DNA from: a virus
Taxonomy: Duplodnaviria; Heunggongvirae; Uroviricota; Caudoviricetes
DNA: 8,386 nucleotides
IMG/VR virus record: IMGVR_UViG_2541047931_000004
Location: 1 to 8,386 of that record
Direction: 5' to 3' (one strand)
In this document: positions 1 to 8,386 of the stretch, piece after piece
How the letters are laid out: every line of letters starts with the position of its first letter
Numbering within the stretch: position 1 is the first letter of the stretch
Position numbers and translations under genes: made by a program
Notes under the pieces: model-generated
The model's input: only the letters and a program-made list of their open reading frames with translations
The model's database searches: none
Told to the model about the DNA's origin: nothing

Positions 1-1284
1 TTACTTCTTCGCCTCTGCAACCACTTTACTACCCACGCCGCGGTTATTGTATTCCCACATGCGGTTGTAGTTAGTGTCATTCAGATTGCGCTGTATTTCG
101 TCGTTATCATCTACGCTGCCGGTATTACCCGCAAACGGACGATTAGAGATCACCGCATCGGCCCACGGTTTAGCCGTGTTAAAACCTTCGTTGATGGCGC
201 TATCACGGATCACCACCTGACCGTTGGTATTGGCATCAACATCCAGCGAGCGGCCCAGTTGCGCCACACCATCACCGAAAGCATTGAAACGGCTGTTTAC
301 GGCGAGGAAACCGTAGTAAATGTTGGACAGCGTAGCCGGTGCAAACACATACGCTTCTTGCTGAGTACGTGAGTTCACCACGCGGAATTCGGTGTTATCG
401 AACACCACTGCGCCGCGACCAGAAACGATATCCACATCCCCTTCAATGTAGCTGTTGGTCACCAGCGTACGCGGCTGACGATTCGTTTCCAGACGGTTCT
501 GCACACCGCTGTTGGTGACAAAGAAGGTGTTCTGACGACCGAGAATGTTAACGTTGTTAATCTGTACCTGGTCACCATCAGTACGCAGTGCCACCGCCGG
601 ATGGTTACCTGCATCTACGCTATCGCCCAGCGTGTTTTCGATGGTCAGATTTTGCAGTTGCAGGCCATTGTTTTGTGACCAGAAGACCGCAGAGCAGAGA
701 ACACCGATACTGTCGCTGCGTTTGCTCTGGCAGCTATCGTACATATACCACGCTGGTTTACCTGGCATATATTTGCCGCGCGGGTTGACGTCGTGACGCC
801 AGTCGGCAGGGCTCATGCCACCATCAAGGGAAAGCCCAATCTTCACATCAATCGGTTTTTCACCTGTACCGTACAGAGTAATTCCACCCGGAGCGGCAGG
901 GACATATACCGTTCCCTGATACTCACCAGGCATCACGGCAATATACTGGCGCTTGTTGGTACGCTTGATAATTGCCGCATCTACCGCCGCCTGAATCGTG
1001 GTATGCGTTACACCTTGAGTGCCCGCCGGGCCGACAACAAAGTCAGGTTGCGCAGGCAGGGTAATCAGGGAAGGATTCCACGCTGCAGCACCTGGTGTCA
1101 GGGATGAAAAATAGTGTTGAGCATCGAAATTCTGCGCTTCTTTTGCCGACAGAATCGGGCGAGAAGAGGTACCAGGCGCGGTTTGATCAGAAGGACGTTG
1201 ATCGGGCGGGGTTGAGCTACAGGCGGTCAGCGTCACGCCAAAAGCCAATGCCAGCGCCAGACGGGAAACTGAAAATGTGTTCAC
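1..1284 (-). CDS. ybhC: YbhC-like outer-membrane lipoprotein, pectinesterase-fold (CE8-like) putative acyl-CoA thioesterase; chromosomal gene flanking the prophage
   Basis: Complete 427-aa ORF, GTG start at 1284 with GGAG 6 nt upstream, TAA stop at 1..3. N-terminal lipoprotein signal with lipobox LTAC followed by SS. Pectinesterase-like motifs seen in the translation (GEYQG, PAVALR, LGRS). Sequence recognised from memory as E. coli YbhC, which lies beside lambda attB. Confidence 0.85.
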   Translation of the reverse strand: MNTFSVSRLALALAFGVTLTACSSTPPDQRPSDQTAPGTSSRPILSAKEAQNFDAQHYFSSLTPGAAAWNPSLITLPAQPDFVVGPAGTQGVTHTTIQAAVDAAIIKRTNKRQYIAVMPGEYQGTVYVPAAPGGITLYGTGEKPIDVKIGLSLDGGMSPADWRHDVNPRGKYMPGKPAWYMYDSCQSKRSDSIGVLCSAVFWSQNNGLQLQNLTIENTLGDSVDAGNHPAVALRTDGDQVQINNVNILGRQNTFFVTNSGVQNRLETNRQPRTLVTNSYIEGDVDIVSGRGAVVFDNTEFRVVNSRTQQEAYVFAPATLSNIYYGFLAVNSRFNAFGDGVAQLGRSLDVDANTNGQVVIRDSAINEGFNTAKPWADAVISNRPFAGNTGSVDDNDEIQRNLNDTNYNRMWEYNNRGVGSKVVAEAKK

Positions 1285-1330
1285 AGGTTGCTCCGGGCTA
1301 TGAAATAGAAAAATGAATCCGTTGAAGCCT

Positions 1331-1345
1331 GCTTTTTTATACTAA
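1331..1345. other. attL core (overlap region O), lambda-type
   Basis: Exact 15-bp GCTTTTTTATACTAA, 47 bp upstream of the ybhC start and about 75 bp from the int stop. Identical to the lambda att core as I recall it. Confidence 0.9.
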
Positions 1346-1425
1346 GTTGGCATTATAAAAAAGCATTGCTTATCAATTTGTTGCAACGAGCAGGTCACTA
1401 TCAGTCAAAATAAAATCATTATTTG
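1346..1425. promoter_or_regulatory. P' arm of attL: IHF H' site and three Int arm-type sites (P'1 to P'3)
   Basis: TATCAATTTGTTG at 1371..1383 fits the IHF consensus WATCAA-N4-TTR. AGGTCACTAT (1392..1401), CAGTCAAAAT (1402..1411) and AAAATCATTA (1412..1421) fit the Int arm-type consensus C/AAGTCACTAT. Matches the lambda P' arm from memory. Confidence 0.75.
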
Positions 1426-2489
1426 ATTTCAATTTTGTCCCACTCCCTGCCTCTGTCATCACGATACTGTGATGCCATGGTGTCCGACTTATGCCCGAGA
1501 AGATGTTGAGCAAATTTATCGCTTATCTGCTTCTCATAGAGTCTTGCAGACAAACTGCGCAACTCGTGAAAGGTTGGCGGATCTCCTTCGAAGGAGAGAC
1601 CTGATGCTTTTCGTGCGCGCATAAAATACCTTGATACTGTGCCGGATGAAAGCGGTTCGCGACGAGTAGATGCAATTATGGTTTCTCCGCCAAGAATCTC
1701 TTTGCATTTATCAAGTGTTTCCTTCATTGATATTCCGAGAGCATCAACATGCAATGCTGTTGGGATGGCAATTTTTACGCCTGTTTTGCTTTGCTCGACA
1801 TAAAGATATCCATCTACGATATCAGACCACTTCATTTCGCATAAATCACCAACTCGCTGCCCGGTAACAACAGCCAGTTCCATTGCAAGTCTTAACCAAC
1901 ATGGTGATGATTCTGCTGCTTGATAAATTTTCAGGTATTCGTCAGCCGTAAGCCTTGATCTCCTTACCTCTGATTTTGCTGCGCGAGTGGCAGCGACCGG
2001 GTTTGTTGTTATATGGCCTTCAGCTATTGCCTCTCGGAATGCATCGCTCAGTGTTGATCTGATTAACTTGGCTGACGCCGCCTTGCCCTCGTCTATGTAT
2101 CCATTGAGCATTGCCGCAATTTCTTTTGTGGTGATGTCTTCAAGTGGAGCATCAGGAAGACTCCTCCTTATTGCTTTAATTTTGCTCATGTAATTTATGA
2201 GTGTCTTCTGCTTGATTCCTCTGTTGGCGAGAATTTTTTCGTAGCGATCAAGCCATGAATGTAACGTAACAGAATTATCACTGTTGATTCTCGCCGTCAG
2301 AGGCTTGTGTTTGTGTCCTGAAAATAACTCAATGTTGGCCTGTATAGCTTCAGTGATTGCTATCCTCCTGTCTCTGCCTAATCCGAACTCTTTACCCGTC
2401 CTTGGGTCCCTGTAGCAGTAATATCCATTGTTTCTTATATAAAGGTTAGGGGGTAAATCCCGGCGCTCATGACTTCGCCTTCTTCCCAT
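1419..2489 (-). CDS. int: Tyrosine site-specific integrase, lambda Int (356 aa)
   Basis: 356-aa ORF starting MGRRRSHERRDLPPNLYIRNNGYYCYRDPRTGKEF, recognised as near-identical to lambda Int. Its first 23 nt overlap the end of xis, as in lambda. Confidence 0.97.
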   Translation of the reverse strand: MGRRRSHERRDLPPNLYIRNNGYYCYRDPRTGKEFGLGRDRRIAITEAIQANIELFSGHKHKPLTARINSDNSVTLHSWLDRYEKILANRGIKQKTLINYMSKIKAIRRSLPDAPLEDITTKEIAAMLNGYIDEGKAASAKLIRSTLSDAFREAIAEGHITTNPVAATRAAKSEVRRSRLTADEYLKIYQAAESSPCWLRLAMELAVVTGQRVGDLCEMKWSDIVDGYLYVEQSKTGVKIAIPTALHVDALGISMKETLDKCKEILGGETIIASTRREPLSSGTVSRYFMRARKASGLSFEGDPPTFHELRSLSARLYEKQISDKFAQHLLGHKSDTMASQYRDDRGREWDKIEIK

Positions 2490-2685
2490 TTCTGATCCTC
2501 TTCAAAAGGCTACCTGTTACTGGTCGATTTAAGTCAATCTTTACCGCTGATTCGTGGAACAGATACTCTCTTCCATCCTTAACCGGAGGAGGGAATATCC
2601 TGCACTCGCGTACCCATCGACGAACTGTTTCAAGGCTTCTTGGGCGTCGCTGGCGTGCGTTCCACTCCTGAAGTGTCAAGTACAT
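2467..2685 (-). CDS. xis: Excisionase Xis (72 aa)
   Basis: MYLTLQEWNARQRRPRSLETVRRWVRECRIFPPPVKDGREYLFHESAVKIDLNRPVTGSLLKRIRNGKKAKS, recognised as lambda Xis. Start taken at the internal ATG (2685) of the 85-aa six-frame ORF. Confidence 0.95.
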   Translation of the reverse strand: MYLTLQEWNARQRRPRSLETVRRWVRECRIFPPPVKDGREYLFHESAVKIDLNRPVTGSLLKRIRNGKKAKS

Positions 2686-2697
2686 CGCAAAGTCTCC

Positions 2698-2711
2698 GCA
2701 ATTACACGCAA
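2698..2711 (-). promoter_or_regulatory. cII-type activator site TTGC-N6-TTGC of the int promoter pI (-35 region)
   Basis: Minus strand reads TTGCGTGTAATTGC, ending 13 nt upstream of the xis ATG. This is the arrangement of lambda pI, whose transcript starts inside xis and so expresses int alone (established lambda knowledge). Confidence 0.6.
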
Positions 2712-2733
2712 GAAAAAGCCGCATTGATGCGGC
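2711..2733 (-). terminator. Putative intrinsic terminator just upstream of pI/xis
   Basis: On the minus strand, a 7-bp stem GCCGCAT/ATGCGGC with a 2-nt loop is followed by TTTTTCTT. Function not demonstrated. Confidence 0.4.
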
Positions 2734-2791
2734 GATGGTAGGTCTGGATATCTTGAGAAATGAACAGGCCTCATTGAGTGTGAGGCTGTGG

Positions 2792-3136
2792 TTAGTCCTT
2801 GCGTAGCTCGCTAATTCTTCTGTAAGTCTCTGGTGCTTTGTTTCCGTGTATCTTCATTTCAGACTTCAACAGAGCAACGAGGGAATCCCATTCGTTGAGG
2901 ATTCCTTTGAATGCCGGAACGCGCTTTGCAACCTTGTCGAATGAATCTCTGATTTCTGGAATCTGCTCAACAAGTGCAACGCATCGCCGGAAGTCTGCTG
3001 CGTCATGTGGAGCGCCGAAGTGATGACCATAGATATTTTTTTTCAGTCCACATGCGATTGAGGCAAGAGTTGCGCTACTGATGCCGACATCGCCAGTTGA
3101 TTGCCATTTCAAAACCTTCATAGCCAAATCTGACAT
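2792..3136 (-). CDS. Hypothetical phage protein (114 aa)
   Basis: ORF 2792..3163. Start preferred at 3136 (MSDLAMKVLKWQ) because GGAG lies 7 nt upstream; the ATG at 3163 overlaps the upstream stop (TGATG) and is the alternative. No family recognised. Confidence 0.6.
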   Translation of the reverse strand: MSDLAMKVLKWQSTGDVGISSATLASIACGLKKNIYGHHFGAPHDAADFRRCVALVEQIPEIRDSFDKVAKRVPAFKGILNEWDSLVALLKSEMKIHGNKAPETYRRISELRKD

Positions 3137-3162
3137 TTCTTGTCTCCAATAAAAAACCGCCA

Positions 3163-3330
3163 TCAGGCGTCTTGGTGTTCTTTCAGTTCTTCAATTCGAA
3201 TATTGGTTACGTCTGCATGCGCTATCTGCGCCCATATCATCCAGTGGTTATAGCAGTCGTTGATGTCCTCTGCTTCGATAACCCTGTCGAATGGCTCTCC
3301 ATTCCATTCACCTGTGACTCGGAAGTGCAT
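3163..3330 (-). CDS. Small hypothetical phage protein (55 aa), below the six-frame track cutoff
   Basis: Hand translation: MHFRVTGEWNGEPFDRVIEAEDINDCYNHWMIWAQIAHADVTNIRIEELKEHQDA. GGAG 7 nt upstream of the ATG; the stop overlaps the next start (TGATG). Weak recollection of a similar small protein near xis in lambdoid phages, unverified. Confidence 0.55.
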   Translation of the reverse strand: MHFRVTGEWNGEPFDRVIEAEDINDCYNHWMIWAQIAHADVTNIRIEELKEHQDA

Positions 3331-3340
3331 TTATCATCTC

Positions 3341-3368
3341 CATAAAACAAAACTCGCCGTAGCGAGTT
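3341..3368 (-). terminator. Putative intrinsic terminator between the DUF551-like gene and the 55-aa gene
   Basis: On the minus strand, stem AACTCGC / loop TACG / GCGAGTT followed by TTTGTTTTAT. Confidence 0.5.
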
Positions 3369-3430
3369 CAGATAAAAGAAATCCCCGCGAGTGCGAGGAT
3401 TGTTATTCACCTTTGACGGCAAGTTGCAGG

Positions 3431-4324
3431 TTAGCCACGGTTAACCTCCTGCGGCGGTTCTGGTAGAGGCATCCAGTGTGACGGTTTCCACGACGCACCA
3501 GGAATTATCCACCCATCATTAGCGTCAGGATGCCCCGGGATGTAAGTAGCCCATTTCATTCGCCAGTCACCTTTCCTGTCAAACTCCACGGCAACAAGAA
3601 CGGCTGTTTTGGTATTCGGCATTCGCTCACTACAGCTTATCCAACCATCCGGAGTTACCGGAACTTGCGGAATGGCTGTCTGCTCTCGAACGTCATTAGG
3701 CGCTATAGGTTCTGCTGCCAACTGACTGGCATATTTGTTAATGGTAACGATAAGCTCTTGCTCAGCCTCATCCAGACAATCACCGATACCTCGCCTGTCA
3801 CCGTCAAAATCATCGAAATCGGCACGAATCTTGGCAACCTTCTGGATTGCGGACAACACCTCACTAGGAATTACCGGATAGTTGGTTGACGTTTCCGCGA
3901 TTTCCCGAAAATTATTGGTTGACGAATTCTTGTTTTCCCGAAAGTTTCCGGACTGAAGCATGGCGGCGCGGCAGGCGTTCCAGCCTCTCACCTCTGCAAT
4001 AGCGGCAACAGCATCAACCGCGTACATGCTAAGAGGATTAGGCATTGGTTTTTCTTCCGGTACTACTGGAACGGGGGGAGCGGCGTAGACCTCAATAATT
4101 CCATTATCAATAGGCCATTCTCCATCCTTGAGGTAGTCACTTGTGCCGTCAACTTGCTGTTCTGCAATGTGGAATGCACCTATTGGTTTTGCTTCCAGCG
4201 ATGCCAGAGCAATTCGTGCCAGTTCTTCCGCTTCTTCTGCTGGCAGTACAACGTTGCTATCAGGTCCGTATGTTTCGCGCCACTGCTTGATTGTCAGCAG
4301 TCGCTCTTTGGTAATAGTGATCAT
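3431..4324 (-). CDS. DUF551-like domain phage protein (297 aa)
   Basis: C-terminal segment PDGWISCSERMPNTKTAVLVAVEFDRKGDWRMKWATY...WMPLPEPP resembles the DUF551 domain common in enterobacterial prophage proteins (from memory). AAGGA RBS; ATGA overlap with the upstream gene stop. Confidence 0.75.
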   Translation of the reverse strand: MITITKERLLTIKQWRETYGPDSNVVLPAEEAEELARIALASLEAKPIGAFHIAEQQVDGTSDYLKDGEWPIDNGIIEVYAAPPVPVVPEEKPMPNPLSMYAVDAVAAIAEVRGWNACRAAMLQSGNFRENKNSSTNNFREIAETSTNYPVIPSEVLSAIQKVAKIRADFDDFDGDRRGIGDCLDEAEQELIVTINKYASQLAAEPIAPNDVREQTAIPQVPVTPDGWISCSERMPNTKTAVLVAVEFDRKGDWRMKWATYIPGHPDANDGWIIPGASWKPSHWMPLPEPPQEVNRG

Positions 4325-4836
4325 GCCGCGTTTCCTTCTTTCTTATTAACAATTACACCGTCATATATTTCATTAAGGTGCCCTCTCAACTCCATGCGCC
4401 TTAATGCAGATAACATGTAATCGCATTCAACCTGCTTATTCCCAATAAAAGGTTTATCTTCAGGGTTACCCCAACAGCAATTCCCCTTGGGCCATCCATG
4501 TACTTTCCGTACTCTTCCGTTAACAACGTGAAGTAATCCCCAGCCGGAAGGTAAATCCTCAACTGAAATAATTCCCGGCTCACTAATAAAGAATCGCCAG
4601 TCGCCCATTCCAAGAGATGGATTTTTACGAAAACGCTTTTTTCTATCTGCCAACAAGTCAGCACGAGAACACTTCGCCTCTATCAGGCATGATGCTGAAT
4701 TTCTGAACCCCATAGCATCTGGCTGTTCTCCGGTACTGGTTACAGCTATAAAGCGGTCATGAAAACAAACCTTGAACCCGTTGCGCTTAAGGAACTTATA
4801 CGCAATCTGACAGAGTTCGCGGTGTGTTAACGCCAT
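4321..4836 (-). CDS. Putative PD-(D/E)XK nuclease-fold protein (171 aa), possibly MmcB-like
   Basis: Start taken at the internal ATG (MALTHRELCQIAYKF) with AAGGAG 7 nt upstream. Motif order helix with E (RELCQIAYKFLKRNG), then PD (GEQPDAMGF), then ExK (CLIEAKCS), consistent with the restriction-endonuclease-like fold. Family assignment is a guess. Confidence 0.7.
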   Translation of the reverse strand: MALTHRELCQIAYKFLKRNGFKVCFHDRFIAVTSTGEQPDAMGFRNSASCLIEAKCSRADLLADRKKRFRKNPSLGMGDWRFFISEPGIISVEDLPSGWGLLHVVNGRVRKVHGWPKGNCCWGNPEDKPFIGNKQVECDYMLSALRRMELRGHLNEIYDGVIVNKKEGNAA

Positions 4837-4837
4837 A

Positions 4838-5026
4838 TCACTCTCCTTTAGTGCGCAAGTGGTTTTTCCAGCGGTTTTGCGCCGCGCTGGGCTTTTTGCA
4901 AAAACCACAATCCATCATCCCGTAATATTTCATCAACCCCATCCGTCGGTTGCTGAGTCTCACCCACTGCCAGACGCCAGGAGCGTTTCTACGAACTAAC
5001 AGAATCTTTGCTTTACGGTTTTTCAT
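4838..5026 (-). CDS. Small basic ORF (62 aa), MKNRKAK copy 2
   Basis: MKNRKAKILLVRRNAPGVWQWVRLSNRRMGLMKYYGMMDCGFCKKPSAAQNRWKNHLRTKGE. Its start overlaps the stop of the upstream mini-ORF (ATGA), and its last codons contain the RBS of the nuclease gene. Weak RBS of its own; coding status uncertain. Confidence 0.35.
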   Translation of the reverse strand: MKNRKAKILLVRRNAPGVWQWVRLSNRRMGLMKYYGMMDCGFCKKPSAAQNRWKNHLRTKGE

Positions 5027-5199
5027 CTTACAGCGTACCCTTTCTTCCGCCTGTTCTGTGACGCAGTAGGCTTACGCTTTGCGGCAAAAGCCACCTGACC
5101 AAATGGATGGAGTACCGCTATCTTATGGTTGCTAATAACCAGCTCCACCACACGCACAGGTCGCTGTAAAAAAAGTCGTTTTGCCTTACGGTTTTTCAT
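5023..5199 (-). CDS. Small basic ORF (58 aa), MKNRKAK copy 1
   Basis: Hand translation: MKNRKAKRLFLQRPVRVVELVISNHKIAVLHPFGQVAFAAKRKPTASQNRRKKGYAVR. AGGAGA 8 nt upstream. Shares its first 7 residues and about 20 nt with the downstream 62-aa ORF. Coding status uncertain. Confidence 0.35.
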   Translation of the reverse strand: MKNRKAKRLFLQRPVRVVELVISNHKIAVLHPFGQVAFAAKRKPTASQNRRKKGYAVR

Positions 5200-5371
5200 C
5201 GCTTTGCTCTCCTGCGTCTCTTTGCTGCTCGTCGTGCCGCTGCAATACCGGTATGGCGGCGCTTTGGTGACGGGATGATGTTGTCAGCCATCAGTACATG
5301 TGGCTTTGCAATTAGCGCAGAAGCCCAAAAACGAGTCGGGTACGGTAACAAGCCGATACATGCCACACGCA

Positions 5372-5848
5372 TTACTCACCTCCTTTGATGCGAATGCCAG
5401 CGGTGCGTGGCACATTAACTTCCACGATGCGCACTGTTGGTTTGTACATCTCAATCGCTGTCAGCCAGTCAGCTCCTGTCATGCGCTTTTCCGCATCGCC
5501 ATTAGTCCACTGAACCGGTACACCAATAGCCTTCATCGCGATTTCTATTTCCCCGGCAATGGCGCTTTTTCCGCAACCAGTAAAACCAGATACAACGACA
5601 AGAACTTCGCCTTTTGCTGGTTTTATTTCCCGCGTCTCCATCTCTGCAATTCGGCATATAGAATCAATATTTGTGTCTTCTAGGCGTTTAACTTCATCCA
5701 ACAATGCCAACGCGATATCTGGCGAAAAGTGCTTCATAAAATCGTTAAGCGCATTAATTCGCTGATCGAAAGGCATTACAGGTGCTTCACCAGCAATTTT
5801 TGTTTTTTCAGCGATTTCACGAAGCTTTTGATAATCAATCTTGCTCAC
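5372..5848 (-). CDS. Putative Ead/Ea22-like family protein (158 aa) with a C-terminal Walker-A-like motif
   Basis: GTG start at 5848 preferred: AAGGAGG 6 nt upstream and GTGA overlap with the upstream stop; the six-frame start at 5869 has no RBS. The N-terminus [15 protein letters not shown] resembles Ea22-like proteins as I recall them. C-terminal [28 protein letters not shown] fits GxxxxGKS. Confidence 0.65.
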
Positions 5849-6012
5849 TGGTTGCCTCCTTTGCGCCACATCGCATTCAGATATTTGTTTTGATTCACTG
5901 ATGGAAAAGAATTTCTCTTAAGCAATTCCTCTCTCGATGGCATTGGCTTTACGCGTTGGCGAATAATCATTTCTGCCGGAAGAATGCCGGGATTGTATGC
6001 AAGTCCTCTCAT
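5845..6012 (-). CDS. Small hypothetical protein (55 aa)
   Basis: [55 protein letters not shown]. Start at 6012 chosen for GAGG 8 nt upstream; an alternative ATG at 6030 overlaps the upstream gene by 8 nt. Stop overlaps the Ea22-like GTG start. Confidence 0.4.
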
Positions 6013-6022
6013 GGTAAATTCC

Positions 6023-6319
6023 TCAGTCATTACTGATAGCGCCATAGCGTGAGCGGTAATTACGCAGGCGCGGGTCGATATATTCAGGGAAGTGGGTATA
6101 TGTGGCTTTGCGGAATGGTCGGATTGATGTTTCGTTTGTTCGGTCCTTCTCATTTTTTAACGCGAGTTGTATATCGCGTCGGTACATCCGTTCTGCTTTT
6201 GTTTCTGGTGGCAGATCGATAAACGTGTCGAAAATGTTTTTGATATTTTCCAGCACCTCCGCCTTGGAGCTACCGGAGCAATTGCGCGGGGCATCCGCAC
6301 CATACAGAGGCGCTGGCAT
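6023..6319 (-). CDS. Hypothetical phage protein (98 aa)
   Basis: ORF begins 23 nt after the SSB-like gene stop, with a weak AGG RBS. Charged, lysine- and arginine-rich. No family recognised. Confidence 0.55.
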
Positions 6320-6342
6320 AATGGGAGCCTTATTTTCAGTAA

Positions 6343-6930
6343 TCAGAAAGCAGGGTAATCGTTCTGGCTGTAACCATAATCATCTGCATGATTCTGGCTT
6401 ACGTTTTTAGAGCGATTGTCTTTATCTTTGAGATTGGCAACCATGTTGGCGATAGTTTCTGGTTGCTTGCCTTCTGCCTTTTCTTTAAGGGTTTGACCTG
6501 TTTGTGCAATAAACGGGATGCGTATTTCCATCTGGTAGTTGTCTGCGCCAGTCTTTTTGTTTGTAGTTAATACTTTCTGGAGCACTAACCCGATTTTCTT
6601 TCCATGAAATTCAGGTGCAACAAATTTACTGGCGGAAACCATATGCTGCGTTAATTGTCCAATCCCGGCACACCCCATCATGGCGTGAACGACATTTGCG
6701 CCAAATTTGTTTTCCGTTCCGTCATTTTTCTGAACACAGACGCTAAGATATTGGATTTTACGTCCGTCGTCGGATTCTCCAGAAAACTCAATAAATTTGG
6801 CTCCTTTTTCTGATTGCTTTAGTTCTGCTTCAGTAATGGTAATGATATGGGCGCCAGTTTCGTTAATAAAACCACCTTGCCCTGCGGTCAGTGCTGCTTC
6901 TTCGTTATAAGTAAAAATCACGTTGCTCAT
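6343..6930 (-). CDS. Putative phage ssDNA-binding-like partner of Sak4 (195 aa)
   Basis: ATGA overlap with the Sak4-like gene stop; AAGGAA RBS. C-terminal tail DDYGYSQNDYPAF is acidic/aromatic and ends in Phe, like the C-terminal tips of E. coli SSB and T7 gp2.5. No canonical SSB motifs recognised; function inferred from tail and context. Confidence 0.6.
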   Translation of the reverse strand: MSNVIFTYNEEAALTAGQGGFINETGAHIITITEAELKQSEKGAKFIEFSGESDDGRKIQYLSVCVQKNDGTENKFGANVVHAMMGCAGIGQLTQHMVSASKFVAPEFHGKKIGLVLQKVLTTNKKTGADNYQMEIRIPFIAQTGQTLKEKAEGKQPETIANMVANLKDKDNRSKNVSQNHADDYGYSQNDYPAF

Positions 6931-7607
6931 GCGGCGTTTTCCTTAATTTGATGAACATTATTGATGCCGTAGTAATCACAAACAGTGGCATCGACGAAAG
7001 AGAGATCGTTATCAATCTCATTGGAATCAAACATTCCCATTGGGGATTTGACAGTGTCTGCACCGTTGTTTTTCGTGGTGAAAAAGAACTGGTCATCGCG
7101 GGTAAGAGTGCGAAGAACTATAGTAAACATGCCTTCGACAGTGATTTTCTCGTCCAGCATTTTGCCGATAGTTTTCATTTTCACGCGCCCCATAGGGGTT
7201 TCTTCGGTATGTGCAAGAAAATAGACTCTCAGGTCATCAGGTGCATCCTGTGCAGCCTTAATCACCTCCCATGCGTGGCGGCCTATCTCAGTAAATTTAT
7301 CAAACGATTTTTCTTCTGAGCGGCGCATAAACTCATTGCTCATCACATACTGGAAGTCATCAACAATAACGATTCTTTTTCCGTATTCGTGAGCACGCTT
7401 AATTACAGCAACTATTACGTCCCATTTGTCAGTGGTAACTACGGTTCCTTTTTTTGCTCTGGCATCCCATGCAAGCCAGTCTTTTGATTTAAATGGTAGC
7501 GGCTTGCCTATTGGTTTTATAAGTATTGCTTCCTCTGGATTGATATTTCTCATGCTGGTTGATTTTCCGGTGCCAGATTCACCGAGTATTAATGTCGCAG
7601 TTCCCAT
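6927..7607 (-). CDS. Sak4-like RecA-fold recombination ATPase (AAA_24-type core, 226 aa)
   Basis: Walker A GESGTGKST at residues 9..17 and Walker B-like RIVIVDD. Size and position match Sak4-type single-strand annealing proteins of phages. GAGG RBS 6 nt upstream. Confidence 0.8.
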   Translation of the reverse strand: MGTATLILGESGTGKSTSMRNINPEEAILIKPIGKPLPFKSKDWLAWDARAKKGTVVTTDKWDVIVAVIKRAHEYGKRIVIVDDFQYVMSNEFMRRSEEKSFDKFTEIGRHAWEVIKAAQDAPDDLRVYFLAHTEETPMGRVKMKTIGKMLDEKITVEGMFTIVLRTLTRDDQFFFTTKNNGADTVKSPMGMFDSNEIDNDLSFVDATVCDYYGINNVHQIKENAA

Positions 7608-7615
7608 AATTTGCC

Positions 7616-7804
7616 TCAGAATGGTAATTCGGATGGGCAGGAAAGAAATTCGCGCTCATTCATGCGCTCTCTTTGCGCCTGCCATAAACAAAGTTGTTTC
7701 TTTGATTTATCTCCCGCTTTACGCCAGTAACGAGCCTCAGCAATGTGATATTCTCTTTTTAATCGACTTAACTCTGGAGTTTTCGCCAGTTCTACCGGAA
7801 TCAT
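7616..7804 (-). CDS. Hypothetical phage protein (62 aa) occupying the position of lambda gam
   Basis: Start at the second ATG (MIPVELAKTPELSRLKREYHIAEARYWRK) with GGAGG 5 nt upstream; ATGA overlap with the kil-like stop. Not similar to lambda Gam as I recall it. Confidence 0.55.
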   Translation of the reverse strand: MIPVELAKTPELSRLKREYHIAEARYWRKAGDKSKKQLCLWQAQRERMNEREFLSCPSELPF

Positions 7805-7914
7805 TTTGACCTCCATTTTCTGTAGGCTTCTACGGCTTCACGAAACATCTTTTCATCGCCAATAAAAGTGGCGATAGTGAATTTAGTCTGGATAGCCATA
7901 AGTGTTTTATCCAT
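7801..7914 (-). CDS. kil: Kil-like host-killing protein (37 aa), C-terminus diverged from lambda
   Basis: MDKTLMAIQTKFTIATFIGDEKMFREAVEAYRKWRSK. The first 27 or so residues match lambda Kil (MDQTLMAIQTKFTIATFIGDEKMFREAV) from memory. AGGAG RBS inside the cIII 3' end; overlaps cIII by 8 nt. Confidence 0.6.
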   Translation of the reverse strand: MDKTLMAIQTKFTIATFIGDEKMFREAVEAYRKWRSK

Positions 7915-8047
7915 TTTTGGGAACTCCTGGCTGATTAAGTATGTCGATAAGGCGTTTCCATCCATCACGTAATTTACGTGTGATTCGTTCAAGTAAAGAT
8001 TCGGAAGGGCAGCCAGCAACAGGCCACCCTGCAATGGCATATTGCAT
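7907..8047 (-). CDS. cIII: CIII, FtsH-inhibitor regulator of lysogeny (46 aa, C-terminally shorter than the 54-aa lambda CIII)
   Basis: MQYAIAGWPVAGCPSESLLERITRKLRDGWKRLIDILNQPGVPKNG matches lambda CIII from memory, including the core helix ESLLERITRKLRDGWKRLIDIL. AAGGAG 6 nt upstream of the ATG. Confidence 0.85.
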   Translation of the reverse strand: MQYAIAGWPVAGCPSESLLERITRKLRDGWKRLIDILNQPGVPKNG

Positions 8048-8110
8048 GGTGTGCTCCTTATTTATACATAACGAAAAACGCCTCGAGTGAAGCGTTATTG
8101 GTATGCATAT

Positions 8111-8134
8111 AAAAAGGCCCTCACACTGGAGGGC
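8111..8134 (-). terminator. Putative intrinsic terminator upstream of cIII
   Basis: On the minus strand, stem GCCCTC / loop CAGTGT / GAGGGC followed by CTTTTTAT. Position resembles the lambda tL region before cIII (recalled, not verified). Confidence 0.5.
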
Positions 8135-8227
8135 AAAGAAGATTTCCAATAATCAGAACAAGTCGGCTCCTGTTTAGTTACGAGCGACATTGCTCACATA
8201 GCAGACTCGTAAATCTGCTATAGGCGC

Positions 8228-8386
8228 TTATTCGCATCGCATGACAACATCAAATTTTTCGAGATTACTTTGTCGCAACAATCCTTCTTCTACGCGGTCA
8301 GCTTTTCTATAATTATCAAATTCGAAATGTTTAATTACTTCTTTTGTTTCTCGCTCTATAACTTCAACGATGTATTTCTTATTCAT
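8228..8386 (-). CDS. Small AT-rich hypothetical ORF (52 aa); ATG is the last 3 nt of the window, so RBS and true start are not visible
   Basis: Hand translation: MNKKYIVEVIERETKEVIKHFEFDNYRKADRVEEGLLRQSNLEKFDVVMRCE, stop TAA at 8228..8230. Local AT content is clearly higher than the rest of the window. Could extend beyond the window. Confidence 0.35.
   Translation of the reverse strand: MNKKYIVEVIERETKEVIKHFEFDNYRKADRVEEGLLRQSNLEKFDVVMRCE

Follow-up and report, generated by a model that had tools for sequence, protein, structure and literature searches.

The two overlapping genes analyzed here, which encode proteins of 171 and 297 amino acids, are real early-left genes of a lambda-like Escherichia coli prophage. 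On the reading that we modestly favor, the first would encode an enzyme of the MmcB/Hjc branch that acts on branched or damaged DNA, the second encodes an independent mosaic protein ending in DUF551, and the two do not constitute a dedicated system. Their adjacency comes from gene shuffling, and in this respect the finding is largely ordinary. Both proteins are already present in databases as hypothetical, and the putative nuclease represents a divergent branch, not covered by existing models, within a superfamily that is itself known. The analysis gives a predicted fold and a probable chemistry to a common but unnamed phage protein family, one that reaches Shiga-toxin prophages, P1-like plasmids, Kuttervirus, and Vibrio phages. 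It also removes from consideration a tempting "nuclease plus partner" system that is without support.

Genomic setting of the two genes

The window, by which we mean the whole 8,386-nt stretch of DNA that was analyzed, covers the left arm of an E. coli prophage that resembles lambda and occupies the lambda attachment site adjoining ybhC (Table 1). All features from cIII down to int lie on the minus strand, and therefore the gene pair sits in the early-left operon, in the 'ea' stretch that runs from xis to the recombination genes. An earlier reading of the sequence alone had assigned the pair to an accessory location of the lambda ea8.5/ea22 type. That assignment is right, and the att core, int and xis, the Sak4/SSB genes, and cIII are all placed accordingly. 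The likeness to the exo-xis 'ea' region of lambda (ea8.5, ea22, orf73, and others) consists of a shared location between xis and the recombination genes, a shared orientation, and dense packing, with an Ead/Ea22-like gene located just upstream in the present case. No sequence relation of the nuclease gene or the 297-aa gene to lambda ea8.5 or ea22 was seen, short of a direct comparison with lambda's own region.

From position 5869 down to 3431, each gene either shares 1 or 4 nt with the next or stands one base apart from it. Three small ORFs follow the Ead/Ea22-like gene, and the last of these abuts the nuclease gene. Because ATGA-type overlaps join most of the genes in this stretch, coupling characterizes the operon as a whole and is not specific to the nuclease and its 297-aa neighbor.

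The coordinates of the two ORFs and their ATGA overlap had been given correctly in the sequence-only reading. The 171-aa protein is identical to GenBank ERB31039.1 (G958_00777 of E. coli UMEA 3271-1), and the 297-aa protein is identical to P0268 (G958_00776 of the same strain). The Shine-Dalgarno-like sequence of the nuclease gene lies 5 nt upstream of its ATG, and the stop codon of the upstream 62-aa ORF (4838-4840) is one base ahead of that ATG. Similarly, GAAGGA occurs within the 3′ end of the nuclease gene, ahead of the ATG of the 297-aa gene. A mechanical ORF list extends the nuclease ORF to a GTG at 4908, which would yield 195 aa. We rejected this start because it overlaps the 62-aa ORF, because homologues begin at or near MALTH, and because a strong ribosome-binding site precedes the ATG at 4836.

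Two terminator-like hairpins are found 30 to 80 nt past the stop codon of the 297-aa gene, in the gap before the next ORF. To this extent there are candidates for the hairpin terminator proposed earlier for the 3′ end of the pair, but the number of terminator-like sites in positions 2700-6000 (6, versus 3.6 with an SD of 1.8 in shuffled sequences) is not clearly above expectation. By analogy with lambda, N-antiterminated early-left transcripts would read through these hairpins.

Table 1. Features of the window, listed by position
Feature	Position	Strand	Remarks
ybhC	1-1284	minus	
lambda att core GCTTTTTTATACTAA	1331-1345		adjoins ybhC
int and xis	1419-2724	minus	
ORF 3′ of the hairpins	3163-3330		next ORF after the 297-aa gene
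Two terminator-like hairpins with T-runs	3401-3380 and 3369-3350	minus	consensus scan
297-aa 'EaA'-type mosaic gene	3431-4324	minus	
DUF551, aa 227-292	3449-3646	minus	PF04448, E 2e-21
Middle module, aa 93-226	3647-4048	minus	phrog_14306, E 1.1e-67; mostly helical, low-confidence prediction
N-terminal module 'eaN', aa 1-92	4049-4324	minus	phrog_3323/660/5117
ATGA overlap, nuclease stop/297-aa start	4321-4324	minus	plus strand reads tcat
171-aa nuclease gene	4321-4836	minus	predicted divergent MmcB/Hjc-like PD-(D/E)XK; ATG 4836
Predicted catalytic codons	D40 4717-4719; E53 4678-4680; K55 4672-4674	minus	
Shine-Dalgarno-like AAGGAGA	4842-4848	minus	upstream of ATG 4836
Three small basic ORFs	5196-5372, 5023-5199, 4838-5026	minus	two proximal ones paralogous
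Ead/Ea22-like gene	5372-5869	minus	Ead_Ea22 profile, E 1.6e-6
Sak4-like annealing protein and SSB-like protein (recombination module)	6343-7607	minus	
lambda cIII thermoregulator RNA element	8002-8060	minus	

Fold and relatives of the 171-aa protein

Computational comparisons indicate that the 171-aa protein has a PD-(D/E)XK fold with remote homology to MmcB and Hjc. A confident AlphaFold2 (AF2) model, built with 35 homologues (pLDDT 85.6, pTM 0.80), contains a helix (5-18), three strands (22-26, 41-45, and 48-54), a second helix (58-65), and a further strand (80-85). This is the canonical order of the nuclease core that the sequence-only reading had proposed to look for by structure prediction. 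Beyond the core, the model has a hairpin (100-113) and then a long helix (134-151). The predicted catalytic motif is Q-P-D40 ... E53-A-K55, and its residues fall at the positions expected of a PD-(D/E)XK enzyme, with D40 at the start of strand 2 and E53 and K55 in strand 3. These positions, together with the alignments described below, suggest an active-site geometry for the three residues. The signature had originally been described as a helix glutamate, then PD, then ExK. This order is indeed canonical, but D and E are separated by 12 residues rather than about 15, and E7, which is within the predicted first helix, is only moderately conserved.

Matches to Pfam families such as MmcB-like or VRR-NUC had also been anticipated. 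However, no Pfam or NCBIfam model, including these two, reached threshold with the 171-aa protein. The MmcB-like model PF06319 gave no match even at E <= 10, and the Hjc model PF01870 gave none. The protein does match PHROG 9263/631, both of which are labelled "unknown function". It is by profile-profile and structure comparison that the closest described relatives prove to be MmcB-like, a term that here denotes PF06319 (formerly DUF1052/COG5321) with 3dnx (SPO1766 of Ruegeria pomeroyi) and Caulobacter crescentus MmcB as its members of reference. When the nuclease family was aligned with 26 MmcB proteins by hhalign, the match had a probability of 94% (E 1.4e-7 over 83 columns), with D40 paired to MmcB D39, E53-x-K55 paired to E53-C-K55, and the motifs SRxDF, DxK, RxF, and LPxxxGL common to both. 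A profile of the diverse family matches the 3dnx sequence (E 1.6e-4), to which the 171-aa protein is approximately 22% identical, and the aligned part of 3dnx in turn scores PF06319 at E 1.2e-30. Among viral models, Foldseek returned proteins named MmcB-like (E 5.5e-7 to 2.9e-5). Among PDB entries it returned nothing at E <= 0.001; 3dnx was outside the top 50, and the weak top matches were Hjc structures. PF06319 itself detects 9 of 31 relatives at E <= 1 (best E 0.0027), all of them sub-threshold.

The relationship to Hjc (PF01870; 1hh1, 2eo0) resides in the PD-(D/E)XK core. The match of the diverse-family profile to Hjc is weak (E 0.36), yet its register is exact, such that D40, E53, K55, and the S-R that follows align with D42/E55/K57-S-R. 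The Pfam Hjc model finds 16 of the 31 relatives, again below threshold (best E 0.008 in one scan and 1.3e-4 in another); one relative, for example, scores 13.3 bits where the cut-off is 21.1.

The two known enzyme groups have been placed side by side before, in that DUF1052/PF06319 was classified beside archaeal resolvases within the PD-(D/E)XK superfamily (PMC1189080; PMC3424549, the latter listing 3dnx). MmcB is described as a PD-(D/E)XK endonuclease that guards Caulobacter against mitomycin C and cisplatin, and its gene as SOS-regulated (PMC9578287), a role known only for the Caulobacter protein. The phage gene, in contrast, lies in an early-left operon. Furthermore, PF06319 is mostly alphaproteobacterial and chromosomal (PMC3424549), whereas the phage nuclease is found on phages, prophages, and conjugative elements of Gammaproteobacteria and others. 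The phage family also has invariant residues of its own, namely H5, E37, W99, E137, and R146/R147.

Conservation and distribution of the putative nuclease family

A HMMER pass over 1.84 billion representatives recovered 3303 clusters at 50% identity with E <= 0.001, of which 2447 had E <= 1e-10, a signal well beyond chance. Among the best 147 representatives, the predicted catalytic residues D40 (143/144), E53 (145/146), and K55 (145/146) are near-invariant. The same is true of D60 (146/146), D64 (145/147), K67 (146/146), R70 (146/146), R81 (146/147), and W99 (138/140), with E137 (128/131) and R146 (117/130) following. At the N-terminus, the strongly conserved positions are H5 (129/133), an acidic residue at 27 (E or D, 138/139), and E37 (142/144), rather than E7, which is E or D in 92/133. 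Basic residues are prominent among the conserved positions, and R58 and R147 are near-invariant in the same set, as are K67, R70, R81, and R146. A maintained active site combined with many conserved basic residues argues for a nucleic-acid-binding enzyme that is active.

The nuclease occurs in 931 of 5426 complete E. coli genomes (17%), in 910 of them at 80% coverage or more. Plasmids, including P1-like plasmids, account for 250 of its 1299 places in these E. coli sequences. By tblastn, it is present in 642 phage records, which include Stx-converting phages, Klebsiella and Salmonella phages, Vibrio siphoviruses, and Kuttervirus and other Ackermannviridae. The homologue in Cba120, orf107, overlaps the start of the primase gene, and that of Vibrio phage MAR10 comes after genes for DNA polymerase, a primase-helicase, and a SNF2-type helicase. 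A scan of a genome collection with closer alignment yielded 33 loci, whose hosts extend from Gammaproteobacteria to one alphaproteobacterial MAG and a Flavobacterium.

Distant viral and chromosomal homologues have as neighbors C5 and N6 DNA methylases (Dam included), NinB, NinG, RusA, DnaB, and SSB, and also dATP/dGTP pyrophosphohydrolase, integrases, antiterminator Q, and F-type conjugation proteins. Bona fide junction resolvases stand alongside nuclease homologues in several loci. No single partner gene recurs among the neighbors of the distant homologues. The common theme of this gene context is DNA metabolism on mobile elements, but the context is heterogeneous and points to no one substrate.

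Modular structure of the 297-aa protein

The database protein that is 100% identical to the 297-aa protein is named variously as hypothetical, DUF551 domain-containing, or Eaa protein, and phage records call it EaA. We treat its gene as encoding an independent protein of three modules that ends in DUF551. A C-terminal DUF551 (PF04448) had been suggested from sequence, and the Pfam search bears this out at 77.1 bits against a cut-off of 22, with positions 1-68 of the 68-position profile covered. An AF2 prediction for the 297-aa protein, made with 18 close homologues, reached a pLDDT of 36.5 and is unusable.

The DUF551 segment begins with WISCSERMP and ends with SHWMPLPEPP, and these conserved ends enclose a hypervariable middle. 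An alignment of 27 DUF551 variants shows the same pattern, in which W-I-x-C-S-E-R-M-P and T-H-W-M-P-L-P-x-P-P are kept at the ends and the middle varies in both sequence and length. Likewise, many of the E. coli DNA matches to the DUF551 segment of the window span only the conserved ends. A search for a solved DUF551 structure returned nothing with the single sequence and only a chance-level match to LAMTOR1 with the 27-variant profile.

DUF551 is a portable domain without known function that is present in Ea22 variant V2, YfdS, and a MazZ-type pyrophosphohydrolase (PMC10834534, PMC4776307). Over its last 66 residues the 297-aa protein matches the full length of PF04448, a family that includes EaA of P22 and lambdoid phages, YfdS of E. 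coli CPS-53, and Ea22 V2 of Stx phages. With Ea22 V2 and YfdS it shares the use of DUF551 as a portable module at the C-terminus, where the N-termini that precede it are unrelated (PMC10834534, PMC4776307), and its combination of N-terminal and middle modules is one mosaic of many. It is tempting to speculate that DUF551 serves as an exchangeable binding module. Beyond the papers cited herein, we found no published functional data on EaA, DUF551, or phage MmcB-like proteins.

Proposed function and alternative explanations

The 171-aa protein is most likely an endonuclease that depends on metal ions and whose targets are branched or damaged DNA. Given the position and strand of the two genes, the early-left promoter would drive both after infection or induction. 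Their translational coupling can be read from the sequence itself and, like their expected co-transcription, follows from the way in which the entire operon is packed. In the protein, D40 and E53, perhaps helped by E37 and D27, would bind a divalent metal ion, and K55 would be used in hydrolysis of the DNA phosphodiester. The relationship to MmcB and Hjc, together with the gene context, suggests that the substrates might be branched or damaged DNA arising from phage replication, recombination, or induction, and this is the weakest step of the proposal. If repair during induction were indeed the role of the protein, then it would be relevant to the survival of Stx prophages when mitomycin C induces them.

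A different possibility is that the nuclease is an accessory conflict gene that serves in superinfection exclusion, in defense against phages and plasmids, or in counter-defense, and not in the phage's own DNA metabolism. We consider this unlikely. The gene does sit in the dispensable and highly mosaic 'ea' region that gathers accessory genes, its occurrence among E. coli genomes is patchy and extends to P1-like plasmids, and its predicted fold is common to many restriction and defense nucleases. In addition, DNA methylases adjoin some distant homologues, making up 6 of 81 neighboring ORFs in one sample, with further cases in another. However, the enzymes most closely related to it function in repair or as resolvases rather than in restriction, and homologues reside within the replication modules of strictly lytic phages. 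None of the PADLOC-DB v2 component profiles matched the nuclease at E <= 0.1, and the 297-aa protein gave only a 15.8-bit partial match to PglZ, which we take to be noise. Thus, the anti-restriction or superinfection-exclusion role that had been suggested from sequence has gained no positive support. A restriction-modification reading, which was raised by the methylase neighbors of the distant homologues, was rejected because the window contains no methylase.

A bolder version of the repair reading is also conceivable. The nuclease might represent a large family, of at least 3303 clusters and without a Pfam or NCBIfam model, that is carried by mobile elements and whose job is unlike that of cellular MmcB. 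It might, for example, rid the phage's own DNA of crosslinks or of stalled and branched structures when DNA damage induces the prophage, perhaps in conjunction with eaN and not DUF551, with DUF551 being an exchangeable target-binding cassette. We regard this as unlikely in its entirety.

Decidedly unlikely, in our view, is that the nuclease is the Holliday-junction resolvase of the phage and thus a functional analogue of RusA, Rap/NinG, T7 endonuclease I, or Hjc. Its catalytic residues align exactly with those of Hjc, more than half of the relatives give sub-threshold matches to the Pfam Hjc model, Hjc structures head the weak Foldseek matches in the PDB, and the gene lies downstream of the Sak4/SSB recombination module. 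Nevertheless, the co-occurrence of NinG and RusA with nuclease homologues in some loci argues against a role identical to that of Hjc.

The sequence-only reading had also implied that the nuclease and the DUF551 protein form a functional pair. In its most specific form, this would be a dedicated two-gene module whose 297-aa partner targets, regulates, or neutralizes the nuclease, an arrangement that we find very doubtful. The ATGA overlap would match the expression levels of two such proteins, and DUF551 genes do come after the nuclease in many near-identical E. coli prophages (12 of the best 20 listed). Among 79 viral loci with homologues at 40-75% identity, however, an ORF with DUF551 is directly downstream of the nuclease in only 3. 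In these loci the nuclease commonly shares 4 nt with one downstream ORF or another, but the partners range from 50 to 406 aa, and overlaps of the ATGA type run through the whole operon in the window. The homologues of the lytic phages Cba120 and MAR10 have no such neighbor.

The eaN module is present in 27 of the 79 loci by raw count (directly downstream of the nuclease in 12, directly upstream in 6, and within approximately 2 kb in 9). Given its occurrence in either order, some functional link between the nuclease and eaN may exist. In the reverse direction, however, the nuclease was within 3 kb in just 13 of 77 viral loci that carry eaN, and 37 of the 77 eaN-bearing ORFs end in DUF551. The pieces are also distributed differently across the 5426 complete E. 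coli genomes, of which 1135 match eaN (109 at 80% coverage or more) and 645 carry this DUF551 segment at 80% coverage or more. A two-gene operon of nuclease and DUF551 is not conserved across divergent relatives, and the claimed pairing finds no support in these counts. The adjacency of the two genes is best explained by the mosaic way in which genes are packed where recombination is frequent.

Finally, because a PD-(D/E)XK fold may on occasion come to serve as a binding domain (PMC3424549) and the usual first-helix glutamate is only moderately conserved in the present family, one could imagine a DNA-binding or regulatory protein that does not cut, but this is highly improbable given that D40, E53, and K55 are near-invariant in the 147 representatives of a family of 3303 clusters, as would be expected of a maintained active site.

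Database annotation of the putative nuclease gene

In every RefSeq genome that was inspected, the intact nuclease ORF is called a "frameshifted" pseudogene of 179 nt, in some cases accompanied by a CDS for the C-terminal 110 aa. These calls hide the catalytic half of the putative nuclease from protein databases. The translations of the ORF are uninterrupted in the genomes examined, and truncated forms of 95-111 aa are abundant in protein databases.

An intact nuclease gene annotated as a pseudogene

The 171-aa open reading frame predicted to encode a divergent MmcB/Hjc-like PD-(D/E)XK nuclease is intact, yet RefSeq (PGAP) labels it as a 179-nt 'frameshifted' pseudogene. Its translation is uninterrupted in all copies (four of four), and the codons for the predicted catalytic residues D40, E53, and K55 are located within the portion called a pseudogene. 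A 110-aa C-terminal CDS is sometimes annotated by RefSeq beside this pseudogene, and a protein cluster with 645 members consists of truncated, 95-111-aa versions of the nuclease.

Coordinates of features in the window and in compared loci (L handles)
Feature	Location	Strand	Remark
Lambda att core	1331-1345		exact; beside ybhC
297-aa protein	3431-4324	minus	
DUF551	3449-3646		alignment A7
171-aa nuclease ORF	4321-4836	minus	affected by RefSeq pseudogene call
Small basic ORFs, tandem (62, 58 and 58 aa)	4838-5026, 5023-5199, 5196-5372	minus	4-nt overlaps between them
Ead/Ea22-like gene	5372-5869	minus	Ea22 N-terminal segment at residues 9-73
Sak4-type recombination module	6023-7607	minus	
98-aa ORF	6023-6319	minus	
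SSB-like protein	6343-6930	minus	
Sak4-like ATPase	6927-7607	minus	
Lambda cIII thermoregulator RNA element, RF01804	8002-8060	minus	88.5 bits
Nuclease ORF copy	L001 4966-5481		
Nuclease ORF copies	L003 and L004, each 4001-4516		
Nuclease ORF copy	L167 2501-3016		
Nuclease homolog, phage Cba120 orf107	L005 3980-4597		
Nuclease homolog, phage MAR10 gp063	L006 3866-4480		

Domain fusions and settings of the nuclease

Fusions of the nuclease domain to the N-terminal segment of Ead/Ea22 are represented by a 245-aa Salmonella protein (P0085), in which the segment (residues 3-66) is joined to the nuclease domain (residues 62-220), and by two further proteins (P0087 and P0096). The Ea22 variant V2 carries DUF551 on an Ead/Ea22 scaffold (PMC10834534). 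Thus, the fusions indicate that the scaffold bearing DUF551 in this variant can also have the nuclease as its C-terminal cargo. Another protein (P0134, 428 aa) fuses the nuclease domain to a TniB-like AAA domain.

In the strictly lytic phages Cba120 and MAR10, the nuclease homolog is approximately 205 aa long and resides within the replication module, where orf107 overlaps the primase gene of Cba120 and gp063 comes after a SNF2-type helicase in MAR10. Furthermore, F-type conjugation genes (TraC, TraG, TraI) adjoin distant nuclease homologs in some of the loci among L183-L200.

Neighboring proteins

By raw count, nuclease homologs in 27 of 79 viral loci adjoin a module corresponding to the first ~90 residues of the 297-aa protein, and DUF551 is found beside nuclease homologs in only three of the 79. 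This N-terminal module lies either directly upstream or directly downstream of the homologs (L007-L041, L058, and L059). The conserved termini of DUF551 (WISCSERMP ... THWMPLPxPP) flank a core that is hypervariable in both length and sequence, and many E. coli DNA matches to DUF551 span the termini alone. From these sequences, the termini appear to behave as if they were recombination joints between which the core is exchanged. A weak and partial PADLOC match of residues 14-96 of the 297-aa protein to PglZ (15.8 bits, E 8.4e-4) was dismissed as noise.

Among the three small basic ORFs, none of which matched Pfam or PADLOC, the two closest to the nuclease gene are paralogous (37% identity, E 5e-10), and both start with MKNRKAK. 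The Ead/Ea22-like protein carries a Walker-A-like GFTGCGKS motif in its C-terminal half, and P-loop kinases were matched only weakly and below threshold in an NCBIfam scan of this protein.

Prophage landmarks and recombination module

The att core by ybhC and the strand of the cIII thermoregulator together establish where the prophage ends and which way the early-left operon runs. On the minus strand, the window also carries a Sak4-type recombination module. By its position, the 98-aa ORF of the window may be the anti-RecBCD gene: the equivalent place below the SSB gene of strain CE10 encodes a 'phage anti-RecBCD protein', also of 98 aa.

Follow-up and report, generated by a model that had tools for sequence, protein, structure and literature searches.

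A conserved 68-residue Walker A module, putatively a minimal P-loop nucleotide-binding domain, in an Ea22-like prophage protein and its relatives

The minus-strand gene at positions 5372-5848 of this prophage encodes an Ea22-like protein whose C-terminal half carries the glycine-rich loop of a P-loop NTPase in a segment that looks too short to hold one. In nature, a P-loop NTPase domain rests on a sheet with at least five strands, and the question raised by this locus is what such a loop could do in a fraction of that length. With a probability of roughly 0.5, we infer from the sequence pattern that the segment would be a truncated P-loop core of the kinase/GTPase type, binding Mg-NTP and carried on an oligomerising Ea22 stalk; the module could then be an unusually small natural nucleotide-binding domain. 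The window, by which we mean the whole 8,386-nucleotide stretch of DNA that was analysed, is the left end of a prophage and adjoins a ybhC-type chromosomal gene (NF007822, 727 bits).

The reading frame is complete, with 158 codons running from a GTG start codon at 5848 down to 5375 and a stop codon at 5374-5372 (minus strand), and an identical 158-aa product is listed at NCBI as 'ead/Ea22-like family protein' [Escherichia coli] on 16 contigs. The features of the gene and its product are:

5855..5860, minus strand (plus-strand cctcct): Shine-Dalgarno AGGAGG, six bases 5' of the GTG, read from the sequence
5669..5845, minus strand: Ead/Ea22 N-terminal region, residues 2-60 (PF13935)
5633..5722, minus strand: long predicted helix, residues 43-72, presumed coiled-coil stalk into the module (AF2 full-length model, pLDDT 73-81)
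5408..5611, minus strand: mini P-loop module (putative), residues 80-147, boundaries from conservation
5564..5587, minus strand: Walker A motif GFTGCGKS, residues 88-95, from the translation
5468..5503, minus strand: conserved low-confidence loop, residues 116-127, from conservation and AF2 pLDDT
5420..5437, minus strand: last hydrophobic strand TVRIVE (predicted), residues 138-143, with the E143 codon at 5420-5422
5375..5407, minus strand: C-terminal tail ending AGIRIKGGE, residues 148-158, with a similar tail in other Ea22-like variants

The neighbouring genes in the window are:

1419-2489: integrase
2467-2724: xis-like ORF
3431-4324: DUF551 protein
between 4324 and 5372: several PHROG families without assigned function
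5196..5372, minus strand: 58-aa ORF, phrog_13831, downstream of the Ea22-like gene, its ATG overlapping the stop of that gene (TAATG)
5845..6012, minus strand: 55-aa DUF2737 / phrog_1117 ORF, upstream of the Ea22-like gene (PF10930, E 4.6e-31), its stop overlapping the GTG (GTGA)
6023-6319: Abc2 anti-RecBCD protein
6343-6930: SSB-like protein, phrog_743
6927-7607: AAA_24 ATPase

An earlier, sequence-only reading of the window had called the product Ea22-like, which agrees with the NCBI name and with a Pfam match of residues 2-60 to PF13935 (Ead_Ea22; E 1.4e-6, 29.4 bits against a 27-bit cutoff) that spans profile positions 1-79 of 139. That reading had also parsed the C-terminal half as strand, P-loop and helix, and the parse holds in the translation: the hydrophobic strand EVLVVVS occupies residues 81-87, directly ahead of GFTGCGKS at 88-95, the helix 1 stretch takes up the 14 residues 96-109, and 49 residues come after it where about 45 had been estimated. 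Chance alone would place about 0.004 G-x4-G-K-[ST] motifs in a 158-aa protein; a six-frame translation of the whole window contains two, the second at 7560-7583 in the AAA_24 ATPase. In PHROG searches the whole protein matched phrog_250 (E 1e-33), and its residues 66-158 matched phrog_11761 (E 3e-20); both clusters already group this family, without annotation.

The alignments mark the protein as an Ea22-family member by its N-terminal region only. Residues 1-55 are common to lambda Ea22, P22-like EaA and P1-like variants. Lambda Ea22 (P03756) shares 38% identity with the protein over lambda residues 1-46, about 55 N-terminal residues being homologous, and resembles it in its early-left accessory position upstream of xis and int and in its plan of an N-terminal region, a helical stalk and exchangeable C-terminal cargo. 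The cargo itself, however, is unrelated: BLASTP similarity ends at residue 55, and the lambda C-terminal domain structure 8dsx was recovered by a lambda Ea22 query but not by ours at E values up to 10. Because the cargo differs, the pro-lysogenic phenotype described for lambda and phi24B ea22 (PMC7093339) cannot be transferred to this protein. The Ea22-like proteins of P22-like and P1-like phages are identical to it over its first ~52 residues, have unrelated middle parts, and end in NAGIRIKGE (P22-like EaA) and ATGIRINGGE (a P1-like variant) against AGIRIKGGE here. Like N-terminal sequences and tails around unrelated middles show that the P-loop segment is an exchangeable cassette in a mosaic scaffold, and the similar tails behind different middle cargo mark the right-hand boundary of that cassette at residues 148-158.

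How far the cassette travels was gauged by searching with residues 66-158 against about 15 billion proteins clustered at 50% identity, each cluster being represented by a single sequence. Matches at E 0.001 or better came from 446 clusters, 352 of them at 1e-10 or better. In the 150 matches listed of the 446 (proteins of 110-623 aa), the alignment always covered query positions ~13-85, which correspond to protein residues 78-150, and the domain hits placed the module C-terminally 132 times, internally 11 times and N-terminally 10 times, with fewer than 30 residues flanking it on either side in 2 further hits. Conservation sets in sharply at G80 and stops at P147. Standalone forms also exist, found in GTDB and IMG/VR scans as proteins of 76 aa (a Burkholderiales MAG), 84 aa (Methylobacterium) and 87 aa (Mesorhizobium), and in the IMG/VR scan as proteins of 77 and 83 aa. 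N-terminal versions occur in Brevundimonas, Pandoraea and Burkholderia phage BcepC6B (gp37); jumbo lytic phages of ~225 kb that infect Ralstonia and Burkholderia (such as RSL2, RSF1 and SURPRISE13) have the module within proteins of 347-380 aa, and Serratia jumbo phage KpHz_2, a 270-kb record without annotation, has it in an unannotated ORF. The host proteins of its C-terminal, internal and N-terminal forms are unrelated to each other. It is thus carried by phages and prophages of alpha-, beta- and gammaproteobacteria, and the cassette DNA is present in 403 of 5,426 complete E. coli genomes (~7%), on prophages and on ~90-kb phage-plasmids. Judged from these comparisons, residues 80-147 are an autonomous mobile domain of 68 aa and not merely the C-terminus of an Ea22 protein. 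Some searches reached less far: an IMG/VR scan with the family profile returned near-identical E. coli copies only, one with the KpHz_2-type module returned no matches, a homologue search from the distant SURPRISE13 module gave zero candidates, and full-length BcepC6B gp37 found 120 proteins, almost all through its unrelated C-terminal domain and only 2 with the module. One NCBI record names a relative of the module an "ATP-binding protein".

Evolutionarily, comparison of the window with enterobacterial homologues gave a dN/dS of 0.02-0.06, from pN of 0.05-0.11 and pS of 0.55-0.69, the latter near saturation; purifying selection on the module is thus strong. A dead remnant of a larger ATPase was considered as well, and is effectively ruled out by this ratio, the standalone forms and the wide spread. 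Across 69 representatives the invariant residues include G88, T90, G91, G93, K94, S95, A96, G99, E100, E102, G109, W114, E120, K121, T124, D127, Y135, P137 and E143. When distant members from alphaproteobacteria, Burkholderia and jumbo phages are added, giving a wider alignment of 17 sequences at 32-82% identity, invariance is left at just seven positions: G88, G91, G93, K94 and S95 of the Walker A motif, G109, which closes helix 1, and E143. The sequence-only reading had proposed conservation of the Walker A G/K/S positions as a check, and these are invariant in the 150 listed cluster representatives as well as in homologues down to 32% identity. A natural exception is an IMG/VR locus (L110) with Gln at the E143 position and Ala at that of G91. 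The loop at 116-127 keeps E120, K121, T124 and D127 invariant in close and mid-distance members, a conservation absent from the most distant jumbo-phage members of the 17-sequence alignment; helix 1 bears a conserved surface motif, GEIEI. Directly after strand 2 the E. coli branch has Asn, not Asp, which, like the L110 variant, counts against the nucleotide-binding reading.

The same reading had seen no clear Walker B, and on this point the conservation speaks against it, with E143 at the end of TVRIVE as conserved as the Walker A motif itself (150 of 150 listed representatives); the hydrophobic stretch that leads up to and includes the Glu reads VVLVE, VRVVE or VVLSE elsewhere. By definition, Walker B is the acidic residue, Asp or Glu, that tips the strand adjoining strand 1; in the simplest topology of P-loop NTPases, 2-3-1-4-5, this adjoining strand is strand 3 (PMC7758060). 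By position and conservation, E143 is a Walker-B-like glutamate ending the last hydrophobic strand, its spatial adjacency to the P-loop being putative. Invariant Walker A residues together with E143 make up the pattern expected of a P-loop phosphate site with Mg2+ on the Ser and the acid.

Structurally, profile searches and models bear differently on whether the module has a P-loop fold. With the family profile against PDB sequences, every listed match was a P-loop NTPase or a P-loop protein made by engineering or design. SUR2 NBD1 scored best (E 1.2e-4), ahead of 6c2u, an engineered phosphate-loop protein (6e-4), and 9jix, a designed ATPase (8e-4, spanning strand 1 to strand 2), with UreG, gluconate kinase, UvrA and ArsA after these. 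Among the 25 Pfam families most often matched sub-threshold by members, 24 are P-loop families, from the ASCE and kinase-GTPase groups alike. No P-loop family match reached its curated cutoff in the Pfam and PDB-sequence profile searches, and none of the P-loop profile matches ran beyond strand 2, the similarity being confined to strand 1, the P-loop, helix 1 and strand 2. The AF2 model of the full-length protein was poor (pLDDT 66) and that of the domain moderate (pLDDT 77, pTM 0.64), with pLDDT of 85-89 at residues 76-115 and 136-145, 78 at 126-135 and 59 in the loop at 116-125. Helices were modelled in the domain at 94-107 (helix 1), 118-123 and 128-135, and DSSP assigned zero beta strands in either model; structure prediction therefore bears out the helix anticipated after the loop (94-107), but not the strands. 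Foldseek against PDB returned noise only and no match, and against BFVD one probable homologue, an 82-aa viral protein without annotation (34% identity, TM 0.54).

Measured against the definition of the fold, the module has the Walker A pattern GxxxxGK[ST] at 88-95 running into the modelled helix 1 at 94-107, whereas its 68 residues fit three strands and not the three-layer alpha-beta-alpha sandwich with a parallel sheet of at least five, and it is without strands 4-5, a lid and a base-binding motif. A three-strand unit would fit the kinase-GTPase order 2-3-1, where the Walker B strand touches strand 1, and would be incompatible with the ASCE order, where strand 4 intervenes. Overall, a P-loop context for the module is likely. 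The two options first offered for it fare unequally: a minimal nucleotide-binding module is supported, with binding putative, while a convergent glycine-rich loop is disfavoured by the invariant G/K/S positions and the sub-threshold P-loop matches.

The closest known systems fall into two sets. Within the kinase-GTPase group (2-3-1-4-5), the SIMIBI proteins (BioD, SRP54/FtsY, ArsA/TRC40 and the GPN-loop GTPases) and the APS-kinase-type kinases come nearest; the module, however, has 68 residues against ~170 or more in the solved small kinases that it resembles, it lacks a lid, a deviant Walker A and any base-recognition motif, NKxD included, and its acid is Glu in place of the usual Asp. The SIMIBI class is further marked by nucleotide-dependent homodimerisation and by motifs such as the deviant Walker A or a conserved Asp after strand 2. 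In size and in their minimal element, the engineered phosphate-loop proteins 6c2u/6c2v, the 40-residue beta-(P-loop)-alpha peptides and the designed ATPase PL2x4_2 (9jix) are comparable with the module. Polypeptides of 40-110 residues engineered on the beta-(P-loop)-alpha plan take ssDNA, RNA, NTPs and polyphosphate as ligands and work as oligomers (bioRxiv 10.1101/2020.07.30.228619), and their need for oligomers, set beside the coiled-coil display of the module, suggests the same for the latter. These prototypes are laboratory constructs that share no common descent with the module and are nucleic-acid binders as reported, whereas the module is natural, acidic and selected, and adds a conserved Glu-bearing strand. 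We found neither its combination of Walker A and Glu nor its standalone forms described in Pfam, NCBIfam, PADLOC or the literature that we searched.

From a mechanistic perspective, all that the module would retain of a 2-3-1 P-loop NTPase is strands 1 to 3 and two helices, in a putative layout that runs from strand 1 (EVLVVVS) through the Walker A motif GFTGCGKS and helix 1 to strand 2 (VPVQW), and on through the conserved flexible loop and helix 2 to strand 3 (TVRIVE), which would end in E143. K94 and the loop backbone would grip ATP or GTP by its beta and gamma phosphates, and S95 and E143 would hold Mg2+, as the Walker A Ser/Thr and the Walker B Asp/Glu do in full-size enzymes. Since strands 4-5 and a base-recognition element are missing, binding, and any hydrolysis, would probably need at least two modules together. 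These may be brought together by the Ea22 N-terminal region and helical stalk, a role suggested by the tetrameric state of full-length lambda Ea22 (PMC10834534); a coiled-coil-like helix usually precedes the module in Ea22-type proteins, for example as 'IAELEAR' segments in homologues. Oligomerisation of the present protein is thus something we infer by analogy. The mean net charge of the module is about -2 (range -8 to +3), a value that would favour Mg-nucleotide over nucleic acid as the ligand. Produced from the early-left operon in lytic growth, the protein may be a small switch or clamp whose action depends on nucleotide and whose target, in the host or in a defence system, is highly conserved, with the loop at 116-127 and the GEIEI face of helix 1 as candidate partner or inter-subunit contacts.

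Other explanations have to be weighed against this one. The module may be a decoy or poison subunit, a half-size P-loop that binds no nucleotide alone and docks on a full-size P-loop ATPase of the host or of an anti-phage system, by edge-strand pairing or mimicry of a dimer interface, blocking assembly or hydrolysis and so serving as an anti-defence or host-takeover factor. The gene does lie in the accessory early-left region beside the anti-RecBCD gene abc2, a Lar-type restriction-alleviation gene (Pfam) stands two genes upstream of the module in Mesorhizobium locus L015, and the very high conservation across phages of alpha-, beta- and gammaproteobacteria points to a target that is itself conserved; strand 1 would moreover be an exposed edge of a 2-3-1 sheet, and GEIEI is a conserved surface motif. 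We nevertheless consider such a decoy unlikely, given that no one ATPase of the host or of a defence system was found to resemble the module significantly, PADLOC gave no defence family for the protein at E 0.01 or better, and a pure mimic would not need K94, S95 and E143 among its sole invariant residues. Less probable again is a general binder of phospho-ligands or nucleic acids, in which the P-loop would provide an anion hole, for instance in a sponge-like role, with ssDNA, RNA, polyphosphate or a signalling nucleotide as the ligand. The ligand range of the engineered oligomers, the place of 6c2u among the best sequence matches and the recombination neighbours (AAA_24 ATPase, SSB-like protein, Abc2) would accord with that idea, but an acidic module is unfavourable for polyanions, and the invariant E143 suggests metal coordination over bare anion binding.

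The models raise a different doubt, namely that the domain has no P-loop fold at all but is small and novel, alpha/beta or largely helical, with GxxGxGKS as a convergent turn or protein interface. Both AF2 models lack strands by DSSP, Foldseek found no PDB match and every family match is sub-threshold, all of which would follow; the complete motif with a hydrophobic stretch before it and a helix after it, invariant over wide divergence and paired with a Glu that ends the last hydrophobic stretch, speaks against this, and we hold it to be improbable, below the two explanations above. The sequence-only reading had further suggested looking for a Walker B donor in the ORF at 5845-6012, which it placed downstream. 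Such a split NTPase, with an adjacent gene product supplying the missing strands and the Walker B in trans, draws on the overlaps of the neighbouring ORFs with the start and stop of the gene (GTGA, TAATG), which suggest co-translation; the TAATG overlap with the 58-aa ORF in particular suggests translational coupling. The ORF at 5845-6012, however, lies upstream (5') of this minus-strand gene, belongs to DUF2737, offers no hhhhD/E strand, and is absent from the other module-bearing loci among 22 diverse loci compared. An all-against-all comparison of ORFs recovered the module family in 22 of the 22 loci, with its antisense shadow ORFs, and the integrase, in 4, was the only non-overlapping neighbour family to recur in more than 3. 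With standalone and N-terminal forms of the module also occurring in unrelated contexts, a split enzyme is very improbable indeed.

The oligomer-displayed, Mg-NTP-binding P-loop core remains our preferred reading, and it bears on a wider matter. Studies of what the first beta-(P-loop)-alpha-beta element can do alone have until now relied mainly on engineered peptides, and here is a widespread natural family in which selection kept that element and added a putative metal-ligand glutamate. The family could serve as a natural model for minimal phosphate or nucleotide binding, with ties to the debate on P-loop origins, and it provides a first concrete biochemical hypothesis for one common variant of the Ea22 accessory proteins, which are poorly understood, of lambdoid, P22-like and P1/D6-like phages. 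More tentatively, and with the odds against us, we posit that, among natural P-loop nucleotide-binding domains that evolve autonomously, this may be the smallest so far: a unit of 68 residues in the order beta-(P-loop)-alpha-beta-alpha-beta-Glu, also free as 76-87-aa proteins, that would bind and perhaps hydrolyse Mg-NTP only as an oligomer and that phages would spread as a plug-in switch against a conserved host or defence target. If true, it would be a living counterpart of reconstructed P-loop ancestors.

Fusion partners give little further guidance, as Pfam searches of 69 + 10 architectures found no recurrent informative domain besides Ead_Ea22, the occasional partners being zinc-finger (DnaJ CXXCXGXG / Lar-like) motifs and one DUF4406. 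In two loci with a standalone copy (L013 and L015), the genes upstream of it are mutually unrelated, and downstream of the Methylobacterium and Mesorhizobium copies a phage integrase lies ~1 kb away. By eye, ASCH-like and DUF551-like ORFs can also be seen near standalone copies, and the Lar-, ASCH- and DUF551-like neighbours are of kinds typical of the accessory region.

The gene for the 158-aa Ea22-like protein (5372-5848, minus strand, GTG start) overlaps a neighbouring ORF at each of its two junctions, an arrangement suggestive of coupled translation in this part of the early-left operon.

Junctions of the Ea22-like gene in the window
5845-5848, minus: overlap GTGA with the DUF2737 ORF, upstream
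5372-5374 / 5370-5372, minus: overlap TAATG with the phrog_13831 ORF, downstream

Upstream of the Ea22-like gene, positions 6023-7607 form a recombination block, whose AAA_24 ATPase carries the sole Walker A motif in the window (GESGTGKS) besides that of the Ea22-like protein itself.

Recombination block in the window
6023-6319: P22-type Abc2 anti-RecBCD protein (PF11043, E = 3e-36)
6343-6930: SSB-like protein (phrog_743)
6927-7607: AAA_24 ATPase

On the downstream side, a PHROG 9263 gene, single elsewhere, is, judging from its profile coverage, here divided between two overlapping frames, since the two ORFs cover successive parts of the 230-position profile; the division could reflect a shifted frame, decay to a pseudogene or a gene that is truly split.

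Parts of the PHROG 9263 gene in the window
4838-5026, minus: 62-aa ORF, profile positions 1-61
4321-4908, minus: 195-aa ORF, profile positions 58-230

The first of these and the ORF at 5023-5199 (minus strand) are also small tandem paralogues (phrog_1380), both beginning with MKNRKAK, and a 21-nt direct repeat is found at the 5' ends of the pair (5007-5027 and 5180-5200). Positions 1-2724 are the end of the prophage, and the gene order there looks like that of integration at a lambda-type attachment region.

Prophage end in the window
1-1284: chromosomal gene of YbhC type (727 bits against equivalog NF007822)
1419-2489: tyrosine integrase, next after the YbhC-type gene
2467-2724: small xis-like ORF, after the integrase

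The P-loop module (residues 80-147 of the Ea22-like protein) also occurs at other loci. In the Methyloversatilis protein, motif inspection shows a zinc-finger region of the DnaJ CXXCXGXG type fused ahead of the module, and in Mesorhizobium the gene directly upstream of the module (L015, 3210-3977) gives a sub-threshold match to Pfam DnaJ_CXXCXGXG (E = 4.6e-4). The association between module and DnaJ-type zinc finger is weak, because of the 149 representative proteins only 8 contain motifs of this kind. The C-terminal half (residues ~100-199) of Burkholderia phage BcepC6B gp37 (L001, 2914-3513) is a widespread cargo domain in its own right, with matches to many PHROGs of unknown function. Full-length gp37 as query retrieved 445 proteins, some of them labelled Ea22-like in Burkholderia, and the P-loop module was also present in only 2 of 120 among the matches listed.

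Structurally, the AF2 model of the module had a sole convincing neighbour, the BFVD entry A0A2I7R1C9 (TM 0.54, probability 0.96, 34% identity across 73 aligned columns). This viral protein of 82 aa, which has no name, is probably another standalone member, from a different phage group. A natural variant of the module is encoded by IMG/VR contig UViG_3300037156_000089 (L110, 2917-3330), with the middle Walker A glycine replaced by Ala and the Walker-B-like Glu by Gln (…RVSIMQ…); this variant may be a binding-only or a degenerate form.

Follow-up and report, generated by a model that had tools for sequence, protein, structure and literature searches.

The window analysed here, a stretch of 8,386 nucleotides corresponding to positions 1 to 8,386 of the IMG/VR record IMGVR_UViG_2541047931_000004, carries on its minus strand, between positions 6343 and 7830, the genes coding for HkaM (62 aa), Sak4 (226 aa) and a translationally coupled SSB (195 aa). 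The module is flanked on one side by lambda-like cIII/kil, while further left lambda int/xis are found at attL, beside ybhC. A preliminary description of this DNA had listed a 62-aa ORF, a Sak4-type ATPase, a coupled 195-aa protein, cIII and kil; all of them are present on the minus strand, with family matches. The boundaries that it proposed, 6343-7830, enclose hkaM, sak4 and ssb but leave out abc2 (6023..6319, minus strand), which belongs to the module as its last gene.

Genes of the module and collinearity with HK620

cIII (7907..8047, minus strand) codes for the 46-aa short form, as in HK620, and matches PF02061 with 103.8 bits, above the cut-off; a cIII thermoregulator RNA was identified at 8002..8060 (Rfam RF01804, 88.5 bits versus a gathering score of 50). 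The adjacent kil gene (7801..7914, minus strand) produces a 37-aa protein of the HK620 type, which passes the cut-off of PF06301 with 74.1 bits and is identical to HK620 Kil at 36 of its 37 residues (97.4%).

The hkaM gene (7616..7804, minus strand) starts within an ATGA overlap with the kil stop, and GGAGG is located 5 nt upstream of its start. Its product matches phrog_1723 (E 3.3e-33) and shares 61 of 62 residues (98.4%) with HK620 HkaM, while no usable match came from Pfam or NCBIfam. A 66-aa ORF starting from the upstream ATG at 7816 was also considered; the 62-aa form was preferred because of the GGAGG, the overlap with kil and the N-termini of the homologues.

The sak4 gene (6927..7607, minus strand), the hkaL homologue, encodes a RecA-core-only ATPase of 226 aa, which by homology would be an ATP-dependent single-strand annealing protein. 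The earlier assignment to the Sak4 type was borne out by the match to phrog_2872, “Sak4-like ssDNA annealing protein” (E 3.9e-108), by that to Pfam AAA_24 (PF13479; 30.2 bits, cut-off 27), and by identity with HK620 HkaL at 225 of 226 residues (99.6%), E43D being the sole difference. The protein is short and contains a Walker A motif, GESGTGKS (residues 9-16), and a Walker B-like motif, IVIVDD (residues 79-84); the only other Pfam domain above cut-off is the overlapping P-loop family AAA_22, and a PDB sequence search retrieved no relatives. The sak4 stop and the ssb start overlap in a second ATGA.

The ssb gene (6343..6930, minus strand) is the homologue of hkaK, also designated “SSB-2” or DUF669-type, and codes for a 195-aa predicted OB-fold ssDNA-binding protein that matches phrog_743, “single strand DNA binding protein” (E 1e-66), and is identical to HkaK at 191 of 195 residues (97.9%); the exact window sequence occurs on 217 contigs. 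The abc2 product is an anti-RecBCD protein by its match to PF11043 (E 2.7e-36, 124.1 bits, cut-off 25) and also matches phrog_656 (E 3.7e-46). Its probable equivalence to HK620 Abc2 rests on the Pfam match, identity being only 67%; the N-terminal two-thirds have diverged, and all differences but one fall within the first 63 residues.

HK620 is collinear with the window from 5864 to 8195, the two break points, in a continuous blastn alignment with 95.1% DNA identity over 2.3 kb. The order hkaM-hkaL(sak4)-hkaK(ssb)-hkaJ(abc2), the gene overlaps and the flanking cIII-kil are alike in both (Clark 2001; PMC5928155), whereas the integration functions differ, lambda int/xis at att-lambda in the window and an IntS-type integrase in HK620. 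The complete stretch of the module is contained in 179 of 5426 complete E. coli genomes, and it is found also in many Stx phages and Lederbergvirus phages. The region is thus, almost certainly, the early-left Rec module of a lambdoid E. coli prophage at att-lambda, of the HK620 type (hkaM, sak4, ssb, abc2), read leftward from pL behind cIII and kil, which would act via recruitment of Sak4 by the SSB tail.

The phage SSB, its tail and the recruitment of Sak4

The preliminary description had found no canonical SSB sequence in the 195-aa protein, and the searches agree: neither this protein nor any of 50 homologues matched PF00436 at E<=10, and an hhalign comparison of the family with the canonical phage/E. 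coli-type SSB gave a probability of 0.3%, which is not significant. Published views of the HK620-type SSB differ as well, a distant SSB homologue in 2018 and no homologue in 2025. A PDB sequence search yielded no relatives and the Pfam and NCBIfam scans nothing usable; NCBI sources label the cluster “DUF669 domain-containing protein”, but the window SSB does not match Pfam DUF669 itself, and 12 of 50 relatives do so only weakly (best E 0.0067). In the AlphaFold model, the protein has a predicted OB-fold core, whose nearest structure is PrgE of pCF10, followed by a tail predicted to be disordered (residues 177-195, pLDDT <50), with the C-terminal sequence ...DDYGYSQNDYPAF. PrgE, encoded by an Enterococcus plasmid (PDB 8s4s/8s4t), is a phage-derived atypical OB-fold SSB having 13-14% sequence identity with the window SSB; it binds as monomers in filaments, and also to dsDNA, whereas HK620 SSB behaves as a tetramer and has a partner-recruiting tail. 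The window protein falls within a lineage of phage SSBs (N4 gp45, Lc-Nu, PhiAT3, PrgE-like). The earlier view of the tail as a “convergent handle” stands as regards a functional tail, given the published work on HK620, but convergence was not established: given the OB fold and the membership in this phage lineage, divergence is at least as likely.

Among 50 homologues the terminal Phe is conserved in at least 90%, but the position before it can be P, A, S, Q, D or M, and the 90% cluster includes tails ending in PPF, PAF, PLF and PTF. The window tail ends in NDYPAF versus NDYPPF in HK620, and we infer that this P194A change at the penultimate residue, relative to the tested HK620 allele, is tolerated. 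Substitution of the corresponding proline in E. coli SSB (ssb-113, P176S) weakens partner binding. The natural PPF/PAF/PLF/PTF polymorphism could be used to guide mutagenesis of the Sak4-SSB interface.

The HK620 proteins have been characterized as an ATP-dependent annealase and a true tetrameric SSB (Hutinet et al. 2018, PMC5928155). [quoted passage not shown] The tail deletion proposed in the preliminary description has thus already been carried out, as HK620 SSB delta-6, which affects Sak4 stimulation, and the SSB-like partner with a functional C-terminal tail that it had predicted is well supported by the 97.9% identity of the two SSBs (PMC5928155). For the window proteins, ssDNA binding, annealing and tail dependence would follow from this literature, which concerns proteins 98-99.6% identical to them. 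E. coli SSB (PF00436, tip DDDIPF) resembles the HK620-type SSB as a tetrameric ssDNA binder with an OB-fold core and a disordered, partner-recruiting tail ending in Phe; however, the two cores have no detectable sequence homology, the tail of the HK620-type SSB is less acidic, and the affinity of this SSB for ssDNA is about 4-fold lower (PMC5928155).

In the proposed mechanism, Abc2 would modify the host RecBCD, so that DNA ends would be processed for recombination and not destroyed, and the phage SSB, as a tetrameric OB-fold protein, would coat the ssDNA. [quoted passage not shown]

A different possibility is that the protein is a general-purpose phage SSB, whose tail mainly engages other recombinases or host genome-maintenance proteins, Sak4 being one client among them. 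Indeed, a homologue with 85% identity follows gam-like, RecT and exonuclease genes, without Sak4, in ArgO145 and related Stx phages; a 2025 survey lists SSB-2 with a RecT-type annealase in TL-2011c; one locus (L009) pairs a Sak4-like AAA_24 protein with a canonical PF00436 SSB; and HK620 SSB stimulates RecA-mediated strand exchange in vitro, according to the heading of section 11 in PMC5928155. However, of the 80 IMG/VR loci surveyed, which came from an HkaM-alignment search returning only loci at least 97% identical, 65 contain the pair of Sak4 and the HkaK-type SSB, and in 64 the two travel as one cassette, whereas the Erf-type alternative comes with a canonical SSB of its own; an ssb gene adjoins sak4 in about 80% of cases according to the published work, in which the tail is also the element needed specifically for Sak4 binding to SSB-coated ssDNA (PMC5928155). 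A broad role as the main function of the tail is therefore rather unlikely, although it is compatible with tail-mediated recruitment of Sak4 and does not exclude it. That the 195-aa protein is instead a Sak4-specific adaptor with a convergent SSB-like tail, lacking an OB fold and ssDNA binding, would agree with the PF00436 and hhalign results, but is hardly credible in view of the ssDNA binding already published for HK620 SSB.

Junctions with lambda and with Erf-type modules

By blastn, homology to lambda is confined to 1331-2733 (covering the att core, int and xis), 3147-3406, 7812-8106 and 8107-8195; between 3406 and 7812 no lambda DNA homology was detected, including no gam, bet or exo DNA, and all ORFs of this interval were assigned to families other than these three. 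The absence of lambda Red from this slot, as initially described, is thus confirmed, and so is the stated kil/cIII similarity to lambda, which is real at 96-100%. The window module lies in the same slot as gam-bet-exo, downstream of cIII-kil in the pL operon, and has the same overall job, with RecBCD blocked or redirected and ssDNA annealed; homology with lambda extends up to the gam ATG, but the two modules are unrelated in sequence. In place of the Rad52-like Beta, the window has an ATP-dependent annealase of the RecA-core type; the exonuclease is missing, the module has its own SSB, and Abc2 takes the place of Gam. The module takes the position of lambda gam-bet-exo and would replace it in function.

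The junction with lambda-type (gam-bet-exo) phages was located at 7811..7812 by blastn, three-way alignment and per-base counts. Identity to lambda is 76/76 in 7832-7907 and 15/20 in 7812-7831, and it drops to background level below 7811; the last homologous base, 7812 (lambda 33228), falls at kil codon 34/35, and Kil is accordingly homologous to the 47-aa lambda protein through codon 34 and unrelated beyond it. The preliminary description had correctly placed the module boundary in the 3′-end of kil; its estimate of codon 27, about 7835, corresponds to the point where identity ceases to be perfect, the homology still being recognisable up to 7811/7812. The ATG at 7816..7814 aligns with the lambda gam start at 33232, and 7812 lies 4 nt past the A of this codon. 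Since the break falls at the start codon of lambda gam, the gene that opens the module, the lambda-side junction is a normal gene-boundary junction; its position inside kil is due solely to the overlap of kil with the gene that follows.

The abrupt end of lambda homology within the kil ORF and the length of Kil, 37 aa versus 47 aa in lambda, might also have suggested a recent illegitimate recombination specific to this prophage, giving a new hybrid and a truncated Kil. This is extremely improbable: the identical junction and the 37-aa Kil are present in HK620, APC_JM3.2, ST64T-like phages and many Stx phages, and the break directly after the lambda gam start ATG is at a gene boundary typical of lambdoid mosaicism. 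The junction is real, but it was already present in HK620 and is common to many other phages, and a prophage-specific origin was rejected.

A second mosaic junction, at 7603..7604, was identified by blastn, alignment and the survey of 80 IMG/VR loci. Phages with an Erf/Rad52-type recombinase and a canonical SSB share cIII-kil-hkaM up to the ATGG of the recombinase start and then diverge; an E. coli HZ13 prophage matches the window at 7604-8195 with 97.3% identity (blastn). The P22/ST64T-type arf-erf-abc1-abc2 and the E. coli Erf/Rad52-type modules share the flanks of the window module, kil on one hand and abc2/DUF2737 on the other, and in ST64T and HZ13 a HkaM homologue lies directly upstream of the recombinase, as in the window. 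They differ in having a recombinase of the Erf/Rad52 type and either a canonical SSB (PF00436) or none; P22 Arf has no relationship to HkaM and lacks the Pro-Phe end.

HkaM and relevance of the module

In the AF2 model, HkaM is predicted to form a helical hairpin, followed by a flexible tail with Pro-Phe at its end. In the family alignment this C-terminal Pro-Phe is invariant (SELPF, DELPF, NDLPF, GEPPF and others), and members of the family are always located directly upstream of a phage annealase, either Sak4 or of the Erf/Rad52 type. The Pro-Phe end resembles the tip of SSB tails (DDDIPF in E. coli, NDYPPF in HK620). The labels “ANR family transcriptional regulator” (UniRef) and “recombinase” (PHROG) are unsupported, as no curated model reproduces either of them. 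hkaM is dispensable for oligonucleotide recombineering (PMC5928155). A literature search for “hkaM” returned unrelated papers only, and one for phage SSB-Ct mimics returned nothing relevant; the association of the Pro-Phe end with a position upstream of the recombinase may be a new observation. It is conceivable, though improbable, that HkaM is an SSB-tail mimic docking in the SSB-tail pocket of the phage recombinase or of host SSB-interactome proteins (e.g., ExoI, RecQ, RecO, PriA, chi subunit), and that by doing so it tunes or hijacks recruitment via SSB when the phage recombines.

The module is already characterized in phage HK620, and its recognition here is correct but ordinary, and not new. 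The finding as first stated matters little: a 2018 publication already covers the genetics and biochemistry of the module, which is a common element of E. coli prophages, Stx phages and P22-like phages. The finding can be used for annotation, since Sak4, SSB and HkaM appear in RefSeq under the names “ATP-binding protein”, “DUF669” and “hypothetical”, respectively. The locus also provides a clean example of lambdoid module exchange occurring exactly at start codons, and the Pro-Phe terminus, if functional, would make HkaM a small regulator of a new type, acting on SSB-dependent recruitment.

An HK620-type recombination module in a prophage at att-lambda

The window is the attL end of a lambdoid prophage located at att-lambda. 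It starts within ybhC, an E. coli chromosomal gene with a Pectinesterase domain (1..1284, minus strand), whose start codon lies 47 bp from an exact match on the plus strand to the lambda att core, GCTTTTTTATACTAA (1331..1345); lambda homology starts exactly at this core, so the window contains the attL junction of the integrated prophage. The att core, a lambda-type int (1419..2489, minus strand) and the adjacent xis are 97.5% identical in DNA to lambda across 1331-2733, and every phage gene in the window is coded on the minus strand. After xis there is an ea-type block, with DUF551, Ead/Ea22-like, several PHROG families of unknown function and DUF2737 (5845..6012, minus). A 62-aa ORF (4838..5026, minus) corresponds to positions 1-61 of the 230-position phrog_9263 profile and an overlapping 195-aa ORF (4321..4908, minus) to positions 58-230; either a frameshift has split one gene here, or these are two genes that other phages have as a fusion. 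A paralogous 58-aa ORF (5023..5199, minus) is arranged in tandem, with the same phrog_1380 and the same MKNRKAK start.

The gene order on the minus strand, from cIII (46-aa short form, 7907..8047) through kil (7801..7914), hkaM (62 aa, 7616..7804), sak4 (226 aa, 6927..7607), ssb (195 aa, 6343..6930) and abc2 (6023..6319; PF11043, E 2.7e-36) to DUF2737, matches that annotated in phage HK620, namely cIII, kil, hkaM, hkaL (Sak4), hkaK (SSB), hkaJ (abc2) and hkaI (DUF2737). An ATGA overlap joins the kil stop to the hkaM start, and likewise the sak4 stop to the ssb start; a GGAGG lies 5 nt 5′ of the hkaM ATG. The cIII thermoregulator RNA is intact (8002..8060, minus, 88.5 bits). One shared nucleotide change accounts for both the TAA stop of cIII and Lys instead of Gln at Kil residue 3.

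The preliminary description had recognized a Sak4-type ATPase with a coupled SSB-like partner in place of lambda Red, an interpretation that is supported. The 226-aa protein matches the PHROG family “Sak4-like ssDNA annealing protein” (E 3.9e-108) and Pfam AAA_24 over its cut-off, with GESGTGKS as its Walker A motif and IVIVDD as a Walker B-like one; the 195-aa protein matches PHROG family 743, “single strand DNA binding protein” (E 1e-66), and no Pfam or NCBIfam model in profile scans. The module had been placed at 6343-7830, where its genes are indeed present, but the anti-RecBCD gene abc2, fourth of the module, was left just outside. Since lambda DNA homology in the window is confined to 1331-2733, 3147-3406, 7812-8106 and 8107-8195, gam, bet and exo are absent, as had been proposed, and the module is not of the lambda Red type.

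HK620 aligns continuously with the window from 5864 to 8195, which are the break points of the window with respect to this phage, with 95.1% identity. Identity to the HK620 proteins is 225/226 for Sak4 (E43D), 191/195 for the SSB (N131S, E153V, N166S, A194P), 61/62 for HkaM and 36/37 for Kil; Abc2 is 67% identical overall, every difference but one being within the first 63 residues. The region is an HK620-type recombination module in all testable features. Abc2 is a mosaic with respect to HK620, heavily diverged at residues 1-63 and nearly identical at 64-98, and its gene is about 95% identical in DNA to phage APC_JM3.2. Of 5426 complete E. coli genomes, 179 contain at least 80% of stretch 6343-7830, with strain CE10 at 99.9%. 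Dozens of Stx-converting phages have this stretch too, as do the P22-like phages APC_JM3.2 and JEP4. In a public protein collection, the exact SSB sequence occurs on 217 contigs, that of Sak4 on at least 1000 and that of HkaM on 783.

Module boundaries at start codons

Lambda homology had been described as extending to kil codon 27, around 7835. In a gapless alignment with lambda, counted base by base, 76/76 positions are identical at 7832-7907, 15/20 at 7812-7831 and 9/32, which is background, at 7780-7811. Perfect identity does end there, the first kil mismatch being at 7831 (codon 28), but homology runs on and is wholly ended only at codon 34/35. Position 7816 of the window aligns with lambda 33232, where the gam ATG begins, and the shared sequence ends ...AAAATGGA, 4 nt beyond the A of this ATG; the module boundary is therefore the start of the first gene of the recombination module, and its position inside the kil 3′ end, as had been proposed, is due solely to the overlap of kil with this gene. 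The result is a Kil of 37 residues in the window versus 47 in lambda, with unrelated C-termini. The same junction is found in HK620 and in every other examined carrier, and is thus old and not specific to this prophage. Lambda ea10 (lambda 33523-33922, 400 bp) is cleanly absent at window 8106/8107, beyond which lambda homology picks up again, an arrangement common to HK620.

A second junction is located on the other side of hkaM. The cIII-kil-hkaM segment is common to the window, E. coli HZ13 (97.3% identical to window 7604-8195) and Salmonella phage ST64T, and in the latter two hkaM is followed by an Erf/Rad52-type recombinase; homology with carriers of this type extends through the ATGG at the recombinase start codon and stops there (7603/7604). 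Among 80 IMG/VR loci with an HkaM at least 97% identical to that of the window, Sak4, a DUF669-type SSB and Abc2 lie downstream of hkaM in 64, and in one more (L073) they are followed by an Erf/Rad52-type gene; Sak4 alone was detected in one locus, while an Erf/Rad52-type gene and a canonical SSB are found with Abc2 in 13 loci and without it in one. According to this survey, what is swapped is the recombinase together with its SSB, with hkaM and abc2 constant on either side.

The recombinase-SSB pairing is not absolute. Locus L009, which carries an HkaM relative, has a Sak4-like AAA_24 protein followed by a canonical SSB, and a 2025 survey found promiscuous pairing too. In phage ArgO145 (NC_049918, 1565-4088), where Sak4 is absent, an 85%-identical DUF669-type SSB is preceded by gam-like, RecT and exonuclease genes, so this SSB type is not confined to Sak4 partners. 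The ArgO145 Gam-like protein ends ...SPCPF.

The SSB and its C-terminal tail

The literature disagrees on the OB fold and SSB homology of HkaK; it has been called a distant SSB homologue, linked by HHsearch to the N4 gp45, Lc-Nu and PhiAT3 SSBs, with no direct match to E. coli SSB (PMC5928155). An AlphaFold2 model built on an alignment of 50 family members (54-98% identity) has a mean pLDDT of 82.7 and a pTM of 0.78. Strands 26-39, 45-53 and 58-67 are followed by a helix (75-88) and by strands 112-123 and 130-140, in the order known from OB folds (beta1-3, alpha, beta4-5); residues 177-195 are disordered. The SSB-like reading had hinged on an OB fold, and such a core is predicted by the model. 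In Foldseek the top match is PrgE (E 5.5e-4, probability 1.00); B. subtilis SsbA and other SSBs come next, scoring weakly. PrgE (PDB 8s4s/8s4t), which is encoded by the conjugative plasmid pCF10 of Enterococcus, is the closest solved structure to the HK620-type SSB; it is an atypical OB-fold SSB, phage-derived in its authors' view. The preliminary description had seen no canonical SSB sequence in this protein, and rightly so: none of the 50 homologues matches PF00436, hhalign of the family against canonical SSB gives a probability of 0.3%, with no signal, and 12 of the 50 match Pfam DUF669 weakly. We conclude that the 195-aa protein is of a divergent lineage of phage-type SSBs, outside the canonical bacterial SSB family.

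The SSB ends ...DDYGYSQNDYPAF, and its tail (6343..6360, minus strand) reads NDYPAF, whereas the experimentally tested HK620 protein has NDYPPF. Such a tail may be convergent, as had been suggested, or inherited. Across the 50 sequences the terminal Phe is at least 90% conserved and the penultimate residue is variable (P, A, S, Q, D, M). Members of the 90%-identity cluster end in PPF, PAF, PLF or PTF, the final Phe being constant. The corresponding proline of E. coli SSB is the site of ssb-113.

The mechanism of the window proteins would be that published for their near-identical HK620 counterparts. HK620 Sak4 is an ssDNA-binding protein whose annealing of complementary strands depends on ATP and is poor when it acts alone (PMC5928155). 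HkaK is a true SSB of apparent tetramer size; with an 81-mer it forms two complexes in sequence, its affinity is about 4-fold below that of E. coli SSB, and it prevents annealing by RecA (PMC5928155). It strongly stimulates Sak4 annealing in vitro and recombineering in vivo (PMC5928155). Removal of its last six residues, NDYPPF, replaces stimulation by inhibition and abolishes Sak4 binding to SSB-coated ssDNA (PMC5928155); the tail-deletion experiment proposed in the preliminary description is therefore already published. In vivo, sak4 and ssb together were as active as all four genes of the module, and abc2 gave sak4 no gain in oligonucleotide recombineering; Abc2 is said to turn RecBCD into a 5′-3′ exonuclease that prepares ends (PMC5928155).

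HkaM

The HkaM family, recovered by word-based and exhaustive profile searches, is small: 19 full-length members, down to about 35% identity, share only six invariant columns, A24, R28, G31, E46 and the last two residues, Pro61-Phe62. The tails are SELPF, SDLPF, GKIPF, DELPF, DDLPF, NRMPF, NDLPF, DEMPF, KDMPF, GEPPF, GETPF, GPCPF, GPAPF and GNCPF. AlphaFold2 predicts a hairpin of two helices (10-30 and 33-49) and a flexible tail, about the last twelve residues being of low confidence. Neither the PHROG label “recombinase” nor the UniRef label “ANR family transcriptional regulator” is backed by a curated model.

In seven of eight other contexts examined hkaM is directly upstream of an annealase. 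As in the window, this is of the Sak4/AAA_24 type in HK620 and L009; it is of the Erf/Rad52 type in loci L005, L006, L011 and L012, and ERF comes next even in the most distant member, P0185. In the eighth, L008, a small HNH gene lies between hkaM and an Erf/Rad52-type annealase; L010, where the relative is found among ordinary metabolic genes, is an exception. P22 arf occupies the same slot, but P22 Arf is unrelated and ends ...FAGYYS.

A hydrophobic-Pro-Phe-COOH terminus is the tip of the tails of E. coli SSB (DDDIPF) and HK620 SSB (NDYPPF) (PMC5928155), and for this likeness we record the idea that HkaM might mimic an SSB tail. We regard it as improbable. Two points speak against it: the residues before Pro-Phe are not acidic in distant members, and oligonucleotide recombineering did not need HkaM (PMC5928155); no paper on such a role was found in a literature coverage that was incomplete.

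With the HK620-type module already characterized, what is still of value in this region is the precise placing of its junctions at start codons, the natural variation in the SSB tail, the link in structure to PrgE and the Pro-Phe terminus of HkaM.

Follow-up and report, generated by a model that had tools for sequence, protein, structure and literature searches.

The cIII gene in the window, the whole 8,386-nt stretch of DNA analysed here, ends in a TAA codon that gives a CIII of 46 residues and, through the same base, a Lys at position 3 of the overlapping Kil. We found that the 46-residue CIII with its linked Kil Lys-3 is a common natural allele of lambda-like prophages, real but ordinary. 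Taking all lines of evidence together, the locus is likely an ordinary and functional cIII-kil pair of the HK620/HK629 type, in which FtsH inhibition is probably retained and the TAA stop is probably ancestral. The sequence facts on which the original prediction was built stand, as does its suggestion that function may be retained, while its interpretation of them as a noteworthy change does not, because the allele is widespread and already annotated; nor does the direction of change that it assumed, because diverged outgroups carry TAA.

The variable base and its setting in the prophage

On the minus strand (8047..7907) the window cIII reads ATG CAA TAT ... GTT CCC AAA AAT GGA TAA, which translates to MQYAIAGWPVAGCPSESLLERITRKLRDGWKRLIDILNQPGVPKNG, 46 aa. 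The window was compared with segment 32700-33700 of lambda NC_001416 by pairwise alignment. In NC_001416 (annotated cIII, 33299-33463; annotated kil, 33187-33330), cIII ends CCA AAG AAT GGA TCA AAC ACT TAT GGC TAT CCA GAC TAA, and CIII is 54 aa long with the C-terminus ...PKNGSNTYGYPD. This is the ending given for lambda in the original prediction (54 aa, AAT GGA TCA ...), and the possibility raised there that the lambda reference itself has TAA at this site falls away, as it has TCA. Position 7908 is A in the window and C in lambda (minus strand), and the same base is the first of kil codon 3, AAA (Lys) in the window and CAA (Gln) in lambda. The alignment thus bears out the proposed C/A difference with its double consequence, a CIII of 46 instead of 54 residues and a Q3K substitution in Kil. 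Residues 1-46 of CIII are identical in amino acids between the window and lambda, and the five further nucleotide differences within cIII are all synonymous.

The kil ATG (7914..7912) is embedded in cIII, the stop lies at 7801, and the overlap with the 3′ end of cIII amounts to 8 nt. A point absent from the original prediction is that the window Kil, 37 aa ending ...EAYRKWRSK*, diverges past Trp-34 from the 47-aa Kil of lambda; judged from the sequence, this divergence marks a mosaic junction. The same 114-nt kil is annotated in HK620 and JEP4. Also absent from the original prediction is the content of the region 3′ of kil, where a gene for an hkaM-like small "recombinase"-family protein (7816..7616, minus) and one for a Sak4-like ssDNA-annealing ATPase (7607..6927, minus) stand in place of lambda gam/bet/exo, in a gene order common to HK620, HK629 and JEP4. 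The mosaic junction falls in the 3′ end of kil, at 7801-7816, and the start of the next gene (ATG 7816 or ATG 7804) overlaps the kil stop. In some IMG/VR loci the length of the lambda-type Kil itself varies, with forms of 47, 50 or 54 aa (...SIHYPPSLFS).

The features located in the window are collected in Table 1. The gene for CIII was found in the leftward early operon, past tL2-type terminators and overlapping kil, a layout that equals the HK620 annotation; the two terminator-like hairpins sit where HK620 annotates tL2A and tL2B. Reading across the window, ybhC, the att core, integrase, excisionase, early genes and kil/cIII follow one another in order, with several small genes of no assigned function between excisionase and Abc2. 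By this order the window represents the leftward early (PL) operon, together with the attL-proximal part, of a lambdoid prophage that occupies attB-lambda of an E. coli chromosome. The window spans the host-prophage junction and the site used is attB-lambda, although the early-left genes are of the HK620/HK629 type. It is also mosaic as a whole, with the best phage record covering at most 52% of it and the best complete genome at most 78%. At its right edge is a 52-aa ORF (8228-8386, minus; MNKKYIVEVIERETKEV...) with a full-length match to PHROG 6949, function unassigned; in HK620 this place, upstream of the tL2-like terminators, is taken by other genes.

Table 1. Positions of genes, signals and sequence elements in the window
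Feature	Position	Strand	Description
Pectinesterase-domain ORF	1-1284	minus	Matches E. coli ybhC (host)
Lambda att core	1331-1345		GCTTTTTTATACTAA; sequence match
Tyrosine integrase	1419-2489		356 aa
Excisionase	2467-2724		
Anti-RecBCD protein Abc2	6023-6319		
SSB	6343-6930		
Downstream module of this kil type	6927..7816	minus	PHROGs phrog_1723, phrog_2872
kil CDS	7801..7914	minus	37 aa, MDKTLMAIQTKFTIATFIGDEKMFREAVEAYRKWRSK; HK620/HK629 type
Untranslated "ghost" of lambda CIII tail	7883..7906	minus	AAC ACT TAT GGC TAT CCA GAC TAA = NTYGYPD + stop in cIII frame
cIII CDS	7907..8047	minus	46 codons + TAA stop; direct reading, alignment with lambda NC_001416
cIII stop TAA	7907..7909	minus	Middle base 7908 is the C/A polymorphism; alignment, allele-specific censuses
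AGGAG Shine-Dalgarno-like motif	7924..7928	minus	9 nt 5′ of kil ATG, within cIII CDS; both alleles
cIII 5′ translational control RNA	8002..8060	minus	Rfam RF01804 Lambda_thermo, 88.5 bits (gathering 50), model 1-59 of 59; spans cIII start
Two intrinsic-terminator-like hairpins	8134..8117 + 8096..8077 (8077..8134)	minus	Consensus scan; 5′ of cIII

Distribution and annotation of the TAA allele

The original prediction had left room for a sequencing error and had proposed a survey of whether the shorter allele recurs. We conducted an allele census with 34-mer megablast queries, ATGGAT[A/C]AAACACTTATGGCTATCCAGACTAAAT, in which every 28-base seed word includes the variable base, making the matches allele-specific. 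TAA was found in 76 phage records (HK620, HK629, JEP4, TL-2011a and many Stx2a and Stx1a phages) and TCA in 134 (lambda, 933W, VT2-Sakai, BP-4795, Min27 and others). Among 5426 complete E. coli genomes, 220 carry TAA, in 248 places, and 946 carry TCA, in 1112 places. A pattern scan of IMG/VR gave at least 30 TAA loci and at least 89 TCA loci among the matches listed. Depending on the collection (phage records, E. coli genomes or the IMG/VR matches listed), TAA accounts for 18-36% of lambda-type cIII-kil junctions.

The shorter allele does recur, and the same recurrence disposes of a sequencing error. We give practically no credence to the wider explanation that the TAA is either a sequencing or assembly error or the mark of a decaying pseudogene in a defective prophage. 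The allele is present in the plaque-forming temperate phages HK620, HK629 and JEP4 as well as across the census, so that it is neither a singleton nor confined to defective elements; the RNA element upstream of cIII, the start codon and the core are all intact; and PGAP sets no pseudogene flag.

The short CIII was already known from the databases. In RefSeq, the HK620 entry gives cIII a length of 141 nt and remarks on it: [quoted passage not shown]. The JEP4 record annotates the same 141-nt cIII together with kil, and RefSeq/PGAP treats the 46-aa product WP_001198858.1 as intact, under the name "protease FtsH-inhibitory lysogeny factor CIII". Given the HK620 note, WP_001198858.1 and the wide recurrence, the allele is not new, and a 46-aa CIII should not be flagged as truncated by annotation pipelines or readers. 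NCBIfam returned no match for the short or the long CIII, nor for Kil; the PGAP product names must therefore stem from another type of rule, and this has no bearing on family membership. A 79-codon ORF in the kil frame starts inside cIII (MPLQGGLLLAALPNLYLNES...MDKTLMAIQ...; window 7801-8040, minus). It is annotated as "Kil" in HK629 and as a hypothetical protein in TL-2011a, and cIII is annotated in neither record; this ORF probably reflects an error of annotation, through which the short cIII of both records is hidden.

We also considered the company that each allele keeps. TAA is usually accompanied by a Kil of 37 aa and the Sak4-type module, TCA usually by a Kil of 47 aa and gam. Discordant haplotypes were nevertheless found: in a first IMG/VR sample, the matches listed include at least three TAA loci with a lambda-type long Kil and at least three TCA loci with the 37-aa Kil, one complete genome has TAA beside gam, and 11 of the best 80 IMG/VR loci ranked by closeness to the window Kil carry TCA, in a 37-aa-Kil context. 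The same Kil-alignment search recovered no further diverged lineages among these best 80 loci. As the association of TAA and TCA with kil type and module is not absolute, the pattern points to an old polymorphism that has been shuffled by recombination over the ~100 nt separating the site from the mosaic junction.

Several observations on other genomes arose from these searches. Among GTDB species representatives, the lambda-type junction turned up in Shewanella canadensis, two Pseudomonas sp., Neobacillus, Oceanobacillus, Kitasatospora, Chromatium, a Segatella copri MAG and others. All 18 of 18 matches carry TCA, and several lie on contigs of ~48.4-48.5 kb or on tiny contigs with coverage near 1; in these non-enteric assemblies the matches look like lambda DNA contamination rather than prophages, and they add no information to the census. 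In many Stx2a-converting phages the match to a 381-nt query (window 7780-8160) is split in two and extends over 781 nt, which implies an insertion of ~400 bp in or beside their cIII-kil region. Public protein collections contain in-frame cIII-kil fusions, such as a 72-aa product MQYAIAGWPVAGCPSESLLERITQKMDQTLMAIQ..., and frameshifted cIII products of 80 aa and 52 aa that run into the third frame, indicating deletions or frameshifts in some prophage copies.

Probable ancestral state of the stop codon

The original prediction held that CIII had been shortened by a base change, a wording that takes the 54-aa CIII of lambda to be ancestral. According to that account, a C-to-A nonsense change truncated the protein in this lineage, made the Kil Q3K substitution and may or may not have left CIII fully active. 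It can draw on the presence of TCA in lambda, 933W and VT2-Sakai and on its status as the majority allele, and also on the bases past the window stop, which still read NTYGYPD-stop as in lambda. These bases, however, are kil codons 3-11 in the other frame, and the second TAA (7885..7883) arises from the kil Thr-10 and Lys-11 codons (ACT AAA), so that the overlapping kil accounts for their conservation. Using fixed search patterns, we found that the variation within the 24-nt tail (four sites) alters the protein in the cIII frame, whereas in the kil frame it is silent or conservative, a count that weakly suggests constraint in the kil frame.

Diverged homologues provide a view of the site outside the lambda type. 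We collected them by tblastn with lambda CIII and inspected nine. The CIII of phage Huey, 73% identical, ends ...VPTNG, encoded AAT GGA TAA at the end, and those of Salmonella ST160 and S.Kent 1-2-1 end ...VPCNG, also with AAT GGA TAA, followed by a Kil beginning MDKSLMAIQSKF.... In P22, SF3 and Oslo, CIII ends ...VP(S/R)HD(Y/H)(C/Y)AC and overlaps the unrelated P22-type kil; in HK75 and Sf6 it is 41-43 aa long and divergent past GWKR; and in a Yersinia phage it stops at ...QRGEP with an ATGA overlap with the next gene. The second TAA formed by kil ACT AAA is present in the Huey and Salmonella types as well. In a second IMG/VR scan, in which the variable base was left free and the Huey/Salmonella-type wobble base was required, 49 loci had TAA and one had TCA. 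All 34 of 34 Salmonella ST64T/ST160-type loci had AAT GGA TAA and a 37-aa Kil beginning MDK, and TAA was found in 15 of the 16 other loci (E. coli types, mostly Huey-like). Together with phage Huey, these loci share the stop, which is therefore not derived relative to the outgroups. The Salmonella type is 73% identical to the window in nucleotides over 194 nt around the site, with several differences within 15 nt, and at such divergence the stop is unlikely to have been transferred recently.

We computed a neighbour-joining tree from 59 unique haplotypes with the variable site masked. Both the outgroup and the basal E. coli grades carry TAA, and TCA falls mainly within a single derived clade, apart from a few discordant tips; this is a simple tree of a 195-nt region in heavily recombining genomes, rooted by assumption on the Salmonella type. 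The SNTYGYPD tail is confined to lambda-type sequences among the protein-database matches listed, which fall into discrete C-terminal classes. That search of a large protein database listed 62 clusters from 90 candidates, the main clusters evidently being absent, and is used here for C-terminal variety and not for frequencies. No other CIII class with an SNTYGYPD-like tail was seen among these matches or the nine diverged homologues.

With the 54-aa form as ancestor, the same nonsense change would have had to originate independently, or spread, in lineages separated by at least six differences within 15 nt of the site. That ancestry is disfavoured by the TAA of the diverged outgroups (the Salmonella and Huey types) and by the derived position of TCA, and we regard it as unlikely. 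Instead, these comparisons indicate that TAA/Lys-3 is probably the ancestral state and lambda TCA/Gln-3 a loss of the stop, with the haplotypes discordant in both directions and the majority status of TCA in E. coli weighing against this polarity. Under the stop-loss reading, ribosomes that no longer meet the stop would go on in the cIII frame through kil codons 3-11 to the next TAA, and lambda's eight extra CIII residues are probably just these codons, a dispensable SNTYGYPD tail added to the protein. The lambda reference would then not be the archetype of its family, its last eight CIII residues appearing to be an accidental read-through of kil codons.

Predicted function and comparison with known phages

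The core helix of CIII had been predicted to be intact, and we found it so: residues 1-46 equal those of lambda, and the Pfam model PF02061 Lambda_CIII is wholly covered (106.1 bits, cutoff 25.7; residues 2-43 matching profile positions 1-42 of 42). Residues 14-37 are reported to be essential and sufficient for activity in the statement of Kobiler et al. (2007, PMC1838920) that cites Kornitzer (1991), and this 24-residue amphipathic-helix region is the same in the window CIII as in lambda. Among natural homologues the length of CIII lies anywhere between 41 and 55 aa, and the tail past ...QPGVP varies with the overlapping downstream gene (protein matches listed and the nine homologues). The short allele is found both in temperate phages that have been isolated and in many resident Stx prophages, which implies that the allele does not prevent lysogeny. 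Our paper searches found no published assay of the 46-aa CIII. On the strength of the Pfam coverage, the identical 14-37 segment, the 41-55-aa homologues and the temperate carriers, we infer that the 46-aa CIII retains FtsH inhibition, a conclusion that is well supported. We propose that the protein, keeping the family core 2-43, the amphipathic helix 14-37 and the 5′ regulatory RNA, would still protect CII and favour lysogeny.

The window Kil likewise matches its family over the whole profile (Pfam PF06301 Lambda_Kil, 76.8 bits, cutoff 27.6; residues 2-32 against positions 1-31 of 31). The 37-aa HK629 Kil was described by Naha, Cameron and Margolin (2025, PMC11762379), who reported that HK629 Kil′, a His-tagged form made up of residues 6-37, stops division in a ZipA-dependent manner and breaks up Z rings. 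They also reported that lambda Kil can do without its first 5 or its last 11 residues, and drew attention to the RSK/RSSK motif as important. Using criteria taken from that paper (a helix-turn-helix core with a Gly-19/Asp-20 turn, and an RSK/RSSK C-terminal motif), we identified the turn and the motif in the window sequence, as FIGDEK and KWRSK. The window Kil differs from HK629 Kil at a single residue, Val-28 in place of Ile. The 37-aa form would thus be an active natural variant, a view that for the window peptide is drawn from its likeness to HK629 Kil′. Position 3 appears to lie outside the required core, the first five residues being dispensable: the HK629 construct without residues 1-5 is active, which does not imply that Lys and Gln are equivalent in the full-length peptide. 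[quoted passage not shown]

A different account of the base would place its importance in kil rather than in cIII. In the TAA allele the cIII stop lies 2 nt past the kil ATG (ATGGATAA), and in the TCA allele ribosomes translating cIII run ~30 nt further, across the kil start. TAA might therefore favour termination-reinitiation, avoid occlusion of the kil start and tune the Kil:CIII ratio, and the A-rich codon 3 could possibly contribute too. In its fuller form, the polymorphism would be non-neutral, with lambda having lost the stop, the stop-to-kil-start spacing (2 vs ~30 nt) setting the amount of Kil per cIII translation event, and the alleles being maintained as alternative settings. Besides the stop geometry itself, which is read directly from the sequence, this account is in keeping with the tight start-stop overlaps between cIII and the next gene that are the rule in relatives (ATGA in the Yersinia phage, ATGGATAA in the Huey and ST160 types) and with the persistence of both alleles at appreciable frequency in both downstream contexts. 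However, in either allele kil is preceded at 9 nt by an AGGAG of its own, for which a role in ribosome binding is plausible. When 98 nt around the kil start were folded in silico, the two alleles gave the same predicted structure and the same minimum free energy, -19.5 kcal/mol, which lends no support to an effect of the SNP on RNA structure. Neutral drift and hitch-hiking on the flanking modules explain the distribution equally well. Selection through kil thus appears quite improbable, both for the base itself and for the maintenance of two settings; if true, the two alleles would be alternative balances between promotion of lysogeny and the block of host division.

Among known systems, the closest to the window are HK620, HK629 and JEP4 (NP_112048.1, NP_112047.1; WP_001198858.1), with the same AAT GGA TAA, 46-aa CIII and RSK-ending 37-aa Kil; they also share with it the hkaM-like, Sak4-like and SSB genes and the tL2-type terminators. 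Differences are small: CIII residue 36 is Ile in the window and Val in HK620 and HK629, Kil residue 28 is Val in the window and Ile in those two phages, and HK620 matches the window at 95.9% identity across the 194 nt of the junction region. Lambda CIII (NP_040620.1) and Kil (NP_040619.1) share with the window the gene overlap, the cIII 5′ RNA and the position in the PL operon, and the helix-turn-helix core of Kil is ~84% identical. Lambda differs from the window in Ser-47 (TCA) and what follows it, eight residues SNTYGYPD in all, and in its gam/bet/exo genes downstream; its Kil has Gln-3 and ends in the tail ...KKWILILKLRSSKSIH. The Salmonella ST64T/ST160/L type resembles the window in having TAA two bases past the kil ATG, a 37-aa Kil starting MDK and a CIII ending ...VPCNG, but differs in its Erf-type recombination genes downstream and, in some members, in another N-terminal segment of CIII (MTFAIAGGAVMG...). 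P22 C3 and the CIII of HK022, HK75 and Sf6 have in common with the window the core ESLL(E/D)RITRKLR.GWKR and the annotated role. Their tails differ, ...VPSHDYCAC in the 52-aa P22 C3, which overlaps the unrelated P22-type kil, and ...GWKRVEVLLCAMK in the 41-43-aa proteins of HK022, HK75 and Sf6, and these differences indicate that CIII is unconserved past about residue 43 (residue 33 in the HK022 type).
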